Assembly (NCBI GenBank): GCA_965200095.1
Contig: OZ241350.1
Coordinates: 1,912,215-1,976,214 of the forward strand
Source of the DNA: Alphaproteobacteria bacterium
Lineage (GTDB): Bacteria; Pseudomonadota; Alphaproteobacteria; UBA7887
Direction of reading: 5' to 3'
DNA: 64,000 nt
Part shown: positions 1 to 64,000 of the stretch, one piece after another
Numbering within the stretch: position 1 is the first letter of the stretch
Layout: the number at the start of each line of letters is the position of its first letter
Translations under genes and position numbers: made by a program
The notes under the pieces: generated by a model
Database searches by the model: none
What the model was told of the DNA's origin: nothing
Seen by the model: only the letters and a program-made list of their open reading frames with translations

Positions 1-578
1 AAGAGCGCGAAATGGGCGCTGATGAACGGCGCGTTGTGGTAGAGCGGCCCGGGGTTGAGGACGCAGCCGTTCGCCGGCATGTCGAGGAACCACTCCGCGG
101 GGTCGATGGCGGCCGGACTCTCGTCGACGATGATCTTGGGGCGCCCCGTCGACCCGCCGCTCGACATCGCCTTCCAGTGGCGCGCGACCCGGACCGGCGG
201 CGGCGAGTCGTCGCAGCCGTCGCCGTCGAGCGCGGCGACGGGGACGCCGCCTTCTCCGACGACCATGCGCGGCCGCGCGAGGTCGAGGATCGCGCGCATC
301 TCGGCGGCCGGCGTGCGCGCCGAAACGACATGCGGGGTGGCGCCGAGTTTCCAGAGCGCGAAACAGGCGAGATGGAAGCCGAGGCCGTTGGGCAGTGCGA
401 GCGTGACGAAATCCCCCTCCCGGACGCCGCGGGCGGCGAGGGCGTGGGCGAGGCGGTTGGCGCGGCGCTCGAGGCCGCCCCAGGAAAGCGCGCCGTCGGG
501 GTAGATCAGGCAGGTTGCGTCGGCGCCCAGGGTTTCGGCGTATCGCGCCGGCGCGCAGGCCAGGGGAAGCAGAGACAT
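1..578 (-). CDS. AMP-dependent synthetase/ligase (acyl-CoA synthetase family), N-terminal part; 3' end lies beyond the window start
   Basis: Reverse-strand translation from ATG at ~578 reads MSLLPLACAPARYAETLGADATCLIYPDGALSW... and reaches the AMP-binding signature SSGGSTGRPK near position ~170. The ORF track does not list it because it has no stop codon inside the window. Confidence 0.6.
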   Translation of the reverse strand, partial: MSLLPLACAPARYAETLGADATCLIYPDGALSWGGLERRANRLAHALAARGVREGDFVTLALPNGLGFHLACFALWKLGATPHVVSARTPAAEMRAILDLARPRMVVGEGGVPVAALDGDGCDDSPPPVRVARHWKAMSSGGSTGRPKIIVDESPAAIDPAEWFLDMPANGCVLNPGPLYHNAPFISAHFAL

Positions 579-687
579 CCGGGAGTCCCTTCCGCGCTTC
601 TGTCGCTGCCGGCCCGCCGCGGGAGACTTGCGCAGGCGGCGCCCGTTCGCCGATAGTGCGCGGTTCCCGTAACACGAAAGGCGCGCG

Positions 688-1575
688 ATGTCCTCTTTGT
701 CTCCCCTGTCCCCGGCGTCTCCGGCCGCTCCGGGGTTTCCCGCGGTCGGGCCCGATCCCTCCGCCGTTCCCGAGTCGGTGCGGACCGAGGTCCTGTTCAC
801 GGTCGATACGGGCGAGACGCCCGTGGCGCTGGTGCGGCGGCCCGGCGCCGGGCCGGACGAGCGTTCGGGCCGGTTCGAGGCGCGCGAGATCGAGGTCCGC
901 GACGGGCGGCCCATTGCCGACCGGCTGGAGCTCGACCGGCACGGCTTCGTCCTTCGGGAAGCGGAAACGGCGGTCGGCGACTTCGCCGACGACGAGGAGG
1001 TGCGCCGCGTCTATTACCCCGAAACGACGGCGCTGGTCGCGCGCGAGACCGGGGCGTCGACGGTGCTGGCGTTCGACCACACGCGGCGCATCGACGATAC
1101 GGCGGCGCAGGAGCGGCTGGGGATCCGCGGCCCGGCGCAGTTGATGCACAACGACTTCACCGCGGCCTCCTGCGCGCGGCGGGTGCGCGACCTGCTGCCG
1201 GCGCGAGAGGCGGAACGGCGGCTCGAGGGGCGTTTCGGGTCGGTCAATGTGTGGCGTCCGCTGCGCGGGCCGGTGCGGACCTCGCCCCTGGCGATCTGCG
1301 AATACGACAGCATCTCCGACGGCGACCTGATCGCCGCCGAACGGCGTTACGAAGGGCGGACGGGCACGATCTACCACATGGCGTTCAACCCGGCGCAGCG
1401 CTGGTACTATTTCCCGCGCATGACGCCGGACGAGGCGGTGCTGCTGAAATGCTACGATTCGGCGCCCGATGCGGCGCGCTGGACCGGGCACGGCGCGTTC
1501 CCCGACCCCAATTCGCCTCCCGGCGCGGCGCCGCGCGAGAGCATCGAGGTGCGCACGCTGGTGTTCTGGGACTGA
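688..1575 (+). CDS. hypothetical protein (295 aa)
   Basis: Long ORF with a plausible ATG start and non-repetitive composition. No motif was recognised with confidence. Confidence 0.45.
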   Translation: MSSLSPLSPASPAAPGFPAVGPDPSAVPESVRTEVLFTVDTGETPVALVRRPGAGPDERSGRFEAREIEVRDGRPIADRLELDRHGFVLREAETAVGDFADDEEVRRVYYPETTALVARETGASTVLAFDHTRRIDDTAAQERLGIRGPAQLMHNDFTAASCARRVRDLLPAREAERRLEGRFGSVNVWRPLRGPVRTSPLAICEYDSISDGDLIAAERRYEGRTGTIYHMAFNPAQRWYYFPRMTPDEAVLLKCYDSAPDAARWTGHGAFPDPNSPPGAAPRESIEVRTLVFWD

Positions 1576-1621
1576 GGCCGCCCGCCTCGGCCGGCCCGCC
1601 GCGGCGCCGGGAGGACACGGG

Positions 1622-2431
1622 ATGCGGGCGGCGGCGGTTCCGGTCGCGCTTGCCGTTGTCCTGAGCGGGTTCTCGCCCGCGGAGGAGGGGCGCGCCCATG
1701 ATTTCCGGGTGCAGCCAGAGCGCTACATCGCGGCGCCGGGGGAGACCGTCGGCCTCCGCCTGTTCATCGGCGACGCCTTCGGCGGGCAGCCCTTCCTGCG
1801 GGATCCGAAGCACCTTGCGGAGTTTTTCGTCGTCGGGCCGCGCGGGCGAATGGCGATTCCGGGGCGGCCCAACCGCCTCCGGGTCGGCGAGATCGGCCCG
1901 CTCGACTCCGGGGCGTGGGTCGTCGCCTACCGCAGCAATTTCACGCTGTCGACGATGGAGGCGGAGCGGTTCGACGCATGGCTGCGCAAGGAAGGCTTCG
2001 AGGAGGCGCGCCGGGTCCGCGCGGCGCGCGGCGAGTCGGCGGCGCCCGGACGCGAGGCCTATGCGCGGGCGGCGAAAGCCATCGTCGAAGCGGGAGGCGA
2101 CAGCGCGGGCTACGACGCGGTGCTCGGCCTGCCCCTCGAATTCGTGCCGGAACGCGCGCCGGCGGGGATGCGCCCGGGAGAGGTCTTTACGGTGCGCCTC
2201 CTGCTCGCGGGAGAAGCACTCGCCGACGCGCCGGTGACGGCGTTCGCGGCGGCGGCGCCGGATCGCCCGGTCCGTGCGCGCACCGACTCCGCAGGACGCG
2301 CCGGGTTGACGTTGTCTCATGCCGGCGCCTGGCTCGTGCGGGCGGTGCACATGGCGCCGGCGGCGCCCGGCCGCGACGCCGACTGGGAGAGTCTGTGGGC
2401 GTCGCTGACCTTTTCCGTGCCGGACGGGTGA
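1622..2431 (+). CDS. secreted DUF4198-like periplasmic protein
   Basis: Signal peptide MRAAAVPVALAVVLSGFSPA followed by AHDF at the mature N-terminus, typical of DUF4198. The start was trimmed from ORF 1469..2431 to the ATG at 1622. Confidence 0.5.
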   Translation: MRAAAVPVALAVVLSGFSPAEEGRAHDFRVQPERYIAAPGETVGLRLFIGDAFGGQPFLRDPKHLAEFFVVGPRGRMAIPGRPNRLRVGEIGPLDSGAWVVAYRSNFTLSTMEAERFDAWLRKEGFEEARRVRAARGESAAPGREAYARAAKAIVEAGGDSAGYDAVLGLPLEFVPERAPAGMRPGEVFTVRLLLAGEALADAPVTAFAAAAPDRPVRARTDSAGRAGLTLSHAGAWLVRAVHMAPAAPGRDADWESLWASLTFSVPDG

Positions 2432-2470
2432 GGCGGCGAGGGTTCGCGCGGCCCCCGCCGCGCGAAGGGG

Positions 2471-3160
2471 TCAGATAGGCAGTTCCATTCCCGTCTCGAC
2501 ATGGAGGTCGAAGACGCCTTGCGGCACGCCGTCGGCCGTCTCTTCGTCGAACGCCACGGTGAGCAGGGGGCGCAACTCTTCCGGCACCGAAGTGTACAGG
2601 TTGTCCTTCGCGTTGTATTCGTTGCCGGCGAAATACATCTGCGTGGTGATCGACGGCGAGGTCGCCGGATGGACCTTGAAGTGGATGTGCGGCGGACGGA
2701 TCCACCCGGGCGCGACCGGATAGGCGCCGGGGACGATGGTGCGGATGCGCCAGACGCCGTCGGCGGCGGTGTAGAGGCGGGCGTATCCCTCGAAATTGGG
2801 GTCGAGGGGCTCCGGGTTGGGGTCGCGCGGGTGAAGGTAGCGGCCTTTCGCATTGGCTTGCCAGACATCGATGATGGCGCCGCGCACCGGGTTGCACCGG
2901 CTGTTGAGCACGCGCCCGGCGACCTCGACCACCTCGCCCTCGGCGCGGTTGCGCCGGCCCGGCACGTGGGTCAGGTCCCAGTCGTAATCGTTGATGGCGA
3001 CGGGGAAGAAGGGGCCGTTGACCTGGTACGGGGTCGCTGTGCAGGTGGCGGCGCGCGCTGCTGCGCCGACCGCGAGCGCCCCGGCGCCGGCGGCGGCTCC
3101 GCCGAGCAGCGCCCGCCGCGACAGGCCCTTGCCGTGCTTGTTCATCGAGCTCTCCTCCAT
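2471..3160 (-). CDS. intradiol ring-cleavage dioxygenase (protocatechuate 3,4-dioxygenase beta-like) with Tat signal
   Basis: Twin-arginine motif SRRALLGG. Conserved dioxygenase segments GRVLNSRCNPVRGAIIDVWQANAKGRY and PPHIHFKV. Confidence 0.75.
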   Translation of the reverse strand: MEESSMNKHGKGLSRRALLGGAAAGAGALAVGAAARAATCTATPYQVNGPFFPVAINDYDWDLTHVPGRRNRAEGEVVEVAGRVLNSRCNPVRGAIIDVWQANAKGRYLHPRDPNPEPLDPNFEGYARLYTAADGVWRIRTIVPGAYPVAPGWIRPPHIHFKVHPATSPSITTQMYFAGNEYNAKDNLYTSVPEELRPLLTVAFDEETADGVPQGVFDLHVETGMELPI

Positions 3161-3561
3161 TACGGTTTCCGGGCGTCGGAGGCGGGCATGCTATGGGGCG
3201 AAAGGCGAGAGCGTCAACGCGCTTGCGCGCCGCCCGGCGCGGCGCTATCGTTGCCGTGTGGCAGCGACGGAGCATGCTCCCGGTTTCAACGCCCTCGCCT
3301 GTGCGCGCAAGCTCAAGACGGCCGATGCCGAAGCCGCGCGCACTATCCGCGACGGCCTGGCCACGAAAGCCCGCCTCGATGCGGGTTTCGACAGTTTCGA
3401 AACAGTCTCGACGCGCGTCTTGCCGCTCTCGCGAAACCCCGGCGCGCCGAACGGATATGGGAAATCCGGTTCGGGATAAGGTTCAATCGCGCTCGCGACT
3501 CCCGGGACAGGACCATGGACCGCAGCGGAACGCCGAACCCCCCGACGCCGGACGCTTGCGC

Positions 3562-6500
3562 ATGTTGACGGCGGAAGAACGGGACGGGCTGGTTTCCGAG
3601 CTCGCGTCGCGTCCCGGCCACGAGAAAGTCCGCGCCTTGCTGCACCGGCTTCTCGTTGGCGGCCTCGGCGCCGACAGCAGGGACATCGATTTCGAGAAAC
3701 CGGCGCCGGAAGTGCGCGGGCGCATCGATGCCCTGCTCGGCCGCACGGTGTTCGAGCTGAAGTCCGATCTGAGGCGCGAACGCCGGGACGCCGAAGACGG
3801 CTTGACGCGGTATCTCTCCGAACGCGAGGCCCGAACCGGCGAGAGCTGGGTCGGCATCGCCACGGACGGCGCGGAATTCGTCGTCTTTTCCCTTCGCGGG
3901 GGCCGCGTCGCGGAGATCGGAACGCATCGCGTGGACCCGGAGGCGACGCGGGCTTCGCTGGCCTGGCTGCAAGGCGCGGTCGCTCTCGGCGAAGAGATTT
4001 TGCCCGATCCGATCGCCGTCGAGCGCGAATTCGGACGCGGGAGCCTGGCCGCGAGGCGCGCCCTCGACGGTCTCGGCGATCTGTGGGGCTGTATCGGACA
4101 AACGCCCGAGGCGCGTCTGAAGCGCGAATTGTGGGGCACGCTGCTGGGCCTTGCCTACGGGGCGGAGGTCGGCGACGACGCCCTGTTCCTGCAACACACC
4201 TATCTCGCCATCGTCGCCAAGTCCGTGGCCGGTGCGGCGATGATCGGCGAGCCGCCCCGCGACGCAGCGGCGCTTCTCCACGGCGCTGCGTTTTCCAACC
4301 TCGGCGTCGGCGGCCAAAGCGAGCCCGACTTCTTCGATTGGGTCCTCGCCGCCGGGGACGGACGGGAACTCGTCATGCGGGTCGCGCGGCAGGTCAACCG
4401 GTTCCGCCTGCGCGATATCGAGGTCGACATCCTCAAGGCGCTTTACGAAAGCCTGATCGACCCCGAGACCCGTCACGATCTGGGCGAATACTATACGCCG
4501 GACTGGCTGGCCGCCCGCATGGTCGCGGCCGCCGTGGACGACCCGCTGACGCAGCGTGTCGTGGACCCGGCCTGCGGTTCGGGGACCTTCCTGTTTCACG
4601 CCATGCGGGCCGTTCTCGCCGCGGCCGGCGCTTCGGGGTTGTCGCCGGCGGCTGCGGCGCGGCTCGCGGCCCGGAACGTCGCCGGGATCGATATCCACCC
4701 GGTGGCCGTGATTTTCGCGCGCGTCACCTGTCTGCTCGCGCTCTTGCCGGCGCTGCGCACGGAACACCCGGGCGATATCGCCCTTCCGGTGTGGCTCGGC
4801 GACGCGCTGCAATGGAATCTGGTCCGAAACGGCGGGAACGGGGAACAGCCCGACCTCCTCGCCGGCGACGACGCGCTGGAAATTTTCGTTCCTGCGGTCT
4901 CGCCGAGCGAACCCGTCCCCCAGCGTCTTGACGCAACGACGCTCCGTTTCCCCGCCGCCGTCGCCTCCGAGACAGGACTTTTCGACCGCGTGCTGAACGC
5001 AATGATCGAGTCCGGGATCGAGTCCGGCGCGCGGTCGGAAATAACCTCCGACTTCGCCGCCTGGCTGGGCGCAAACACGACCGTAGCCGCCGACGACAGA
5101 AAAATTCTATGCGCAACCTGGGAGACGATGCGCCGTCTACAAGGAGAAAACCGCGACCACATCTGGGGCTATGTGGCCCGCAACCTTGCCCGGCCCGTAT
5201 GGCTGGCGTCCGAGGCGCAAAAGGCGGACATCGTGATCGGCAATCCGCCCTGGGTCTCGTTCCGTTACATGAGTCGGGATTTTCAGGAGCGCTTCCGCGA
5301 GGAGTGCCGGGCGGCGCAGCTCTGGGTCGGCGGCAAGGTCGCCACCCAGCAAGATCTTTCGGGATATTTCTACCTGCGCGCGACGGCGCTGTATCTGCGT
5401 CGGACGGGGAGGATCGCCCTGGTCATGCCCTATGCGGCGATGTCGCGCCAAGCCTATGCGAAGTTCCGCGAAGGGCCGGTCGCGCGCGCCGGCTGCGTCG
5501 AATCCCGTCTCCGCTTCACGGCGGCGTGGACGTTCGGGCCGGAAGTGTCGCCGCTTTTCCCGGTTCCGAGTTGCGTGCTGTTCGCCGCCCTTCACGACGG
5601 GCGGGAGCCGGCGCCGCTGCCGGCCCGGGTGACCGCCTTCGCGGGCGCGCTCCCGAAACGGGACGCCGACGCCCGGGAAGCGGACGCGAGTTTGATGGAA
5701 GAGGAGACGACGTGGCCGATGGAGGCGTCGGATCGCGGAGGATCCCCTTACCGGAAAAGCTTTCGGAACGGCGCTATTCTGGTTCCCCGGCGCCTGATAC
5801 TGGTGGAACCCGCGCCGTCGCCGGGGAGGCTTCCGCCCAGCCCTGCCTTTCCGCTGGTCCGGGGGAGGGCGGGCAACCTGGACAAGGCGCCCTGGAGGAC
5901 CATAGAGCCGCCGCGGGGCGCGGTAGAGGCGGCGTTCCTGCGCCCCGTGTTGCTCGGCGAATCCATCGCCCCGTTCCGCGTCCTGGCGCCACTGTGCGCG
6001 GTCATTCCGTGGGACGCCGAACGGGAAGAACTGCTGGACTCGGAACAGGCCGCCGGCCGGGGCTATCGGAGGCTCGCGCGCTGGCTCGAACGAACCGAGG
6101 AATTGTGGGAACAGAACAAGCGCAGCACCTTGACGCTTCTCGAACAATGCGACTATTACGGGAAGTTGTCCGGCCAATTCCCCATTGCCCCGATCCGCGT
6201 CGTGTACACGACGGCCGGGACCAATCTCGCGGCGGCGACGGTCCGGGACAAGACCGCGGTAGTCGATAACAGACTCTATTGGGCTGCCGCCGAAAGCCTT
6301 GACGAAGCCAATTATCTCTGCGGCCTTCTGAACAGCGCCGCCGTGCAGGCCGGCGCGGCGCGCTATCAATCTCAAGGTCAGTGGGGCGCACGGGATTTCC
6401 ACAAATACGTCTTCAACCTGCCGATCCCGCGCTACGACGCCGGCGACGCGCTGCATCGCCGGCTGGCGGACGCGGCTGCGACGGCGGCGGAGGTCGCGGA

Positions 6501-6627
6501 CCGGGTTCCCGAAAGGGAAGGCGAGTATTTCACCCGCACGCGCAAGCGCGTCCGCAACGCCCTCGCCGAGCACGGCGTCGCCGCCCGTCTGGAGAAATTG
6601 GCGGTCGAATTGCTTGACAGGGCATAA
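3562..6627 (+). CDS. Type IIG restriction-modification enzyme (MmeI-like; fused PD-(D/E)xK nuclease and N6-adenine DNA methyltransferase, ~1020 aa)
   Basis: N-terminal D...ELK nuclease-like motif (RIDALLGRTVFELKSDL). SAM-binding motif I DPACGSGTFLFHA and catalytic motif IV NPPW (IVIGNPPWVSF) in the central region. Long C-terminal region consistent with a target-recognition domain. Start set at the ATG at 3562; the ORF opens at 3193. Confidence 0.65.
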   Translation: MLTAEERDGLVSELASRPGHEKVRALLHRLLVGGLGADSRDIDFEKPAPEVRGRIDALLGRTVFELKSDLRRERRDAEDGLTRYLSEREARTGESWVGIATDGAEFVVFSLRGGRVAEIGTHRVDPEATRASLAWLQGAVALGEEILPDPIAVEREFGRGSLAARRALDGLGDLWGCIGQTPEARLKRELWGTLLGLAYGAEVGDDALFLQHTYLAIVAKSVAGAAMIGEPPRDAAALLHGAAFSNLGVGGQSEPDFFDWVLAAGDGRELVMRVARQVNRFRLRDIEVDILKALYESLIDPETRHDLGEYYTPDWLAARMVAAAVDDPLTQRVVDPACGSGTFLFHAMRAVLAAAGASGLSPAAAARLAARNVAGIDIHPVAVIFARVTCLLALLPALRTEHPGDIALPVWLGDALQWNLVRNGGNGEQPDLLAGDDALEIFVPAVSPSEPVPQRLDATTLRFPAAVASETGLFDRVLNAMIESGIESGARSEITSDFAAWLGANTTVAADDRKILCATWETMRRLQGENRDHIWGYVARNLARPVWLASEAQKADIVIGNPPWVSFRYMSRDFQERFREECRAAQLWVGGKVATQQDLSGYFYLRATALYLRRTGRIALVMPYAAMSRQAYAKFREGPVARAGCVESRLRFTAAWTFGPEVSPLFPVPSCVLFAALHDGREPAPLPARVTAFAGALPKRDADAREADASLMEEETTWPMEASDRGGSPYRKSFRNGAILVPRRLILVEPAPSPGRLPPSPAFPLVRGRAGNLDKAPWRTIEPPRGAVEAAFLRPVLLGESIAPFRVLAPLCAVIPWDAEREELLDSEQAAGRGYRRLARWLERTEELWEQNKRSTLTLLEQCDYYGKLSGQFPIAPIRVVYTTAGTNLAAATVRDKTAVVDNRLYWAAAESLDEANYLCGLLNSAAVQAGAARYQSQGQWGARDFHKYVFNLPIPRYDAGDALHRRLADAAATAAEVADRVPEREGEYFTRTRKRVRNALAEHGVAARLEKLAVELLDRA

Positions 6628-6699
6628 CGCTTGCAGACTGTGAACGCGCGCTCAACCCGGGACCGAACAACAGCAATCCGGGCGTTCCGCTCCTTGTCA

Positions 6700-6900
6700 G
6701 CGGCGCTCAACGGATGCGTCGAACGCAACAACGGCGCATGGCGATACGAATTCTACGCGACATGGGACATCCCCGACCACGACCTCGATCGAATCAACCG
6801 CCGGATCGACGCCTTCGCCGACGAGTTCAACGACTTCCGACCCCACAACGCCCTCCACGGACAAACACCGAACAGGCGCCTTCAATCCCTCACAGTAACC
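6700..6900 (+). pseudogene. transposase/integrase-core C-terminal remnant (rve-type; IS481/IS3-like)
   Basis: YEFYATWDIPDHDLDRINRRIDAFADEFNDFRPHNALHGQTPN matches the conserved C-terminal end of DDE integrase-core transposases. No upstream catalytic domain is present. Confidence 0.5.
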
Positions 6901-6999
6901 TCTGCGCAAGGCCCGGATTTTTTCGGGGTCCGGTCGCGCCCGGCGGTTGCCTGTTCGGCTCGACTTCCGGCGGCAGCGCGAGGCGCCTCGATTCGATCC

Positions 7000-8090
7000 G
7001 GCTTGTCGTTGTCCGGACATGTTCGTTCCGCGAAAGAGCGTGTGAAGAAATTGAAAGGCTCCACTAATCTTCGTCATTCCCGCGAAAGAACGTGTGAAGA
7101 AATCGGACGGCTATACAAATACTCGTCATTCCCGCGAAAGCGGGAATCCGTTGCGGCGTTTCCGTAATAAAAACGAGCCGATATAGCGGACGGCCGCCTC
7201 CGGATTCCCGCTTTCGCGGGAATGACGAAGTATTATTCGGTGGGTATTGTCTTTACAATGCCGGCGCTTCGGCGATCCGTACGTCACGATGAGAGACGCC
7301 CGATTTCTTCACACGCTCTTTCGCGGGAGTGGCGAAGTATTGTTCCATATGCGTCGTTATGATCTGTCGGTGAGTTCGGGAGCGTCGTAAAAACGCGGGA
7401 ACGCGATCCTGCGGCAAGCGAAACCGGTTATGCAGAGGTCTCACTTCGTCATTCCCGCGAAAGCGGGAATCCGGAGGCGGCCGTCCGCAATACCGGCCCG
7501 GTTTTCTTTGTGGAGACGACGCAACAGATTCCCGCTTTCGCGGGAATGACGAAGAGTAGTAGCGTCTCTCGATTTCTTCACGCACTCCAAAGCGGGAATC
7601 CGGAGCGGCCGCCCGAAAGACTAATCCGCTTTTTTCTTGCGGAAACACTGCGCCGGATTCCCGCTTTCGCGGGAATGACGAGTGTTTGTAACGCTATTCG
7701 ATTTCTTCACACGCTCTTTCGCGGGAATGGCAAGGTATTATTTGGGCGTTGCCGTCCTTCACTACGGTGATTCTTGAGTTATCCAGCCGTCGTAGTGAGA
7801 GACATCCGATTTCTTCACATGTTCGAAAGCGGGAATTACCGATGCAGGGGCCGGATTCTCGCAATTCCGTCACGCATTGTCGTGCGCCGACGGCGGGTTC
7901 GGAAACGCCGTAAAGCGCCGGGAACGCTATCCTGCCGCAGGCGAAACGGGTTATGCAAAGGTCTTGCACAGTCAACGAGACGCCCACAGATCGCCCCACG
8001 CCCCATATGTCGTGAAGCCGCGCGCCCGCTTGCCGGGACCGGGGACGGGCCATAGGGTGCCCCGCAGGGTCGAATCCGTGAGGGAAGGCG
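7000..8090. repeat. cluster of small interspersed palindromic repeats (REP/Correia-like) with core ATTCCCGCGAAAGCGGGAAT
   Basis: Ten or more copies, in both orientations, of the core palindrome and of a second module TCATTCCCGCGAAAGAGCGTGTGAAGAAATCG. There are no credible ORFs; translations such as SFPRKRESV and IPAFAGMT recur as repeat artefacts. Confidence 0.8.
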
Positions 8091-8123
8091 CGACGCGCGA
8101 TGCCGGCGGGCGGGAAGGGAACG

Positions 8124-8552
8124 ATGGCGCAGGCCGAATGCGCGGAGATGCTGCGCCGCGCCGGAATGCGGCGCACGCGCCAGCGTCTGGCGCTCGCGCG
8201 GCTGATCGCCGAGGGCGGCGACCGGCACCTGTCGGCGGAAGCGCTGCACCGCGAAGCGCAGCGCGCCGGATGCGCCGTGTCGGTGGCGACGGTCTACAAC
8301 ACCCTGCACCGTTTCGTCGATGCGGGGCTGTTGCGCGAGATCGCCGTCGCGCCCGGCTGCGTCCGCTTCGATACGAACACCGAGCATCACCATCATTTCT
8401 ACGACGAGGAAACCGGCGCGCTGAGCGATATCCCCGGCGATGCGGTGAGGCTGGAGAAACTGCCCGCGCCGCCGGCGGGGCGCCGGGTCGGGCGGGTCGA
8501 GGTGGTGGTGCGGCTGGTCGGTCGCGACGGGCGCGCGCCGTCTGAATTATAA
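8124..8552 (+). CDS. Fur family transcriptional regulator (PerR/Irr-like)
   Basis: TRQRLALARLIAEGGDRHLSAEALHREAQ...VSVATVYNTLHRFVDAGLL forms a Fur-type winged helix. An HHHH metal-site region follows. Lies upstream of rubrerythrin. Confidence 0.7.
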   Translation: MAQAECAEMLRRAGMRRTRQRLALARLIAEGGDRHLSAEALHREAQRAGCAVSVATVYNTLHRFVDAGLLREIAVAPGCVRFDTNTEHHHHFYDEETGALSDIPGDAVRLEKLPAPPAGRRVGRVEVVVRLVGRDGRAPSEL

Positions 8553-8631
8553 TCGTTCCAAACTATTGACAGGCGGCGGCGGCGCGTCCATATGGGAGGT
8601 CCACCCTGACCGGAACCGGAGGAGGAAACCG

Positions 8632-9048
8632 ATGCCATTGGGCGGCAGCAAGACGGAAGACAACCTGAAGGCGGCGTTCGCGGGGGAGAGCCAGGCGAAC
8701 CGGCGCTACCTGTATTTCGCGCAGAAGGCGGACGTGGAGGGCTACAACGACGTGGCGACCGTGTTCCGCTCCACGGCTGAGGGCGAGACGGGTCACGCCT
8801 TCGGACATCTCGAATATCTGAGCGAAACCGGCGACCCGGCGACCGGCGAGCCGATCGGCGGCACCGACAACAATCTCAAGGCGGCGATCGCCGGGGAGAC
8901 GCACGAATACACCGACATGTATCCCGGCATGGCGCGCACGGCCCGCGAGGAAGGGTTCGAGGAGATCGCGGACTGGTTCGAGACTCTCGCGAAAGCCGAG
9001 AAGTCTCACGCCGGGCGGTTCCGGAGGGCGCTCGACACGCTCGACTAG
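8632..9048 (+). CDS. rbr: rubrerythrin family protein (ferritin-like diiron domain only)
   Basis: [24 protein letters not shown] and a second EXXH-type half ([13 protein letters not shown]). The RBS GGAGGA lies 7 nt upstream of the ATG. Confidence 0.8.
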
Positions 9049-9115
9049 GGGCGACGCCGCGCGGCCGAGAAGCGGCCCCGCGGCAGCGCCTCGCCACGAT
9101 GCGCGAGGTTCGGTC

Positions 9116-10462
9116 ATGGCCGGAGAAGGCGGATTGCGCGCGCCCGAGCGGGTTCCGTTCGCCCGCTCCGACGCCGATTTTCACGATCCGGAGAAGATAG
9201 ACGCCGAACTGCGGCGGGTGTTCGACGTCTGCCACGGCTGTCGCCGCTGTTTCAATCTGTGCGACAGTTTCCCGCGGCTGTTCGACCTGATCGACGAGGC
9301 GCCGACGGGCGAGCTCGATTCGGTGTCGAGCGAAGCGTTCGGGCCGGTGGTCGATGCGTGCACGCTGTGCGACATGTGCTTCATGGTCAGCTGCCCCTAT
9401 GTGCCGCCGCACGAGTTCAACATCGACTTCCCGCATCTGATGTTGCGCCATCGGTCGGCGGCGCTGGCGCGCGGCGAGGCGGGCTTCGCCGACCGCGAGC
9501 TGGCGAAAACCGACCGCAACGGGCGGCTTGCCGGCGCGGTCGCGCCGGCGGCGAACTGGGCGAGCGCGACGGGGAACCGTCTGACCCGCCCGCTCCTCGA
9601 CAAGGCCGCCGGCGTCCACCCGGAGGCGTCGCTGCCGAAATTCCACTTCCGGACGTTCGTCCGGCGCGCGCGGAAGACGAGGGAAGAACCGGCGCAGGCG
9701 CCCGCGCAGGGGCGGCGGGCGGCGCTCTTCGCGACCTGTTTCGTGAACTACAACGAGCCGGGGATCGGCGAGGCGGCGCTCGCGGTGCTGCGGCGCAACG
9801 GCGTGGACGCGACTGTGGCGTATCCCGGCTGCTGCGGGATGCCCAAACTGGAATTGGGCGATTTCGACGATGTGGAGGCGCGGGCGCGGCGCACGGCGGC
9901 GGCCCTGGAGCCGTTGCTCGACGAGGGACGCGAGATCGTGGCGCTCGTGCCGAGCTGCGCGTTGATGCTGAAGAAGGAATGGCCGCTGATCGCGCCCGAC
10001 GACGCGGCGGTGGCGCGGCTGGCGGCGCACACGCGCGACATCTGCGAATACGTCGTGGACATCGCCGGCAGGGAAGGGCTGGCCGGGGGGCTGCGTCCGC
10101 TGGAGGGGGGCATAGCGGTGCATCTCGCGTGCCATGCGCGGGCGCAGAACATCGGGCCGAAGGCGGTGGAGATGCTGCGCCTGATCCCCGACAGCGACAT
10201 CGAGGTTATCGAGCGCTGTTCGGGCCACGGCGGTTCGTGGGGCGTCAAGACCCGCTATTTCGAGACGGCGCTGAAGGTGGGGCGCCCGGCGGCGCGCAAG
10301 GCGCTCGCGGCGGGGAAGGCGTGGCTGGTTTCGGAATGTCCGCTCGCCGGCGAGCATCTCCGCCAGGGGATGGAGCGGCTGGCGGACTCGCCGCCGGCGG
10401 TGGAGCGGGCGCGCCACCCCATCGAGTTGCTGGCGCGCGCTTACGGCGACGGAGCCGCATGA
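9116..10462 (+). CDS. (Fe-S)-binding oxidoreductase with cysteine-rich CCG domains (GlpC/HdrD-like)
   Basis: CHGCRRCFNLCDSFP and CTLCDMCFMVSCP ferredoxin-like cysteine motifs. CCG-type motifs PGCCGMP and ACHARAQ in the C-terminal half. Confidence 0.7.
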   Translation: MAGEGGLRAPERVPFARSDADFHDPEKIDAELRRVFDVCHGCRRCFNLCDSFPRLFDLIDEAPTGELDSVSSEAFGPVVDACTLCDMCFMVSCPYVPPHEFNIDFPHLMLRHRSAALARGEAGFADRELAKTDRNGRLAGAVAPAANWASATGNRLTRPLLDKAAGVHPEASLPKFHFRTFVRRARKTREEPAQAPAQGRRAALFATCFVNYNEPGIGEAALAVLRRNGVDATVAYPGCCGMPKLELGDFDDVEARARRTAAALEPLLDEGREIVALVPSCALMLKKEWPLIAPDDAAVARLAAHTRDICEYVVDIAGREGLAGGLRPLEGGIAVHLACHARAQNIGPKAVEMLRLIPDSDIEVIERCSGHGGSWGVKTRYFETALKVGRPAARKALAAGKAWLVSECPLAGEHLRQGMERLADSPPAVERARHPIELLARAYGDGAA

Positions 10463-11049
10463 TGCCCGCACGGCTGCTGACGCGCGCCGACGTGATGGCG
10501 ATGGAGGACTATGCGGAAGTGCGTCGCGAAAAACGGCGGGCGCTGTCGGCGCTGCGCCGCCTGCGCCGGGTGGAAGTGGGTCCGCACGCCTCGCTGAGTT
10601 TCGAGAACCGCGAGACGGTGTGGATGCAGGTTCACGAGATGCTTTATGTGGAGCGCGGCGGCGAGGCGCAGATCGCCGACGAGCTCGCGGCCTACAACCC
10701 CCTGATCCCGCGCGGGAGCGAGCTGGTGGCGACGCTGATGTTCGAGATCGACGAACCGCGGCGCCGGGCGGCGTTCCTCGGTTCGGCAGGCGGGATCGAA
10801 CGCACTGTGGCGCTGCATATCGGCGACCTGGCGGCGCCGGCGGCGCCGGAAGGGGACATTGAGCGCACGACGGCGGCGGGCAAGGCTTCGGCGGTGCACT
10901 TCCTGCGCTTCGCCCTGACGCCGGACCGGATATCGGCGTTTCGCGACCCGGCGCAGAAGGTCACGGCAGCTATCGCGCATCCGGCCTACGACCATGCCGC
11001 GACGCTCGGCGCCGCCGCGCGCCGGTCGCTGGCCGCCGATCTGGATTGA
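10459..11049 (+). CDS. DUF3501 family protein
   Basis: Start overlaps the upstream stop (ATGA). The rubrerythrin/(Fe-S) CCG protein/DUF3501 arrangement is a conserved cluster. Confidence 0.55.
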   Translation: MMPARLLTRADVMAMEDYAEVRREKRRALSALRRLRRVEVGPHASLSFENRETVWMQVHEMLYVERGGEAQIADELAAYNPLIPRGSELVATLMFEIDEPRRRAAFLGSAGGIERTVALHIGDLAAPAAPEGDIERTTAAGKASAVHFLRFALTPDRISAFRDPAQKVTAAIAHPAYDHAATLGAAARRSLAADLD

Positions 11050-11087
11050 CCGCCGCCGGTCCGAAGGCGGCGCGCGAGGAGGACGCC

Positions 11088-11570
11088 ATGAAGATCGAGG
11101 GGCTGCATCACAACGCTTACCGTTGCCGCGATTCCGAGGAGACGCGGGCGTTCTACGAAGATTTCCTCGGCCTTCCGCTCGCCGAGGCGCTGCCCATCGG
11201 CAAGACCGCGACGGGGCGCCGGGCGCAGGTGTTGCATACGTTCTACCGGATGGGGGACGGCTCGTTTCTGGCGTTTTTCGAGGCGCCCGATGAGCCGTTC
11301 GAGTTCAGGGAACAGCGCGATTTCGACCTGCATATTGCGCTCGAAGTGTCCGGGGGCGACCTGAAAACGGCGTTGCGCAAGGCGCGGGGGGAGGGGATCG
11401 AGGTCCGCGGCCCCACCGACCACGGCGCCATCGAGTCGATCTATCTGCGCGACCCGAACGGCTATGTCATCGAACTGTGCGCCCGGCGGCCGGGTTCCGG
11501 CGGGCCGGAGGCGCCGGCCGGACGGGCGCGGGCGGAGCTCGACGCCTGGCAGGCCGCCAAGGCGGCCTGA
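11088..11570 (+). CDS. VOC (glyoxalase/bleomycin-resistance/dioxygenase) family protein
   Basis: MKIEGLHHNAYRCRDSEETRAFYEDFLGL is a typical VOC N-terminus. Confidence 0.6.
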   Translation: MKIEGLHHNAYRCRDSEETRAFYEDFLGLPLAEALPIGKTATGRRAQVLHTFYRMGDGSFLAFFEAPDEPFEFREQRDFDLHIALEVSGGDLKTALRKARGEGIEVRGPTDHGAIESIYLRDPNGYVIELCARRPGSGGPEAPAGRARAELDAWQAAKAA

Positions 11571-11574
11571 CGCG

Positions 11575-12285
11575 CTACCGCTCGGGAGGAGTGTGGTCGC
11601 CGATGCGGAAGTCCGGCTTGCGGGCCCGTTCCGGGAAATAGAACCAGTCGCGGTCGAAGCGTTCGCCCTGCGCCTCGTCGTAAAGCTGAACGACGGTGAG
11701 AAACCCCTGGGGGTCGACGACTTCCCAGTTCCGCAGGGCGAGCGGCCGCTCGGTGAACACCATGGTCACCGAGCCCTCGTCGGGCGCTTCCTTGTCCCGG
11801 ATGGTGAGGCGCAGCGTCGGTCGCTGCTCTCCGACGCCGTTCACGAGTACGTGTCCATCGCGGCGCTCCACGCCGCTCACGAGCACGTCCTCGAACAGGT
11901 CCACGTTTTCGGCGAGCAGGAAGCGGAAGGGGCCGACCCCGATGGGAATGTGACTCACCTGGTCGAAATCGGCGTCGAAATAGACGAGCCACGTCCCGTC
12001 GGCGACGAGGAGCAGTTCGGTGGGAGGGGAGTATTCGATCCGCGCGAGGCCGGGCCGCCACAACCACAACAGCCCCCTTTCGAGGCTGCCGTCATGATTG
12101 GTCTGGAGGAAACGCGCGCGGACCGTGGGCAGTTCGTCGAGATAGTGCTGCACCTCGTGGATGGTCTGGGCGTCGGGGAAGCTCCAGCGCTGCGGCTGCA
12201 GCTCCTGCGCGGCGGCGGGGGAGAGGGCGGCGACCGCGAGGGCGGCGGCCCCCGGCAGCCAGCGGACGAAAGGCGCGACGGTCAT
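11575..12285 (-). CDS. lolA: outer-membrane lipoprotein carrier protein LolA
   Basis: Signal peptide, then ARFLQTNHDGSLERGLLWLWRPGLARIEYSPPTELLLVADGTWLVYFD, which fits the LolA fold signature. Lies downstream of ftsK, the conserved ftsK-lolA order. Confidence 0.65.
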   Translation of the reverse strand: MTVAPFVRWLPGAAALAVAALSPAAAQELQPQRWSFPDAQTIHEVQHYLDELPTVRARFLQTNHDGSLERGLLWLWRPGLARIEYSPPTELLLVADGTWLVYFDADFDQVSHIPIGVGPFRFLLAENVDLFEDVLVSGVERRDGHVLVNGVGEQRPTLRLTIRDKEAPDEGSVTMVFTERPLALRNWEVVDPQGFLTVVQLYDEAQGERFDRDWFYFPERARKPDFRIGDHTPPER

Positions 12286-12385
12286 GGCGCTGCATATGCC
12301 TTGCCGCGCGCGCCGACGCAAGGGAACTGCGGCTCTCATTACGGCGGCGGACGCTTCCCCTTAAGCGCCGGGGCGCGCGGGGCGG

Positions 12386-14815
12386 TCAGGCGTCGCCGCC
12401 GGGGTCGGGGAGGAGCACCTCGCGCTTGCCGACATGGTTGGCGCGGCCGACCATGCCTTCGGATTCCATGCGCTCGATGATCTTCGCGGCGCGGTTGTAG
12501 CCGATGGACAGGTGGCGCTGGATGAAACTGGTGGACGCCTTGCGCTCGCGCGCAACGAGGGCGACGGCGCGGTCGAACAGATCGTCGCCCGACGAGCCCT
12601 CGCCGCCGGCGGCGGCGTCGGAGGAGTCGCCTTCGGCGTCCTCGGTGATCGAATCGAGATAGTCGGGCGCGCCCTGTTCGCGCAGGCGGTCGGCCACGGC
12701 CTCGACCTCCTCGTCGGCGACGAAGGGGCCGTGCACCCGCGCCGTTTTGCCGCCGCCGGCCATGTAGAGCATGTCGCCCATGCCGAGCAGCTGCTCGGCG
12801 CCCTGTTCGCCGAGAATGGTCCGGCTGTCGATCTTGGAGGTGACCTGAAAACTGATCCGGGTCGGCAGGTTGGCCTTGATGGTCCCGGTGATGACATCGA
12901 CCGAGGGCCGCTGGGTGGCGACGATGAGATGGATGCCCGCGGCGCGCGCCTTCTGGGCGAGGCTCTGGATCGCGACCTCGATATCCTTGCCGGCGACGAG
13001 CATGAGGTCCGCGACCTCGTCGACGACAACGACGATATAGGGCAGGGGCGTCATGTCGAAGGGCTGGGACTCGTACACGGGGCGGCCGGTTTCGGGGTCG
13101 AAGCCGGTCTGGACGGTGCGTTCGAGGGTCTCGCCGCGCGCCGCCGCGTCGCCGATGCGCCGGTTGTAGCCGGCGATGTTGCGCACGTTGAGATGGGACA
13201 TGAGGCGGTAGCGCGCGTTCATTTCCTTGACCGCCCACTTCAGCGCGACGACCGCTTTCGCGGGGTCCGTGACGACCGGGTGCAGGAGGTGCGGGATGTC
13301 GTCGTAGACCGACAGTTCGAGCATTTTCGGGTCGATCATGATCATCCGGCACTGCTCCGGGCGGAGACGGTAGAGCAGCGACAGGATCATGCTGTTCACG
13401 GCGACCGACTTGCCGGAGCCGGTGGTCCCGGCGATCAGCAGGTGGGGCATGCGCCCGAGATCGGCGACGACCGGCGTCCCCGAAATGTCCTTGCCCAGGA
13501 CGATGGGGAGCGCGGCGTCCTTGCGCGCATATTCGGGCGCCGCAAGCAGACCCCGCAGATAGACGATCTCGCGGTGTTCGTTGGGCAGTTCGATGCCGAT
13601 GGCGTTGCGCCCCGGTATGACGGCGACGCGGGCCGAAACCGCGCTCATCGAACGCGCGATGTCGTCGGCGAGGGCGACGACCCGCGCGGCGCGGGTGCCG
13701 GGCGCCGGTTCGAGCTCGTAGCGGGTGACGACGGGGCCGTGGCTCACACGCACGATGTCGCCGCGCACGCCGAAGTCGCGCAGCACGCCGCCGAGCGCTT
13801 CGGCGTTGCGCGCGAGCGTTTCCTCGCCGGGGCCGGAGTCCGCCTCTCCCCCGCCCTCGGCCAGAAGATCGAGCGGCGGCAACCGGAACTCCGTTTCGCG
13901 TTCCCGGCGCGCGCCGGCGTCCGTAGCGGCGGCGGGCGTTTGCAGTGGCGGCGCTTCGTTAGCGACGGGCGCGGGCGCAGCGTCGGGTCCGGCCGCCGGA
14001 GGCTCGAAAATCTCGACCTCGACCTCGCGTGCGTCGGGGATGTCGACGATGGGCGGCTCCGTAACCGGCGCCGGGGTCGCCTGAGGCCAGACTTCGATTT
14101 GCGCTATCGGCGCCCTGGGCGCCGCTGCGGGTTCCGCCGCGGGGGGCGCTATGGGCAATGCGTCGCGTCGCTGCCGCGCGCGCCGGTACGCCCATACGGC
14201 GGCGCTGTGCGGCGGCGCCGCCACGCCGGCGGCGATCCGGCGCCATTCGCGGCGCGACAGCGCCGTGGCGAGAGCGGCGGCGCCGAGCCCGGCCGCCAGC
14301 ACGGGAAGCATGACGAGAATGCGGGGCAGGCCGATGTCGTTCGCGAGGACGGCGAGGCGCGCCGCAAGCAAGCTCCCGACGAGGCCGCCGGCGCCGCCCG
14401 GCGCCGGCCACCGGGCGGACGGCAGCGCGAGCGCGAGCGCCGCCGGCAGAACGAGAAGCGCCGCCGCCAGGGCGGTGAAACGGAGCCACGGATCGTCGAG
14501 GCGGGCATGACGCCACAACCGCCAGCCCCACGCGAAAACGACGGCGGGCAGCACGGCGGCGGCGGCGCCGAAACTTTGCAGCGCGAGGTCCGCGCCCCAG
14601 GCGCCGCCGCGGCCGAGCCAGTTGGCGGCGGCGTCGCCGCTCGCGGTGTTCCAGGAGGGGTCCGCCGGGTCGTAGGACAACAGCGCCGCCAGCCCGAGCG
14701 TGGCGCCGACCGCCAGGCCGATGCCGGACGCGTCGACGGCGCGGCGGCGAATGCGTTCGCCGAGTCCGGCGGGCAAAAGAGGGACCTTGCGCGGGTTCGC
14801 CGTTCGAGTCGTCAC
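12386..14815 (-). CDS. ftsK: DNA translocase FtsK
   Basis: N-terminal TM segments. Pro/Ala-rich linker. Motor domain with Walker A GTTGSGKS and [12 protein letters not shown]-terminal winged-helix domain. GTG start after AGGAGG. Confidence 0.9.
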
Positions 14816-14826
14816 CGGAAACCTCC

Positions 14827-16014
14827 TCACAGGACGGCCGCGACGCGCGACAACGCCGCGTCGACGACCGACGGTTCGTGCACCAACGCCATACGAATAT
14901 AGGACGCGCCGGGGTCCTGTCTCCGGCGCCCGATCGCGCGGCTGAGATAGCTGCCGGGCATGACCTTGACGCCGGCCTCGGCCCACAGACGTCGGGCGGC
15001 GGCCTCGCCGTCGCCGACATCGAGCCACAGGTAGAAGCCGCCGTCGGGCCGGTAAAAGCCGCAACGCCCGGCGAGATGGCGCGCCGCGATGTCGAATTTG
15101 CGGCGGTAGAGCGCGCGGCTGCGCTCCACATGCGCCTCGTCGCGCCACAGCGCCGCCGCGGCGGCCATGACGGGAAGGGGACTCGCGCCCCCGCTATAGC
15201 CGCGCAGCCGTGCGTAATCGGCCATCAGCCGCGCGTCGCCGGCGATGAAACCCGAGCGCAGCCCCGGCGCGTTCGAGCGTTTCGACAGCGAATGGAACGC
15301 CAGGACGCGGTCGAAACCGTCGTCGCGGCAAACCTCGAAAACGCCCGGTGGCGGGGCGGCGGAGTAGATGTCGCCGTAGCAGGCGTCGACGGCGAGTACG
15401 AAATCGTGTCGTCGGGCAAGGGCGACGAGCCGGCGCAGATAGTCGAGACTGGCCACCGCGCCCTGCGGGTTTGCGGGGCTGCACAGATAGGCGAGCGCGG
15501 CGCGGCGCAACAGCGAGTCCGGAAGGGCCTCGAAATCCGGCAGGAAGCCGTTTTCGGCTGTCGCGGAAAGGAACACGGGTTCGGCCCCGGCGAGGACCGC
15601 GGCGCCGGCATAGACCTGATAGAACGGGTTGGGCATGAGCACCGCGGGGCGTTCGCCGCCGACGGCGCCGGGAACCGCAAGCAGCGCAACGGTGAACAGC
15701 GCCTCTCGCGTGCCGTTGCAGGGCAGGATATGAGCGTCGGGGTCGACGCTCTCCCCGGGCAGGGCGTAGCGGCGGACGAGCCATTCGGCGCAAGCGGCGC
15801 GCAGGTCGGCAGTTCCGGGAGTGGGCGGATAGCGGCCCCAGCCGGCGGCGTTGGCGGCGAGCGTTTCCGCCACGAGTCCGGGGACGGGATGCCGGGGTTC
15901 GCCGATCGACATGACGACGGGTTCGACATCGGGCGGCGGCGCCGCGCCGTCGAGGAGCGCGGCGAGACGCCGGAACGGGTAGTCGCGGAGCGCCGCCAGA
16001 CGGTCGTTGATCAT
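14827..16014 (-). CDS. class I/II PLP-dependent aminotransferase
   Basis: [18 protein letters not shown]-terminus and the [18 protein letters not shown]-lysine region. The ORF-track N-terminal extension to 16320 is a translation of repeat elements. Confidence 0.75.
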
Positions 16015-16059
16015 CGTGGGGGCCCCGGCGTTCCCGCCCCCCGATCGGGCGAAGGGATC

Positions 16060-16320
16060 AAAACATCTCGCTATTCTCCATCGTTCCCGCGAAAAAGAGT
16101 GTGAAGAAATCGAACGGCCATACAAATACTCGTCATTCCCGCGAAAGCGGGAATCCATTGCGGCGTTTCCGCAAGAATAAAGACGAATTAGTCTTTCGGA
16201 TGTCCGCTCTGGATTCCCGCTTTCGCGGGAATGACGAAGAGCAGTGCGATCGCTCGATTTCTTCACACGCTCTTTCGCGGGAATGACGAAGTGAGGCGAG
16301 TTTATCCAGTCCCCTCGCAC
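16060..16320. repeat. second cluster of the ATTCCCGCGAAAGCGGGAAT palindromic repeat family
   Basis: Nearly identical to the 7075-7330 element pair, in direct and inverted copies. Confidence 0.8.
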
Positions 16321-16476
16321 ATTATTTCACGGCAATGCCGTCGACTGTCCCTCCGGCCCGATTTCTCCACACACCCTTTCGCGGGAACGAGAGAGTTCCA
16401 GGGTTTCACGGCTTCGGTCTTCCGGCGCGCGGCCTTTTTGCGCCCGTCCCGGTCGCCGGGCGCGCTGCGCATCCTT

Positions 16477-17874
16477 CTACGGCGTGCGGGCGCCCGACGC
16501 AAGCGCGCCCGGAACGGCGCGGCGGTTTCGGACCAGCGCTTTTTCGATCGCCGCGCCGACGCGCAGCAGGCGCGCGTCGTCGCCCGCCGGCGCCATCGCC
16601 ATCAGACCCGCAGGGCCGCCGTCGCAGGGCAGGGTGAGGGCGCAGCACGGCAGCACATTGCCGATGCGGGTGTTGCGCAGGGCCAGGGCGTTGGCGCGCG
16701 CATAGGCGTCGCGGTCGTCGCGCAACGCAGCGAGCGGCGGCGGCAGGATCGGCGAGGTGGGCGCGAGCACCGCATCGAACGCCGCCATGCGGCGATACAG
16801 GGCGGGCGCGAGGCGACGCGCCGCGGCGCGCGCGGTCTCGATGTCGGCGGCGCTCATGGCGCGGCCCTGATGGAAGCGGGCGAGCACATCGGGGTCGATG
16901 TCCGCCGGGCGCCCGTCGATGAATTCGCGCCACTGGACATAGCCTTCGGCGGTGACGATGCCGCCGTGACTGTCGAGGCAGGAGTCGATTTCGGCGAATT
17001 CGGGAACCGCGCCGCGCTCCACGGCGGCGCCGGCCGCGGCGAGCGCCGCGATGGCGTTCTCGACGGCGTCCGCAATGGCGGGGTCGATCGAATCCCACAC
17101 CCTGCCCGTCGCGACGAGAAGCCTGAGCCCGTCCGGCGCCGCCTGCGCGAGGTCGATGGCGGGGCGCGCCGCGAGCACGGCGAAGAGCGCCGCCGCATCC
17201 GCTGTGTCGACGCACAGGGGGCCGACGGTGTCGAGCGTCGGCGACAGCGGGAGGACCCCCTCGGTGGGGATGGCGCCGAAAGAGGTCTTGAGGCCGACGA
17301 GGCCGTTCCACGCCGCCGGAATGCGCACCGAACCGCCGGTGTCGGACCCGACGGCGGCGGCGGCCAGGCGGCGCGCGACCGAGAGCGCGGCGCCGCTGGA
17401 CGACCCGCCCGGGGCGCGCGGCGCGTCGGTGGCGACGGCGTTCGGCGGCGTGCCCGTTACCGGGTTGACGCCGATGCCGCCGAGAGCGAATTGCACGGTG
17501 TTCGTCTTGCCGAGGCAGACGAGACCGGCGCGGGCGCCGCGCGCCACGACCTCCGCATCGCGGTCGGGGACTCTCCCCGCAAGCAACGGCGTGCCCATTT
17601 CGGTCGCGCAGCCGGCGGTATCGAAAATGTCCTTCCACGAAACCGGCACGCCGTCGAGGCGGCTGGCGCGGCGCCCCTCGGCGGCGCGGCCGGCGGCCGC
17701 TTCGGCTTCCGCCTCGGCGCGGTCGCGGGTCGTGCGCAGAAAGACGATGCGGTCCGGGTCTTGCGCGTCGATGCGGTCGAAATAGCGGGCGCACAGGTCG
17801 CGCGGGTCGACCTCGCCGCGGGCGATGGCGTCGCCCTGCGCGCAGGCGGTGAGTGTGTGCCAGTCCGGGGTCAT
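16477..17874 (-). CDS. amidase (amidase-signature family)
   Basis: GGSSSGAALSVA and GSDTGGSVRIPAAWNGLVGLKTSFG signature. Confidence 0.8.
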   Translation of the reverse strand: MTPDWHTLTACAQGDAIARGEVDPRDLCARYFDRIDAQDPDRIVFLRTTRDRAEAEAEAAAGRAAEGRRASRLDGVPVSWKDIFDTAGCATEMGTPLLAGRVPDRDAEVVARGARAGLVCLGKTNTVQFALGGIGVNPVTGTPPNAVATDAPRAPGGSSSGAALSVARRLAAAAVGSDTGGSVRIPAAWNGLVGLKTSFGAIPTEGVLPLSPTLDTVGPLCVDTADAAALFAVLAARPAIDLAQAAPDGLRLLVATGRVWDSIDPAIADAVENAIAALAAAGAAVERGAVPEFAEIDSCLDSHGGIVTAEGYVQWREFIDGRPADIDPDVLARFHQGRAMSAADIETARAAARRLAPALYRRMAAFDAVLAPTSPILPPPLAALRDDRDAYARANALALRNTRIGNVLPCCALTLPCDGGPAGLMAMAPAGDDARLLRVGAAIEKALVRNRRAVPGALASGARTP

Positions 17875-17923
17875 GGGGGCGCAGCGTAGCGTCGGCGGCG
17901 GCCGCGCGCTACACGCCTTGCCG

Positions 17924-18853
17924 TCAGGCTTCGGCGCCGCGCAACAGCTTGTCGGCGAGGCCGGTTATGAGCGGCGCGTGGGCGACGCGACTCCGCCAGC
18001 GCTCCGGGATGCCGTCCAGACCCCAAAAGGCGCCGGCGATCTGGCCGTAGATGGCGGCGGTGGTGTCCGCGTCGTTGCCCAGATTGGCGGCGAGCAGGCA
18101 TCCATGCTCGAAATTCTCCGCCCGGGCGAACGCCCACAGCGCCGCCTCCAGGGACTTCACGACATAGCCGGAACCGACGATCTCCGGCGGCTGCCGGCGC
18201 AGGAAGGAGCCGCCCGCGACCTCGTCGACCTCCGCGCACAGCGGCGTTCGCTCCCAAATTCCGGGGGCGGGGGCATAACGCGGCGAAAGCAACTCGTCCT
18301 TCGTCGCGCCGTTTGCGGCGCCGACGAGCAACCCGCCGAAATAGCGGCAGGCGTCGATGCAGGTTTCCGCGCCGTGCGTCGTGCGCGAACTGTCCCCGCT
18401 CAGACCGATGGCGCGTTCCGCGTCCGCCGCGAAGAACAGCGGGACCGGCGCGAGCCGCATGAGACTTCCGTTTCCGGCGGAATGCGGGTCCGCGACGCCG
18501 GCGAGCGGGTCGCCGGTCCTCCGGTAACGCGTCAGCGAGGCCAGCGTCGTGGCGCCGATGTCGAAACACGCGCCGGTGCTGCTCAAATGACCGTCCCGCT
18601 GCCAGCGGACGTAGCGGTCCATCTGGTCCGCGGGGTCGAACCCGCCGCATTCGGACAGGCTTTCCGCCAGACACAGCGCCATCGATGTGTCGTCGGTCCA
18701 CTCGCCGGGACGCAGGTCGAACGGCCCGCCTCCGACCATGTCGGAGAGGGGTTCGAAACTGCCCGGACGCTTGAACTCCAGCGTTGTGCCCACCGCATCG
18801 CCGGTCGCCAGCCCCATCAGGCAGCCGCGCCAGCGTTCTCGTCGCCGGATCAT
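17924..18853 (-). CDS. ADP-ribosylglycohydrolase family protein (DraG-like)
   Basis: GLATGDAVGTTLEF, GEWTDDTSMALCL and GNDADTTAAIYGQIAGA motifs. The start was trimmed from ORF 17924..19525 to MIRRRERW. Confidence 0.7.
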   Translation of the reverse strand: MIRRRERWRGCLMGLATGDAVGTTLEFKRPGSFEPLSDMVGGGPFDLRPGEWTDDTSMALCLAESLSECGGFDPADQMDRYVRWQRDGHLSSTGACFDIGATTLASLTRYRRTGDPLAGVADPHSAGNGSLMRLAPVPLFFAADAERAIGLSGDSSRTTHGAETCIDACRYFGGLLVGAANGATKDELLSPRYAPAPGIWERTPLCAEVDEVAGGSFLRRQPPEIVGSGYVVKSLEAALWAFARAENFEHGCLLAANLGNDADTTAAIYGQIAGAFWGLDGIPERWRSRVAHAPLITGLADKLLRGAEA

Positions 18854-19337
18854 CGCTTGCCTCCCCGCATCGTCGCGTCCTCGCACCGGCGCAGAATATA
18901 CTTTCCCGCTCCGGAGTTTGCGGCGAGCGCGGCCGGATGCGCGATTTCGGACACGCCCGCGACAAGATCCGAAGCCCCGCCGGTCCTTCCCGCCCGGACC
19001 CGCGCCGGCGGGCCGGACGGCGCCCGACGATGACGCCCATGCGCCCGATGCCGCCCATTGGGCACAGGAAGCGGTTCGCCTTCTTCGGCGAGGTCGACGA
19101 ACGGACCGACTCCGGCGCGTTTCGGCGCCGTTGCCTTCACGGCGGACGATTGGTCGTCCAGGTCCCGCGGATACTCGCCTCGAAACGGTTCTTGCGGTGC
19201 GCCGCCATGTCCATGAGAACCCGGCGAAGGCTTTCAATGCGGCGCGGCGGACAGGTGGCGATGGTCGCCGAGAGGAAATTTGCGCCGCCGCCGTATAATG
19301 AAAACCGCCGGTCGTCCGCCGGCGCGGGGGAGCGAGA

Positions 19338-20114
19338 ATGGCGTTCGTCGAAGTCGCCGATGCCGACGGGGTCCGCACGGTCACGCTGAACCGGCCCGCG
19401 GCGCGCAATGCTGTCCATGCCGCCATGCGCGCCGAAATTCGCGCCGCCCTCGCGACGGTCGACGACGACCCCGCCATTCGCGCCGTCGTCGTGACCGGCG
19501 CCGGAGCGGCGTTCTGCGCCGGCAACGACCTCGCGGAAACGCGCAGCCTCGACGCCGCGAACTGCGCCGCCTGGGTGGAGGACCTGCGGCGCCATCACGA
19601 CGCGGTCCGCAACCTCGACAAACCCTGCGTCGCCGCCGTCAACGGCGTCGCCGCCGGCGCCGGATTGCAGATCGCGCTGCTCTGCGACCTGCGCCTCGGC
19701 CAGCCCGCGACGCTCATCGGCCAGCCGGAAATCAATGTCGGCCTCGCCAGCGTCATCGGCGTGCAATTGATGGAACTCGCACTCGGCCACGCCCGCACGC
19801 AGGACCTCGCGCTTTCCGGCCGTCTCGTCGCCGCCGAAGAGGCGCTGCGGATCGGCCTCCTGAACCGCATCCACCCCGCCGACGCGCTGCTGCGGGAGGC
19901 GGCGGGCGCGGCGCGCTTCCTTGCCGACCGCCCGCCCAACGCCTTCCGTCTGTCGAAGCGCCGATTGCGCGAAATGACCCGCGCCGCCTACGAATCCGCC
20001 TTCGAAGCCGCTCTCCGACTTCAGCGCGAGGCCTATGAAAGCGGCGAGCCGCAAGCCGTCATGGCGCGCTTTTTCGACCGTCGGAAGCGGGAAGGGGAGT
20101 CGGCTCGACCCTGA
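19338..20114 (+). CDS. enoyl-CoA hydratase/isomerase family protein
   Basis: Crotonase-fold motifs VVTGAGAAFCAGNDL and AAVNGVAAGAGLQIALLCDLR. Confidence 0.8.
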   Translation: MAFVEVADADGVRTVTLNRPAARNAVHAAMRAEIRAALATVDDDPAIRAVVVTGAGAAFCAGNDLAETRSLDAANCAAWVEDLRRHHDAVRNLDKPCVAAVNGVAAGAGLQIALLCDLRLGQPATLIGQPEINVGLASVIGVQLMELALGHARTQDLALSGRLVAAEEALRIGLLNRIHPADALLREAAGAARFLADRPPNAFRLSKRRLREMTRAAYESAFEAALRLQREAYESGEPQAVMARFFDRRKREGESARP

Positions 20115-22194
20115 CCAGAGCGTCGAGCGCCACCGCGCCCCGCGGCAAGACCCGCAACGGATTGATGTCGAGTTCGGCGACGTGGGGGCAGGCGAGAGCG
20201 AGATCGGAAAGCGCCAGCAACACGTCGGCCGCCGCCGCGACATCGACCGCCGGTCGGCCGCGGGCGCCGGCGAGGAGGGGGTAGCCCCGCAACCTCTCGA
20301 TCATCGCCCGGGCCGATTCCCCGTCGAGCGGCGGGACGCCGAGCGCGGTGTCGTCCAGCGCCTCGGCGAAAACGCCGCCCATGCCGACGAGGACGACCGG
20401 CCCGAATACCGGGTCGCGGACGATCCCGGCGATGGTCTCTACCCCGTCGGGCGCCGTCTCGTAGACCCCGCAGCCGGCGATGTCGGCCTGCGGCGCTGCG
20501 CGGCGCGCATTGCCCACGGTTTCGGCGAACGCCGCCCTCACGGCGTCCGCATCGCCGAGTCCGGTCGCCACGGCGCCCGCTTCGGTCTTGTGCGCCAGGT
20601 CGGGGGAGTCGACTTTCAGCACCACGGGGTAGCCCAGCTTCTCCGCCGCCGCGACCGCTGCGTCGGCGTCCGCCGCCAGCGCGCCCGCCGCTACGGGAAC
20701 GCCCGCCGCCGCCACGACCTCGCGTGAACGCCACTCCGACAGGACTCCGCGCGCCGCCCCCGCGAGCGCCGCCGCCGCCGCCGCGGGGCGGGGCTCGCGC
20801 CGGCCCCCGCGACGCTGCCCGCGCGCATAGGAAACCAGCGCATGGGCGGCCGCGACCGCGGCCGCCGGGTCTCTCATGCAGGGGATGCCGCGCTCGCGCA
20901 ACAGCGGCGGCCCGCCGGGGTCGCCATGCATCCACGCGACGATCAGCGGCTTGTCGTTGAGGCGGTTGGCCGCGTCCATCTCGTCGACCAGTTCGGGCGC
21001 GTTGAGCTTCTGCACGCCGAAGAAAGCCAGAGTGATGTCGACATTGTCGTCGCGGACGATATGCGCGAGGTGCGACCCCACGGCGCTCGCATCGGTCAAC
21101 GCCTGGAGCGTGAAGTCCACCGGGTTCCTCGGCGAGGCGAAATCGAACAATTTGTCCGCGATGGCGTCGACCGTCGCGTCGCCGAGCTGCGCGAGGCGCA
21201 GCGAACGCGCTTGCAGCCGGTCGGCGCCGAACACCCCGAGACCGCCCGAATTGGTGAGGATGCCCACCCGGTCGCCCGCCGCCGTCCCCGTGCACAGGGC
21301 GAACGCTTCCACGGCGTCGAGCAGTTCGTCGATGGTGTCGACCTCGACGACGCCCCACTGCGCGAGCGCGGCGCGGTAGATATCGTAGGCGCCCGCCAGG
21401 GCGCCGGTGTGCGAGGCCGCCGCCGCGGCGCTTTCGGCGCTCCGCCCCACCTTGAGCAATACGACAGGCTTGTCGTGCTCCCGCGCCACGCGGGCGGCTT
21501 CGGCGAGCTTGCGCCCGTCGCGCACCCCCTCCAGATAGCCGGCGACGACGCGGATCCGGGGATCCCGCGCCATGAACGCCAGCACGTCGGAGAAGTCGAC
21601 CACCGCCTCGTTGCCGGTGCTTACGACATAGCCGATCCCGACATCGCGCTCCTTGAGCGCGGCGGCGAGGATCCCGGTGAACAGCCCGCTCTGGCTGACG
21701 AAGCCGACCGGCCCGCAGCGCAGCCCGGGGTCCGCCAGCGCGGAATTGAAATTGGCCTGAACCTTGTCGAGGAGGTTGGTCACGCCCTGGCAGTTCGGCC
21801 CGCAGACGAGAGTGCCTTCGCGTTCGGCGAGCGCCGCGAGTTCCGCTTCCAGAGCCTGTCCGGTCTCGCCGGTCTCGCGGAAGCCGCTGGTGTAGATCGT
21901 CACCGCGGGCACGCCCGCCGCCTGGCAGTCGCGCAACGAGTCGAGGACGCCGGCGGCGGGGATGGCGATCACCGCCATGTCCGGGGCTGCGGGAATGTCG
22001 CGCACGCGGGCGTAGCAGGGCGCGCCGTCGATCTCGCTGTGGCGCGGGTTGACGGCGTGAACCGGGCCCGGGAACCCGAACCGGCGCAGCCAGGCGAAGG
22101 GGCGGCCGCCGATGCGGTTCGGGTCGGGCGTCGCGCCGACCACCGCGATCGAGCGCGGCTTGAGCAGCGGCCGCAGATCGCGCAGCGCGCTCAT
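20059..22194 (-). CDS. acetate--CoA ligase (ADP-forming) / NDP-forming acyl-CoA synthetase family protein (711 aa)
   Basis: CoA-binding N-terminus SIAVVGATPDPNRIGG. A succinyl-CoA-synthetase-like alpha domain, then an ATP-grasp region. The start was trimmed from ORF 20059..23067 to MSALRDLRPLLKP. Confidence 0.8.
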   Translation of the reverse strand: MSALRDLRPLLKPRSIAVVGATPDPNRIGGRPFAWLRRFGFPGPVHAVNPRHSEIDGAPCYARVRDIPAAPDMAVIAIPAAGVLDSLRDCQAAGVPAVTIYTSGFRETGETGQALEAELAALAEREGTLVCGPNCQGVTNLLDKVQANFNSALADPGLRCGPVGFVSQSGLFTGILAAALKERDVGIGYVVSTGNEAVVDFSDVLAFMARDPRIRVVAGYLEGVRDGRKLAEAARVAREHDKPVVLLKVGRSAESAAAAASHTGALAGAYDIYRAALAQWGVVEVDTIDELLDAVEAFALCTGTAAGDRVGILTNSGGLGVFGADRLQARSLRLAQLGDATVDAIADKLFDFASPRNPVDFTLQALTDASAVGSHLAHIVRDDNVDITLAFFGVQKLNAPELVDEMDAANRLNDKPLIVAWMHGDPGGPPLLRERGIPCMRDPAAAVAAAHALVSYARGQRRGGRREPRPAAAAAALAGAARGVLSEWRSREVVAAAGVPVAAGALAADADAAVAAAEKLGYPVVLKVDSPDLAHKTEAGAVATGLGDADAVRAAFAETVGNARRAAPQADIAGCGVYETAPDGVETIAGIVRDPVFGPVVLVGMGGVFAEALDDTALGVPPLDGESARAMIERLRGYPLLAGARGRPAVDVAAAADVLLALSDLALACPHVAELDINPLRVLPRGAVALDALVRVEPTPLPASDGRKSAP

Positions 22195-22322
22195 GACGCT
22201 CCCCGACGTCGCGTTTTCCGTGCCGTTCCGCAGATCATGGCGCGCCGGAACCTGCCGCACCGCCGGGCGGCTGTCCAGCGCGCCCTTGAACGGCAATTCT
22301 CGTTTTGGCGACGGCAAAGGCC

Positions 22323-22350
22323 CTTGAAACGCCGCGTCGGCGCCCCATAT
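22323..22350 (+). promoter_or_regulatory. sigma-32 (RpoH) heat-shock promoter
   Basis: CTTGAAA, 13 nt, then CCCCATAT. This matches the sigma32 consensus CTTGAAA-N13-15-CCCCATNT, about 100 nt upstream of hsp20. Confidence 0.55.
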
Positions 22351-22356
22351 GCGTCC

Positions 22357-22446
22357 CGTCGCCGGATGCCGCATCAGGGTCCGGCGGCGACGCCGGGCCG
22401 CGCAACAGCGGGCCCATAACGCATATTGCTCGATGGAGGATATGAC
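22357..22446 (+). promoter_or_regulatory. ROSE-like RNA-thermometer 5' UTR
   Basis: A terminal hairpin CAUAUU(G)CUC-GAUG-GAGGAUAUG at 22422-22445 sequesters the SD GGAGGA. It has a UUGCU motif and a single bulged G, the hallmark of ROSE elements. Confidence 0.45.
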
Positions 22447-22908
22447 ATGCGAGCCTTCGACCTCTCCCCCCTGTTCCGGACCAGCGTCGGCTTCGACCGC
22501 CTCAACCGGATGATGGACGACCTGCAGAACTGGGATTCCGCGCCGAGCTTCCCGCCCTACAACATCGAGAAGCTGAGCGAAGACGCCTACCGGATCAGCA
22601 TGGCGGTGGCCGGGTTCCGGGAGCCGGACCTCGACATCGCGGTGAAGAACAACGTGCTGACGGTGACCGGCCGCATCGCCGAGAACGCGTCGGACGAAAC
22701 CCGCTATCTCCACCGCGGCATCGCGTCGCGGGCGTTCGAACGCCGCTTCCAGCTCGCCGAGCACATCGACGTGACCGGCGCACGGCTCGAACACGGGTTG
22801 CTCCACGTCGATCTGGTGCGCCTGGTGCCCGAGGCGCTGAAGCCGCGCAAGATCGCCATCGGCGGCGCGGCGACGCGCGAGGCGCTCGAGGCCGACAAGG
22901 CCGCGTAG
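22447..22908 (+). CDS. Hsp20/alpha-crystallin family small heat-shock protein (IbpA-like)
   Basis: Alpha-crystallin-domain sequence PPYNIEKLSEDAYRISMAVAGFREPDLDIAVKNNVLTVTG. Confidence 0.8.
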   Translation: MRAFDLSPLFRTSVGFDRLNRMMDDLQNWDSAPSFPPYNIEKLSEDAYRISMAVAGFREPDLDIAVKNNVLTVTGRIAENASDETRYLHRGIASRAFERRFQLAEHIDVTGARLEHGLLHVDLVRLVPEALKPRKIAIGGAATREALEADKAA

Positions 22909-22935
22909 TCCGCAGGCGTTTCCCCGGATATTCAG

Positions 22936-22963
22936 GCGTCGCCCCCGCGGGCGGCGCCTTTCC
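22936..22963. terminator. possible bidirectional hairpin terminator between convergent hsp20 and lolD
   Basis: GC hairpin GTCGCCCCCGCGGGCGGC followed by CCTTTCC. Confidence 0.3.
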
Positions 22964-22966
22964 GCG

Positions 22967-23656
22967 TCAGGGCGCCTCGCTTGCGGCGAGGCGCCCGTCG
23001 CGCAGCGTCGCGATACGGTCCGCCCGCCGCGCGATTTCGGCGTTGTGGGTCGCGACCAGCACCGCAAGGCCGTCTTCCCGCGCCAGGCGCAGCAATTCTT
23101 CGAACACGCGCTCCGACGTCGCGGGGTCGAGATTGCCCGTCGGTTCGTCGGCGAGAAGGACGCGCGGCCGGTTCGCCAGGGCGCGGACCACCGCCACCCG
23201 CTGCTGTTCCCCCCCGGAGAGCTGGCCCGGGCGATGGTCGCGGCGGTCGGCGAGGCCCACCCGCTCCAGCAGGGCCCGCGCGCGCCCGCGCGCTTCGGCC
23301 CGGCGCCGCCGCGCCACCATCTGCGGGAGCATGACGTTCTCTTCCGCCGAGAATTCGGGCAGCAGGTGATGGAACTGATACACGAAGCCCAGCCGGTTGC
23401 GACGGATCGCCGTGCGTTCGGCGTCGCTCAGGCCGCCGCACGCCCGCCCGGCGATCTCCACCTCGCCGGCGTCGGCGCGCTCGAGCAGCCCGGCAATGTG
23501 CAACAGGGTGGATTTCCCCGAACCCGACGGCCCGACCAGGGACACCGTCTCGCCGGCGGAAACCGAAAGAGACGCGCCGCACAGCACTGCGAGGCGCCGC
23601 CCGCCCTGGACGAAATGCCGCTCGATCCCCGCAAAGCGCAGACTCGCGTCACTCAT
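22967..23656 (-). CDS. lolD: lipoprotein-releasing ABC transporter ATP-binding protein LolD
   Basis: Walker [18 protein letters not shown] signature and Walker [12 protein letters not shown]. Confidence 0.8.
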
Positions 23657-24902
23657 GGCGCAGCGCCTCGACCGGGTCGAGCCGGGCCGCGCGCCACGCC
23701 GGATAGAGCGTCGCGAGGAACGACAGGGCGAGACTCATCGCCCCGATGGCGACGACTTCGCGGAGGTCGACAGAGGCCGGAAGCCGCGACAGATAGTAGA
23801 TTTCCGGGGAGAAGGTCTCGGCGCCCAGCGCGCGCTCCACGAATTCCTGGATCGCCTGGATGTTGGCCGCGAACAACAGGCCCAGCGCGAGTCCCGAGAG
23901 GGTGCCCGCAACCCCGATCGCCGCGCCGGCCAGGACGAAGATGCGCAGGATCGCGCCGCGCGGCGCGCCCATCGTGCGCAGGATCGCGATGCCCTTGCCC
24001 TTGTCGTGCACCAGCATGACCAGACTCGCGACGATGTTGAACGCCGCGATCAACACGATGAGAGTCAGGATCAGGAACATGACGTTGCGCTCGACCGCGA
24101 GCGCGTTTTGCAAATGGCCGTAACGCGATTGCCATGCCGACGCGCGGCCCCGCGGCCCCACGACTTCCGCGATGCGCAGCGCCGCGCGGTCCGCCGCGTC
24201 CGGGTCTTCCACGAAGACCTCGATCGCGTTCACCCGTTCCGGCAGCCGGAAATGCCGCTGCGCCGGCGCGAGCGGCATCAGCACCAGCAAGCGGTCGTAT
24301 TCCGACATGTCGAGATGGAACGTGCCCAGCACCGGATAGGCGCGGGCCCGCGGGATGTGCCCGACGACCGTGGCGCGGCTTTCCGGCGAGATCAGCGTCG
24401 CCGAATCGCCCGGGCCGAGGCCCAGCCGGTTCGCCAGCCCGCGGCCGAGAAGCACGCCGTCGCCGTCGCCGAAGGCCGCCAGCGCCTCCGGCCGGTCGAT
24501 GGCGTCCGCAAGCGCGGCGCGGGCGGCGAGGTCTTGCGCCGACACGCCGCGGACGAGCGCGCCCGCCGTCGCGCGCCCCGTGGCGACCATGACCTGCGCC
24601 TCCACTTGCGGCGTTGCCGCGACGACGCCGTCGACGGAGAGAATCTCGTCCGCGAGGGCGCGGAAATCGGCGATCCCTTCGCCCGCCCGCTCGCCATGGA
24701 CCGTCACGTGACCGTTGATGTTGAGCAGGCGGCTCAACAATTCGATGCGGAAGCCGTTCATCACCGACATGACGACGATCAACACGCCAACGCCGAGTGC
24801 GATGCCGACCAGAGAGAAACCGGCGACGACCGAAATGAAGCCTTCGCGCCGCCGCGCGCGCAGATAGCGCCACGCGATCCAGCGCTCGAACGCCGACAGC
24901 AC
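23649..24902 (-). CDS. lolC: lipoprotein-releasing ABC transporter permease LolC/LolE (FtsX-like)
   Basis: [39 protein letters not shown]-terminus with 4-TM FtsX architecture. The gene end overlaps the lolD start. Confidence 0.8.
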
Positions 24903-24906
24903 CGGT

Positions 24907-26238
24907 TCAGCCGCGCAGACGCGCGACAGCCGCCTCCGGCGGCAGGTTCTCGACCTCTCCCGAGCGCCGCGACCGCAATTCGACGACGCCCCTCGCGAGG
25001 CCCCGCGGCCCGACGACGAGCCGCCACGGCAAGCCGATGAGATCGGCTGTCGCGAATTTCACGCCGGCGCGCTCGTCGCGGTCGTCGACGAGCACGGAAA
25101 CGCCCGCCGCCGCCAGTTCGGAGACCAGCGATTCGCACGCTTCGGCGCATGCCGCGTCGCCGGCCTTGATGTTGATCGCGCCGACCTTGAAGGGGGCCAC
25201 GCTTTCGGGCCACACGATGCCCGCATCGTCGTGCGACGCCTCGACGATGGCGCCCACCAGCCGCGAGACGCCGATGCCGTAGGAGCCCATCTCGACATCG
25301 ACGGGCTCGCCGTCCGGTCCCGCAACCCGGGCGCCGAGGGCCGACGAGTATTTGGCGCCGAAATAGAAGATGTGGCCGACCTCGATACCGCGCGCCCGGG
25401 TGCGATGTTCGGGGGCGAGCGCCGCGAACGCCGCCTCGTCGTGCCGTTCGTCCGCCGCCGCGTAAAACGCCGTGTAGCGGTCGACAAGTGGTTGAAGGTC
25501 GGAGCCGTAGTCCACCTCGCCGGGCGCGCCGAGCTCGAGCAGGCGCGAATCGCAATGCACCTCGCTTTCGCCGGTTTCGGCGAGGACGGCGAATTCGTGG
25601 CTCATGTCGCCGCCAATCGGTCCGGCGTCGGCGCGCATCGGCACGGCCTTCAGCCCCAGCCGCGCGAAGGTCCGCAGGTAGGCGACGAACATGCGGTTGT
25701 AGGACCGCCGCGCGCCGGCGACATCGAGATCGAAGGAATAATTGTCCTTCATCAGAAATTCGCGTCCGCGCATGACCCCGAAACGCGGGCGCACCTCGTC
25801 GCGGAACTTCCACTGAATCTGATACAGGTTCTTCGGCAAGTCACGATAGCTGCGCACGGTATGGCGGAATATGTCGGTGACAACCTCCTCATGCGTCGGC
25901 CCGAACACCATGTCGCGGTCATGGCGGTCGGCGAAGCGCAGCATCTCGCGGCCGTAATCGTCGTAGCGCCCGCTTTCGCGCCACAGATCCGCCGGCTGGA
26001 CGGCCGGCATGAGCATCTCCTGGCACCCGGCGGCGTCCATCTCGTCGCGCACGATGCGTTCGACGTTGCGCAGGACGGCGTGCCCGAACGGCAGCCAGCT
26101 GTAAATTCCAGCGCTCGACCGGTGGATCATGCCGGCCCGCAGCATCAGCCGGTGCGACGCCGTCTGCGCCTCCGCCGGCGTTTCCTTCAGCGTCGGCAGA
26201 AAATAACCGGAGAGCCGCGCAATGCGCGCTTTCGACAT
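24907..26238 (-). CDS. proS: proline--tRNA ligase (alphaproteobacterial short type)
   Basis: [32 protein letters not shown]-terminus and class II aaRS motifs. Confidence 0.9.
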
Positions 26239-26510
26239 GTCGCGTCGCCCCCGCCGTCGGTCGCTTGCCGCCCGCGGTTCCGGCGAACCGGAAAGGGAGG
26301 CCGCCGCACTCTATGAAAGCGCCCCGGCCGTGGCAACGGACTGTCCCGGTTCGCCGGCGACGCTCGCTACGGCGATGGACGTCGCTCCCGGGGGGCGACC
26401 GCGACCGGTTCGCTGCGCCGTAGCGAAGGCCATCGCCGGATGCTTGCGGACGTGGCGGCGCGCAACCGGGGATGATACAGGTCATCGGCGCCTGCGCAGG
26501 GGAAACCGCG

Positions 26511-26981
26511 ATGTCGGATATCGACTACGAAGCCGCGACGCTGACCATCCGCGAATGGACGCTATGGGTTGCCGCTGCGTCGCTGGTCGTTTCCGCCGTC
26601 GTCGGCGGTCTCCAGTGTTTTCTTATCTGGCGCGGTCTTGTCATCATGCGCCGCGCTGCCGACACGCGCGACCGGGCGCTTGAGAACCAGCGCCGCGAAT
26701 CCGACCAGCGCCACGCCGAAGCCATGAAGGCGGGCGCGGAACGCCATGCCGAAGCCATGCAGGCCAGCTCCGACGCCATGAAGGCCGGCGCCGAACGCCA
26801 CGCCGAGGCCATGAAGGCGAGCGCCGACGCCATGAAGGCCGGCGCCGAACGCCACGCCGAGAACATGGCGGCGCTCGGGGCGCAATCCCGCGCCCTCGAC
26901 GCTCTCATCGAGGGGCATCGCGCGCAGACCGCCAGCCTCGAAACCCTGATCGAACGCACCGCGCCGGGGGCGGGCCGGTAA
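26511..26981 (+). CDS. membrane-anchored repeat protein (N-terminal TM, then 11-residue AMKAGAERHAE repeats), copy 1
   Basis: MSDIDYEAATLTIREW, then TM segment LWVAAASLVVSAVVGGLQCFLIW, then HAEAMKAGAER-type repeats. No family recognised. Confidence 0.5.
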   Translation: MSDIDYEAATLTIREWTLWVAAASLVVSAVVGGLQCFLIWRGLVIMRRAADTRDRALENQRRESDQRHAEAMKAGAERHAEAMQASSDAMKAGAERHAEAMKASADAMKAGAERHAENMAALGAQSRALDALIEGHRAQTASLETLIERTAPGAGR

Positions 26982-27338
26982 CCGGAGCGGCCGGCCGCGC
27001 CATTGTCGAATCCGCGCGTCGCCAGGCGGATTCCGGGTGCGACGATGTCGGCGCGCAAGGCGGCAGCGCCCGTGTCGAGGTCCGTCTCTGTGGCGAGCGC
27101 GTCGAACGGAAGCCGCTCCGTTCATGCGACGACAGCCCGAGGGTCGCCGGCAAGCCGGTGCGCCCGCGTTCGGGAACGGAGCCGGCGGCGCTCGCTACGG
27201 CGATGGACGTCGCTCCCGGGGGGCGACCGCGACCGGTTCGCTGCGCCGTAGCGAAGGCCATCGCCGGATGCTTGCGGACGTGGCGGCGCGCAACCGGGGA
27301 TGATACAGGTCATCGGCGCCTGCGCAGGGGAAACCGCG

Positions 27339-27863
27339 ATGTCGGATATCGACTACGAAGCCGCGACGCTGACCATCCGCGAGTGGACGCTGTGGGTCGC
27401 CGCTGCGTCGCTGGTCGTTTCCGCCGTCGTCGGCGGTCTCCAGTGTTTTCTTATCTGGCGCGGTCTCGTCATCATGCGCCGCGCTGCCGACACGCGCGAC
27501 CGGGCGCTTGAGAACCAGCGCCGCGAATCCGACCAGCGCCACGCCGAAGCCATGAGGGCCGGCGCGGAACGCCACGCCGAAGCCATGAAGGCCAGCTCCG
27601 ACGCCATGAAGGCCGGCGCGGAACGCCACGCCGAAGCCATGCAGGCGAGCGCCGACGCCATGAAGGCCGGCGCCGAACGCCATGCCGAAGCCATGCAGGC
27701 GAGCGCCGACGCCATGAAGGCCGGCGCCGAACGCCACGCCGAGAACATGGCGGCGCTCGGAGCGCAATCCCGCGCGCTCGACGCTCTCATCGAGGGGAAC
27801 CGCGCGCAGACCGCCAGCCTCGAAACCCTGATCGAACGCACCGCGCCGGGAGCGAGCCGGTAA
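27339..27863 (+). CDS. membrane-anchored repeat protein, copy 2 (one extra repeat block)
   Basis: Near-identical paralog of 26511..26981 with an additional RHAEAMQASADAMKAGAE block. Confidence 0.5.
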   Translation: MSDIDYEAATLTIREWTLWVAAASLVVSAVVGGLQCFLIWRGLVIMRRAADTRDRALENQRRESDQRHAEAMRAGAERHAEAMKASSDAMKAGAERHAEAMQASADAMKAGAERHAEAMQASADAMKAGAERHAENMAALGAQSRALDALIEGNRAQTASLETLIERTAPGASR

Positions 27864-27908
27864 CCGGAGCGATCGGCCGCGCCATCGTCAAGCCCGCGCC
27901 GGCGCCAT

Positions 27909-28000
27909 CGGCAATTCTCATTTTGGCCCATGGCGCCGCGGCGGGTTGGTTGCGGTCGCTCCCAGGGGGCAACGTCCATCGCCAAAACGAGAATCGATGC
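27909..28000. mobile_element. MITE-like element with terminal inverted repeats GGCAATTCTCATTTTGGC / GCCAAAACGAGAATCG
   Basis: Same family as the element at 56383-56465. A partial copy lies at 22289-22310 and a right-end copy at 28151-28167. Confidence 0.55.
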
Positions 28001-28189
28001 GCCGCCATGTCAAGGCCGGCGCGGGTCGGCGAGACGCCCCCGCATCCGCCGGGGCAGGCTCGCTCCCGAGGATAACCGAAGCCGATCCGCCGTGTCGCAG
28101 TAAAGCCCGTCGCCGGATGCTCATCGAGCTGGAGGCGCGTCGCCGCAGCCCGAAACGAGAATCGCCGCAACCCCGGGGCGTCGGGCGGC

Positions 28190-29446
28190 TCAGGTCGCCG
28201 GGCGGACCAGAACGTGTCGCTTGCGGCCCGCCGATAATTTGATCGTCCCGTCCGCCGAAACGTCCGCATCGCTCACCGTCCGCTCTTCCGACGCGATCGC
28301 GACGCCGTTCACGCGGGCGCCGCCGCCGCGGATCAGGCGCCGCGCCTCGGCGTTCGACGCGCACAGGCCGGCGATGCGGAAGAGCCGGAAGGCGGTCACG
28401 CCGGCCGCGAGTTCGGCCCGGTCCACGGCGACCGAGGGGAGGGCGTCGCCATGCGCGCCGTCGTCGAACGTCCGCCGCGCCGTTTCCGCCGCCGCCCGCG
28501 CCGCGTCCGCGCCGTGGCGCAAGGTCGTCGCCGCGTCGGCGAGGGTTTTCTTGGCCTCGTTGATCTCGCGTCCCTCCAGCCGCTCGAGCTGCGCGATCTC
28601 CTCAAGCGGCAGGTCGGTGAACAGGCGCAGGAAGCGGCCCACGTCGGAATCCTCGGTGTTGCGCCAGAACTGCCAGTAGTCCCAGGGCGACAGGCGGTCG
28701 GCGTTGAGCCATACGGCGCCCTCGGCCGTCTTGCCCATCTTGGCGCCGGAAGCGGTCTCGATCAGCGGCGCCGTAAGGCCGAACAGCGCCCGGCCGTCGA
28801 CCCGTCTCGCGAGTTCGACGCCGGCGACGATGTTCCCCCACTGGTCCGACCCGCCCATCTGCAGCACGCAGCCGCGCCGCCGCGCCAGTTCGAGGAAATC
28901 GTAAGCCTGGAGCACCATATAGTTGAATTCGAGGAAACTGAGCGGCTGTTCGCGGTCGAGACGCCGCTTCACCGAGTCCGACGCCAACATGCGGTTGACC
29001 GAGAAGAACCGCCCGTAATCGCGCAAAAAATCAAGATAATCCAGATTCGCAAGCCAGTCCGCATTATCGACCAGAACGGCGTCCGACGGCCCGTCTCCGA
29101 ATTTCAGAAACGACTCGAATATCCCCTGTATAGAGCGTTTGTTCTTTTCGATAATTTCGTCGGACAGCATCTGCCGCGACGAATCGCGCCCCGACGGGTC
29201 GCCGATCCGCGTGGTGCCGCCGCCGAGCAGCACGATCGGCTTGTGGCCGGTCTGTTGCAGCCGCCGCAGAAGCATGATCTGCACCAGGCTGCCGACGTGG
29301 AGGCTGTCGGCGGTGGCGTCGAATCCGATATATGCGGTGATCGCCCCGTCGGCGGCGGCGCGGTCCAGGGAGTCGATATGGGTGCACTGATGCACATACC
29401 CCCGCGCCGTCAGCGCGCGGAGGAACGCGGATCGCGGTTCGGGCAT
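28190..29446 (-). CDS. tyrS: tyrosine--tRNA ligase
   Basis: HVGSL (HIGH-type) and KMGKT (KMSKS) motifs. C-terminal S4-like domain. Confidence 0.9.
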
Positions 29447-29520
29447 GGTCCGGCTTCGGCAGGGGGCGGGCGCGCGCCGGTTAGCACGCCGCGGCGGCGC
29501 CCGGCAACCGGGAGCGACAG

Positions 29521-30648
29521 GTGATCCGGGCGATCGGGCTGATGAGCGGGACTTCGGCCGACGGGGTGGACGCCGCCGCCGTCGAGACCGACGGGCGGGG
29601 CCGCGTCGTTCGCGGCCCGTGGCTCACGGTCGCCTACGACTCCGCCCTCCGCCGCCGCCTGCAGGCGCTCGACCCCGGCAACGCCGCCGCCCTGCGCGCC
29701 GTGGAGAGCGACATGACCGAGGTCCACATCGCCGCCGTCGCCTCGCTGTCGGCGCGCCTCGACCGTCCGGCGTCGGTTGTCGGCTTCCACGGCCACACGG
29801 TCCATCACGACCCGGACCGCGGAGTCACGCGGCAGATCGGCGACGCGGCGCGGCTGGCGGCGGCGTGCGGAGTCGATGTCGTCGCCGATTTCCGCAGCGC
29901 CGATATCGCCGCAGGCGGGCAGGGCGCGCCGCTTGCGCCGCTTTATCACGCGGCGCTTGCCGCCGGTCTCGAAAAGCCTATCGCAGTCCTCAATCTCGGC
30001 GGCGTCGCCAATGTGACCTGGCTCGACGGCGCGCCGTCCCCCGACGCCGGAGCGGGGGACATCCGCGCCTTCGACACCGGCCCCGGCAATGCGCTGCTCG
30101 ACGACTGGGCGCAACGCCGCACCGGCGCGCCCCTGGACCGCGACGGGCGGCTCGCCGCCGCCGGCGCCGTCGACGAAAGCCGCCTCGGGGCGCTGATGGC
30201 CGACCCCTGGTTCGCGACGCCGCCGCCGAAATCGCTCGACCGCAACCGTTTCGCCCCGCGCGCCGCCCGCGCCCTCGACGGGCTTTCGCCGGCCGACGGC
30301 GCGGCGACCCTCGTGGCGTTCACCGCCGCCGCCGTCGCCGCCGCGCGCGACCGTCTGCCGCGGGCGCCGGCACGGTGGCTGGCGTGCGGCGGCGGGCGGC
30401 GCAACCCGGTGTTGATGGAGGCGCTCCGTCGCCGCCTCGGCGCCCCTGTGGATCCCGTCGAGGCGGTGGGATGGGAAGGCGACGCGCTGGAGGCTCAGGC
30501 CTTCGCCTGGCTCGCCGTGCGCAGCCTTCGCGGCCTGCCTCTCAGCCTGCCGGACACCACCGGCGTCGCCGCGCCCTGCCGCGGCGGACGGACTTTCCCG
30601 GCCCCTCAGCCGGCGGCCGGAAGCGCGTCCAGACGCTCCCGCACATAG
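29521..30648 (+). CDS. anmK: anhydro-N-acetylmuramic acid kinase
   Basis: [20 protein letters not shown]-terminal signature. Confidence 0.85.
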
Positions 30649-31262
30649 CCTCCGACGAGCGCCGCGAGCGTGTCGAGTTCGCCTTCGAAGAAATGGTCCG
30701 CGGTCTCCACGAGACGGTGGTCGATCTCCACGCCGCGCTGGCGCGACAGCCGATCCGCGAGTTCCTTCACCGTCTCCGCCGGGACGACGGTATCGGCGGC
30801 GCCGTGGACGATCTGGCCCGATACGGGGCAGGGGGCGAGAAACGAGAAGTCGTGTGTGTTGGCCGGCGGCGCGACGGCCACGAAGCCGCCGACCTCCGGC
30901 CGCCGCATGAGCAGCTGCATGGCGATCCACGAACCGAACGAGAAACCGCCGATCCAGCAGGCGCGCGCGTCCGGGTTGTGGCCCTGGAGCCAGTCCAGCG
31001 CCGAGGCGGCGTCGCTCAACTCCCCCACGCCTTCGTCGTAGCGCCCCTCGCTCCGCCCGACGCCGCGGAAATTGAAGCGCAACGCCGAAAAGCCCAGCCG
31101 CGCGAAGACGCGGAACAGCGTATAGACGACCTTGTTGTTCATGCTGCCGCCATATTGCGGATGGGGGTGCAGCAGCAGCGCGACCGGCGGGTGGTCCGGC
31201 CCGCCGTGCTGGTAGCGGCCTTCCAGCCGCCCTTCCGGGCCATTGAAAACGATCTCGGGCAC
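30606..31262 (-). CDS. alpha/beta-fold hydrolase
   Basis: GFSFGSW nucleophile-elbow-like motif. Its 3' end overlaps anmK by ~43 nt (convergent). Confidence 0.55.
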   Translation of the reverse strand: MPEIVFNGPEGRLEGRYQHGGPDHPPVALLLHPHPQYGGSMNNKVVYTLFRVFARLGFSALRFNFRGVGRSEGRYDEGVGELSDAASALDWLQGHNPDARACWIGGFSFGSWIAMQLLMRRPEVGGFVAVAPPANTHDFSFLAPCPVSGQIVHGAADTVVPAETVKELADRLSRQRGVEIDHRLVETADHFFEGELDTLAALVGGYVRERLDALPAAG

Positions 31263-31503
31263 GCGGCGCCTCCAGCGGTCGTTTCCCGGCGCGGGGCCTT
31301 CGCGACGCCTCCCGGGGCGTTACGTCCGAGTATGGGACTCGGATTAGGGCGCCCCTTGTCGCGCCGGCGGGCAGTCGCCCGGTTGACTCTCACGCTCGGG
31401 AATAATATATGCGCGGCATGACGAAGGACGCGACGATCCCGCGCCGCGCCTCGCCCGGTCGCGCGAGGCGCCGCCTTCATAGCACGACCGGCGCGGCCTG
31501 ACC

Positions 31504-32229
31504 ATGTTCGCGCGCATGGCGGAGGATATACGGACAATCATGGCGCACGATCCGGCCGCGCGTTCGCGGCTCGAGGTGGCGCTCTGCTATCCGGGGTTTC
31601 ACGCGGTCATCCTCTACCGCTTCGCGCATTTCCTGTGGCGGCGCCGGCTCAAGCTGGCGGGCCGTTTCGTGTCCCATGTCGGGCGTTTCCTCACCGGCAT
31701 CGAGATCCATCCCGGCGCGGCGATCGGGCGCCGCCTGTTCGTCGATCACGGCATGGGCGTCGTCGTCGGCGGCACTGCGGTCGTCGGCGACGATGTCACG
31801 CTCTATCAGGGGGTGACCCTGGGCGGCACGTCGCTGGAGCGCGGCGTCAAGCGCCACCCGACCCTCGAGGACGGCGTCATCGTCGGCGCGGGGGCGAGCG
31901 TGCTGGGGCCGTTCTCGGTGGGGAAGGGCGCGCGTATCGGCGCCAATGCGGTCGTCGTCGCTGAGGTCGCGCCGGGGGCGACAGTGGTCGGCATCCCTGC
32001 GAAACCGCTGGGCGGGCCGCGCAAGGCGGCGCGCAACGACGACGACTTCCTCGCCTACGGAACCCCCGACAAGATGCCGGACCCGGTCGCCCGCGGCCTC
32101 GAGGGGCTGCTCGACAAGGTCACCGAACTCACGGCGCGCGTGAAGGCGCTGGAAGCCGCGCGCGACGCGCCGGCGCCCGGGTTCGACGGCGACCGGCCCG
32201 CCGAAGGGCGCGAGGAGCGCGCGTCGTGA
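31504..32229 (+). CDS. cysE: serine O-acetyltransferase
   Basis: [34 protein letters not shown]-terminus and left-handed beta-helix hexapeptide repeats. Confidence 0.85.
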
Positions 32230-32714
32230 AACTGGGCGCCAGGGGGCGCTACGCCGTCATGGCGATGGTCGACCTCGCGTCCGAGAGCGGCGACGCCCCG
32301 GTCGCCCTGTCGGAGATCGCCGGGCGGCAGGAGATCTCGCTCCCCTATCTCGAACAACTGTTCCGCAAACTGCGCCAGGGCGGCCTCGTCGGCAGCGTGC
32401 GCGGCCCCGGCGGCGGTTACGTCCTGGTCCGGGCGGCGGACGAAATCCGTATCGCGGACATTATTTTCGCGGTCGACGAGCCGGTCCGCGCGACCCGCTG
32501 CGCGCCGGGGTCGGGAAGCGGCTGCAAGAGCGATTCCAGCCGCTGCCTCACCCACGACCTGTGGGCGGAGCTCGGCAATCAGATTTGCCTGTTCCTCAGC
32601 GCCGTCACGCTGGCGGACGTATGCGACCGCCGGGTTCTGGGGATCAGCGGTTTCGCCTACCCGCCGCGCCGCCGGCCCGGCGCCGAGGAAACCCGCGGAG
32701 CGGGCGCGCCATGA
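32226..32714 (+). CDS. iscR: Rrf2 family transcriptional regulator IscR
   Basis: [18 protein letters not shown], plus three cysteines in C-x5-C-x5-C-type spacing. First gene of the isc cluster. Confidence 0.8.
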
Positions 32715-33835
32715 CCGGTCCCGCCTACTGCGACTACAACGCCGGCGCGCCGGTCCGGCCCGCCGTCGCGGAGGAAGTCGCGCGCGCCCTGACCGCCGGC
32801 GGCAATCCGTCCTCCGTGCACGCGGTCGGACGCGCCGCGCGCGCCACGGTCGAGACCGCGCGCGAAAGGGTGGCCCGGCTGGTCGGCGCGCCCCCGGAGC
32901 GGGTGGTCTTCGTCGGCGGCGGGACCGAGGCCAACAATCTCGCCCTTGCGGGAATCGCCCATGCGTCGGTCGTCGTCTCGGCGATCGAGCACGAGTCCGT
33001 GCTCGCCGCGGCTCCCGAAGCCGCGCGGGTCGCGCCGCGCGGCGACGGACGGGTGGACCTCGCGGCGCTCGAGGAGGCGCTGGCGCGGGCGGCCGCGCCC
33101 GCCCTCGTCGCGGTCATGCTGGCGAACAACGAGACGGGGGTTGTCCAGCCCGTCGCGGAGGCGGCGCGTCTCGCCCGCGCATACGGCGCGCGCGCGCATT
33201 GCGACGCCGTCCAGGCGCCGGGCCGCATCGCCGTCGACATGACGGCGCTCGGCGTCGACTCGCTCAGCCTGTCGGCGCACAAGATCGGCGGTCCGCAAGG
33301 CGTCGGCGCGCTGGTCCTCGGCGACGGCGTGGCCGTGGCGCCGCTGCTGCGCGGCGGCGGCCAGGAGCGCCGGCGGCGCGCCGGCACCGAGAACGTCGCC
33401 GCCATTGCCGGGTTCGGCGTCGCCGCGCATGAGGCGCGGGACAGCGGCGGCGAGGCGCTCCGCGCGACCGCGTTGCGCGACCGCTTCGAACGCGAGCTCC
33501 GGGCGCGCATCCCCGAGGCCGCGGTCCATGGCGGGGAGGGGCCGCGTCTGGGCAACACGAGCTGCGTCGGCCTGCCGGGCGTCGCGGCCGAGCTGCAGGT
33601 CATCGCCTGCGACCTCGCCGGGGTCGCCGTCAGCGCCGGAGCGGCGTGCAGTTCGGGCAAGGTGGCGGCGAGTCACGTGCTGCGCGCCATGGGGGTCGGC
33701 GAGCGCGCCGCCGGCGAGGCGATCAGGGTGAGTTTCGGCTGGGCGAGCCGCGACGACGATGTCGATCGCCTATGCGCGGCCCTGTTCGCCCTGTATGAAC
33801 GCGGACGCGCCCGGCGGATGGCGCGCGCCGCATGA
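32711..33835 (+). CDS. cysteine desulfurase (NifS-like, class V aminotransferase)
   Basis: PLP-lysine [16 protein letters not shown] and [11 protein letters not shown]. This is the first of two tandem desulfurases. Confidence 0.8.
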
Positions 33836-33848
33836 GAACGGCTGGAGA

Positions 33849-35093
33849 ATGGCAATGACCGTATCGCGCGGCGGAAGCAACATCACGCTCCCGATCTATC
33901 TCGACAACCAGGCGACCACGCCGGTGGACCCGCGCGTGCTCGACGCGATGATGCCCTATTTCAGGGAGAAATTCGGCAATCCCCATTCGCGCAGCCATGC
34001 CTATGGATGGGAAGTCGAGGAGGCCGTCGAGGAAGCGCGCGCCCGGGTCGCGGCGATCGTCGGCGCCGACCCGAAGGAGATCGTCTTCACCTCCGGGGCG
34101 ACCGAATCCAACAATCTGGCGATCAAGGGCGTCGCGCATTTCTACGGCGACCGCAAGCGGCACATCGTCACCGTGCTCACCGAGCACAAATGCGTGCTCG
34201 ACTCCTGCCGGCACCTCCAGCAGGAGGGCTTCGAGATCGACTATCTGCCGGTCCGGCCCAACGGGTTGATCGACCTCGACCGGCTGAACGACGCGATCGG
34301 CGAGCGCACGGCGCTGGTTTCGGTCATGGGGGTCAACAACGAGATCGGGGTCATCCAGCCGCTCGCCGAGATCGGCGCCCTGTGCCGCGAGCGCGGCGTG
34401 TTCTTCCACAGCGACTGCGCTCAGGCGGTCGGCAAAATCCCGCTCGACGTCAATGAGATGAACATCGACCTCATGAGCATCTCCGGGCACAAGGTCTACG
34501 GCCCCATGGGCGTCGGCGCGCTTTATGTCCGCCGCCGCCCGCGGGTGCGCCTGCGGGCGCTCATCGACGGCGGCGGGCAGGAGCGCGGGATGCGTTCGGG
34601 CACCCTGCCGGCGCCCCTCTGTATCGGCCTCGGCGCCGCCTGCCGCATCGCCCGGGACGAAATGCCGGCGGAGACCGAACGGGTGCGCATGCTGGCGCGG
34701 CGTCTGAACGACGGCATCGTGGGCCGCCTCGACGAGGTGATCCTCAACGGAGACGCCGAATGCCGCGTCGCCGGCAACCTCAATCTCAGTTTCTCCTGCG
34801 TCGAGGGGGAATCGCTGATGATGGCGATCAAGGACCTCGCGGTGTCGTCGGGCTCGGCCTGCACCTCGGCGTCTCTCGAACCGTCCTACGTGCTGCGGGC
34901 GCTCGGCGTCGACGAGGAGCTCGCGCACACCTCCATCCGCTTCGGCATCGGGCGCTTCAACACCGAGGCCGAGATCGACTACGCCATCGACACCATCTGC
35001 GAGAACGTCGGCAAACTGCGCGACATGAGTCCGCTGTGGGAGATGGTGAAGGACGGCGTCGACCTGAAATCGGTCCGATGGACGGACCATTAG
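33849..35093 (+). CDS. iscS: cysteine desulfurase IscS
   Basis: [42 protein letters not shown] and SSGSACTS active-site loop. Confidence 0.9.
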
Positions 35094-35145
35094 GCTGTGC
35101 GGGGAGACCCGCCGCGGCAGGAACCACGCAAGGAGGCAGTCGGAT

Positions 35146-35547
35146 ATGGCGTATAACGACAAGGTGATCGAGCACTATGAGAACCCGCGCAATGTGGGGT
35201 CGCTCGACAAGACGGACCGGCAGGTGGGCACCGGCCTGGTCGGCGCGCCGGCCTGCGGCGACGTGATGAAGTTGCAGATCAGGGTCGGCGACGACGGCGT
35301 GATCGAGGACGCCAGGTTCAAGACCTTCGGCTGCGGTTCGGCCATCGCCTCGAGTTCGCTGGCCACGGAATGGATCAAGGGCAAGTCGGTCGCCGACGCG
35401 GCGGAGATCAGGAACACGCACATCGCCGAGCACCTGTCGCTGCCGCCCGTCAAGATCCATTGCTCGGTTCTCGCCGAGGACGCAATCAAGGCGGCGATCG
35501 CCGACTATCGCACCAAGCAGGCGGACCTGTCGCCGGATGCCGACTGA
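35146..35547 (+). CDS. iscU: Fe-S cluster assembly scaffold IscU
   Basis: YNDKVIEHYENPRNVGSL, GAPACGDVMKLQ and LPPVKIHCSVLAEDAIKAAI. Confidence 0.9.
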   Translation: MAYNDKVIEHYENPRNVGSLDKTDRQVGTGLVGAPACGDVMKLQIRVGDDGVIEDARFKTFGCGSAIASSSLATEWIKGKSVADAAEIRNTHIAEHLSLPPVKIHCSVLAEDAIKAAIADYRTKQADLSPDAD

Positions 35548-35605
35548 CCCGATGCCGGCGCAGTCGAAGGCGGTCCGGGCGGCGCCGGCGCGCGCACGTC
35601 CGCCG

Positions 35606-35929
35606 ATGGTGCGGCTGACCGACGCGGCCGCCGACCGCATCCGCCATCTGCTCGCGCGGCGGGGCAGGGATTCGGCGGGCATTCGCGTCGGCGTGCGTCA
35701 CGCCGGCTGTTCGGGACTCGCCTACAACCTCGAATATGCCGACTCGGTGGGGCCGTTCGACGAAGTGGTGGAAGACAAGGGGGTGACGGTGCTCATCGAC
35801 CCGAAGGCGGTGATGTTTCTCATCGGCGCCGAGATGGATTTCGTCGAGGAAAGATTGCGCGCCGGCTTCACCTTCAACAACCCGAACGTCAAGGGCGAAT
35901 GCGGCTGCGGCGAATCGTTCCACGTGTAG
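35606..35929 (+). CDS. iscA: iron-sulfur cluster insertion protein IscA/ErpA family
   Basis: MVRLTDAAADRIRHLL... and C-terminal GECGCGESFHV. The start is uncertain: the ORF opens at 35537, and 35552 is an alternative. Confidence 0.8.
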   Translation: MVRLTDAAADRIRHLLARRGRDSAGIRVGVRHAGCSGLAYNLEYADSVGPFDEVVEDKGVTVLIDPKAVMFLIGAEMDFVEERLRAGFTFNNPNVKGECGCGESFHV

Positions 35930-35951
35930 GCGCGCCGCTTCCCGTCGCACG

Positions 35952-36581
35952 ATGACCGCAACCTCGCGCCCTGCGGCGACTCCCGCCCGCTGCCGGTCGT
36001 GCAAGGGGCGGCGGGACCCGGACGCCGCCTTCTGCGGCGTCTGCGGCGCCGTGCAGCCGCCGGGGCCCGCCGACCATTTCGCGCGCCTCGGCCTCGCGCG
36101 CGGATTCGCCGTCGACACCGCCGACCTCGAGCGGCGCTATTTCGCCCTTCAACGCAAGCTCCACCCGGACCGCTTCGCCGGCCGTCCGGCGACCGAGCGC
36201 GCGCTGTCGATGCAGCATTCGACGGCGCTCAACGAGGCTTACGGCGTGCTCGCGGACCCGCTGCGCCGCGCCGAATATCTGCTGTCGCTGCTCGGCGTGA
36301 CCGTCAATGCCGAGACCGGCAATCGCGCCACCGACCCGGAGGTCCTCGCCGAGGCGATGGAGGACCGCGAGGCGGCCATGGAGGCGGGGGATACCGCCGC
36401 CGTGGACCGGCTGGCGGCCGGCGCGAAGGAGCGCCGCGCCGCCTGCGAGGACGAGCTCGCCCGATCTTTCGCGGCGGAGGACGCCGAAGCCGCCGCCCGT
36501 CTCGCGACGCGGCTGAAATATCTCGACGCTCTCGCCGGCGAGTTGCGCGCGCGGCGCCGTATCGTCGCCGAAGCCGTCTGA
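35952..36581 (+). CDS. hscB: Fe-S protein assembly co-chaperone HscB with N-terminal Cys4 extension
   Basis: J-domain region ALQRKLHPDRFAG. An N-terminal CRSC...CGVCG tetracysteine precedes it. Confidence 0.75.
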   Translation: MTATSRPAATPARCRSCKGRRDPDAAFCGVCGAVQPPGPADHFARLGLARGFAVDTADLERRYFALQRKLHPDRFAGRPATERALSMQHSTALNEAYGVLADPLRRAEYLLSLLGVTVNAETGNRATDPEVLAEAMEDREAAMEAGDTAAVDRLAAGAKERRAACEDELARSFAAEDAEAAARLATRLKYLDALAGELRARRRIVAEAV

Positions 36582-36586
36582 CGCCG

Positions 36587-38452
36587 ATGCTGCTCGACAT
36601 CCACGAACCCGGTCATGAACCGGCCCCGGCGCCCTCGCCCGCTGTCGGCATCGACCTGGGCACCACCAATTCGGTCGTCGCGACGGCGCGCAACGGGGTG
36701 TCCGAAGTGCTGCGCGACCCGCAGGGCGCCGCCCTCGTCCCGTCGGTCGTCGCCTACGGTGCCGGCGCGCCTGTCGTCGGCGCCGCGGCGCTCGACCCGG
36801 TGGACCGGGGCGCCGGCGAAGCCGGCGAAACCGTCTCCTCGATCAAGCGCCTCATGGGGCGCGGGGCGGAAGACATCGCCGCGCTGGCGGGGAGTTTGCC
36901 CTACCGGGTGCTGCCCGGCGACGGCATGGCGCGCCTTGAGGTGGGCGGGCGCGCGCTCACGCCGGTGGAGATTTCGGCCGACATCCTGCGCGCCCTGCGC
37001 GCCCGCGCCGAGACGGCGCTCGGCGAGGAGGTGACGAAGGCCGTCGTGACCGTGCCGGCCTATTTCGACGATGCGGCGCGCACCGCGACCCGCGACGCCG
37101 CGCGCCTCGCGGGGCTCGAAGCGCTGCGTCTGGTGAGCGAACCCACCGCCGCCGCGCTCGCTTACGGCCTCGACAAGGCGGCGGAGGGCCTCTACGCGGT
37201 TTTCGATCTCGGCGGCGGCACGTTCGACGTCTCGGTCCTGCGACTCGAAAAGGGCGTTTTCCAGGTGCTCGCCACAGGCGGCGATGCGGCGCTGGGGGGG
37301 GACGATTTCGACCGCGCGCTCGCCGCTCATCTGCTTGCCGCGCGCGGCGTGGCGGAGGGCGCGCTGGACGAAGCCGAGGTCAAATCCGTCCTGCTGTCCG
37401 CGCGCCGCGCCAAGGAGTCTCTCAGCGTCGGGGAGCGGGCGACGGTGGCGCTGCCGGACGGCGGCGCAGCGGAGATCGACCGCGCGACATTCGAAAGCCT
37501 GATCGCGCCGCTGGTCGAGCGCGCCATCGGCATTTGCGCCTCGGTGCTCGAGGACGCCGACCTCCCGCGCGAGGCGCTTGAGGGCGTGGTGCTCGTCGGC
37601 GGCGCGACGCGCGTTCCTCTGGTCGCCGCCCGCGTCGCGGCGCTGTTCGGGCGCGCCCCGCTCTCCGACATAGACCCCGACGAGGTCGTCGCGCGCGGCG
37701 CCGCATTGCAGGCGGAAGCGCTGACGGCGGGTTCCGATACGCTGCTGCTCGACGTAACGCCGCTTTCCCTCGGCATCGAGACGATGGGCGGGTTGTTCGA
37801 GAGGATCGTCCCGCGCAACACCCCGATACCCGCCGCCCGGGCGCAGGATTTCACGACGTATAGCGATGGCCAGACCGGAATGAGCGTCCATGTGCTGCAA
37901 GGCGAGCGCGAAACGGTCGACCTGAACCGCTCGCTGGCGCGCTTCGAACTGACGGGGATCCCGCCCATGGTCGCGGGGGCGGCGCGTATTCGCGTCACCT
38001 TCGCGGTCGACGCCGACGGCCTCCTGACCGTCGGCGCGCGGGAGGAAACGACGGGGACCGAAAGCGCCGTCGAAGTGAAGCCGTCTTACGGTCTGACCGA
38101 CGGCGAGATCGAACGGATGCTCTACGACAGCATGGAGCACGCGCGCGACGACGCGACGCGACGTCTGCTCGCCGAGTCGCGCGTTGCGGCGGAACGCATG
38201 GTCGCCGCAACCCGCGCCGCGCTCGCCGCCGACGCAAGCCTGCTCGCGGCGGGCGAGGGGCGGCGCATCGGGGCCGCCATCGACGAACTCGAACGCGCCG
38301 TCGCCGGCGACGACCGCGGCCTCATCGAAGCGCTGACGACAGCGCTGGACGACACCGCGAGACCTTTCGCACAGAAGCGCATGGACCGGTCGATCGCCGC
38401 CGCCCTCGAAGGCCGCGACATCGCGTCCGTCGACGCCAGTCTCGGAGGCTGA
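36587..38452 (+). CDS. hscA: Fe-S protein assembly chaperone HscA (Hsp70 family)
   Basis: [12 protein letters not shown] and [10 protein letters not shown] Hsp70 signatures. The start was trimmed from ORF 35999..38452 to MLLDIHEP. Confidence 0.9.
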
Positions 38453-38454
38453 CG

Positions 38455-38787
38455 GTGCCGCGGGTTACCTTTGTCACTGCGGACGGGGAACGCCGCGACA
38501 TCGACGCGGCGGAGGGCCAGACGATCCTCGAAATCGCCCACCGCAACGGCATCGATCTCGAGGGCGCCTGCGAAGGAGCGCTCGCCTGTTCGACCTGTCA
38601 CGTCATCGTCGACCCGGCGTTTTACGACCGTCTCGGCGAACCCTCGGAGGACGAGGAAGACATGCTCGATCTCGCTTTCGGGCTGACGCACACATCGCGC
38701 CTCGGCTGCCAGATCACCGTCACCGGGGCGCTGGACGGGATCGTCCTCACGCTGCCGGCGGCGACGCGCAACGTCATGCTGGGATGA
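38455..38787 (+). CDS. fdx: ISC-system [2Fe-2S] ferredoxin
   Basis: [14 protein letters not shown] ... LGCQI cysteine ligands. Confidence 0.85.
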
Positions 38788-38803
38788 GCGGGGGGAGGGA
38801 GCG

Positions 38804-38998
38804 ATGAAGTGGACCGACGTATACGACATCGCCATCGAATTGGAGGAGCGCCATCCCGAGGCGGACAACGTCAACCTGCGCTTCACCGATTTGCACCGCT
38901 GGGTCGTCGGGCTTCCCGGCTTCGACGACGACCCCGAACGCTCCAACGAGAAGATACTGGAGGCCATACAGATGGCGTGGATCGAGGAGCGGGACTGA
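38804..38998 (+). CDS. iscX: Fe-S assembly protein IscX
   Basis: 64-aa acidic protein MKWTDVYDIAIELEERHPE, positioned after fdx. Confidence 0.7.
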   Translation: MKWTDVYDIAIELEERHPEADNVNLRFTDLHRWVVGLPGFDDDPERSNEKILEAIQMAWIEERD

Positions 38999-39005
38999 CC
39001 GCGCC

Positions 39006-39971
39006 ATGCCCGCCGTCCTGCGCATGCCCGAGTCGCGCTTCGCGTCGCTTCCGGGCTATCCCTTCGCGCCTCGCTGGCTCGAGGAGACGGCGGGGTTTCC
39101 CGGCGCCCGCATCCATTACGTGGACGAAACCCCGGTCGCGGCGAAGCCCGAAACCGTGCTCTGCCTCCACGGCCATCCCACCTGGAGCTACCTGTTCCGG
39201 CGCATGATCCCGCGCCTCGTCGCGGCCGGCTACCGCACCGTCGCCCCCGACCTGCCGGGGTTCGGGAAATCGGACAAGCCCGTCGACGAATCGCTGTTCA
39301 CCGCGGGTTCGCTGCGCGCCTCGGTCGTGGACCTCATCGAACGCCTCGACCTTCAGGACATCGTCGTCATGGGCCACGACTGGGGCGGGACTCTGGCGCT
39401 GACCCTGCCGCACGCCGTCCCGCAGCGCATCGCCGGGCTGGCGGTCATGAACTGCGTCTTGCCGACGGGGGACCGGCGCCTGCCCGAAGGCGCGCTCGGC
39501 TGGCGCGCCTACAATGCCGACAACCCGGACCTGAACGTGCCGGGATTGATGGCGAAGGCGAACCGGATACTCACCTTCGGCGAGTGCCGGGCCTATGGCG
39601 CCCCGTTCCCGGACGCCGCGCACAAGGCCGCGGTGCGCGCCCTGCCGGCGCTGCTGTCCGAAGACCGCGACGCTCCCGGGGCGGCGCTGCTGCGCGAGGC
39701 GCGCGACTGGCTCGCCGGGTCGTGGAACGGCGCCTCGCAGATCGTCTGGGGTATGCGCGACCCCGTGTACGGCCATTCCGTGCTGCGCCGCCTTCACGCT
39801 CTCCTGCCCGCTTCGCCGAAACCGCTGACCCTTGAACATGCCGGTCATTTCACGCCCGAATGGGGAGACGAGTTCGTCCTCGGGGCGATGGAGTCGATAG
39901 CCGCGCAGATCGCCGCACGGCGCACCGCCGAAGCGGCGGGCGAAGGGGAGGGCGCTCATGCCTCCGCATGA
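39006..39971 (+). CDS. haloalkane dehalogenase-like alpha/beta hydrolase
   Basis: HGHPTWSYLFRRMIPRLVAAGYRTVAPDLPGFGKSDKP and nucleophile motif GHDWGG. Confidence 0.65.
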   Translation: MPAVLRMPESRFASLPGYPFAPRWLEETAGFPGARIHYVDETPVAAKPETVLCLHGHPTWSYLFRRMIPRLVAAGYRTVAPDLPGFGKSDKPVDESLFTAGSLRASVVDLIERLDLQDIVVMGHDWGGTLALTLPHAVPQRIAGLAVMNCVLPTGDRRLPEGALGWRAYNADNPDLNVPGLMAKANRILTFGECRAYGAPFPDAAHKAAVRALPALLSEDRDAPGAALLREARDWLAGSWNGASQIVWGMRDPVYGHSVLRRLHALLPASPKPLTLEHAGHFTPEWGDEFVLGAMESIAAQIAARRTAEAAGEGEGAHASA

Positions 39972-40641
39972 CGACGCATCGCTGTTCGCGCGCCTCCGCG
40001 CCTCGTGCGCGAAAGAATGGCGCGCCTATTGCCGTCATCGCTTCGTCGCCGGCATCGCCGACGGCAGCCTGCCGGAAGGCGCGTTCCGCCATTACCTCGT
40101 TCAGGACTATCTGTTCCTGATCCAGTTCGCCCGCGCTTATGCGCTCGCGGCGTACAAGGCGGACAGGGTAGAAGACATGCGCGCCGCCGCGACCACGCTT
40201 TCCGGCATTCTCGATACCGAAATGGGCCTGCATGTCCGCTATTGCGGAGAATGGGGACTCGACGAGGCGGAGATGGCGGCGACCCCGGAAGCGCTGGAGA
40301 CCGTCGCCTACACCCGCTTCGCGCTGGATTGCGGCCAGGCCGGCGATCTGCTCGATCTGCTCGTCGTCCTCGCGCCCTGCGTCGTGGGCTATGGCGAGAT
40401 CGGCCGGCGCCTCGGCGCCGACCCGGCAACGAAGCGCGAGGGCAACCCCTATGCGGGCTGGATCGAAACCTACGCCGCCGCCGACTACCGGGCGGTTGCC
40501 GACGGCGCGCGCGCGCAGCTCGACCGTCTCGCGGACAGGTCCGGCGCCGCGGCCCGTTTCCCGCGCCTGAGTGCGCTCTTCGCCCAGGCCACCCGGCTGG
40601 AGATCGGCTTCTGGGACATGGGCTGGGCGGCGGGCCGATGA
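39958..40641 (+). CDS. tenA: TenA family thiaminase II / aminopyrimidine aminohydrolase
   Basis: FRHYLVQDYLFLIQFARAYALAAYKA is a typical TenA helix. Catalytic Cys context VLAPCVVGYGEIG. Confidence 0.7.
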   Translation: MPPHDDASLFARLRASCAKEWRAYCRHRFVAGIADGSLPEGAFRHYLVQDYLFLIQFARAYALAAYKADRVEDMRAAATTLSGILDTEMGLHVRYCGEWGLDEAEMAATPEALETVAYTRFALDCGQAGDLLDLLVVLAPCVVGYGEIGRRLGADPATKREGNPYAGWIETYAAADYRAVADGARAQLDRLADRSGAAARFPRLSALFAQATRLEIGFWDMGWAAGR

Positions 40642-40836
40642 GGGAGCGGCGCCAGGGCATGGTTTCCCAATTTGTGGCGTGGCGTGCTTGACACGCCGTA
40701 TGATCGGCAATAGCCTGTGCGCGATTGGATAAATGTCCGACAGTCGTCGGGTCGTTACATGTATCTTGAACGGTTGCCCGACCACGCGACGGCAATGTGT
40801 CGATGCGTTCGCCGAAAAATAATGATGGAGGAGAAA

Positions 40837-41705
40837 ATGTCGAAGAAATCCAAGAAAGGTCCTGTCGTAGTATCGGTGATCAACCTTAAGGGCGGGGTTG
40901 GAAAAACAACGGTCGCGGCACTGCTGGCGAGGCATATCGCGAGGGAAAATTTGAATGTGCTGGCTGTGGATTTGGACCCGCAAGCAAATTTGAGTCAAGC
41001 TCTTATGACTGAAAGCGAGTACATCCAATTTATGCATAATAGAGAACCCTAACCATTGTGGAGCTCTTTAATGACTACATACCGCCGTCTCGTGACCGAG
41101 AGGCTCCTACTCGTTTGGACGACGACAAAATCGTGAAATCGGTAGGGTATGGAGAAAGACTGCACCTTATTCCGTCAAGATTTGATTTCTCCGATAATTT
41201 AATCTGTTCGAATAGCGTCGATGCCAGAATTTTTGCGAAATTCATTTCCAGAACCCCTAAAAATATGGACCTCGTCCTGATCGACTGTGCACCGACCGAG
41301 TCGATAATCACCAAAGCCGCCTATCATGCATCCCGTTACATCCTGCTTCCGGTGCGAACCGAATTTCTCTCGACCATTGGATTTCCCCTGTTGAATGAAT
41401 CTTTGAAGAAATTCAGATCCAACAATCCCGGCCATGATATCGATGTATGTGGCGTCCTGATCAATAACAGTAGAACAAGTGGATCTCCACGGGGGCCCCA
41501 TCATGATGATTCCCTGAACGACATCCGACAGAAGGCTGAAGAGTACGGCTGGCCGGTAATGGAAGAGCAGATGTTTCATTCCGACGGATACCCGAAGTTG
41601 ATGAAAGAGGAGTATCCTCATCATGTTGGAAATTCTTGGTATGAATTCCCGCCAATCGCCGAGGAATTTATGAAAACGGTCGGACTGTCTTCGCGGAGGA
41701 AGTGA
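40837..41705 (+). pseudogene. ParA/MinD-like ATPase interrupted by a frameshift and in-frame stop (TAA at 41048-41050)
   Basis: The N-terminal ORF has the deviant Walker A VINLKGGVGKTT and DLDPQANLS. The downstream ORF, in another frame, continues with LIPSRFDFSD and Walker B DLVLIDCAP. The region is low-GC relative to its flanks. Confidence 0.6.
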
Positions 41706-41707
41706 TC

Positions 41708-42190
41708 ATGCAGCGCGACACCCTGCGGAAATTGCTTTCCACCCTCATCGACGATTGCGGGTACGACGCGGTTCGTAAGTCCGTGGAAGCCCTCGATCCC
41801 GGAGCGGCGAGCGCCCGTGCTCCGCGAGGGGCGATTGATAAGAGAAGAGGAAGGCCGCGGGCGAAATTGACGGCGGTTGCCGTAGTGGATTCTTTGGGTA
41901 TTTCGGACGCGGAAAAGAAAGATGCGCTGATGGTTCTTGCACACAAATACGATGCGAAGGAATTTATGCCGAACATCAACCATATCCGTGCTTTCGTGGA
42001 GCGGGAAGGGGTTGACGTTTCCTGTGTCAGATCGAGACAACAGGCTACACATACGGTGTTCAGAAACCTGGGGAATTGGGAAACACGAAAATTGCAGGAA
42101 TTGGAGACGAGGGGCGCGTACGGTCGCCCGAAATCGCTTTCCGTTATCGCCGGCGCTATCGAATCCGTCGGGAGGCAAAATCGCCTTTAA
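41708..42190 (+). CDS. hypothetical protein (160 aa) with AT-hook-like KRRGRPRAK motif, translationally coupled to the ParA-like gene
   Basis: ATG lies 3 nt after the ParA-like stop, preceded by GGAGGAAG. No recognised family. Confidence 0.4.
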   Translation: MQRDTLRKLLSTLIDDCGYDAVRKSVEALDPGAASARAPRGAIDKRRGRPRAKLTAVAVVDSLGISDAEKKDALMVLAHKYDAKEFMPNINHIRAFVEREGVDVSCVRSRQQATHTVFRNLGNWETRKLQELETRGAYGRPKSLSVIAGAIESVGRQNRL

Positions 42191-42205
42191 TTTTTCCCGA
42201 CGCGC

Positions 42206-43384
42206 CTATGGGCTGCCCCCGCCGGTCTTGCGATAGGGCGAGAACTCGCGCTCCACGGTTTCGATCTCCCAATCGACGTGACGACGTTCGTGTTCGAGGT
42301 AATCGGCGACGGCATCGCGGAATCGGCTGTCGACGATCCAGTGCGCGCTGTAGGTCCGCCGCGGCATGTAGCCGCGCTGGACCTTGTGCGGCCCTTGCGC
42401 GCCGGCCTCCACCCATTCGAGGCCGCGTTCGATGGCGAAATCGATGGCGCGGTAATAGCACGCCTCGAAATGCAGGAAGTCGTGGCGCTCAATGCACCCC
42501 CAATGGCGCCCGAACAACGCGTTGTCGCCGATCAGGTTCAGCGCGCCCGCGATGTAGCGCCCGTCGCGCCGACACATCGCCAGCGCCACCCGGTCGGCGA
42601 GACGCTCGTGCAACAGTCCGAAAAAGGCGCGGTTGAGATAGGGCGCGCCCCATTTGCGCCGCCCGGTGTCCATATAGAAACGGTGGAAGGCGTCCCAATG
42701 CTCCGGGCGCAGCGCGTCGCCGGTCAGCATCTCGATATCGATGCCGGACGCCCGGACGCCGGCGCGCTCGCGGCGGATGGTCTTGCGTTTGCGCGAATTG
42801 AGCGTCGCCAGGAAGTCGTCGAAACACCCGTAGCCGCGGTTGCGCCAGTGGAACTGCTCGCCGGTGCGCTGAAGGAACCCCGCTTCGCCGAGAGCGCGCC
42901 ACTCCGCCTCCGTGGGGAAGGTGACGTGGAGCGACGACACGCCGATGCGCCCCGCAATTTGGACAGCGGCCGAAATCAGCAGCCGCCGCGCATGGGCCGG
43001 GTCCTGTCCGGGCGCCGTCAGCAGGCGGCCTCCGGTCACCGGCGTGAACGGCGCCGAGCACTGGAGTTTGGGGTAGTAGCAGCCCCCCGCGCGTTCGAAG
43101 GCGTCGGCCCAGCCGTGGTCGAACACATATTCGCCGTAGGAATGGTTCTTGAGATAGAGCGGCATCGCCGCGACGAGCGCGCCCGCCGCGTCCTCGACGA
43201 CGATGTGCTGCGGCAGCCACCCCGTCTCGGCCGAACAACAGCCGCTCTCCTCCAGCGCGTCGAGGAAGGCATGGCTCACGAACGGGTTGCGGGCGCCGTC
43301 CAGGCGGTCCCACGAGGCGGCTTCCAGCTCGCCGAGGCGCGTCAGCGTCCGGGCGGCGTAGCGCGGTTCGGGGCAGGGGGGCAC
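42206..43384 (-). CDS. GNAT-fold acyltransferase (COG3146 / FemAB-like, PF04339 family)
   Basis: About 390 aa; the call rests on overall similarity by recall, not on a specific motif. Moderate confidence. Confidence 0.55.
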   Translation of the reverse strand: MPPCPEPRYAARTLTRLGELEAASWDRLDGARNPFVSHAFLDALEESGCCSAETGWLPQHIVVEDAAGALVAAMPLYLKNHSYGEYVFDHGWADAFERAGGCYYPKLQCSAPFTPVTGGRLLTAPGQDPAHARRLLISAAVQIAGRIGVSSLHVTFPTEAEWRALGEAGFLQRTGEQFHWRNRGYGCFDDFLATLNSRKRKTIRRERAGVRASGIDIEMLTGDALRPEHWDAFHRFYMDTGRRKWGAPYLNRAFFGLLHERLADRVALAMCRRDGRYIAGALNLIGDNALFGRHWGCIERHDFLHFEACYYRAIDFAIERGLEWVEAGAQGPHKVQRGYMPRRTYSAHWIVDSRFRDAVADYLEHERRHVDWEIETVEREFSPYRKTGGGSP

Positions 43385-43406
43385 GCGGCGAAAAGGGGCG
43401 GGGCCC

Positions 43407-44813
43407 CTACGCGGCGCCGGACAGGCCTTCCCGCGCCAGTTCGTCGGCGAACGCCGACAGACCCCGCCCGAATTTGTCGACCATTTCCTCGACGTCGTCT
43501 TCCGAAACGATCAGGGGCGGGGAGAAGCAGACCGTGTTGATCATGCCGCGGCAGATCATCCCCGCGTCCAGCAGGCGGTTCGCCAGACGCGCCGCGATGT
43601 TGCGCTCTGCGTCGAAGGGGACCTTCCGTTCCTTGTCGGCGACGAGTTCGATCCCCGCCATCAGGCCGAGCCCGCGCACCTCTCCCACCAGCGGATGGTC
43701 GGAGAACGCTTCGCGCAGCCGCCGCTGGAAGCAGGTCTCCATCCGCGCCGCGTGCTCCACCAGGCCTTCGCGCTGCATGATTTCGATGGTCTTGAGACCG
43801 GCCGCCGCGGCGACGGGGTGGCCGCCATAGGTATAGCCGTGGGCGAACGGCCCGGTTTCCGGCGAGCCGTCCCTCAGCACCCGCCAGACCTTCTCGGAGA
43901 CGACCGCCGCCGACATGGGCACATAGGCGCTGGTCAGCCCCTTGGCGATGGAGACCATGTCGGGTTCGAGGCCGAAACGCTCGCAGCCGAACCAGCGCCC
44001 GAGCCGCCCGAAACCGCAGATGACCTCGTCGACGATGAACAGGATGTCGTGCCTGGCGAGGACCAGCTGAATCTCGTCGAAATAGCCTTCGGGCGGCGGC
44101 ACCGCGCCGCCGGCGCCCATCACCGGCTCGGCGATGAACGCGGCGCAGGTTTCCGGTCCTTCCTTCTCGATCAGCGCTTCCAGGTCGGCTGCGAGGCGAC
44201 GCGAGAATTCGCGTTCGCTCATGCCCGGCTCCGCCTCCCAATAATGGTGCGGCGCGCCGGTATGCACGAAATCCGCGAGCGGCAGGTTGAACGACCGGTG
44301 CAGGTGCGGCAGGCCGGTCATGCTTGCCGCGGCGACCGTCACGCCGTGATAGCCGCGCCGCCGCGATATGATCTTCCGCTTCCCGGGCTTGCCCCTCAGA
44401 TGGTTGTAATACCACGCGATTTTGACCTGCGTGTCGTTCGCTTCCGACCCCGAATTGCAGAAGAAGACCTTGCTCATGCTGGCCGGCATCAGGCTCAGAA
44501 CCCGGTCGGCGAGGCGTATCGCCGGCTCCTGCGACATCGAGAAGAACAGGTGGTAATAGGCGAGCTTCCGCGCCTGCTCCGCGATGGCCTCGGCCATCTC
44601 CTCGCGCCCGTAACCGATATTGACGCACCACAGACCGCCCATGGCGTCGATGTAGCGCTTGCCGTGGATGTCCTCGACATGCGCGCCTTTCGCGCCGGCG
44701 ACCACCAGAGGCCCCTCGCGCAGGTGGTCGGCGAGAGACGTATAGGGGTGCAGCAGCGACTGCCGGTCCATCTCCTCGAGCGACAGATTGCGCGCGATTT
44801 CGCCTGGGCTCAT
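43407..44813 (-). CDS. class III (omega) aminotransferase
   Basis: FFCNSGSEANDTQVK, IAEPVMGAGGAVPPPEGYF and PLP-lysine region DEVICGFGRLG ... SIAKGLTS. Confidence 0.85.
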   Translation of the reverse strand: MSPGEIARNLSLEEMDRQSLLHPYTSLADHLREGPLVVAGAKGAHVEDIHGKRYIDAMGGLWCVNIGYGREEMAEAIAEQARKLAYYHLFFSMSQEPAIRLADRVLSLMPASMSKVFFCNSGSEANDTQVKIAWYYNHLRGKPGKRKIISRRRGYHGVTVAAASMTGLPHLHRSFNLPLADFVHTGAPHHYWEAEPGMSEREFSRRLAADLEALIEKEGPETCAAFIAEPVMGAGGAVPPPEGYFDEIQLVLARHDILFIVDEVICGFGRLGRWFGCERFGLEPDMVSIAKGLTSAYVPMSAAVVSEKVWRVLRDGSPETGPFAHGYTYGGHPVAAAAGLKTIEIMQREGLVEHAARMETCFQRRLREAFSDHPLVGEVRGLGLMAGIELVADKERKVPFDAERNIAARLANRLLDAGMICRGMINTVCFSPPLIVSEDDVEEMVDKFGRGLSAFADELAREGLSGAA

Positions 44814-44843
44814 GGCAAGCCTCCCAAAGCGCCCGGAGCGGCG

Positions 44844-45311
44844 CTAGCCGATTTCGAAAATACCGTCGACCTCGACGGCCACGCCGCGCGGCAGCGACCC
44901 CGCGCCGACCGCGAAGCGCGCGTGCCGCCCGGCGTCGCCGAACACCGACACCATCAAATCCGAAGCTCCGTCGGCGACCTCGGGATGCCGGGCGAACGAC
45001 TCCGTCGCGTTGACGAACACGCCCAGTTTGACGCAACGCCGGACGCGGTCGAGATCGCCGCCGCATGCCGCCTTCAACTGCGCGATCAGGTTGAGGCCGC
45101 ACAGGCGCGCAGCTTCCTGCCCGACGCTTGCGTCGAACTCCGCCCCGACCTTGCCGATATGCCGAATCTTCCCCTCGTCGAAGGGGATCTGCCCGGCGAT
45201 GAAAACGAGCGACCCGGCGACCGTGAAGGGGATGTAGTTCGCCGCCGGAGTCGACGGCTCCGGCAGCGCGATACCCAGTTCCGCCAGCTTCTTCTCGACC
45301 CGTCCCGACAT
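44844..45311 (-). CDS. ridA: RidA family protein (YjgF/reactive-intermediate deaminase)
   Basis: The start was trimmed to MSGRVEKKLAELGIALPEP; RidA-like C-terminal region RFAVGAGSLPRGVAVEVDGIFE. Confidence 0.7.
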   Translation of the reverse strand: MSGRVEKKLAELGIALPEPSTPAANYIPFTVAGSLVFIAGQIPFDEGKIRHIGKVGAEFDASVGQEAARLCGLNLIAQLKAACGGDLDRVRRCVKLGVFVNATESFARHPEVADGASDLMVSVFGDAGRHARFAVGAGSLPRGVAVEVDGIFEIG

Positions 45312-45661
45312 GTCCCGTTTCCCGTCCCGCTTTCGTCTCCCCAGCATAGGGGCGGGCGGGCGGCGGCGAAAGCGCAATTCGCCGTCCGCCGTCGATAACG
45401 AAGGATACGGTTGCCCCATGCGCCGCGGGAGCTGTCCGTTTCCGGATCGCCGTCCGGCTTTCCGGTGATGCGCCGCACGGGCCAGCGCGGGGCGACACGC
45501 AAGCGCGACAGCGTCTCTCTGTGTCTCGCATGTGTCCGAACCGGGTCGGCGGGGCGTTGAACTCGCCGCGAAATTCGATTACCGGTTCCGGCGTCGGGAG
45601 ACGGGAGGGAATGCGACGATGATTATGAGCCTCGCGCCGCGCGCGTCCGGATCGTCGAAAT

Positions 45662-45689
45662 CCCCCCCCCCCCCCCCCCCCCCCCCCCC
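45662..45689. repeat. poly-C homopolymer (~28 nt) 26 nt upstream of the adhesin-A start codon
   Basis: Read directly: t + 28 c + g. Confidence 0.9.
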
Positions 45690-45715
45690 GCGCCGGTCGA
45701 TGGGGCGCGGCAAGG

Positions 45716-48700
45716 ATGATCCGCCGGGCCTGCGGGCTGCTGGCGCTGGCCTTCCTCGCCGCCGCGGCTCTTGCCGTCTTCCCTCGCACGGCAGAGGCGG
45801 TGTGCACCGTTAACGCCGCCACGTCGACCGAGGTAAATTTCAGAGCCTCGGCGATAACCTCCAGTTCAATCACGTTTTCGTGGAATCGGCCGTCATGCGC
45901 CAGCGGCGCCGTCTCATGGCGTGTTACCGGGGCCACCCTGACCGGCGGCGGCAACTGCTGCAGTCATGTGTATGCAGACGGTGGGACCATTTCCTCTTCG
46001 ACCGCGTCCGCGCTTGGATGGACGAAGACCGGGCTGAACGCCAATACGACCTACCACTGGCGGGTGCGTATCGACCAGCCGATCACCGAGCGATCCGACT
46101 TCTTCCCCCATAATGCCCGACTGAGCGTCACGACCAAACAGGCGTCGCCGGGGACTCCGGGCGGCGTGACGGTGACGCCGGGGGTAGGCCAGCTCGCCGT
46201 CTCCTGGACCGCCGCAACCAATGCCGGCGGCTACAAGGTGCAGTGGAAATCCGGTTCGCAAGCTTACGACGCCGCGCGTCAGGCGACAGTCGGCAGCGGA
46301 ACGAGCCACACCATTACGAGCCTGACCGCGGGGACCGTATACACCGTGCGGGTCATCGCGACGCGGACCAACGCCGACGACGGACCCGCCTCCGCAGAGC
46401 GGACCGGAACGCCCAAATACTCGCCGCCGGGGACTCCGGGCGGCGTGACAGTGACGCCGGGGGTAGGCCAGCTCGCCGTCTCCTGGACCGCCGCAACCAA
46501 TGCCGGCGGCTACAAGGTGCAGTGGAAGTCCGGCGCGCAGGCTTACGACGCCGCGCGTCAGGCGACAGTCGGCAGCGGAACGAGCCACACCATTACGAGC
46601 CTGACCGCGGGGACCGCATACACCGTGCGGGTCATCGCTACGCGGACCAACGCCGACGACGGACCCGCCTCCGCAGAGCGAACCGGAACCCCGAAGGCTG
46701 CGCCGCCGGGGACTCCGGGCGGCGTGACGGTGACGCCGGGGGTGGGCCAGCTCGCCGTCTCCTGGACCGCCGCAACCAATGCCGGCGGCTACAAGGTGCA
46801 GTGGAAATCCGGTTCGCAAGCATACGACGCCGCGCGTCAGGCGACAGTCGGGAGCGGAACGAGCCATGCTATTACCGGCCTCACCGCAGGGACCGAATAC
46901 ACCGTCCGGGTCATCGCGACGCGGAGCAATGCCGACGACGGACCCGCCTCCGCAGAGCGAACCGGAACCCCGAAGGCTGCGCCGCCGGGGACTCCGGGCG
47001 GCGTAACGGTGACGCCGGGAGTGGGCCAGCTTGCCGTCTCCTGGACCGCCGCGGCCAATGCCGACGGCTACAAGGTGCAGTGGAAATCCGGCTCGCAGAC
47101 TTACGACGCCGCGCGTCAGGCGACAGTCGGCAGCGGAACGAGCCACGCCATTACCGGCTTGAGCGCGGGGACCGAATACGCCGTGCGGGTCGTCGCGACG
47201 CGAAGCAATGCCGACGACGGACCCGCCTCCGCAGAGCGAACCGGAACGCCGAGGGCCGCGCCGTCGGGGGCGCCGGGCGGTGTGACGGTGACGCCGGGGG
47301 CGGGCCGGCTCGCCGTCTCCTGGACCGCCGTGACCGGCGCCGACGGCTACAAGGTGCAGTGGAAATCCGGCGCGCAGACTTACGATGCCGCGCGTCAGGC
47401 GACAGTCGGCGGCAGCACGAGCCACACTATCACCGGCCTCGCCGCGGGAACCGAATACACCGTGCGGGTCATCGCGACGCGAACCGACGCCGACGACGGA
47501 CCCGCCTCCGCAGAGCGAACCGGAACGCCCAAACAATCGCCGCCGGGGGCGCCGGGCGACGTAACGGTGACGCCGGAGGTGGGCCGGCTCGCCGTCTCCT
47601 GGACCGCCGCGACCGATGCCGACGGCTACAAGGTGCAGTGGAAATCCGGCTCGCAGACTTACGACGCCGCGCGTCAGGCGACGGTCGGCAGCGGAACGAG
47701 CCATGCCATTACCGGTCTGACCGCGGGGACCGAATACACCGTGCGGGTCATCGCGACGCGCAGCAACGCCGACGACGGACCCGCCTCCACAGAGCAAACC
47801 GGAACGCCGACGACAGGCAGGATCGATCTGTCGGCGCCGACTCTCGCCGTGACGGCGGGCGGCGCCGGGGAGACCTACACGGTGGTTCTGGGCGCAGCGC
47901 CGGATGGCGACGTCACCGTCGCAATAGCGAGCGACAACGGCGATGTGACGGCGACTCCCGACAGCCTCTCCTTCACGGCGTCGGACTGGAGCGCGCCGCA
48001 GACGGTGACGTTAACTGCGGCGGCGGACGATGACGGCTACGCCGATATGGCGTCGCTGACGCATACGGCGTCGGGCGGCGGTTACGACGGGGTGACGGGG
48101 ACGCTGCCCGTGGCGGTGACGGGCGACAGCAAGGTGAGGGTGGGCGGCGCGGGCGAGACGGTCTACCGGATCCGCGGTCGGACGGTGACGGTGGCGGTGA
48201 TGCCCGGCACGCCGGCGGGCATTGAGATCGACCTTGCGGACCTGCCCGAAGCGCCTTCGGGCGAGGCTCTGACGCTGACCTTCGCGCCTGTGGCGTCTCC
48301 GGCGGCGAGCGACGCTTTCGCCTTCGGGCCGCCGGAGTCGCGGACCGTTGTGGATGTGACGGTGACGGCGGGGCGCGTTTCGTCTCCGGGTCTGCGTCTG
48401 TGCCTTCCGGTTGCGGATGCGGCGCGGGATGCGGCGCGGGGTCGTCCGTTGCTGTTGCTGCGTTACGACGGCAGCGCCTGGGGCGCGGTCGCCGGGTCTG
48501 CGGCGAGCGCGGACGGGTCGCTTGTGTGCGCCGATGGCGTGTCGTCGTTTTCGCCGTTTGCGGTTGGGTATGCGGACACGGCGCCGTCGTTTGCGGCGGA
48601 TGCGGCCATCGCGGCGCTGGCGTTCACGGCGGGCGAGGCCATTGAGCCTGTGACCTTGCCTGCGGCGACGGGGGGCGACGGGACGTTCTACGAGCTGGGT

Positions 48701-50269
48701 CCGCGGCCATTGGCGCTGCCGCCGGGTCTGGATATCGACGATGCGACGCGGGTTCTTTCGGGGACGCCGACGGAGGCGTTCGCGCAGCGTCGCTACACAT
48801 GGACGGCGACGGACATCGACGGGGAGAGCGATACGCTGTCGTTCACGATGGAGGTGCTGCCGGCGCTTGCGGCGGCGCGGGAGCGTTTGCGGGCGGTGAA
48901 CGAGTCGGTTCTGCCGGAGTTGTCGCGGGCGATGTGGGGGAGCGTCATCGATGCGCTGACGGGGCGCCTTGAGAGCGCGGGTCTTTCGGTCGGCGACGGC
49001 GCGGGCGTCGCGGCGTCGGGTCTTGCGGGGGCTTCGGAGTTCCTGCGGTCGAACGATGGCGCGCCTGGGGCGGGTTCTGGTTCGTGGCGGGAGTTGCTGG
49101 CGGGCGAATCCTTCGTGCTGGGCGTGGGTTCGGAAGCGGGCGGCGGCGGCGGCGGTTCGCCGGTAATGGTCTGGGGTTCGGGGGACTGGCGCAAACTGTC
49201 GCTGGACGATGCGGTTCTGGACTGGTCCGGGGAGTTGCTCTCGGCGCATGCGGGGGTGGATGCGCGGCTTGGCGGGAGTGTTCGCGGCGGCGTTGCGGCG
49301 TCATGGTTCGAGAGTGAGATCGACTACACGGATCGCAGCGGCGAGGCGGCGGTTTCGGGCGTTCACGAGAGCCGGCTGCCGGCGGTGCATCCCTGGGCGG
49401 GGTGGTTCGGCTCGGACGGCTCGCGTCTGTGGGGGGTGCTGGGCTATGGCGAGGGCGAGGTCGAGATAGCGGATGCGGACCTTGCGGAGCGTTTCGGGGT
49501 CCAGAAGAGCGACAGCGCGTTTCTGGCGGCGGCGGCGGGGGGTTCGGTTCCGGTTGCGTCGTCCGGCGTGTTTGCGCTTGCGCTGAAGGGTTCGGGGGAG
49601 GCGACGCGCTATTCGGTGGAGGACAACGGCGCGGCGATTGCGGCGGTGTCTGTGGACACGCAGCGGTTGCGGCTGTCTGCGACGGGCAGCCGGCGCTGGG
49701 TTCTGGCGGACGGCGGGACGCTTACGCCGTCGCTGGAGGCGGGGGCGCGCTGGGACGGCGGCGACGGGGAGACGGGCGCAGGCGTGGAGTTGGGGGGCGG
49801 CGTGGAGTGGACGCTTCCGTCGCATGGCCTGGCGGTTGCGGCGCGGGGCCGGACGCTGGCGGCCCATGCGGGCGCTGCGGAGGAATGGGGCGTGTCGGGT
49901 TCGGCGCGGCTTTCGCCGCCCGGCGGGCGCGGTCTGTCTCTGGCGCTGTCGCCGCGCTGGGGGGCTTCGGACAGCGGCCTGTCGCGTCTGTGGGACGAGG
50001 GCGTTGCGGGGCGCGGGTCTCCGGTCGGCGGAAGCGACGCGGGCGCGGCGGGTCTGGAGGCGGAGTTGGGCTACGGGTTCCGCGAGGGGGCCGGTCTGCT
50101 GACGCCGTCTGCGGGGTTCGGCTACGGGGACGGCGGCGCGCGGCGCTGGCTGGTGGGAACGCGGTTCGAGCTCGGCCCGGCGCTTGCGGTCTCGGTGGCG
50201 ACCGAACGCCGCGACGGCGCCGCCGACGCCGGACACGCCCTCCGCATCGACCTGCGCATGAACTGGTAG
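45716..50269 (+). CDS. giant secreted repeat protein A (1517 aa): signal peptide, 7 FN3-like domains, Calx-beta/cadherin-like and He_PIG-like domains, C-terminal autotransporter-like beta-barrel
   Basis: Signal peptide MIRRACGLLALAFLAAAALAVFPRTAEA. FN3-like units of ~93 aa ending YTVRVIATR. Calx-like segment VTVAIASDNGDVTATPDSLSFTASDW. Helical linker LPALAAARERLRAVNESVLPEL. C-terminus LRIDLRMNW shows an alternating hydrophobic pattern and a terminal Trp. Confidence 0.8.
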   Translation: MIRRACGLLALAFLAAAALAVFPRTAEAVCTVNAATSTEVNFRASAITSSSITFSWNRPSCASGAVSWRVTGATLTGGGNCCSHVYADGGTISSSTASALGWTKTGLNANTTYHWRVRIDQPITERSDFFPHNARLSVTTKQASPGTPGGVTVTPGVGQLAVSWTAATNAGGYKVQWKSGSQAYDAARQATVGSGTSHTITSLTAGTVYTVRVIATRTNADDGPASAERTGTPKYSPPGTPGGVTVTPGVGQLAVSWTAATNAGGYKVQWKSGAQAYDAARQATVGSGTSHTITSLTAGTAYTVRVIATRTNADDGPASAERTGTPKAAPPGTPGGVTVTPGVGQLAVSWTAATNAGGYKVQWKSGSQAYDAARQATVGSGTSHAITGLTAGTEYTVRVIATRSNADDGPASAERTGTPKAAPPGTPGGVTVTPGVGQLAVSWTAAANADGYKVQWKSGSQTYDAARQATVGSGTSHAITGLSAGTEYAVRVVATRSNADDGPASAERTGTPRAAPSGAPGGVTVTPGAGRLAVSWTAVTGADGYKVQWKSGAQTYDAARQATVGGSTSHTITGLAAGTEYTVRVIATRTDADDGPASAERTGTPKQSPPGAPGDVTVTPEVGRLAVSWTAATDADGYKVQWKSGSQTYDAARQATVGSGTSHAITGLTAGTEYTVRVIATRSNADDGPASTEQTGTPTTGRIDLSAPTLAVTAGGAGETYTVVLGAAPDGDVTVAIASDNGDVTATPDSLSFTASDWSAPQTVTLTAAADDDGYADMASLTHTASGGGYDGVTGTLPVAVTGDSKVRVGGAGETVYRIRGRTVTVAVMPGTPAGIEIDLADLPEAPSGEALTLTFAPVASPAASDAFAFGPPESRTVVDVTVTAGRVSSPGLRLCLPVADAARDAARGRPLLLLRYDGSAWGAVAGSAASADGSLVCADGVSSFSPFAVGYADTAPSFAADAAIAALAFTAGEAIEPVTLPAATGGDGTFYELGPRPLALPPGLDIDDATRVLSGTPTEAFAQRRYTWTATDIDGESDTLSFTMEVLPALAAARERLRAVNESVLPELSRAMWGSVIDALTGRLESAGLSVGDGAGVAASGLAGASEFLRSNDGAPGAGSGSWRELLAGESFVLGVGSEAGGGGGGSPVMVWGSGDWRKLSLDDAVLDWSGELLSAHAGVDARLGGSVRGGVAASWFESEIDYTDRSGEAAVSGVHESRLPAVHPWAGWFGSDGSRLWGVLGYGEGEVEIADADLAERFGVQKSDSAFLAAAAGGSVPVASSGVFALALKGSGEATRYSVEDNGAAIAAVSVDTQRLRLSATGSRRWVLADGGTLTPSLEAGARWDGGDGETGAGVELGGGVEWTLPSHGLAVAARGRTLAAHAGAAEEWGVSGSARLSPPGGRGLSLALSPRWGASDSGLSRLWDEGVAGRGSPVGGSDAGAAGLEAELGYGFREGAGLLTPSAGFGYGDGGARRWLVGTRFELGPALAVSVATERRDGAADAGHALRIDLRMNW
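46141..47820 (+). repeat. six near-perfect 279-bp tandem repeats (one FN3-like domain each) inside adhesin A
   Basis: Repeat starts at about 46147, 46426, 46705, 46984, 47263 and 47542. Identity drifts only slightly between copies. Confidence 0.85.
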
Positions 50270-50344
50270 CGACCGGCGCGCGCGGCGACGGCGCGGGTGC
50301 GCGATACGACCGACGGGAAATCGAGGCGGCGCCGGGCGCGCGCC

Positions 50345-50614
50345 CTACACGACGCCGAACAGGCGCGCGGCCATCGCCAGAACGATCGCGAACATGAAGC
50401 CGAGCACCCACTTGACGGCCCACAATTCCGCCTTGACGGCGCCGATGTCACCCTTGAGTTCGGCTCTGAGTTCGGCGATGTCGCCCTTGGTGGCGACGCC
50501 CTCGCTCACCGCCTTGCGCACGGTTATGGCGATGGCCTTGGCTTGCGGCTCGGGCAGACCCGTGCGGGTCAAGGCCTCGGCCGCCTCCAGCGTGTCGAAC
50601 AACTCAGTGGACAT
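50345..50614 (-). CDS. DUF1640-like coiled-coil protein with C-terminal TM anchor, copy 1 (89 aa; two 11-mer repeats)
   Basis: MSTELFDTLEAAEALTRTGLPEPQAKAIAITVRKAV ... KGDIAELRAELKGDIGAVKAEL ... WVLGFMFAIVLAMAARLFGVV matches the DUF1640 N-terminus, 11-mer repeats and terminal TM. The start was trimmed from ORF 50345..50683. Confidence 0.6.
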   Translation of the reverse strand: MSTELFDTLEAAEALTRTGLPEPQAKAIAITVRKAVSEGVATKGDIAELRAELKGDIGAVKAELWAVKWVLGFMFAIVLAMAARLFGVV

Positions 50615-50644
50615 GCCGCGTCTTCTACGCCCGGTATCGGGGAC

Positions 50645-50673
50645 TGTCAAGCCGCCTGCGCTCACGGCGCAGG
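50645..50673 (-). promoter_or_regulatory. candidate promoter (-35 TTGACA) with an abutting inverted-repeat operator CCTGCGCTCACGGCGCAGG upstream of DUF1640 copy 1
   Basis: On the minus strand: palindrome, TTGACA, 17 nt, TAGAAG, 7 nt, ATG. There is no SD. Repeated upstream of copies 2 and 3. Confidence 0.4.
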
Positions 50674-50990
50674 GCAATCGCACTTGGGCGTCATTTTGGG
50701 TTGGGGTTTAGGGGTTTTGGTTGAGCGGATCGTGTCGAGGAGGAAGTTGTTGTCCCATCCGGCGCGCTTGAGTTTTCCTCGCATGGCGTCTTTTCCGGGT
50801 TCGATGCGCGCGACGTTCAGGGCCATGCGGCGCAGCAGTGCGAGGTTCTCCGGCCCATTCCCGGTGCGGTTGCGCTGCCGATCCTCGTTCATGGTCACGT
50901 CCAATACCCAATGCAACGAGTTCCCGATCGCCCAATGGCCGCGCACCGCGTGCCGGAAGCGCTCCGGGGAGAGTTCGGCGCCCATGATGT
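50662..50990 (-). pseudogene. ISAs1/IS4-like transposase C-terminal fragment
   Basis: HWAIGNSLHWVLDVTMNEDRQRNRTGNGPENLALLRRMALN matches the conserved DDE-transposase C-terminus. The upstream catalytic part is missing. Confidence 0.5.
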
Positions 50991-51387
50991 AGTAGCGCGT
51001 CTCGGTTGTCGTCCCGGTTCGGGTCTCGATGCGCCCGCGGCTGCCGTAGGTGTCTCGATGGCGCCGTCGGCCCGCATCCCCTGCGCCGGGCTGTCCGGGT
51101 AGAGTTTCGAGTCTCCTCTCACGGTCGCCCGTGCCCCCTGTTTCCATGATGGCGCTTGCGATGGCGACGCCGCTATCGGTCGGTCATGGAAATCGGGCGG
51201 CGGTTGCTTTCCGGCAGCGTCCGGGTTGCCGTAGCGAACGGCGTTGTCGATGCGTCTTGACATGCGGTCGAAATCGGGTTACCGGTGCGGGCCATAATTC
51301 ATGAAGGTGGGGGCGATGGATGTCGGTAATCTCTCGGCCGGAACGCGGCGGCGAACCGGACGCCGGTTTACGATGTCGCCCCTGAAT

Positions 51388-51405
51388 CCCCCCCCCCCCC
51401 CCCCC
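51388..51405. repeat. poly-C homopolymer (18 nt) inside the 5' end of the adhesin-B reading frame
   Basis: ccc + cccccccccc + ccccc, read directly. Confidence 0.9.
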
Positions 51406-51428
51406 GCGCCTTCGTCGCGGCGGCGTGG

Positions 51429-54400
51429 TTGGCTTTTCTGTTCGTCGCAGCGGCGCAGCCGGCCGTCGCGGCGGAGTGGATCCATAGCCCGTCTCCGGCG
51501 ATCCTGTATAAAAGCAGCCTGAATAACGCGCAAGTTTATTTGGCGCTGGATGGAAACTCGCCCCGTTTCAAAGTCACCAGCGATCTGAATACAAACAGAA
51601 GCACCTGGTTCGCCTTGTCGGGCGTCCCCAGCGGGGTCACTCTCTCGGTCAGCGCCGTTGTCGGTCAAACCTCGCCGCATCAGGGCGCCTTGTTGACGTT
51701 GAGCTATAGCGGCAATTTCACCAGCGACTGGGTCCTTACGATCACGGTCCCTTCGGCGGCCTTCTTCACAAGGGCGCGCCAGGTGGTCTACACGATCCCG
51801 GTGCAGACGGACAATACGAAAAGCCTGTGGACGGGGGCAGTATCGGGCCAGGCGACGGAAGCCGGGGGACAGGCGACGTTCCCGGTGCGGCTGCGGGCGG
51901 CGCCTTCGCAGGACGTAACCGTGACGGTAACGAGCCGGGATACGGGCGAGGGCTCGGTATCGCCGTCCACGCTCACCTTCAGCTCTTCGAATTGGCACAC
52001 GCCGCAGACTGTGACGGTGACCGGCGTGGACGATAACGTGGACGACGGCACTCAAAACTGGAACGTCCGCCTCGATCCGTCGAGCGCCGATACGACCTAT
52101 AACGGCCTGACGAACGTGGACGTGGCGGTAACCACCACGGACAATGACGCCCTACCGACGGCGACGCTGTCGCTGAGCCAGTCTTCGATTTCCGAGAACG
52201 GCGGTTCTGCGACAGTGACCGCGGCGCTCTCGCATCCGTCGAGTGGGGCGACGGCGCTGACGGTGGCGGCTTCGCCGGGTTCGGGGACGGATTTCACACA
52301 GACGGGAACGACGCTGAACATCGCTGCGGGGGCGACGAGCAGCACCGGAACGGTGACCATCGCAGCAACCAACAATAGCGTCGACGCGCCGGACAAGAGC
52401 GTGACGGTCTCGGCGACGGCGAGCGGGGCCAGCAACGTCGCGAACCCGTCGTCGGTGACGCTGACGCTGACGGACGACGAGGCGGCGCCGACGGCGACGC
52501 TGGCGTTGTCGAACAATTCGATTCCGGAGAACGGCGGGACATCGACGGTGAGCGCGACGCTGTCGCACGCCTCCAGCGCGTCTTCGACGATCACCGTTTC
52601 GACGGGGACGGGGTTCACCCTGGGTTCGGCGACGACGTTGAATATCGCGGCGGGAGCGACGAGCAGCAGCGGGACGGTGACGCTCACGGCGGATAACGAC
52701 AACGTGCATTCGGGAGACCGGTCGGTCACGGTGACGGGTTCGATGGCGAACACCCAGGGCGCGGGTTCCGTGACGGGGGCTTCGTTGACGATCGAGGAAG
52801 ACGAGGCGTTGCCGACGGCGACGCTGGCGTTGTCGCGTTCGAGCATCGACGAGAGCGGGGCGGACGGCGGTTCGACGGTGACCGCCGGCCTGAGCGGCGC
52901 GTCGAGCGAAGCGACGGTGCTGACGGTGTCGACGTCTCCGGGCGCCGACACGGTCGCAGGCGACTTCACGCAGTCGGGAACGGTGCTGACCATTGCGGCG
53001 GGGGAGACGTCCAGCACCGGCGCGGTGACGATCGCGGCCGTGGACAACGATGCCGACACGCCGAACAAGAGCGTGACGGTCTCGGCGACGGCGGCCGGAG
53101 GCAACGGCGTCGCGGATCCGTCCCCCCTGACGCTGACAGTGACGGACGATGAGGGGCCGCCGACGGTGACGCTGTCGCTGTCGCCGCCGTCGATCGACGA
53201 GAACGGGGGCGTGACGCGGGTGTCGGCGACGCTCTCGCGCCCGTCGGCCGTGGAGACGACGGTAACGGTGTCGGCGTCCCCGGGCGCTGACGCGGTTGCA
53301 GGCGACTTCGCCCTGAGTTCGAACAAGACGCTGACCATCGCCGCGGGAGCGACGACCGGCGCCGGAACGGTGACGATCGCGGCCGTGGACAATGATGTCG
53401 ACGCGCCGGACAAGAGCGTGACGGTTTCGGGCGCGGCGTCGAACGCTGTGGCCGAGGCTGCCGGGCAGACCGTGGCCGTGACCGGAGCGACGCTGACGGT
53501 GACGGACGACGACGAGACGGGGATGCTCATCGCGCCGTCGTCGCTCGTCGCGGAAGCGGGCGGCGCCGGGACGGAGTACACGGTCGTACTCGCCAGCGAG
53601 CCCGTCGGCGACGTGACGGTGGCGATAGCGAGCGACTCGGCGGAAGTGACGGTCAGCCCCGACAGTCTTGTCTTCACGGCGTCGGACTGGAGCGCGCCGC
53701 AGACGGTGACGTTAACCGCAGCGGCGGACGATGACGGTTACGCCGATGCGGCGTCGCTGACGCATACGGCGTCGGGCGGCGGTTACGACGGGGTGACGGG
53801 GACGCTGCCCGTGGCGGTGACGGGCGACAGCAAGGTGAGGGTGGGCGGCGCGGGCGAGACGGTTTACCGGATCCGCGGTCGGACGGTGACGGTGGCGGTG
53901 ATGCCCGGCACGCCGGCGGGCATTGAGATCGACCTTGCGGACCTGCCCGAAGCGCCTTCGGGCGAGGCTCTGACGCTGACCTTCGCGCCTGTGGCGTCTC
54001 CGGCGGCGAGCGACGCTTTCGCCTTCGGGCCGCCGGAGTCGCGGACCGTTGTGGATGTGACGGTGACGGCGGGGCGCGTTTCGTCTCCGGGTCTGCGTCT
54101 GTGCCTTCCGGTTGCGGATGCGGCGCGGGATGCGGCGCGGGGTCGTCCGTTGCTGTTGCTGCGTTACAACGGCGACGCCTGGGGCGCGGTCGCCGGGTCT
54201 GCGGCGAGCGCGGACGGGTCGCTTGTGTGCGCCGATGGCGTGTCGTCGTTTTCGCCGTTTGCGGTTGGGTATGCGGACACGGCGCCGTCGTTTGCGGCGG
54301 ATGCGGCCATCGCGGCGCTGGCGTTCACGGCGGGCGAGGCCATTGAGCCTGTGACCCTGCCTGCGGCGACGGGGGGCGACTGGACGATCCACGAGCTGGG

Positions 54401-55970
54401 TCCCCGGCCATTGGCGCTGCCGCCGGGTCTGGGTTTCGACCGTGACACGCGGGTTCTTTCGGGGACTCCGACGGAGGCGTTCGCGCAGCGTCGCTACACA
54501 TGGACGGCGACGGACATCGATGGGGAGAGCGATACGCTGTCGTTCACGATGGAGGTGCTGCCGGCGCTTGCGGCGGCGCGGGAGCGTTTGCGGGCGGTGA
54601 ACGAGTCGGTTCTGCCGGAGTTGTCGCGGGCGATGTGGGGGAGCGTCATCGATGCGCTGACGGGGCGCCTTGAGAGCGCGGGTCTTTCGGTCGGCGACGG
54701 CGCGGGCGTCGCGGCGTCGGGTCTTGCGGGGGCTTCGGAGTTCCTGCGGTCGAACGATGGCGCGCCTGGGGCGGGTTCTGGTTCGTGGCGGGAGTTGCTG
54801 GCGGGCGAATCCTTCGTGCTGGGCGTGGGTTCGGAAGCGGGCGGCGGCGGCGGCGGTTCGCCGGTAATGGTCTGGGGTTCGGGGGACTGGCGCAAACTGT
54901 CGCTGGACGATGCGGTTCTGGACTGGTCCGGGGAGTTGCTCTCGGCGCATGCGGGGGTGGATGCGCGGCTTGGCGGGAGTGTTCGCGGCGGCGTTGCGGC
55001 GTCATGGTTCGAGAGTGAGATCGACTACACGGATCGCAGCGGCGAGGCGGCGGTTTCGGGCGTTCACGAGAGCCGGCTGCCGGCGGTGCATCCCTGGGCG
55101 GGGTGGTTCGGCTCGGACGGCTCGCGTCTGTGGGGGGTGCTGGGCTATGGCGAGGGCGAGGTCGAGATAGCGGATGCGGACCTTGCGGAGCGTTTCGGGG
55201 TCCAGAAGAGCGACAGCGCGTTTCTGGCGGCGGCGGCGGGGGGTTCGGTTCCGGTTGCGTCGTCCGGCGTGTTTGCGCTTGCGCTGAAGGGTTCGGGGGA
55301 GGCGACGCGCTATTCGGTGGAGGACAACGGCGCGGCGATTGCGGCGGTGTCTGTGGACACGCAGCGGTTGCGGCTGTCTGCGACGGGCAGCCGGCGCTGG
55401 GTTCTGGCGGACGGCGGGACGCTTACGCCGTCGCTGGAGGCGGGGGCGCGCTGGGACGGCGGCGACGGGGAGACGGGCGCAGGCGTGGAGTTGGGGGGCG
55501 GCGTGGAGTGGACGCTTCCGTCGCATGGCCTGGCGGTTGCGGCGCGGGGCCGGACGCTGGCGGCCCATGCGGGCGCTGCGGAGGAATGGGGCGTGTCGGG
55601 TTCGGCGCGGCTTTCGCCGCCCGGCGGGCGCGGTCTGTCTCTGGCGCTGTCGCCGCGCTGGGGGGCTTCGGACAGCGGCCTGTCGCGTCTGTGGGACGAG
55701 GGCGTTGCGGGGCGCGGGTCTCCGGTCGGCGGAAGCGACGCGGGCGCGGCGGGTCTGGAGGCGGAGTTGGGCTACGGGTTCCGCGAGGGGGCCGGTCTGC
55801 TGACGCCGTCTGCGGGGTTCGGCTACGGGGACGGCGGCGCGCGGCGCTGGCTGGTGGGAACGCGGTTCGACCTCGGCCCGGCGCTTGCGGTCTCGGTGGC
55901 GACCGAACGCCGCGACGGCGCCGCCGACGCCGGACACGCCCTCCGCATCGACCTGCGCATGAACTGGTAG
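51429..55970 (+). CDS. giant secreted repeat protein B (about 1513 aa from TTG): 5 Calx-beta-like domains plus the shared Calx/He_PIG/linker/beta-barrel module; apparently phase-OFF
   Basis: Calx-beta-like units [25 protein letters not shown]...NIAAGATSSTGTVTIAA...DKSVTVSATA. The last ~900 aa are near-identical to protein A and end LRIDLRMNW. The in-frame ORF begins only at TTG 51429, in the middle of a signal-peptide h-region. The ATG at 51373 (MSPLN-polyP) is out of frame by one C. Confidence 0.75.
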   Translation: MAFLFVAAAQPAVAAEWIHSPSPAILYKSSLNNAQVYLALDGNSPRFKVTSDLNTNRSTWFALSGVPSGVTLSVSAVVGQTSPHQGALLTLSYSGNFTSDWVLTITVPSAAFFTRARQVVYTIPVQTDNTKSLWTGAVSGQATEAGGQATFPVRLRAAPSQDVTVTVTSRDTGEGSVSPSTLTFSSSNWHTPQTVTVTGVDDNVDDGTQNWNVRLDPSSADTTYNGLTNVDVAVTTTDNDALPTATLSLSQSSISENGGSATVTAALSHPSSGATALTVAASPGSGTDFTQTGTTLNIAAGATSSTGTVTIAATNNSVDAPDKSVTVSATASGASNVANPSSVTLTLTDDEAAPTATLALSNNSIPENGGTSTVSATLSHASSASSTITVSTGTGFTLGSATTLNIAAGATSSSGTVTLTADNDNVHSGDRSVTVTGSMANTQGAGSVTGASLTIEEDEALPTATLALSRSSIDESGADGGSTVTAGLSGASSEATVLTVSTSPGADTVAGDFTQSGTVLTIAAGETSSTGAVTIAAVDNDADTPNKSVTVSATAAGGNGVADPSPLTLTVTDDEGPPTVTLSLSPPSIDENGGVTRVSATLSRPSAVETTVTVSASPGADAVAGDFALSSNKTLTIAAGATTGAGTVTIAAVDNDVDAPDKSVTVSGAASNAVAEAAGQTVAVTGATLTVTDDDETGMLIAPSSLVAEAGGAGTEYTVVLASEPVGDVTVAIASDSAEVTVSPDSLVFTASDWSAPQTVTLTAAADDDGYADAASLTHTASGGGYDGVTGTLPVAVTGDSKVRVGGAGETVYRIRGRTVTVAVMPGTPAGIEIDLADLPEAPSGEALTLTFAPVASPAASDAFAFGPPESRTVVDVTVTAGRVSSPGLRLCLPVADAARDAARGRPLLLLRYNGDAWGAVAGSAASADGSLVCADGVSSFSPFAVGYADTAPSFAADAAIAALAFTAGEAIEPVTLPAATGGDWTIHELGPRPLALPPGLGFDRDTRVLSGTPTEAFAQRRYTWTATDIDGESDTLSFTMEVLPALAAARERLRAVNESVLPELSRAMWGSVIDALTGRLESAGLSVGDGAGVAASGLAGASEFLRSNDGAPGAGSGSWRELLAGESFVLGVGSEAGGGGGGSPVMVWGSGDWRKLSLDDAVLDWSGELLSAHAGVDARLGGSVRGGVAASWFESEIDYTDRSGEAAVSGVHESRLPAVHPWAGWFGSDGSRLWGVLGYGEGEVEIADADLAERFGVQKSDSAFLAAAAGGSVPVASSGVFALALKGSGEATRYSVEDNGAAIAAVSVDTQRLRLSATGSRRWVLADGGTLTPSLEAGARWDGGDGETGAGVELGGGVEWTLPSHGLAVAARGRTLAAHAGAAEEWGVSGSARLSPPGGRGLSLALSPRWGASDSGLSRLWDEGVAGRGSPVGGSDAGAAGLEAELGYGFREGAGLLTPSAGFGYGDGGARRWLVGTRFDLGPALAVSVATERRDGAADAGHALRIDLRMNW

Positions 55971-56390
55971 CGGCCGACCCGCAAGGCGGGTGTGCGATAC
56001 GACCGACGGGAAATCGATGCGGCGCCGGGCGCGCGCCCTACACGACGCCGAACAGGCGCGCGGCCATCGCCAGAACGATCGCGAACATGAAGCCGAGCAC
56101 CCACTTGACGGCCCACAATTCCGCCTTGACGGCGCCGATGTCACCCTTGAGTTCGGCCCTGAGTTCGGCGATGTCGCCCTTGAGTTCGGCTCTGAGTTCG
56201 CTGATGTCGCCCTTGGTGGCGACGCCCTCGCTCACCGCCTTGCGCACGGTTATGGCGATGGCCTTGGCTTGCGGCTCGGGCAGACCCGTGCGGGTCAAGG
56301 CCTCGGCCGCCTCCAGCGTGTCGAACAACTCAGTGGACATGCCGCGTCTTCTACGCCCGGTATCGGGGACTGTCAAGCCGCCAGCAATTC
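53670..56390. repeat. segmental duplication copy 2
   Basis: See 47970-50690. Confidence 0.85.
56038..56340 (-). CDS. DUF1640-like protein, copy 2 (100 aa; three 11-mer repeats)
   Basis: Same N- and C-termini as copy 1. Has KGDISELRAELKGDIAELRAELKGDIGAVKAEL. Confidence 0.6.
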   Translation of the reverse strand: MSTELFDTLEAAEALTRTGLPEPQAKAIAITVRKAVSEGVATKGDISELRAELKGDIAELRAELKGDIGAVKAELWAVKWVLGFMFAIVLAMAARLFGVV

Positions 56391-56465
56391 TCATTTTGGC
56401 CCATAGCGATGCGGCGGACCTGTCGCTCCCAGGAAGGCGCGTCCATCGCCATAATGAGAATCGCC
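56383..56465. mobile_element. 83-bp MITE-like insertion flanked by an 11-bp target-site duplication GTCAAGCCGCC
   Basis: AGCAATTCTCATTTTGGCC...CCATAATGAGAATCGCC has inverted termini. It splits the promoter/operator sequence that is intact upstream of copy 1. The direct repeat GTCAAGCCGCC is at 56372-56382 and 56467-56477. Confidence 0.65.
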
Positions 56466-56569
56466 GGTCAAGCCGCCTGCGCTCCCGGCGCAGGGCAATC
56501 GACCCGCAAGGCGGCGGCGCGGTGTGCGATACGACCGACGGGAAATCGAGGCGGCGCCGGGCGCGCGCC

Positions 56570-56980
56570 CTACACGACGCCGAACAGACGCGCGGCCATC
56601 GCCAGAATGATCGCGAACATGAAGCCGAGCACCCACTTGACGGCCCACAATTCCGCCTTGACGGCGCCGACCTCACCCCTGAGTTCGCCGATGTCGCCCT
56701 TGAGTTCGCCGATGTCGCCCTTGAGTTCGGTTCTGAGTTCGCCGATGTCGCCCTTGAGTTCGGTTCTGAGCTCGCCGATGTCACCCTTGAGTTCGGCCCT
56801 GAGCTCGCCGATATCGCCCTTGAGTTCGGTTCTGAGCTCGCCGACATCGCTCTTCGTGGCAACGCCCTCGCTCACCGCCTTGCGCACGGTTATGGCGATG
56901 GCCTTGGCTTGCGGCTCGGGCAGACCGGCGCGGGTCAAGGCCTCGGCCGCCTCCATGGTGTCGAACGACGTAGCGGACAT
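56570..56980 (-). CDS. DUF1640-like protein, copy 3 (136 aa; about seven 11-mer and 8-mer repeats)
   Basis: MSATSFDTMEAAEALTRAGLPEPQAKAIAITVRKAV, then GELRTELKGDI repeated with 33-bp DNA periodicity, then the same TM tail. Confidence 0.6.
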   Translation of the reverse strand: MSATSFDTMEAAEALTRAGLPEPQAKAIAITVRKAVSEGVATKSDVGELRTELKGDIGELRAELKGDIGELRTELKGDIGELRTELKGDIGELKGDIGELRGEVGAVKAELWAVKWVLGFMFAIILAMAARLFGVV

Positions 56981-57388
56981 GCCGCTTCGTCTACCCCCGG
57001 CATCGGAGACTGTCAAGCCGCTTGCGCTCCCGGCGGTTCCCGTCGCGGCGACCGGCGCCGCTCGCCGCATCCGGCAGGCGTCGGCGCGGCAGGCGGGCGC
57101 CCCGGCCGAACCGCCGGATTTTTTCACGCGGTCCTTCGCAGAACGAGCATATCGGAGCAACGACAACCCGTATCGAACCGGGGCGCCCGCTCATCCTGTC
57201 GTCGTCTCGCGACACCGCCGGAAGTCCGCTCGAACAGGCGAGCGCCGGGCCGTGACCGGCCCCCCCCCGAAAAATCCGGGCGTTATGCAGGAGTTCCGAC
57301 GCGCAATTCGCTCCCGGCTTGCGCCGGCGGCGAACGCCGCTATGCTGCGCGTTCTCCGATGCGGAAGCGACCCGCAAAAGGCATCCCC

Positions 57389-58207
57389 ATGACGACGCGC
57401 GCGCGCCGGCCGGCCGCCGGAATCCTTTGTCTGGCGGCGTTTAGCGCAGTTTCCGTCCACCACGCCGCGGCGGTCGAGCTGCGTCCGCACCGCGCCCTTT
57501 ACGACCTCGGCCTCGCGGCCGCCCGCGACGGGTCGTCGATCACGGCGTTGCGCGGCGAAATGGCGCTCGAATGGGCCGACGCCTGCGAAGGCTGGACAGT
57601 GTCGCAGAATATCCGCATGGACATCGCGAACCGCAGCGGCGCGTCCTTCCAGAACGTCATCTCCTTTTCGAGCTACGAGACCAAATCGGGCGACCGCTTT
57701 CGCTTCAGCATGAAGTGGGGCGCGGCGGGAGACCGCGTCGAGGAATATGTCGGATACGCCGAACCCGGACGCGCGGTTTTCACCGTGCCCGACGGCGAGT
57801 CGATGCCCCTCCCCGAGGGGACGATGTTCCCCACCGATCACATGTTTCTCCTCGTCGATGCGGCGGCGGCCGGCAGGTCGCGCCTGACGCGGACGGTGTT
57901 CGGCGGCACCGGCCCGGACAGCCTGAACGAGGTCACCGCGTTCATCGGCGCCGAGGTCCCCTCCGGAACGCCGCTCGCGACGCGCGGCGACGAGGGCGCG
58001 GTATTGCGCGAGGTTGCGGAACTGCGTTCCTGGCCGGTGTCGCTGGCTTATTTCCCGTTCGAATCGAACGCGCCGGAGCCGGATTTCGAAGCGATCTTCC
58101 GCCTTGTCGAAAACGGCGTTGCGGCGTCGGTAATCCTCGACTATGGCGAGTTCGCCATGAATGCGGAGCTCACGGAGATCGAGTTCTTCCCGCCTCCGGC
58201 GTGCTGA
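57389..58207 (+). CDS. periplasmic protein, possibly DUF1849/EipB-like (272 aa)
   Basis: Signal peptide MTTRARRPAAGILCLAAFSAVSVHHAAA. Assigned by recalled similarity to alphaproteobacterial envelope-integrity proteins. Confidence 0.4.
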   Translation: MTTRARRPAAGILCLAAFSAVSVHHAAAVELRPHRALYDLGLAAARDGSSITALRGEMALEWADACEGWTVSQNIRMDIANRSGASFQNVISFSSYETKSGDRFRFSMKWGAAGDRVEEYVGYAEPGRAVFTVPDGESMPLPEGTMFPTDHMFLLVDAAAAGRSRLTRTVFGGTGPDSLNEVTAFIGAEVPSGTPLATRGDEGAVLREVAELRSWPVSLAYFPFESNAPEPDFEAIFRLVENGVAASVILDYGEFAMNAELTEIEFFPPPAC

Positions 58208-59381
58208 ACGCAGCGTCCGGAGTTCCATCGAGCATGTCCGCCGGCTCGGCTTCGCCTGCGGGGCTGAGTTTCTGAACGCCGACGCCCAGCAGGCGGTAGC
58301 GCGTTCCGTCCGCCTCCCTCCGCAGCAACCGGCGGCCGGCGGCGGCGATGACCTCGGCGCGCCGGGTCGCCGCCGACAGCGTCGCCGAGCGCGTCCGCAG
58401 GCGGAAATCCCCCGTCTTGAGCTTGATGACCACGCATTGCCCCGCCAGACCGCCGCGCGCCAGACGCCGGGCGACGCGCCCGCAAAGCCCGGCCAGGACC
58501 GTCTCCAGGACGGCCGCATCGCCGGTATCGCTGTCGAAAGTGGTCTCGCAAGAGACGCTTTTCGTCTCGCCGCGCGGCTCCACCCGTCGGTCGTCCTCAC
58601 CCGCCGCGTAAGCGGCGAGCTGCCGCCCGATGCTCCCGTAGCGCCGCGCCAGTTCGTCCGCGCTCCGTCCCTGGAGCTGGGCGACGACGCCGATGCCGTC
58701 GCGTTGCAGGCGGCGGGCGAGGGACGGGCCGACGCCCCATAGTTTGCGCACCGGCAGGGGGGCGAGAAAATCGCGCGCCCCGGCGCGACCGATGACCGAG
58801 AACCCCCGCGGCTTGTCGATGTCCGATGCGAGTTTGGCCAGCAACTTGTTGTAACTCAGCCCGATCGACACGGTGATCCCCAGCTCGTTTTCGACGCGGC
58901 GGGAGAATTCGTCGAGGCGTTCGGCGGCGCCGCCCGTGGCGGCGAAGTCGAGATAGGCCTCATCGATGGAGACCGGCTGCACCTGCGCCCCGACGCTGCG
59001 CATGAGGGCGCGGACCTCGGCCCCGACGGCGCGGTATTTCGACATGTCGGGCGGCAGCACGATGGCGTCCGGGCAGGCGGCGAGCGCCCTGAACATCGGC
59101 ATCGCCGAACCGACGCCGTAGAGGCGGGCCACGTAACACGCGGTGCTGACGACGCCGCGGCGCCCGCCGCCGACGATCACCGGCTTGTCCCGCAGTTCGG
59201 GCCTGTCGCGTTTCTCGACCGCCGCATAAAACGCATCGCAATCGACGTGCGCCACTTCGAGCGACGCGAGTTCGGCGTGAGCGACGACGCGCGGGCTGCC
59301 GCAGTTCCCGCACCGGCCGGCCGGCGCATCGGCGCCGAAAGCCCCGCAATCGCGGCACAACCGGTCCGTCGCGCCCGTCAT
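58170..59381 (-). CDS. dinB: DNA polymerase IV (Y-family) with N-terminal zinc-ribbon extension
   Basis: VDCDAFYAAVEKRDRPELRDKPVIVGG and SIDEAYLD catalytic motifs. N-terminal CRDCG...CGNCG. Confidence 0.85.
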   Translation of the reverse strand: MTGATDRLCRDCGAFGADAPAGRCGNCGSPRVVAHAELASLEVAHVDCDAFYAAVEKRDRPELRDKPVIVGGGRRGVVSTACYVARLYGVGSAMPMFRALAACPDAIVLPPDMSKYRAVGAEVRALMRSVGAQVQPVSIDEAYLDFAATGGAAERLDEFSRRVENELGITVSIGLSYNKLLAKLASDIDKPRGFSVIGRAGARDFLAPLPVRKLWGVGPSLARRLQRDGIGVVAQLQGRSADELARRYGSIGRQLAAYAAGEDDRRVEPRGETKSVSCETTFDSDTGDAAVLETVLAGLCGRVARRLARGGLAGQCVVIKLKTGDFRLRTRSATLSAATRRAEVIAAAGRRLLRREADGTRYRLLGVGVQKLSPAGEAEPADMLDGTPDAAFSTPEAGRTRSP

Positions 59382-59396
59382 CGCGCGCCCGGCGGG

Positions 59397-60083
59397 TCAA
59401 TACCCGGCGGCCGACAATTCCGCCTCGATGATCGCCCGGGCGCCGGGCCAGTCGTCGACCCGGTGATGGCTGTCGATCGCCTCCGGCTTCAGCAGTCGGG
59501 CGAGGCGGCTGTCGGCGACCATGTGCAGGCGACGCACCGCGTTCGCGTGTTCGGCGACCGACTTATGGTGCGTCGGCGCGTCGTCGATGAAGAACACCGG
59601 GGCCTCGACGCGGGTCGCCAGGGCCTGCACCGCCGGTCCCTTCGGACCCTCGTTCGAGATCAACGGGTAGTCCATCCCGGACAGTTCGAGCGCCCGCGAA
59701 CGCTCCGGCCGCCGGGTGTGGGGAAGGTTGCTCAACACCACGATCTGCGCCCGCCGGTTCAGCGTCGCGAGCGACTCCGACGCTCCGGGCGCCGCGTCCA
59801 TAATCGCGGTCCGGGCGTCGAAGAACCCGTCGAGCAGGCGCTTCGTCGTGTCCCAATCCACCGCTTCGGGATCGCCGCGACGGCGGATGTTTCCGAGGAG
59901 CGCGTAGGACGACCAGTCGAAGTAATGCTCGTGTTCGTCCAGGTATCGTTCGAAATCGGCCATGAACACGAACAGCACTTCGTCGGCGTCGGTGACGATC
60001 AGCGGCCGGCGCGCCTCGATCGGCAACGCCTCGATCTGTTCGAAGACGTCCGGCGCCGCGGGGCAGGGGGCTCCCTGCGCCAT
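59397..60083 (-). CDS. HAD-like hydrolase family protein (hypothetical)
   Basis: IVTDADEVL (DxDxV motif I-like) and a later FIDD. Confidence 0.4.
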   Translation of the reverse strand: MAQGAPCPAAPDVFEQIEALPIEARRPLIVTDADEVLFVFMADFERYLDEHEHYFDWSSYALLGNIRRRGDPEAVDWDTTKRLLDGFFDARTAIMDAAPGASESLATLNRRAQIVVLSNLPHTRRPERSRALELSGMDYPLISNEGPKGPAVQALATRVEAPVFFIDDAPTHHKSVAEHANAVRRLHMVADSRLARLLKPEAIDSHHRVDDWPGARAIIEAELSAAGY

Positions 60084-60086
60084 GCG

Positions 60087-61385
60087 TCAGAAATCCTTGA
60101 CGAAATACAGGACGCCGGCGACCGCGAGAACCCACATGGCGGGGTGCGTTTCGCCCGCTTTGCCGGCGGCGGCCTTCGCCGCGATCCAGGCGATGAAGCC
60201 GACGGCGATGCCGGTCGCGATACTGAAGGTGAACGGCATGACGACCGCAACCAGCACCGCGGGGCCGTATTCGCTCGCATCTTCCCAGTCGATGTCCTTG
60301 AGGCCGCGCGCGAAGGAGAGGGCGACGAAGACCAGCGCCGGCGCCGTCGCCCAGGCCGGCACGGCCTTCGCGAAAGGCGCCAGGAAGAGGCACAGGAGGA
60401 ACAGGCCGGCGCAGGCGAGCGCGGTCAATCCCGTGCGCCCGCCCTCGCGCACGCCCGCGCCGCTTTCGATATAGCTCGTCGTCGAGCTCGTCCCGAGCAG
60501 CGCGCCTGCCGTCGTCGCGACCGAGTCGGCGAACACCGCGCGCCGGATCCCGTCGATCGAGCCGTCCTCCCGGGTCTTTCCCGCCAGCCCGCCGACGGCG
60601 GTCAGGGTCCCCGCAGTATCGAAAAAGTCCACGAACAGGAACGTCAGCACCACGACGACAAGACCGAGCTCGAACACCGCGCCGAGATCGAGCGCGAGGA
60701 AGGTCGGCGCAACGCTCGGAGGCAGCCACTCGCCGCCGCCCCACGTCGTTTCGCCCACGATCAGGCCGAAGACGGTAAGCGCGACGATGGCGATCACGAT
60801 GGCGCCCGGAACCCGTCGCGCGTCGAGCATGAGTATCGCGACGAAACCCAGGCAGGCGAGGGCCGCCGCGGAAGAGGTGAGGTCGCCGAGCGCCACCAGG
60901 GTGGCCGGGTTGTCGACCACGATCCCCGCGTTCTTCAGACCGATGAGCGCCAGGAAGAAGCCGATCCCCGCGGCGATGCCCAGGCGCAGACTCATCGGCA
61001 TGGCTTCGATGAGCCACCGGCGCAGCCCGCTCGCGCTCAGGGCGATGAACAGCACGCCCGAACAGAACACCGCGCCCAGAGCCGCCTGCCAGGTGTAGCC
61101 CATGCCGAGGACCACGCCGTATGCGAAGAAGGCGTTCAGCCCCATCCCCGGCGCCAGCGCCACCGGCCAATTCGCCAGCAGGCCCATAAGCGCCGTGGCG
61201 AGCGCGGCGATCAGGACGGTCGCCGTGAACACGGCTCCGAAATCCATACCCGCCGCCGACAGGATGCCCGGATTGACGACGACGATATAGGCCATCGTCA
61301 GGAAGGTGGCCGCGCCGGCGACGAGCTCGCCCCGCACGGTGGCGCCGTTTTCCCTGAGCTTGAACAAGCGGTCGAGAAGTTCCAC
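60087..61385 (-). CDS. NCS2 family purine permease (AzgA-like adenine/guanine/hypoxanthine transporter)
   Basis: MELLDRLFKLRENGATVRGELVAGAATFLTMAYIVVVNPGIL is the characteristic AzgA N-terminus. About 12 TM segments. Confidence 0.8.
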   Translation of the reverse strand: MELLDRLFKLRENGATVRGELVAGAATFLTMAYIVVVNPGILSAAGMDFGAVFTATVLIAALATALMGLLANWPVALAPGMGLNAFFAYGVVLGMGYTWQAALGAVFCSGVLFIALSASGLRRWLIEAMPMSLRLGIAAGIGFFLALIGLKNAGIVVDNPATLVALGDLTSSAAALACLGFVAILMLDARRVPGAIVIAIVALTVFGLIVGETTWGGGEWLPPSVAPTFLALDLGAVFELGLVVVVLTFLFVDFFDTAGTLTAVGGLAGKTREDGSIDGIRRAVFADSVATTAGALLGTSSTTSYIESGAGVREGGRTGLTALACAGLFLLCLFLAPFAKAVPAWATAPALVFVALSFARGLKDIDWEDASEYGPAVLVAVVMPFTFSIATGIAVGFIAWIAAKAAAGKAGETHPAMWVLAVAGVLYFVKDF

Positions 61386-61558
61386 GGTTCGCTCCCCTTG
61401 GAAACGCCGGTTGCCCGAACGGCGACTCTACCCTCCGGCGGCGCCCTTGCGAACCCGCCGCCGTCGCATATCCGCGACGAAAGCGCCGACGGCGGCCGGC
61501 TATTATGATGGCCGGCGTCATGACCGATACCCGCACGAACCCGGCGCGTGAAGCGGCT

Positions 61559-63505
61559 ATGTCCGAGGTGCTTTGGCGCCCCGACGAGGCGCGCGTCGAC
61601 GCCGCGGCGATGACCGCCTTCCGCGCCGCCGTCGAGGCGAGGTGGAGCGTGAGCCTGCCGGACTACGCTGCGTTGCACCGCTGGTCGGTCGCCTGCCGGG
61701 AACGTTTCTGGCTGACGCTGTGGGATTTCTGCGGCGTCGTCGGCGAACGCCGGGGGGAGACCGTTCTGGCCGACCGCGACGCCATGCCGGGGGCGCGCTG
61801 GTTTCCGGACGCGCGCCTGAACTACGCCGAGAACCTCCTGCAACGGCGCGACGGCGGCGACGCCCTGGTGTTTCGGGGCGAGGGGGGCGCGCGGCGACGC
61901 ATGAGCTGGCGCGAGCTGCGCGATTCGGTGTCGCGCGCGGCCCGGGCGCTGCGCGCCCTCGGCGTCGGCCGCGGCGACCGCGTGGCGGCATGTCTCCCGA
62001 ACATGCCGGAAACCGCCGTCGCCATGCTCGCGACATCGAGCATCGGAGCGGTGTGGTCGTCATGCTCTCCGGATTTCGGCGCCCCCGCGGTCCTCGACCG
62101 TTTCGGGCAGATCGCGCCGAAGGCGCTGATCGGATGCGACGGCTACCGCTACAACGGCAAGCGTCACGATGCGCGCGCGCGGCTGGCCGACATCGCCGCC
62201 GCTCTTCCCGGTCGCCCCCCCGTTATCGTCGCCGCTTACGACGAGCCGGAAACGCCGCCCGCCGGCGCGACAACATGGGAAGACTGGCTCGCCCCGTTCG
62301 CCCCCGGCGAGATCGAATTCGACCGCCTGCCGTTCGACCACCCGCTGGCGATCCTGTTCTCCTCCGGGACCACCGGCGCGCCCAAGGGCATCGTGCACAG
62401 CGCCGGCGGCGTGCTGCTCAAGCATCTGTGCGAACACCGCCTGCATGGCGACGTCAACCCGGACGACCGGATGTTCTTCTTCACCACCTGCGGATGGATG
62501 ATGTGGAACTGGCTGCTGAGCGGACTCGCCTCCGGGGCGACGCTGCTGCTCTACGACGGGTCGCCGTTCCATCCCGACGGGAATGTCCTGTTCGACTACG
62601 CCGACGCCGAGGGCATGACCCATTTCGGAACCTCGGCCCGGTTCATCGAGGCGTTGGCGAAGGCGGAGTTGCGGCCCGCCGACACCCACCGACTGGCCGA
62701 GTTGCGGGTTATGTTTTCCACCGGGTCGCCGCTGGCCCCGGCCGGTTTCGATTACATATACGACGCGGTGAAACGCGACCTCTGCGTGGCCTCGATCTCC
62801 GGCGGCACCGACATCGTCGGTTGTTTCGCGCTCGGCAACCCGACCCTTCCCGTGCGGCGCGGGGAGTTGCAATGCCCGGCGCTCGGCATGGCGACCGAGG
62901 TCCGGAACGACGCCGGCGCCGCGGTCGCGGGCGAGAAGGGCGAACTGGTCTGCGCGAAGCCGTTTCCCTCGATGCCGGTCGGCTTCTGGAACGACACCGA
63001 CGGAGCCCGCTACCGCGCCGCCTATTTCGAGCGTTACCCCGGAGTGTGGCGCCACGGCGACTATGCCGAAACCACCGCCGCCGGAGGCCTGATAATTCAC
63101 GGCCGCTCCGACGCGGTGCTGAACCCCGGAGGCGTGAGGATCGGCACGTCGGAAATCTACCGCGAGGTCGAGGCCGTGCCCGAGGTCGTCGAATCCGTCG
63201 TCATCGGCCAGGAGTGGCGAGGCGACGTGCGGGTCGTGCTCTTCGTCGTTCTGCGCGAGGGACTCACGCTCGACGATGCGCTGTCGGCGCGCATTTCAGA
63301 ACGGCTGCGCGTCCACGCCAGCCCGCGGCATGCGCCGTCGAAGATCGTTCAGGTCGCCGCTGTCCCGCGCACGCGCAGCGGCAAGCTCGTGGAGCTCGCG
63401 GTCCGCGATGTCGTCCACGGGCGCCCCGCGGTCAATCGCGGCGCCCTTGAGGATCCGGCGGTCCTCGACCTCTATCGCGACATCCCGGCGCTTTCCGAAG
63501 CGTAA
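61559..63505 (+). CDS. aacS: acetoacetate--CoA ligase (acetoacetyl-CoA synthetase)
   Basis: EVLWRPDEARVDAAAMTAFR and ARWFPDARLNYAENLL N-terminal signatures. AMP-binding motif FSSGTTGAPKGIVHS. The start could also be the upstream ATG at 61505 or 61520. Confidence 0.85.
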   Translation: MSEVLWRPDEARVDAAAMTAFRAAVEARWSVSLPDYAALHRWSVACRERFWLTLWDFCGVVGERRGETVLADRDAMPGARWFPDARLNYAENLLQRRDGGDALVFRGEGGARRRMSWRELRDSVSRAARALRALGVGRGDRVAACLPNMPETAVAMLATSSIGAVWSSCSPDFGAPAVLDRFGQIAPKALIGCDGYRYNGKRHDARARLADIAAALPGRPPVIVAAYDEPETPPAGATTWEDWLAPFAPGEIEFDRLPFDHPLAILFSSGTTGAPKGIVHSAGGVLLKHLCEHRLHGDVNPDDRMFFFTTCGWMMWNWLLSGLASGATLLLYDGSPFHPDGNVLFDYADAEGMTHFGTSARFIEALAKAELRPADTHRLAELRVMFSTGSPLAPAGFDYIYDAVKRDLCVASISGGTDIVGCFALGNPTLPVRRGELQCPALGMATEVRNDAGAAVAGEKGELVCAKPFPSMPVGFWNDTDGARYRAAYFERYPGVWRHGDYAETTAAGGLIIHGRSDAVLNPGGVRIGTSEIYREVEAVPEVVESVVIGQEWRGDVRVVLFVVLREGLTLDDALSARISERLRVHASPRHAPSKIVQVAAVPRTRSGKLVELAVRDVVHGRPAVNRGALEDPAVLDLYRDIPALSEA

Positions 63506-63578
63506 GGCGCGGCGGAAACCGCTGCCCGTCGGTTGCTCCGTCGGGCGAGGGCGCACAGCGCAGCGAGCGAAAAGCGTG

Positions 63579-64000
63579 TCATGAGCGCTCTCCGTGGCGA
63601 AGGTCGGGCCGCAGACCGCGCCAGTTCGTCGGCGGATGCGCGCGCACCGCCTCCTCGTTCACGTCGGCCCCCCAGCCGGGCCCGTCGGGGATTATGAGAT
63701 GTCCGTCTTCGACGACCGGCGGCGCGGTCACCAGATCGTCCTTCCACGGCACATCGTCGATGTCGATCTCCATGATGCGCACATTGGGGAGCGCGGCGCA
63801 GAAATGCGCGCTCATCAGCGTCGACAGGTGCCCATAGAAATTGTGCGGCGCCACGTTGATCTCGTACGCCTCGGCCATGTGCGCGATCTTCACGCTTTCC
63901 GCCAGCCCGTTCCACGGCACGTCGACGATAGCCACGTCCATCGCGCGGTTCTCGAAGAAGGGGCGGAACTGCCGCCGCGTGAACAGCGATTCGCAGCTCG
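63579..64000 (-). CDS. enolase-superfamily (mandelate racemase/muconate lactonizing enzyme-like) protein, C-terminal part; 5' end beyond the window
   Basis: MAEAYEINVAPHNFYGHLSTLMSAHFCAALPNVRIMEID is a typical MR/MLE C-terminal barrel region. The reading frame stays open to position 64000. Confidence 0.6.
   Translation of the reverse strand, partial: SCESLFTRRQFRPFFENRAMDVAIVDVPWNGLAESVKIAHMAEAYEINVAPHNFYGHLSTLMSAHFCAALPNVRIMEIDIDDVPWKDDLVTAPPVVEDGHLIIPDGPGWGADVNEEAVRAHPPTNWRGLRPDLRHGERS

What the first reader, a model, noticed from the sequence alone, without database searches (positions are those of the whole stretch)
50345..57166. Three DUF1640-like coiled-coil/TM genes, one convergent downstream of each giant gene plus one extra, differing only in the number of 11-residue repeats
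Copies at 50345-50614, 56038-56340 and 56570-56980 share identical N-terminal (FDTLEAAEALTR...PEPQAKAIAITVRKAV) and C-terminal TM segments. They carry 2, 3 and about 7 copies of an ELRAELKGDIG-type 11-mer (33-bp DNA period). Two are part of the 2.7-kb duplication unit with the adhesin C-terminus, which implies co-inheritance and possibly a functional link with it. Each is preceded by the same promoter-plus-palindrome (CCTGCGCTCNCGGCGCAGG abutting TTGACA) and has essentially no 5' UTR, so it may be leaderless.
Basis: partly seen in the sequence, partly recalled or inferred. Interest (0 to 1): 0.6.

Follow-up and report, generated by a model that had tools for sequence, protein, structure and literature searches.

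The report
Variable-length membrane-anchored coiled-coil paralogs
Three small genes encode copies of a known membrane-anchored coiled-coil protein (DUF1640/CCDC90 family, resembling Borrelia Bdr proteins) that differ mainly in the number of 11-residue stalk repeats. A recent duplication, not a conserved partnership, explains why they sit beside two giant adhesin genes.

Summary
The three minus-strand genes are real: 50345-50614 (89 aa), 56038-56340 (100 aa) and 56570-56980 (136 aa). Each has a CCDC90/DUF1640-type head, a VATK[GS]D neck motif, a coiled-coil stalk and a C-terminal transmembrane anchor. The stalks hold 22, 33 and 69 residues, built from 33-bp (11-residue) and, in the longest copy, 21-bp (7-residue) units. 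Only the longest copy passes Pfam's PF07798 threshold.

Orthologues in related assemblies, and many distant homologues, also differ by whole repeat units. This length variation is therefore a property of the family. Its closest precedent is the Borrelia Bdr family.

The proposed link to the adhesins is not supported. One copy was carried along in a 2.8-kb duplication (97.4% identical) that ends at a transposase remnant. Outside this narrow clade, none of about 45 loci has a homologue of the autotransporter, and no neighbouring gene recurs.

The leaderless-promoter idea gains comparative support: a -35 element, 16-17 nt, a -10-like element, 7 nt, then ATG, in four diverged lineages. The palindrome claim holds for one copy only.

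Verdict: a new member of a known family of unknown bacterial function. Interest is modest.

The parts
50345..50614 (-). Copy 1: DUF1640/CCDC90-like gene, 89 aa. Head residues 1-39, neck VATKGD, 22-residue stalk, C-terminal transmembrane anchor.
   Evidence: ORF and translation. PF07798 E=2e-4, matching profile positions 1-35. PHROG 17872 full-length match, E=1e-13.
50414..50479 (-). Copy 1 stalk: two 33-bp units (IAELRAELKGD, IGAVKAELWAV).
   Evidence: Unit parse.
50615..50650 (-). Copy 1 core promoter-like element: TTGACA (50645-50650), 17 nt, TAGAAG (50622-50627), 7 nt, then ATG. No Shine-Dalgarno sequence.
   Evidence: Sequence. Conserved in all 8 copies of the clade. The same geometry occurs in relatives at 41-47% identity. 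Not detected by the strict scan.
50655..50673 (.). Palindrome CCTGCGCTCACGGCGCAGG (7-bp stem, 5-nt loop), 4 nt upstream of the copy 1 -35 element.
   Evidence: Pattern search: 2 sites in the window against 0.06 expected by chance.
56038..56340 (-). Copy 2: DUF1640/CCDC90-like gene, 100 aa, 33-residue stalk.
   Evidence: (PF07798 E=5.9e-6).
56107..56205 (-). Copy 2 stalk: three 33-bp units.
   Evidence: Tandem Repeats Finder period 33, score 138. Unit parse.
56341..56376 (-). Copy 2 core promoter-like element, identical to that of copy 1.
   Evidence: Alignment.
56383..56466 (.). 84-bp hairpin element with terminal inverted repeats. It is flanked by the 11-bp direct repeat GTCAAGCCGCC (56372-56382 and 56467-56477) and separates the copy 2 promoter from the palindrome.
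   Evidence: Present in every internal spacer of the tandem arrays in relatives and absent at copy 1.
56476..56494 (.). Second palindrome, CCTGCGCTCCCGGCGCAGG, 76 nt downstream of the copy 3 stop codon.
56570..56980 (-). Copy 3: DUF1640/CCDC90-like gene, 136 aa. The 69-residue stalk holds four 11-mers, two 7-mers and a terminal 11-mer.
   Evidence: PF07798 36.6 bits, above the 33.5 gathering score. Unit parse. 1804 homologues.
56639..56845 (-). Copy 3 stalk repeat array, made of 33-bp and 21-bp units.
   Evidence: Tandem Repeats Finder period 33 (score 246) and period 21 (score 102). Unit parse.
56981..57016 (-). Copy 3 core promoter-like element: TTGACA, 17 nt, TAGACG, 7 nt, ATG. Only a degenerate half-palindrome lies upstream.
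47855..50656 (.). Duplication unit A: the 3' 2.4 kb of giant gene 1, plus copy 1 and its promoter.
   Evidence: blastn gives 97.4% identity to 53556-56382.
53556..56382 (.). Duplication unit B: the 3' part of giant gene 2, plus copy 2 and its promoter.
45716..50269 (+). Giant gene 1 (context, not a functional part): 1517 aa with seven fn3 domains and an autotransporter C-terminus shared with giant gene 2.
   Evidence: Pfam. The C-terminal 814 aa are 96% identical to giant gene 2.
51429..55970 (+). Giant gene 2 (context): 1513 aa with Calx-beta and LapA domains and an autotransporter beta-domain.
   Evidence: Pfam. PF03797 scores 29.3 bits, above the 26-bit gathering score, on the last 449 aa.
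50684..51147 (-). Transposase (DDE_Tnp_1) remnant at the outer edge of duplication unit A.
   Evidence: Pfam PF01609, E=4e-5.

Best explanation
The three genes are paralogues of a small tail-anchored protein of the DUF1640/CCDC90 'head-neck-stalk-anchor' family.

Architecture (shown by sequence): a roughly 40-residue two-helix head, a VATK[GS]D neck, a coiled-coil stalk and a C-terminal transmembrane helix. The stalk's hydrophobic pattern (I..L...L...I) fits 11-residue and 7-residue coiled-coil repeats.

Inferred from the family: the proteins form trimers. The head and stalk face the cytoplasm. A shared head is held about 3.3, 4.9 and 10 nm from the inner membrane, where it binds a partner, as the MCUR1 head binds MCU.

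Origin of the length differences: in-frame gain and loss of 33-bp and 21-bp units by slippage or unequal recombination.

Origin of the gene copies: (i) tandem duplication of a cassette of about 530-640 bp holding the gene, its own promoter and a spacer; (ii) a 2.8-kb duplication, ending at a transposase remnant, that copied the 3' half of an autotransporter gene together with the adjacent DUF1640 gene.

Linkage to the adhesins is therefore local synteny plus hitch-hiking, not a functional coupling. Each gene is probably transcribed from its own promoter as a leaderless mRNA.
For: Family and architecture:
- PF07798 hits.
- Neck motif matches the published DUF1640 beta-layer consensus.
- Best solved-structure match is 6H9L, deposited with three chains, which carries ATKEDIEALRK 11-mers.
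- The AlphaFold2 model gives helices 8-17 and 22-37, a break at residues 38-42, and one long helix 43-96.

Repeat lability:
- Orthologues in three related assemblies are 125+111 aa and 143+100+111 aa, against 136+100+89 aa here.
- Close homologues of the copy 3 type are 110, 114, 118, 125, 132 and 136 aa.
- An unrelated head type shows lengths of 147/158/169 and 152/163/174/185 aa.

Tandem arrays elsewhere:
- L004 has 3 copies.
- L017 has six paralogues with near-identical heads and anchors, of 89, 89, 107, 118, 125 and 136 aa, plus a more divergent 114-aa copy.

Hitch-hiking:
- Duplication boundaries and the transposase remnant.
- Relatives have a single giant gene.
- Same-subfamily genes elsewhere have no giant neighbour.
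- There are no homologues of giant gene 2 in other loci. No neighbouring gene family recurs in 45 loci.
- Among 34 metagenome loci with at least 6 kb of flank, the seven largest (about 1160-1600 aa) of the nine neighbouring ORFs over 1000 aa were tested against Pfam. They gave TamB, FG-GAP/TPR, an ATPase, a helicase, a molybdopterin enzyme, or no hit.

Leaderless promoter:
- The geometry -35, 16-17 nt, -10-like, 7 nt, ATG, with no Shine-Dalgarno sequence, is conserved in this clade and in L004, L005 and L006.
Against: - No expression, topology or oligomer data exist.
- Copies 1 and 2 score below Pfam's gathering threshold.
- The AlphaFold2 monomer model is of low confidence (pLDDT 63).
- dN/dS among the paralogues is uninformative, with only 0-7 synonymous differences. 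Selection on each individual copy is therefore not shown.
- Several unrelated lineages place DUF1640 genes beside envelope genes: TonB_C, TamB, a secretin, and EipB plus an autotransporter. An envelope-related role is therefore not excluded.
- The -10 element is weak and fails the strict scan. AGAAGA could serve as a poor Shine-Dalgarno sequence.
- Whether the LKGD units are helical or form beta-layers is unresolved.
Confidence: 0.7

Rival explanations
1. One reading: the DUF1640 proteins are dedicated accessory or regulatory partners of the giant autotransporter adhesins, and are co-inherited with them for that reason.
For: In all four genomes of the clade, the array lies convergent to the 3' end of the giant gene. 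One copy was duplicated together with the autotransporter C-terminus. One distant homologue lies next to TamB, a factor in autotransporter assembly.
Against: The linkage is confined to genomes whose giant proteins are 93-97% identical, so it is ordinary synteny. In the same relative, another copy of the same subfamily sits between NIPSNAP and nitrile hydratase genes. A homologue 71% identical lies between a hydroxylase and an epimerase gene. No homologue of giant gene 2 occurs in about 95 other loci and no neighbour recurs. The genes are convergent with the adhesin genes, not co-transcribed. The predicted topology places the head in the cytoplasm.
Confidence: 0.06
2. The stalk and head face the periplasm, and the proteins act as envelope spacers of graded length, analogous to Lpp.
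For: Envelope genes lie nearby in several lineages: EipB-like and an autotransporter here, TonB_C with a TonB-dependent receptor, a secretin, and TamB. Graded lengths would suit a ruler.
Against: There is no signal peptide or N-terminal transmembrane segment, and the charged N-terminal part is 67-114 residues long. The flank on the N-terminal side of the transmembrane helix (K, E, K) is more positive than the C-terminal tail (R plus the terminal carboxylate), which favours a cytoplasmic N-terminus. The mitochondrial homologues face the matrix, according to the review cited. Envelope genes are common, and no neighbour recurs.
Confidence: 0.1
3. The differences in repeat number, or the extra copies, are assembly artefacts of collapsed or expanded repeats.
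For: The source is a metagenome assembly. The only other contig read that carries these genes matches the window in gene order and protein sequence, so it gives no independent check. A further 3.27-Mb record is only listed. The homopolymer tracts nearby vary in length in a way that could reflect read errors.
Against: The arrays are only 66-207 bp long and made of non-identical units, so single reads span them easily. Each copy has distinct flanks and diagnostic substitutions. Several independent assemblies show different but always in-frame unit numbers at orthologous genes. Family-wide lengths step by 11 residues.
Confidence: 0.03
4. Copy 1, and perhaps other copies, are functionally redundant by-products of duplication and are drifting neutrally. 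On this view the series of lengths has no adaptive meaning.
For: Copy 1 arose by a recent duplication at 97.4% identity next to a transposase remnant. dN/dS is not below 1 among the paralogues, although the counts are tiny. Repeat gain and loss is expected mechanically for 33-bp tandem units.
Against: All copies keep an intact reading frame, promoter, head and anchor. Arrays of several lengths recur in unrelated lineages (L004, L017).
Confidence: 0.25

Closest known systems
DUF1640 / CCDC90-like family (PF07798): head-neck-stalk-anchor membrane proteins. Examples are human MCUR1 and CCDC90B and PDB entry 6H9L, which I recall as the archaeal protein Kcr-0859 (Adlakha et al. 2019, Structure 27:464; Hartmann et al. 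2016, eLife, PMC4786415).
   Same: The N-terminal head matches profile positions 1-35. The neck motif VATKGD fits the consensus [aliphatic]-A-T-K-[polar]-[DE]. Both have a coiled-coil stalk and a C-terminal transmembrane anchor. The 11-mers align with the ATKEDIEALRK repeats of 6H9L.
   Different: These proteins are much shorter (89-136 aa against a 175-position profile and 359 aa for MCUR1). They have no N-terminal targeting sequence or second transmembrane segment. Their partner is unknown, since bacteria have no MCU. Here the family occurs as a tandem or dispersed series of paralogues that differ in stalk unit number.
Borrelia Bdr (Borrelia direct repeat) protein family
   Same: Both are multi-copy paralogous families of small proteins with a conserved N-terminus, a central array of 11-residue repeats whose number varies between paralogues and between strains, and a C-terminal hydrophobic anchor. 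bdrT has about 9 repeats in strain B31 and about 6 in an otherwise 99.4% identical orthologue (PMC3303823). [quoted passage not shown] A B. turcica Bdr protein carries ELKGDIxxVKN units and aligns with copy 3 at 41% identity over 79 aa. It scores 23.5 bits on PF07798.
   Different: The head sequence is different. No NCBIfam match other than weak unrelated ones at E<=1. Bdr genes are on Borrelia cp32 prophages and linear plasmids. The genes here are chromosomal, in a GC-rich, probably alphaproteobacterial genome.
Phage and plasmid DUF1640 proteins: PHROG 17872 and 9415; APSE phages of Hamiltonella, Sodalis phage phiSG1, Liberibacter phages SC1 and SC2; Arsenophonus, Sodalis and Methylocapsa plasmids
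   Same: The profile matches are full-length (E as low as 1.5e-16), with 33-47% identity by tblastn. All are small proteins of unknown function.
   Different: The phage copies lie in the early, replication and regulation regions, beside primase, DNA polymerase and anti-repressor genes. The window shows no prophage context, only a transposase remnant.

Membership tests
DUF1640 / CCDC90-like (PF07798) | Profile HMM score at or above Pfam's gathering threshold (33.5 bits) | tested here: met
   Copy 3 scores 36.6 bits. Copies 2 and 1 score 26.7 and 21.7 bits, below the threshold, with E-values of 5.9e-6 and 2.1e-4. In the 80 flanking codons compared, they show about 11 non-synonymous differences from copy 3.
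DUF1640 / CCDC90-like (PF07798) | CCDC90-type N-terminal head domain | tested here: met
   Residues 6-40 align to profile positions 1-35. The motif FDT..A...L...G....A.A is invariant among homologues.
DUF1640 / CCDC90-like (PF07798) | Beta-layer neck motif [aliphatic]-A-T-K-[polar]-[DE] at the start of the stalk | tested here: met
   VATKGD or VATKSD at residues 40-45. Consensus taken from PMC4786415. The AlphaFold2 model breaks the helix at residues 38-42 (low confidence).
DUF1640 / CCDC90-like (PF07798) | Coiled-coil stalk followed by a C-terminal transmembrane anchor | tested here: met
   The hydrophobic spacing of 3-4-4 and 3-4 fits 11-residue and 7-residue coiled-coil repeats. A hydrophobic stretch of about 20 residues, WVLGFMFAIVLAMAARLFGVV, lies at the C-terminus. 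Copy 3 aligns to profile positions 83-171 of 175.
DUF1640 / CCDC90-like (PF07798) | Homotrimer with the head projected from the membrane (matrix- or cytoplasm-facing) | not testable with these tools
   Only a monomer prediction was possible (pLDDT 63). The best solved-structure match, 6H9L, was deposited with three chains.
Borrelia Bdr family | Match to the curated Bdr family model (NCBIfam 'Bdr family repetitive protein') | tested here: not met
   The NCBIfam scan of all three proteins at E<=1 returned only weak, unrelated matches.
Borrelia Bdr family | Central 11-residue repeats whose number varies between paralogues and strains | tested here: met
   2, 3 and 7 units here. Orthologues are 100/111 aa and 125/136/143 aa. 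The Bdr precedent is in PMC3303823.
Borrelia Bdr family | KID/KIE tripeptide in the repeats (IPR003900) | tested here: inconclusive
   The repeats here read K-G-D-I, not KID or KIE. A B. turcica Bdr protein also reads ELKGDI. The definition comes from PMC4370689.
Borrelia Bdr family | Encoded on Borrelia plasmids or cp32 prophages; inner-membrane localisation | tested here: not met
   The context is chromosomal, and the organism is probably an alphaproteobacterium: an EipB-like gene is the neighbour, and the nearest reference-genome loci are alphaproteobacterial. Localisation cannot be tested.
Leaderless mRNA genes | Transcription starts at, or within a few nucleotides of, the start codon, with no Shine-Dalgarno sequence | not testable with these tools
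   The geometry -35, 16-17 nt, -10-like, 7 nt, ATG is conserved in four diverged lineages and lacks a Shine-Dalgarno sequence. This is consistent with a leaderless transcript, but no 5' end data exist. The copies in L017 have an AGGAGG Shine-Dalgarno sequence.

The most novel reading that the evidence does not exclude
Keeping several stalk lengths at once may be the selected trait. On this reading, the tandem arrays of DUF1640 paralogues form a set of molecular rulers. They present one head at discrete distances of about 3, 5 and 10 nm from the inner membrane. In-frame variation in repeat number (33-bp and 21-bp units) allows rapid retuning between strains. The arrays seen here, in L004 and in L017, and the Borrelia Bdr family, would then all be instances of one widespread but unrecognised system. 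That system might be tied to replicon or envelope-machine positioning, given the phage replication-region and envelope-gene neighbourhoods.
Probability: 0.12. Interest if true: 0.6.

Novelty: new member of a known kind. Interest (0 to 1): 0.3.

Why it matters
Bacterial DUF1640/CCDC90 proteins have no known function, although they are widespread (1804 homologues found here) and are the prokaryotic relatives of the mitochondrial scaffolds MCUR1 and CCDC90B. This locus offers a clean natural series: the same head and anchor with stalks of 22, 33 and 69 residues. It also ties together the chromosomal arrays in free-living bacteria, the phage and plasmid copies, and the long-unexplained Borrelia Bdr family. 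That could guide experiments on what stalk length does. It does not reveal a new adhesin accessory system.

Tried and rejected
1. Linkage to adhesins. I examined 11 contexts from protein look-ups, 3 loci from reference genomes and 80 metagenome loci. tblastn with giant gene 2, Pfam on seven of the nine large neighbouring ORFs over 1000 aa and all-against-all clustering of neighbours found no recurrent partner.
2. dN/dS on the head and anchor codons among 8 paralogues and orthologues was uninformative, with only 0-7 synonymous differences.
3. The AlphaFold2 monomer model of copy 2 had pLDDT 63. That is too low for a fold search, so none was run.
4. The strict sigma-70 scan found no promoter in 50200-57400. 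Promoter support therefore rests on comparative geometry only.
5. Rfam found nothing in the window.
6. The copy 3 to copy 2 spacer folds no better than shuffled sequences (z = 0.14). The 84-bp element occurs only at the orthologous spacers, so it is not a dispersed mobile element in the sequence held.
7. PADLOC gave only a weak coiled-coil match to PbeC (E=1.8e-4), which I judged non-specific.
8. The primary Bdr papers and Adlakha 2019 could not be read. Statements about them rest on reviews that cite them or on my own recollection, and are marked as such.
Full report
**Observation**

Three intact ORFs lie on the minus strand at 50345-50614 (copy 1, 89 aa), 56038-56340 (copy 2, 100 aa) and 56570-56980 (copy 3, 136 aa). 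Tandem Repeats Finder reports a 33-bp period in copy 2 (score 138) and copy 3 (score 246). Copy 3 also has a 21-bp period (score 102).

All three proteins parse in the same way: a head (residues 1-39), a neck VATK[GS]D, a stalk, and the anchor KWVLGFMFAI[VI]LAMAARLFGVV.
- Copy 1 stalk: IAELRAELKGD + IGAVKAELWAV, 22 residues.
- Copy 2 stalk: one more 11-mer, 33 residues.
- Copy 3 stalk: four 11-mers, two 7-mers (IGELKGD, IGELRGE) and the terminal 11-mer, 69 residues.

Copies 1 and 2 are almost identical outside the repeats. Copy 3 shows about 11 non-synonymous and 6 synonymous differences from them in the 80 flanking codons compared. "Identical" is thus an overstatement for copy 3.

**Family**

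Pfam PF07798 (CCDC90-like, formerly DUF1640) matches copy 3 at 36.6 bits, above the gathering score of 33.5. It matches copies 2 and 1 at 26.7 and 21.7 bits. The head aligns to profile positions 1-35 and the stalk plus anchor to positions 83-171.

Hartmann et al. 2016 (PMC4786415) give the beta-layer consensus [aliphatic]-A-T-K-[polar]-[DE]. They state that DUF1640 membrane proteins carry it at the start of their C-terminal stalk. VATKGD and VATKSD fit this consensus.

A profile built from the clade finds PDB entry 6H9L as its best solved relative (E=2e-4). That entry was deposited with three chains. Its ATKEDIEALRK 11-mers align with the ELKGDIxELRx units here. I recall 6H9L as the archaeal Kcr-0859 of Adlakha et al. 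2019, who defined the trimeric head-neck-stalk-anchor architecture. I could not open that paper. [quoted passage not shown]

The hydrophobic spacing in the stalk (I-3-L-4-L-4-I, and I-3-L-4-I) is that of 11-residue and 7-residue coiled-coil repeats. A low-confidence AlphaFold2 monomer model (pLDDT 63) gives two short helices, a break at residues 38-42, and one long helix through the anchor. I could not determine whether the LKGD units are helical or form further beta-layers.

**Repeat number varies across the family**

The homologue search returned 1804 proteins.
- Close relatives of copy 3 are 110, 114, 118, 125, 132 and 136 aa. Relatives of copies 1 and 2 are 89, 100 and 111 aa.
- At the syntenic locus, related assemblies carry 125+111 aa (L003) and 143+100+111 aa (L007 and L008). 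Their giant proteins are 93-97% identical to those in the window.
- A distant group with a different head shows 147/158/169 and 152/163/174/185 aa, which are exact steps of 11.
- L005 and L006 are orthologous single genes of 79 and 87 aa.

Tandem arrays also recur. L004 has three copies. L017 has six paralogues with near-identical heads and anchors, of 89, 89, 107, 118, 125 and 136 aa, plus a more divergent 114-aa copy.

**Closest precedent: Borrelia Bdr**

A tblastn search of plasmids hit a "Bdr family repetitive protein" of Borrelia turcica. Its sequence carries ELKGDIADVKN-type 11-mers and a C-terminal hydrophobic tail. It aligns with copy 3 at 41% identity over 79 aa and scores 23.5 bits on PF07798.

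Bdr proteins are a multi-copy family associated with the inner membrane, and their function is unknown (PMC10016077 and PMC4370689). Their repeat number differs between otherwise 99.4% identical orthologues (PMC3303823).

The window proteins gave no match to a Bdr model in the NCBIfam scan, and their head differs. They behave like Bdr proteins, but I do not file them as Bdr.

Full-length phage relatives also exist: PHROG 17872 and 9415, the APSE phages, Sodalis phage phiSG1 and Liberibacter phages SC1 and SC2. They lie in the early and replication regions of those phages.

**Link to the adhesins**

The giant genes are type Va autotransporters. PF03797 scores 29.3 bits on the last 449 aa of gene 2. 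Gene 1 has fn3 passenger domains and gene 2 has Calx-beta and LapA domains. They share their C-terminal 814 aa at 96% identity.

At the DNA level, 47855-50656 matches 53556-56382 at 97.4% identity. This unit includes copy 1 or copy 2 with its core promoter. The outer edge of the first unit lies next to a DDE transposase remnant. Relatives have a single giant gene. Copy 1 therefore arrived by hitch-hiking.

Beyond this clade the linkage disappears.
- A solitary copy of the same subfamily in the relative's own genome lies between NIPSNAP and nitrile hydratase genes.
- A homologue 71% identical lies between a hydroxylase and an epimerase gene.
- Other lineages show TonB_C and DUF4139, ABC2_membrane and a glycosyltransferase, ABC transporter and MFS genes, or a secretin cluster.
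- In 34 metagenome loci with at least 6 kb of flank, seven of the nine neighbouring ORFs over 1000 aa were tested against Pfam. They gave TamB, FG-GAP/TPR, an ATPase, a helicase, a molybdopterin enzyme, or no hit.
- No locus outside the clade holds a homologue of giant gene 2.
- Clustering all neighbours from 45 loci gives no family shared beyond small syntenic groups.

**Promoter, palindrome and leader**

All eight gene copies of the clade share GGCGGCTTGACA, 17 nt, TAGA[AC]G, 7 nt, then ATG. The strict scan rejects this element because the last position of the -10 hexamer is not T.

The same geometry, without a Shine-Dalgarno sequence, recurs in relatives at only 41-47% protein identity: TTGACG-16-TATCGT-7-ATG in L004, TTGCGT-16-TTAGCC-7-ATG in L005 and TTGCGC-16-ATAGCC-7-ATG in L006. 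The L017 genes instead have an AGGAGG Shine-Dalgarno sequence. A leaderless transcript is therefore a reasonable inference for this alphaproteobacterial group, but it is unproven.

The palindrome occurs only twice in the window. At copy 1 it lies 4 nt from the -35 element. At copy 2 it lies 95 bp further upstream, behind an 84-bp hairpin element flanked by 11-bp direct repeats. There it sits 76 nt past the copy 3 stop codon, so it could equally mark the end of the upstream cassette. Copy 3 has only half of it.

**Mechanism**

Shown: the architecture, the repeat structure, the duplication history and the lack of a conserved neighbour.

Inferred:
- Trimerisation, by family membership.
- A cytoplasmic head and stalk. 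The proteins have no signal peptide, the flank on the N-terminal side of the anchor is more positive than the C-terminal tail, and the mitochondrial homologues face the matrix.
- Stalk reaches of about 3.3, 4.9 and 10 nm, assuming about 0.148 nm per residue.
- A scaffold or tether role for the head.
- Slippage or unequal recombination as the source of unit changes.

The envelope-related neighbours seen in several lineages keep a periplasm-facing or envelope-related role open at low probability.

**Verdict**

The DUF1640 assignment is correct. The link to the adhesins is not supported. This is a new member of a known family, with a well-documented precedent in Borrelia Bdr. It is a useful natural series of stalk lengths but not a new kind of system.

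Noticed in passing
window 45662-45689 and 51388-51405; L003, L007 and L008 upstream of the giant gene: Long poly-C tracts lie just upstream of both autotransporter genes: C28 ends 26 nt before the gene 1 ATG, and C18 ends 23 nt before the gene 2 TTG start. An ATG at 51373 is out of frame at 18 C and would be in frame at 13, 16 or 19 C. With that start, the protein would gain a complete signal peptide. The orthologous tract is 12, 14 and 17 C in relatives. This could be slipped-strand phase or expression variation of the adhesins, or homopolymer errors in long-read assemblies.
   Followed up: partly
window 56383-56466: An 84-bp element with terminal inverted repeats (GCAATTCTCATT...AATGAGAATCGC) forms a long hairpin and is flanked by the 11-bp direct repeat GTCAAGCCGCC. 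It is present in every internal spacer of the tandem arrays in relatives and absent at copy 1, which looks like an empty or precisely deleted site. It was not found elsewhere in the sequence held.
   Followed up: partly
window 50684-51147 (minus strand): A C-terminal fragment of a DDE transposase (PF01609) lies at the junction between the copy 1 cassette and the region upstream of giant gene 2. It is the likely scar of the event that created the second giant gene.
   Followed up: partly
window 45716-50269 and 51429-55970; L003 10404-15317; L007 10936-15492: The passenger domains of the autotransporter are shuffled between strains. Here there is one gene with seven fn3 domains (279-bp DNA repeats at 46142-47836) and one with Calx-beta and LapA domains. 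L003 has a single chimera (gene 2 residues 1-586 joined to gene 1 residues 500-1517). L007 has only a gene 2-like version.
   Followed up: partly
L017 1-9718: Besides the DUF1640 paralogues, this locus holds two other families of small proteins with a transmembrane segment and coiled-coil repeats of varying number. One has an N-terminal transmembrane segment and FERKFDQ-type repeats (85, 85 and 89 aa). The other has ADIGAALRDQSQALRDQRQAS-type repeats (73-204 aa). The locus lies next to a secretin and pilus cluster.
   Followed up: no
L105 (phage APSE-2) 4001-4249; L106 (Liberibacter phage SC2) 3932-4309: Phage DUF1640 homologues lie in the early region, among DNA primase, DNA polymerase, anti-repressor and regulator genes. 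One Borrelia bdr allele likewise lies next to the cp32 replication locus. In APSE-2 the matching ORF is not annotated.
   Followed up: partly
window 55103-58207 (+) and other long ORFs listed: Many long spurious ORFs, up to 1034 aa, overlap the real genes in other frames. This is a consequence of the high G+C content, and ORF length alone is not evidence of a gene in this window.
   Followed up: no
window 57390-58207 (+): An EipB-like (PF08904) gene for a periplasmic protein is transcribed divergently from copy 3. It is conserved at this position in all relatives, and L003 has two copies.
   Followed up: no

Follow-up and report, generated by a model that had tools for sequence, protein, structure and literature searches.

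A poly-C tract in the signal-peptide coding region of an autotransporter gene as a probable slipped-strand switch in an uncultured alphaproteobacterial lineage

RESULTS

Two paralogous autotransporter genes with the same tract layout

The window (the whole 64-kb stretch of alphaproteobacterial DNA that was analysed) carries two paralogous genes for very large proteins, gene A and, 5.7 kb downstream, gene B, with the remnant of an IS transposase between them. As shown in Table 1, both genes have the same layout at their 5' ends, with a long run of cytosines on the sense strand, C28 for gene A and C18 for gene B. The long frame of gene B comprises 1,513 codons, beginning with TTG 51429 and ending at the stop 55968..55970, so that the protein, described as '1.5-kb' in the sequence-only reading, is actually one of 1,513 aa from a 4.5-kb gene. 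Its GC3, 0.84, is in line with that of other coding sequence in the window.

The last 356 aa of gene B matched the autotransporter beta-domain PF03797 with 30.3 bits (gathering cut-off 26, E = 4.5e-7), its C-terminal residue is aromatic (...RMNW), and PF03797 was also found in several homologues, including P0123, P0126 and P0129. A PDB sequence search with the gene B translocator returned nothing significant. The large passenger domains consist of Calx-beta/LapA repeats in gene B and of FN3 repeats in gene A. We classify the predicted product of gene B as a type Va (classical) autotransporter. An extended signal peptide of the ESPR type (PF13018) was rejected, as the reconstructed N-termini of A and B gave no Pfam match at E values up to 10; the N-terminal extension in these reconstructions consists of a variable leader peptide followed by poly-proline.

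Table 1. Features of the gene A and gene B region, in positions of the window
Feature	Position	Strand	Details
Gene A leader	45557..45689	+	TTGAAC-17-TACCGG 45557..45585; SD GGGAGGG 45604..45610; ATG 45619; C28 45662..45689
Gene A, paralogous autotransporter, 1,517 aa, FN3-repeat passenger	45716..50269	+	Own ATG and signal peptide 26 nt past the tract
IS transposase remnant (DDE_Tnp_1)	50662..51147	-	Between genes A and B
Promoter-like element, gene B	51257..51285	+	TTGACA 51257..51262, 17-nt spacer, TACCGG 51280..51285
Leader ORF, gene B, present frame	51304..51522	+	SD-like AAGGTG, ATG 51316, runs through the tract, TGA 51520..51522
C18 homopolymer, proposed slipped-strand switch	51388..51405	+	C16/C19/C22 join the leader ORF to the main ORF
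Signal peptide, post-tract part, gene B main frame	51405..51470	+	RA-FVAAAWLAFLFVAAA-QPAVA, predicted cleavage after AVA, before AEW
Gene B main ORF, 1,513 aa, Calx-beta/LapA-repeat passenger	51429..55970	+	First start codon TTG 51429
Gene B segment duplicated from or converted with gene A (47832..50659)	53533..56385	+	96% identical
Gene B C-terminal translocator (autotransporter beta-domain)	54900..55970	+	PF03797; ends ...RIDLRMNW

The C18 tract separates the only plausible start of gene B from its signal-peptide core

Direct reading of the sequence confirmed the run of 18 cytosines within the signal-peptide coding region of gene B. Apart from this tract and the C28 of gene A, the longest runs in the window, which has 69% GC, were C9 and G8, and the C18 tract is far beyond what chance would give there. 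Upstream of it, three ATGs (51301, 51316 and 51373) share one frame, which from ATG 51373 reads MSPLN, six prolines and APSSRRRG before ending at TGA 51520..51522, just as the sequence-only reading had described it. The long frame of gene B is limited upstream by TAA 51327..51329, and in the open stretch from 51330 on no ATG, GTG or TTG was found ahead of TTG 51429, itself located within the hydrophobic core of the signal peptide; the earlier statement that the main frame has no start codon upstream of this TTG therefore stands. In the main frame the tract as assembled encodes Ser, five Pro and Arg, which corrects a previous count of six prolines.

When the tract was rebuilt at other lengths, only C16, C19 or C22 fused the upstream-ATG frame with the long frame, the same lengths that had been named before. 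The start had been placed at ATG 51373, which does lie in the leader frame, as does ATG 51301, but ATG 51316 is more likely to be the start of gene B, because an SD-like AAGGTG (51304..51309) is located 6 nt ahead of it while ATG 51373 is preceded by none. The SD and ATG of this leader aligned with the SD and ATG of the gene A leader.

In the C19 reconstruction gene B has an Arg-rich n-region, the hydrophobic core AFVAAAWLAFLFVAAA and AVA/AE (the slash marking the cleavage site, assigned by the -3/-1 rule), as assessed by visual inspection and by comparison with aligned signal peptides of homologues, and a candidate Sec signal peptide exists in that reconstruction only. From the hydrophobic core onward, the post-tract part aligned with the signal peptides of P0012 and P0057, whose loci (L003 and L137, respectively) contain a segment of 35-47 nt bearing the SD, ATG and n-region that is missing from gene B. 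Since gene B has no SD, ATG or n-region after the tract, the reading frame must matter for this gene.

This bears on whether the protein could be made despite C18, in which case the supposed OFF state would be leaky or not OFF at all. Translation might initiate at TTG 51429, ribosomes might slip by -1 on CCC upon poly-proline stalling, or RNA polymerase might slip on the C run. A homopolymer would let tRNA-Pro or the RNA-DNA hybrid re-pair in any register, as may be expected of this tract, and homopolymer recoding is established for A/T runs (PMC1088944, PMC5009743). However, transcriptional slippage is documented mainly for A/T runs, TTG 51429 has no SD, and the product from this codon, M-AFLFVAAAQPAVA, has no charged n-region and a shortened hydrophobic core, which makes its export unlikely. 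We consider expression by these routes very improbable.

It is also improbable that gene B is a dead or dying duplicate, in which an IS-associated duplication or recombination at the tract removed the start and n-region and left C18 as the relic of an unexpressed gene. The IS remnant lies directly upstream of gene B, in the syntenic locus L136 a single autotransporter gene takes the place of the two in the window, with no IS element at the corresponding site, and the segment absent from gene B is the one that bears the start codon in its closest N-terminal homologues. On the other hand, the 4.5-kb frame is fully open with coding-like GC3, one added C would be enough to rebuild a textbook candidate signal peptide downstream of an ATG with an SD, and L136, the ancestral site, shares the layout in which no ATG of the gene's own follows the tract, which argues against a one-off accident. 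The translocator half of gene B is nearly identical to that of gene A, the last ~480 codons differing at one codon only, although gene conversion could do likewise to a pseudogene. A comparison of synonymous and nonsynonymous differences between A and B was uninformative on pseudogenisation, because recent conversion has made the shared half homogeneous.

Tract length differs at orthologous sites in related genomes

In related metagenome assemblies, homologous adhesin genes also had poly-C tracts on the sense strand at their 5' ends, ranging from C12 to C30. In 190 kb (the window and related loci), 13 of the 14 C/G runs of at least 10 consisted of C on the sense strand and lay at the 5' end of an adhesin gene, and 85 kb of distant homologues contained no C/G run of 8 or more. 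As a negative control, a JGI metagenome scan with the translocator alignment recovered distant relatives only (about 35% identity), none of them with a tract, while the matches listed in a scan of a genome collection for C16 followed by GCGCC were mostly contig-end or low-complexity artefacts of unrelated drafts (Streptomyces, nanopore MAGs and others) and were uninformative. Proteins identical to A, B or the neighbouring aminotransferase were looked for in other assemblies, and none is on record there. Literature searching for habitat and sample identifiers gave no result. Identity in ProRS to the nearest named relatives is only about 70%, while a ProRS with 96% identity (P0241) was present in roughly 45 metagenome samples. 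Within one 3.4-Mb genome there are six or more paralogues of this family of large autotransporter adhesins, in which the tract module is found repeatedly.

A comparison of tract length across related genomes had been proposed as a check by the sequence-only reading, which described C18 without linking it to the C28 in the same position before paralogue A. The gene A leader, 76-80% conserved in the syntenic L136, is followed by C28 in the window and by C12 in L136. In addition, the same gene body lies behind C28 in the window, C18 in L124 and C13 in L125, the orthologues of gene A in the latter two being P0127 and P0148. The difference in length at orthologous sites thus holds for the module of gene A and, by extension, for the site of gene B, for whose own tract no orthologue was found.

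Several loci were open from the upstream start through the tract (L002, C30; L126, C20; L003b, C20; L001, C17), and in-frame homologues had been called as proteins with an N-terminal poly-proline stretch followed by a signal peptide. Within one genome, L126 (C20) is in frame and its paralogue L127 (C17) is off by one, and their flanks are 82-85% identical. The leader ORF of gene A is out of frame with gene A, and C24, C27 or C30 would be needed to join them. Tract phases were roughly evenly spread across loci; three in-frame loci had been picked for their poly-proline N-termini, so the tally of ON and OFF states is biased and was kept out of the statistics. An even spread fits stochastic switching, and it fits equally well the lack of selection on frame.

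The switch may be real and the OFF call nevertheless an artefact, if C19 is the true or majority length, or the population a mixture, and one C was lost in the assembly; gene B would then be in frame and expressed. All sequencing platforms are prone to errors in homopolymers this long, the assay of the bapC study gave no reliable lengths for tracts above 16 nt (PMC1891110), and the G11 of the Bifidobacterium breve RefSeq genome accounted for only about 37% of molecules, against 60% for G12 (PMC9187656). Gene B, L136, L124 and L127 are each off by one in independent assemblies, as systematic miscalls would give, but the in-frame tracts of C17, C20, C20 and C30 in related assemblies argue against a uniform undercall. 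We regard a false OFF call as an appreciable though minor possibility. No sequence feature of the window counts against it. The state 'OFF by exactly one' depends on an assembled 18-nt homopolymer, which is not trustworthy to one base.

The tract is not bracketed by promoter-like hexamers

A promoter-like element, TTGACA-17-TACCGG, is located upstream of gene B and overlaps the box TTACCGGTGCGGGC (51279..51292), and from its sequence we infer that it serves as the gene B promoter. The arrangement TTGA(A/C)(C/A)-17-TACCGG precedes gene A too, and TTACCGGTNCNGGC occurred twice in the window, both times at these upstream elements, against 0.27 occurrences expected by chance. A scan with the sigma-70 consensus gave no match, and hence none at the gene B element. 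TTGACA-like boxes were also present upstream of the tracts in L001, L124, L125 and L137. In A and B the distance from the box to the tract downstream of it is roughly 100-125 nt, with the SD and ATG between the two, and consensus scans found no -35/-10 hexamer pair bracketing the tract. This arrangement does not fit a promoter-spacer switch of the type of Bordetella fim or Neisseria opc/porA. The sole terminator-like match of the scan (51414..51429) was at chance level and within the signal-peptide coding region, and was discarded.

These results also bear on whether the tract acts as a 'volume control' at the level of the leader or of transcription instead of fusing frames. Its length could set the spacing between promoter and activator, as in the Bordetella and Neisseria genes just named, it could determine whether the leader ORF stops in overlap with the ATG of the gene (coupling) or runs past it (occlusion), or the tract could sequester a G-rich SD in the mRNA. 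In 7 of the 12 tract-bearing loci, including A, L124, L125, L127, L003 and L137, the gene has its own ATG 9-29 nt past the tract, and in L137 a strong SD (GAGGGAGGGAGGGG) lies between tract and ATG. The leader ORFs of L127 and L137 stop at a TGA overlapping the main ATG (ATGA), although A is common at +4 after an ATG anyway and these overlaps may be due to chance. Moreover, the nucleotides GCGCC that follow the tract are conserved whichever reading frame they are in. The SD pairs with poly-C in some minimum-energy folds; leader RNA folds were nevertheless no more stable than those of shuffled sequences (z +0.1 to +2.3), and SD sequestration by poly-C was left without support. Gene B itself has neither ATG nor SD nor n-region after the tract, so that its frame must matter, and the TTGACA-like box, about 110-125 nt upstream, does not flank its tract. 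We consider a volume control in place of a frame switch unlikely. Yet in many paralogues the tract is followed by an ATG of the gene's own, so that a simple ON/OFF switch of frame cannot be the whole story for the family.

Homology between loci breaks at the tract

Three independent comparisons placed a homology breakpoint at the tract. Gene A and L136 are homologous only on its upstream side, gene A and L124/L125 only on its downstream side, and L124 and L125, which lie in different genomic neighbourhoods, are 98% identical downstream of the tract and unrelated upstream. The tract-bearing adhesin genes are mosaics, and the translocator halves of A and B have been homogenised. Since the breakpoints between loci fall at the tract, it may also be a recombination junction. 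We tentatively propose, as a possibility that we do not favour strongly, that the tract and its 3' GCGCC form a portable junction, with the translocator half as the other arm, and that passenger cassettes move between expression sites, each of which would have its own promoter and leader peptide.

DISCUSSION

We conclude that the C18 tract is probably the switch of a contingency locus, with slipped-strand translational phase variation as the best explanation. Transcription would probably start at the TTGACA-17-TACCGG element, ~100 nt upstream, and ribosomes would initiate at the SD-preceded ATG 51316, producing a short, positively charged peptide and then the poly-proline encoded by the tract. 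With C19 (or C16 or C22), translation would continue into RAFVAAAWLAFLFVAAAQPAVA/AEW, and the fused frame would complete a long Sec signal peptide leading a 1,500-residue autotransporter adhesin, the ON state. With C18, ribosomes would leave the frame and stop at 51520, yielding no exportable protein, the OFF state, because gene B lacks a start codon, SD and n-region after the tract. Replication slippage on the homopolymer would be expected to change its length at high frequency and reversibly, and a clone would then hold both ON and OFF cells. We infer an effect of tract length on gene B expression from the arrangement of the frames. The phase-variation architecture recognized in the sequence-only reading, in which an upstream start and n-region are followed by a homopolymer and then by the signal-peptide core and mature protein in another frame, was borne out, and its class is further backed by the orthologous length differences, the in-frame homologues and an autotransporter class with documented poly-C switching.

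The opa genes of Neisseria resemble this system in that they encode paralogous outer-membrane adhesins with a repeat in the signal-peptide coding region, switch independently and thereby give combinatorial surface variation, and their paralogues also recombine with each other, as in the A/B family; they differ in having a CTCTT pentamer instead of a homopolymer and small beta-barrels instead of autotransporters. Closer in protein class are nalP and mspA of Neisseria meningitidis, which, like gene B, encode type Va autotransporters with poly-C within the coding sequence. Their tracts of 6-15 nt differ in length between isolates and give ON at every third length, the ON and OFF states having been confirmed at the protein level by immunoblot (PMC3723659). 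These tracts are shorter than that of gene B and the passengers are serine proteases, in contrast to Calx-beta/FN3 adhesins, while the tract of gene B lies between the start codon and n-region and the signal-peptide core.

Bordetella bapC shares with gene B the autotransporter product, the high-GC proteobacterial host, homopolymers in the 5' coding region (tracts of C14 and C35) and an annotated allele off by one base, and its tract length differs between strains and within colonies, a G10-11 tract varying within single colonies (PMC1891110). It differs as a gene of a betaproteobacterial pathogen that has two tracts, one of C and one of G, and an unrelated passenger, and its description includes neither a conserved leader module nor a family of several paralogues sharing the tract (PMC1891110). 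The likeness extends to bbr_0113 and bbr_1889 of Bifidobacterium breve, a high-GC non-pathogen, in which a Sec-signal ORF and a mature pilin ORF without its own start are joined across a G-tract, a G/C homopolymer junction, and the database length, G11, is a minority allele (PMC9187656). In contrast to gene B, these genes encode a Gram-positive sortase pilin, and their tracts have 10-12 nt, with G on the sense strand. Long poly-C tracts whose length controls expression are also located upstream of surface-protein genes in Bordetella fim2/fim3/fimX and Neisseria opc/porA, reaching C19-C22 in the fim genes of B. bronchiseptica (PMC1891110). In those genes the tract is part of the promoter and affects transcription, whereas the tract of gene B is downstream of the SD and ATG, inside the only possible reading frame.

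The long tracts have a practical consequence, as gene callers truncate or mis-start the genes that bear them, placing N-termini inside signal peptides or at different methionines, and ON/OFF states taken from assemblies of long homopolymers are unreliable.

Most contingency loci on record come from pathogens and commensals adapted to a host, such as Neisseria, Haemophilus, Campylobacter, Helicobacter, Bordetella and Bifidobacterium. The proposed switch of gene B is a known mechanism, newly seen in an uncultured alphaproteobacterial adhesin family; the same switch logic appears in this lineage with unusually long tracts (C12-C30). The module is shared by paralogue A (C28) and by adhesin genes of related genomes, suggesting that in these organisms each of a set of surface adhesins probably varies on its own. 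If the tract is a recombination junction as well, homopolymer phase variation would go together with the shuffling of cassettes among the members of a multi-gene adhesin family, in a lineage of uncultured and probably non-pathogenic alphaproteobacteria, and the pattern of breakpoints at the tract, if confirmed, would add a role in recombination to those of homopolymer tracts. If real, stochastic surface variation of this kind would indicate that selection on these bacteria is strong and fluctuating, with phages, grazers or a host as its source.

A C tract between a leader ORF and the gene B reading frame

The autotransporter gene B lies downstream of a C18 homopolymer, which was found in the window (69% G+C) as the sequence-only reading had described it. 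With the exception of this tract and the C28 tract of the paralogous gene A, the run-length distribution of the window ends at C9 and G8, so that C18 cannot be ascribed to base composition. The G8, the longest G run, is located at 37294..37301. Three upstream ATGs (51301, 51316 and 51373) share one frame, which from ATG 51373 reads ...MSPLN-PPPPPP-APSSRRRG... and, as claimed, contains six prolines and ends at TGA 51520..51522. The long frame of gene B, with its stop at 55968..55970, is open upstream only to TAA 51327..51329, and TTG 51429 is its earliest possible start codon, in agreement with the earlier claim that no start precedes it. From this TTG there are 1,513 codons, which means that the size of "1.5 kb" given before should read 1,513 residues; the proline count is corrected as well, the present tract being read as Ser-Pro5-Arg in the main frame. 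When the tract was rebuilt at C14 to C22, the upstream ATGs joined the long frame at C16, C19 and C22 only, exactly the lengths that had been predicted. ATG 51373, which had been proposed as the start, has no Shine-Dalgarno (SD) sequence before it, while AAGGTG is found 6 nt before ATG 51316, suggesting that the latter is the better start candidate.

Coordinates of features in the window
Feature	Position	Strand	Remark
Gene A leader module	45557..45716	+	same module as gene B, longer tract
C28 homopolymer	45662..45689		tract of gene A leader
Gene A	45716..50269	+	gene B paralogue, FN3-repeat passenger
IS (DDE) transposase remnant	50662..51147	-	between gene A and gene B
C18 homopolymer	51388..51405	+	tract of gene B
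Gene B, main ORF	51429..55970	+	autotransporter
C9 run	57260..57268		intergenic, upstream of EipB-like gene
DinB/Pol IV-family (IMS) gene	58170..59381	-	2 kb downstream of gene B; same position in L136

Predicted dependence of gene B on the tract

The nearest N-terminal homologues of gene B, proteins P0012 and P0057 from the adhesin loci L003 and L137, show no match to it before the hydrophobic core of the signal peptide. Gene B does not contain the 35-47 nt in which those two genes have their SD, ATG and n-region, and the tract therefore abuts the hydrophobic core; the syntenic locus L136 likewise has no ATG of its own after the tract. A peptide initiated at TTG 51429 has a shortened core and no charged n-region, and no SD precedes this codon. 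Leader RNA folds of excess stability and a promoter consensus bracketing the tract were both looked for and not found. Taken together, the reading frames, the dependence of gene B, the tracts of its homologues and known precedents support translational phase variation by replication slippage (slipped-strand mispairing), as proposed in the sequence-only reading, as the best explanation for C18. By this mechanism, C19 (3n+1) would lead to export of the autotransporter behind a long, putative Sec signal peptide, while C18 would generate an out-of-frame peptide of 68 residues (from ATG 51316) or 73 residues (from ATG 51301) and no adhesin. The claim that the gene is OFF by exactly one cytosine holds for the sequence as given, but it is not established for the organism, since assemblies do not give the exact length of an 18-nt homopolymer with certainty.

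Tract length varies among homologous loci

Neither A nor B had a close copy in protein searches, which returned many homologues from metagenome assemblies; the DNA around nine of these was fetched.

Tracts in nine homologous adhesin loci
Locus	Tract	Reading frame
L001	C17	in frame with upstream GTG start
L002	C30	in frame with upstream start
L003	C14 + C27	no upstream ATG with a frame open as far as the tract; tract followed after 14 nt by own ATG
L003, next gene	C20	in frame with upstream start
L124	C18	out of frame with upstream start
L125	C13	out of frame with upstream start
L126	C20	in frame with upstream start
L127	C17	one C short of in frame
L136	C12	off by one
L137	C17	tract upstream of SD and ATG

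In the 190 kb made up by the window and these loci, 13 of the 14 C/G runs of at least 10 nt lay at adhesin gene 5' ends, all 13 as poly-C and never as poly-G on the sense strand. The only long run elsewhere in this set, a G12 (L126:13664..13675), sits in the short interval that separates yqeY from the end of an adhesin gene on a 3.39-Mb circular genome. No runs of 8 nt or more were present in eight loci of distant relatives (~35% identity, 85 kb). Tract length varies between orthologous positions: L136, which matches the window at 93% and 91% identity in its two flanks and whose leader shows 76-80% identity to that of gene A, carries C12 as opposed to C28, and the gene A orthologues in L124 and L125, with post-tract sequence 85-98% identical, carry C18 and C13. 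The intergenic C9 run is also length-variable, its orthologous site in L136 being C4.

In-frame homologues have been called as proteins whose N-terminus is a short peptide followed by poly-Pro and a signal peptide (for example P0052, P0065, P0165 and P0166). In one 3.4-Mb genome with at least six paralogous autotransporters (P0153-P0171), the called N-termini begin at three points (MAFT-polyPro-..., MTGRRRF... and MRAARLC...), a pattern that fits gene callers avoiding out-of-frame tracts, suggesting systematic errors in the annotated starts of this family. Where a paralogue has its own ATG past the tract, as many do, the tract may modulate rather than gate expression, speculatively through fusion, through a leader-ORF stop overlapping the ATG (L127, L137) or through read-past occlusion (A, L124, L125).

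The tract as a possible recombination junction

Comparison of 110 nt on either side of the tract placed the limits of homology between loci at the tract itself (window 45662 versus L136:3960, L124:5954 and L125:5959). Gene A resembled L136 upstream (z = 23; downstream z = 2.3) and L124 downstream (z = 24; upstream z = 2.3), while L124 and L125 matched downstream only (z = 25, 98% identity; upstream z = 0.8); leader and gene modules assort independently. The genomic neighbourhoods of L124 and L125 differ, and their homology extends from the tract exactly, over 1.3 kb at 89% and then at ~70%; the two are mosaic genes. GCGC(C/G) directly follows 8 of the 13 tracts and yields either Pro-Ala-Pro or Pro-Arg-Ala, depending on the gene; being read in different frames, it is conserved as DNA and not as protein. 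Taken as suggestive and not as proof, these patterns point to a second role of the tract, as a junction at which leader and passenger modules recombine.

Paralogue A and the origin of the gene pair

The gene A leader presents, in order, TTGAAC-17-TACCGG, the SD GGGAGGG, ATG 45619, C28 and GCGCC, and the box TTACCGGTNCNGGC is confined in the window to the leaders of A and B (0.27 occurrences expected). Leader ORF and gene A are in different frames, which C24, C27 or C30 would fuse; in the third frame a TGA overlaps the gene's own ATG (ATGA). This ATG, 26 nt past the tract and followed by a signal peptide, distinguishes gene A from gene B. The passenger halves of the two genes are unrelated, whereas the translocator halves lie in a common segment of 2.86 kb at 96% identity (47832..50659 and 53533..56385). 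Its last ~480 codons differ at a single codon, which indicates recent gene conversion or duplication. Since L136 has one autotransporter gene and no IS element, the A and B pair probably arose through an insertion or duplication associated with the IS element.

The C-terminal 356 residues of gene B correspond to an Autotransporter beta-domain (PF03797, 30.3 bits against a Pfam gathering threshold of 26), and its passenger contains Calx-beta/LapA repeats. The neighbourhood is chromosomal, with FemAB-like, aminotransferase and YjgF genes upstream and the DinB-like gene downstream. Slippage can be affected by error-prone polymerases; the proximity of the DinB/Pol IV gene is probably a coincidence. 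The host is an uncultured alphaproteobacterium with the short ProRS type, ~70% identical to the ProRS of its nearest named relatives (Arenibaculum and Caenispirillum).

Precedents and significance

Close precedents for the gene B switch are nalP and mspA, with poly-C tracts of 6-15 nt and ON/OFF states confirmed by immunoblot (PMC3723659), and bapC, whose 5' end carries C14/C35 and G10-11 tracts, whose annotation is one base out of frame and which varies within colonies (PMC1891110). In the pilus genes of B. breve, a G-tract joins a signal ORF to the mature ORF, and a database tract length there was the minority allele (PMC9187656). The switch proposed for gene B is therefore of a well-known kind, and it is of note for the lineage in which it occurs, the lengths of the tracts and a modularity that spans the family.

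Follow-up and report, generated by a model that had tools for sequence, protein, structure and literature searches.

The locus lies in a 64-kb stretch of alphaproteobacterial DNA, analysed as a whole and called the window throughout, and contains three small paralogous membrane-protein genes, all on the minus strand (Table 1). All three match the Pfam family PF07798 (CCDC90-like, formerly DUF1640), with copies 1 and 2 below the gathering score and copy 3 above it, and they vary in the count of a 33-bp tandem repeat. Copies 1 and 2 are held in a segmental duplication (47855-50656 vs 53556-56382, 97-98% identical), and copy 3, the most diverged paralogue, matches at 89% identity across its gene and promoter region. 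Upstream of copy 2 lies a short element between two direct repeats, which we describe here together with its relatives inside and outside the window.

Table 1. Positions of the DUF1640 paralogues, the inserted element, its empty sites and other members of the element family in the window.
Feature	Position	Strand	Description
DUF1640 copy 1	50345-50614	-	89 aa; PF07798 below gathering score
DUF1640 / CCDC90-like copy 2	56038-56340	-	100 aa, downstream of the insertion; PF07798 26.7 bits vs gathering score 33.5
DUF1640 copy 3	56570-56980	-	136 aa; PF07798 36.6 bits, over gathering score 33.5
MITE	56382-56466		85 bp with canonical ends CAGCAATT...ATCGCCG; non-coding
Terminal inverted repeat, A-end	56382-56400	+	CAGCAATTCTCATTTTGGC; same as ends of the 1422-bp insertion sequence in L081
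Terminal inverted repeat, B-end	56448-56466	-	CGGCGATTCTCATTATGGC on the minus strand; 16/19 vs A-end
Target-site duplication, left copy	56372-56381		GTCAAGCCGC; visible repeat extends to 56382 (11 bp)
Target-site duplication, right copy	56467-56476		GTCAAGCCGC; visible repeat extends to 56477
Empty paralogous site, copy 1 upstream	50646-50673		Single GTCAAGCCGCC, then the palindrome directly (GTCAAGCCGCC followed by TGCGCTCACGGCGCAGG)
Empty paralogous site, copy 3 upstream	57012-57022		GTCAAGCCGCT; 1 mismatch to the 11-mer
Putative promoter, DUF1640 copy 2	56348-56376	-	TTGACA (56371-56376), 17-nt spacer, TAGAAG (56348-56353)
Palindrome CCTGCGC-N5-GCGCAGG (7-5-7)	56476-56494		Shifted 95 bp from -35 relative to copy 1
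Second full-length MITE	27909-27999		91 bp; 78% identical to the DUF1640 copy-2 element
Solo-end remnant at hsp20 promoter	22291-22319		29 bp, CGGCAATTCTCGTTTTGGCGACGGCAAAG
Solo B-type end	28150-28168	+	CCGAAACGAGAATCGCCG
Decayed MITE	26355-26440	-	Upstream of a small membrane-protein gene; terminus 22/27 vs canonical end; nhmmer E = 2.9e-6
Decayed MITE, tandem duplicate of the 26355-26440 copy	27183-27268	-	nhmmer E = 9.7e-6
Possible decayed copy, weak	12327-12385	-	E = 0.05
Possible decayed copy, weak	19228-19310	+	E = 0.055

The inserted element and its empty sites

When the three upstream regions are aligned, the sequence ...GACTGTCAAGCCGC(C/T)TGCGCTC... is unbroken at copies 1 and 3, and copy 2 carries 95 extra bases precisely there. 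The homology between copies 1 and 2 (97-98%, 2.8 kb) reaches the insertion point and resumes beyond the insert for 24 bp (23/24), past which the copy-1 locus holds a truncated ISAs1-family element. A sequence-only reading of the window had proposed that an 83-bp element with inverted termini sits here in an 11-bp target-site duplication, and that the uninterrupted site can be seen upstream of copy 1. The direct repeat is exact (11/11; GTCAAGCCGCC at both 56372-56382 and 56467-56477), and the window has just one further exact copy of this 11-mer (50646-50656), which forms part of the copy-1 site. That site is indeed uninterrupted, and copy 3 provides a second empty one.

The proposed lengths needed adjustment. 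Direct reading of 56100-56800 gives 84 bp between the 11-bp repeats, starting AGCAATTCTCATTTTGGCC and finishing GCCATAATGAGAATCGCCG. If the termini are taken as the canonical CA...(T/C)G, here CA on one side and CG on the other, the element spans 56382-56466 and the duplication is 10 bp long (GTCAAGCCGC), in which case the eleventh identical base of the repeat is the element's own terminal C; if this first C is assigned to the target DNA, the element is 84 bp long (56383-56466). The duplication itself stands, and we state its length as 9-11 bp because it could also be 9 bp plus one chance match. This 10-11 bp repeat compares with a family norm of 9 bp, as described below.

The inverted ends pair at 16 of 19 positions. 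Slightly further in, the 17-mer GCAATTCTCATTTTGGC (56384-56400) pairs with 56448-56464 in inverted orientation at all but 2 positions, and it has five matches in the window at up to 3 mismatches (56384(+), 56448(-), 27911(+), 27981(-) and 22293(+)), against 0.03 expected by chance. No ORF was found in the interior of either the 85-bp copy or the 91-bp copy. As DNA, the element can fold into a long hairpin (-17.7 to -19.7 kcal/mol, z-scores -2.3 to -2.7). Rfam gave no match, either for the whole window at gathering score or for 56300-56580 with the limit relaxed to E <= 1, and a structured-RNA reading was dropped on account of these empty searches.

The putative promoter region and the displaced palindrome

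All three paralogues are preceded on the gene strand by TTGACA-N17-TAGA(A/C)G-N7-ATG, and at copy 2 the 7 nt after TAGAAG lead straight to the ATG (56338-56340), a leaderless-type layout. Two distant paralogues in L178 (60% protein identity, in another neighbourhood) have TTGACA-N18-TAGGAG-N6-ATG and TTGCGG-N18-TAGTCT-N6-ATG, with upstream flanks unrelated to those of the window copies despite the kept promoter motif. The first hexamer always lies 30 nt from the ATG, and it is the letters TTG and TAG that are conserved. Judged by eye, this conservation would fit the -35/-10 pair of a leaderless or near-leaderless mRNA. The TAGGAG of one L178 paralogue could be a ribosome-binding site instead, a reading that fits less well because GGAG occurs in just one of the five paralogues. 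By E. coli standards TAGAAG makes a poor -10, and between 55900 and 57200 no promoter was called by a consensus sigma-70 scanner that requires T as the last base of the -10.

The target-site duplication spans five of the six bases of the -35 TTGACA (56372-56376). It regenerates TTGAC on the gene side, and the putative core promoter therefore stays intact. The earlier claim that the insertion splits a promoter/operator holds only in part: the palindrome has been physically moved by 95 bp, but TTGACA-N17-TAGAAG-N7-ATG is whole and nothing indicates an operator. As the palindrome has no T-run, it is not a classical terminator.

The insertion might still have been regulatory, if the palindrome were an operator or activator site; its 95-bp shift, together with the arrival of an A/T-rich end at about -40 to -55, would then uncouple paralogue 2 from this control, and the paralogues would be expressed differently. 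At copy 1 the palindrome adjoins the -35, ending 4 nt upstream of TTGACA, and it occurs at two loci only in the window (56476-56494 and 50655-50673). The element has put the A/T-rich tract CCAAAATGAGAATTGCTG where the palindrome stood, at about -37 to -54, in a genome of 69% G+C, and the filled allele has been kept in all sampled strains and tandemly duplicated with its gene in L176. However, the same core promoter motif is found without the palindrome both at copy 3, where the distal arm is missing, and at the L178 paralogues, and in a related strain the palindrome stem at the copy-1 site has a SNP with no compensating change. A neutral insertion would be expected to be retained just as well, and we consider a regulatory insertion unlikely.

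Strain distribution and direction of the event

The DUF1640 site is also filled in five further assemblies, from this organism or close relatives (L001/L167, L168, L174, L176 and L177), each with a 229-bp spacer and 1-4 SNPs within the element, and in L176 the spacer-plus-gene unit is duplicated in tandem. As these are independent assemblies and samples, the insertion is not an assembly artefact. No empty allele of the copy-2 site, and hence no strain polymorphism, was found in the five related assemblies; a filled site across strains with no empty allele indicates that the insertion is real, fixed and not very recent.

The opposite direction of change, in which the element was ancestral and was precisely excised from copies 1 and 3, or slipped out between the 9-11 bp repeats, can be imagined, since slippage between short direct repeats can exactly restore an empty site and the element is old enough to have gathered SNPs between strains. 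Yet it calls for two exact losses, independent of each other, where one gain would do, it has to account for an empty site at copy 3, the most diverged copy (89%), and a filled copy-1 site was found in no strain examined, L169 being empty. We regard such losses as very improbable; a single gain in copy 2 is the more parsimonious explanation.

Other copies in the window

To find further members of the family, the window was searched with a profile of the two full copies (nhmmer) and by direct reading. Besides the two full copies, its 64 kb yielded two decayed ones that are clear and two weak candidates, as well as two solo ends; the full-length copy at 27909-27999 and the single ends at 22291-22319 and 28150-28168 are those that the sequence-only reading had named as relatives. 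The second full copy is flanked by a 9-bp duplication matching at 8/9 positions (CGGCGCCAT at 27900-27908 and CGCCGCCAT at 28000-28008). At the hsp20 remnant the 9-bp duplication is perfect (GCCCTTGAA, 22282-22290 and 22320-22328), and it includes the -35 (CTTGAA) of the sigma-32-type hsp20 promoter. In a related genome from another assembly (L170), the orthologous hsp20 upstream region lacks the insert and has GCCCTTGAA just once, which provides a direct filled/empty comparison in this lineage with a 9-bp duplication.

The two full copies are just 78% identical and most of the others are decayed, so the family may be extinct here. No homologue of the parent transposase described below was found within the 64-kb window. 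We also considered larger units. One was a 5.9-kb transposon with the ends at 22291 and 28168 as its borders, ruled out because the interval carries conserved housekeeping genes (hsp20, lolCDE and proS) in the same order as in relatives. A 1853-bp tyrS-proS insertion as one element with its own duplication was likewise rejected; the flanks of its two outward-facing ends do not match.

For two of the three window insertions with a readable duplication, that duplication includes a -35 hexamer (TTGAC at DUF1640 copy 2 and CTTGAA at hsp20), and in both the hexamer is regenerated on the gene side. One might imagine that the family preferentially lands on promoter -35 boxes, or is retained there, but we think this quite improbable. 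If it were true, the element would be a portable upstream module, replacing the sequence upstream of -36 with an A/T-rich, hairpin-forming end, and the regulation of paralogues and stress genes would be rewired with their promoters undestroyed.

Parent insertion sequences and spread of the ends

To investigate how widespread these ends are, we scanned one genome per species (596 Gb) with GCRATTCTCRTTTTGGC and obtained more than 116 loci. Since our own calculation gives ~280 expected chance matches, single matches carry little weight. Sixteen pairs, however, lay in inverted orientation, mostly 97-205 bp apart, with the short pairs found in Pseudomonadales, other Gammaproteobacteria, Verrucomicrobia and Acetobacteraceae. 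Two inverted pairs were 1.42 kb apart, both in a Competibacteraceae genome; each of these 1422-bp elements (L081 and L105) has one 451-aa ORF between the ends and a perfect 9-bp duplication.

Homologues of this transposase lie beside the same end in other lineages, with 57% identity in a Chromatiaceae MAG, 53% in a Nodosilinea cyanobacterium and 45% in an alphaproteobacterial MAG, and also in Contendobacter. The association of end and transposase recurs in other Gammaproteobacteria; the loci at which such ends adjoin homologous transposase genes are L081, L105, L017, L107, L113, L006, L094 and L118. The last of these, on the Nostoc punctiforme plasmid pNPUN02, is a 1641-bp element with ends GCAGCAATTCTCAT... 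and a homologous transposase. The full-length N. punctiforme copy has ends CAGCAATTCTCAT and 10 identical flanking bases, and a plasmid search with the Nostoc end returned Nostoc IS copies only. The parent IS group thus comprises elements of 1.42-1.64 kb with one ~450-aa DDE transposase, ends CAGCAATTCTCAT... and a duplication of 9 bp, occasionally 10. The B-end of the window element is similar to the left, transposase-proximal end of the IS over ~30 nt (GGCGATGGACGCGC).

The parent transposase has more than 7,900 metagenome homologues, typically on ~1.5-kb contigs. The few that bear a name are called 'ISNCY family transposase', including P0018, P0054 and annotated plasmid copies. This name rests on annotators' similarity rules, as the curated NCBIfam ISNCY model gave no match at E <= 0.01. 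The sole NCBIfam match, a weak one, was to IS4_2 (16.9 bits, far under the cut-off of 152), and the Pfam model DDE_Tnp_1 scored 18.5 bits, under its cut-off of 23; one homologue has a precomputed PF13808 match. A sequence search of the PDB found no relative of the transposase, and a literature search for the end sequence found no paper containing it. By these comparisons the parent belongs to a poorly curated group of DDE_Tnp_1-like insertion sequences, and the window element is a deletion derivative of it retaining just the ends. The interiors of the short elements are unrelated between genomes, and MITEs have therefore arisen from this IS group repeatedly. Of 47 loci obtained from metagenomes by scanning with the subfamily-specific end ATTCTCRTTTTGGCCCAT, almost all were chance matches and none was a new copy of the window subfamily; the sole real group among them was a different peat/Acetobacteraceae subfamily.

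The paired copies from other genomes also allowed us to examine the duplication itself. With canonical termini (CAGCAATT...AATTGCTG), 10 of the 14 foreign paired copies are flanked at the canonical junction by a duplication matching at 9/9 and one more is perfect at a 1-nt offset; two have a 7-8/9 flanking match, and two metagenomic copies (L138 and L158) are without a clean duplication. Shifted controls average a match of ~2.6/9. The duplicated sequence is different at every copy and, as the foreign copies have 9-bp duplications of their own, the repeat is target DNA rather than part of the element. The sequence-only reading had named two outcomes that would refute it, copies elsewhere without direct repeats and a repeat belonging to the element, and neither holds. 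A consensus of 16 duplications hints at an nTnGnCnAn symmetry, too faint to be convincing.

That the elements are instead a structural or regulatory repeat of the host, like REP/BIME or RIME, or a small RNA or terminator hairpin, spread by recombination, with the flanking repeat coincidental or part of the unit, is hardly credible: although the copies are intergenic, can form a long hairpin and differ greatly in their interiors between genomes, each copy has flanking repeats of its own sequence, present just once at the empty paralogous and orthologous sites, their ends are those of transposase-bearing elements, Rfam is silent even at E <= 1, and inverted ends by themselves yield such a hairpin z-score. 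REP/BIME sequences are short imperfect palindromes of ~35 nt with neither duplications nor transposase-type ends, unlike the present element with its target-site duplications and IS-type ends.

Discussion

Using a size criterion of below about 300-600 bp without coding capacity, the element at DUF1640 copy 2 is of MITE size. It also has no ORF, inverted ends, a target-site duplication, ends shared with an IS, and further copies, which are all the structural features of bacterial MITEs that we examined, and its interpretation as a MITE is strongly supported. We think it very probable that a MITE with ISNCY-type ends, mobilised in trans, inserted by the putative promoter of paralogue 2 with a 9-10-bp duplication, and that the core promoter survived.

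The event can be pictured from what is established about DDE transposition. A transposase supplied in trans would have bound the two ends, and the target would have been cut with a stagger of 9-10 nt directly upstream of the TTGACA box of DUF1640 paralogue 2 and reaching into it. Gap repair would then have produced the flanking direct repeat. The insertion happened later than the segmental duplication of paralogues 1 and 2 and earlier than the split of the sampled strains. With TTGAC regenerated on the gene side, the putative leaderless promoter TTGACA-N17-TAGAAG-N7-ATG survived, and everything upstream of -36 was exchanged, leaving the palindrome 95 bp off and the A/T-rich end CCAAAATGAGAATTGCTG in place.

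Bacterial MITEs derived from DDE insertion sequences include Correia in Neisseria, RUP in Streptococcus pneumoniae and the MaeMITEs of Microcystis (PMC3184786). Like the bacterial MITEs reviewed there, the elements described here are short (85-91 bp), lack an ORF, have TIRs identical to those of an IS and a flanking duplication, are intergenic, promoter-adjacent and hairpin-capable, and have many partly decayed copies (PMC3184786). They are unlike Correia, RUP and the MaeMITEs in having other ends and another parent IS, and their duplication is 9-10 bp. The target duplication of Correia elements is TA.

The nearest likeness is to the ISNCY-labelled insertion sequences (1422 bp in L081/L105 and 1641 bp in L118), with which the window element shares identical terminal 13-22 nt (CAGCAATTCTCATTTTGGCGAT), a duplication of the same order (9-10 bp) and, at the B-end, sub-terminal similarity to ~30 nt; unlike them, it is without any transposase gene. 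A further candidate relative is Nezha of Nostocales (Zhou et al., 2008), which a review describes as a MITE of 130-170 bp, A+T-rich, sharing its TIR and DR with ISNpu3, an IS known only from Nostoc punctiforme (PMC3184786). N. punctiforme carries a homologue of the parent IS, and a link to Nezha/ISNpu3 is possible, as a lead only.

Insertion sequences of the ISAs1/IS4 type make 8-12 bp target duplications. The parent transposase resembles theirs in having a DDE_Tnp_1-type catalytic region with a W-x-IEN motif, and the truncated ISAs1-family element in the window ends CA...TCATTTTGG, resembling the inverted end of the MITE, at a match of only ~11/19. Unlike ISAs1, IS4 and IS701 transposases, however, the parent transposase leaves the curated NCBIfam models of these and other families below threshold, and the Pfam DDE_Tnp_1 and NCBIfam IS4 models, both below cut-off, likewise set it apart from the IS4 family.

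For bacterial mobile DNA, nothing here is unexpected, and the insertion is a real but ordinary event. The ends are of wider use: 19-22 nt are nearly unchanged across Pseudomonadota (Gamma- and Alphaproteobacteria), Verrucomicrobiota and Cyanobacteria, with the transposase diverged to 45-57% identity, which makes the conserved end a handy search key for a poorly curated IS group. Such near-constant ends suggest an unusually strong constraint on end recognition. At the locus itself, the insertion accounts for the 95-bp longer upstream region at one of three near-identical DUF1640 loci. It also provides a dated marker, placed after the segmental duplication and before strain divergence, and with it a basis for comparing the expression of the paralogues.

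Element sequence at hsp20 and tyrS

Sequence of the same element family is also found at the sigma-32-type promoter of hsp20 (CTTGAAA-N16-CCCCATAT), where the -35 is the exact site of a 29-bp solo-end remnant. A perfect 9-bp duplication, GCCCTTGAA, lies on both sides of the remnant (22282-22328 with both copies) and regenerates the -35; a single element end is left, yet both copies of the duplication have been kept. The empty site is present in a related genome (L170, 8880-8930). The 5'-UTR hairpin at hsp20 begins with a 13-mer, CRTCGCCGGATGC, which has four exact copies in the window (22357, 26431, 27259 and 28108, all on the plus strand), each at most about 100 bp from element-related sequence. 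When one mismatch is allowed, there are 7 matches vs 1.6 expected.

Between tyrS and proS, the spacing is 71 bp in four related contigs (L170-L173, 4885-5000). Compared with these, the window carries a 1853-bp insertion (26342-28194), which falls within the last ~14 codons of tyrS and supplies its new stop. At its two borders lie element-type ends that face outward (26355 and 28168), and the sequences flanking it give no clean duplication.

Features of the window associated with the element and the DUF1640 genes
Feature	Position	Details
Small TM/coiled-coil gene, two tandem copies	26472-26981, 27300-27863	Inside the 1853-bp tyrS insertion
Full MITE copy	27909-27999	Inside the 1853-bp tyrS insertion
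Giant ORF	45716-50269	1517 aa
Giant ORF	51429-55970	1513 aa
Truncated ISAs1-family transposase gene fragment	50681-51147	NF033564, 95 bits; the match is confined to the last ~70 aa (C-terminal) of the model
33-bp DUF1640 tandem repeat	56133-56215, 56665-56844, plus equivalent in copy 1	

Duplication and length variation around the DUF1640 genes

A segmental duplication of 2.8 kb (47855-50656 vs 53556-56382) is 97-98% identical, and each duplicate comprises the C-terminal ~800 codons of one giant ORF together with one DUF1640 gene. The N-terminal halves of the two giant ORFs are unlike each other, and both ORFs have faint matches to fn3, Calx-beta and LapA. The DUF1640 paralogues differ in copy number of a 33-bp tandem repeat (11 aa, GDIxELRxELK), a coiled-coil segment that is rapidly changing in length; the proteins measure 89, 100 and 136 aa in the window, whereas those of the related strains L176 and L177 span 111-196 aa.

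Element ends in a wider context

The ISAs1-family fragment adjoins the upstream region of DUF1640 copy 1. Both CA and TCATTTTGG are common to the terminus of this fragment, CACTTGGGCGTCATTTTGGG, and the MITE end, a hint that the ISAs1-family and MITE-parent transposase groups may recognise related ends. In a genome collection (loci L002-L117), the 19-22-nt end CAGCAATTCTCATTTTGGCGAT varies hardly at all among Pseudomonadota (Gamma- and Alphaproteobacteria), Verrucomicrobiota and Cyanobacteria. Identity between the transposases associated with it is only 45-57%, and the interiors of the MITEs show no relationship; for an IS end, such conservation is unusually strong. In the related genome L178 (1230-1460), pieces resembling the element ends, GCAGAATCGCC and AAAAAGGATTGCC, also lie upstream of a distant paralogue of DUF1640; debris of the element may be common beside DUF1640 genes.
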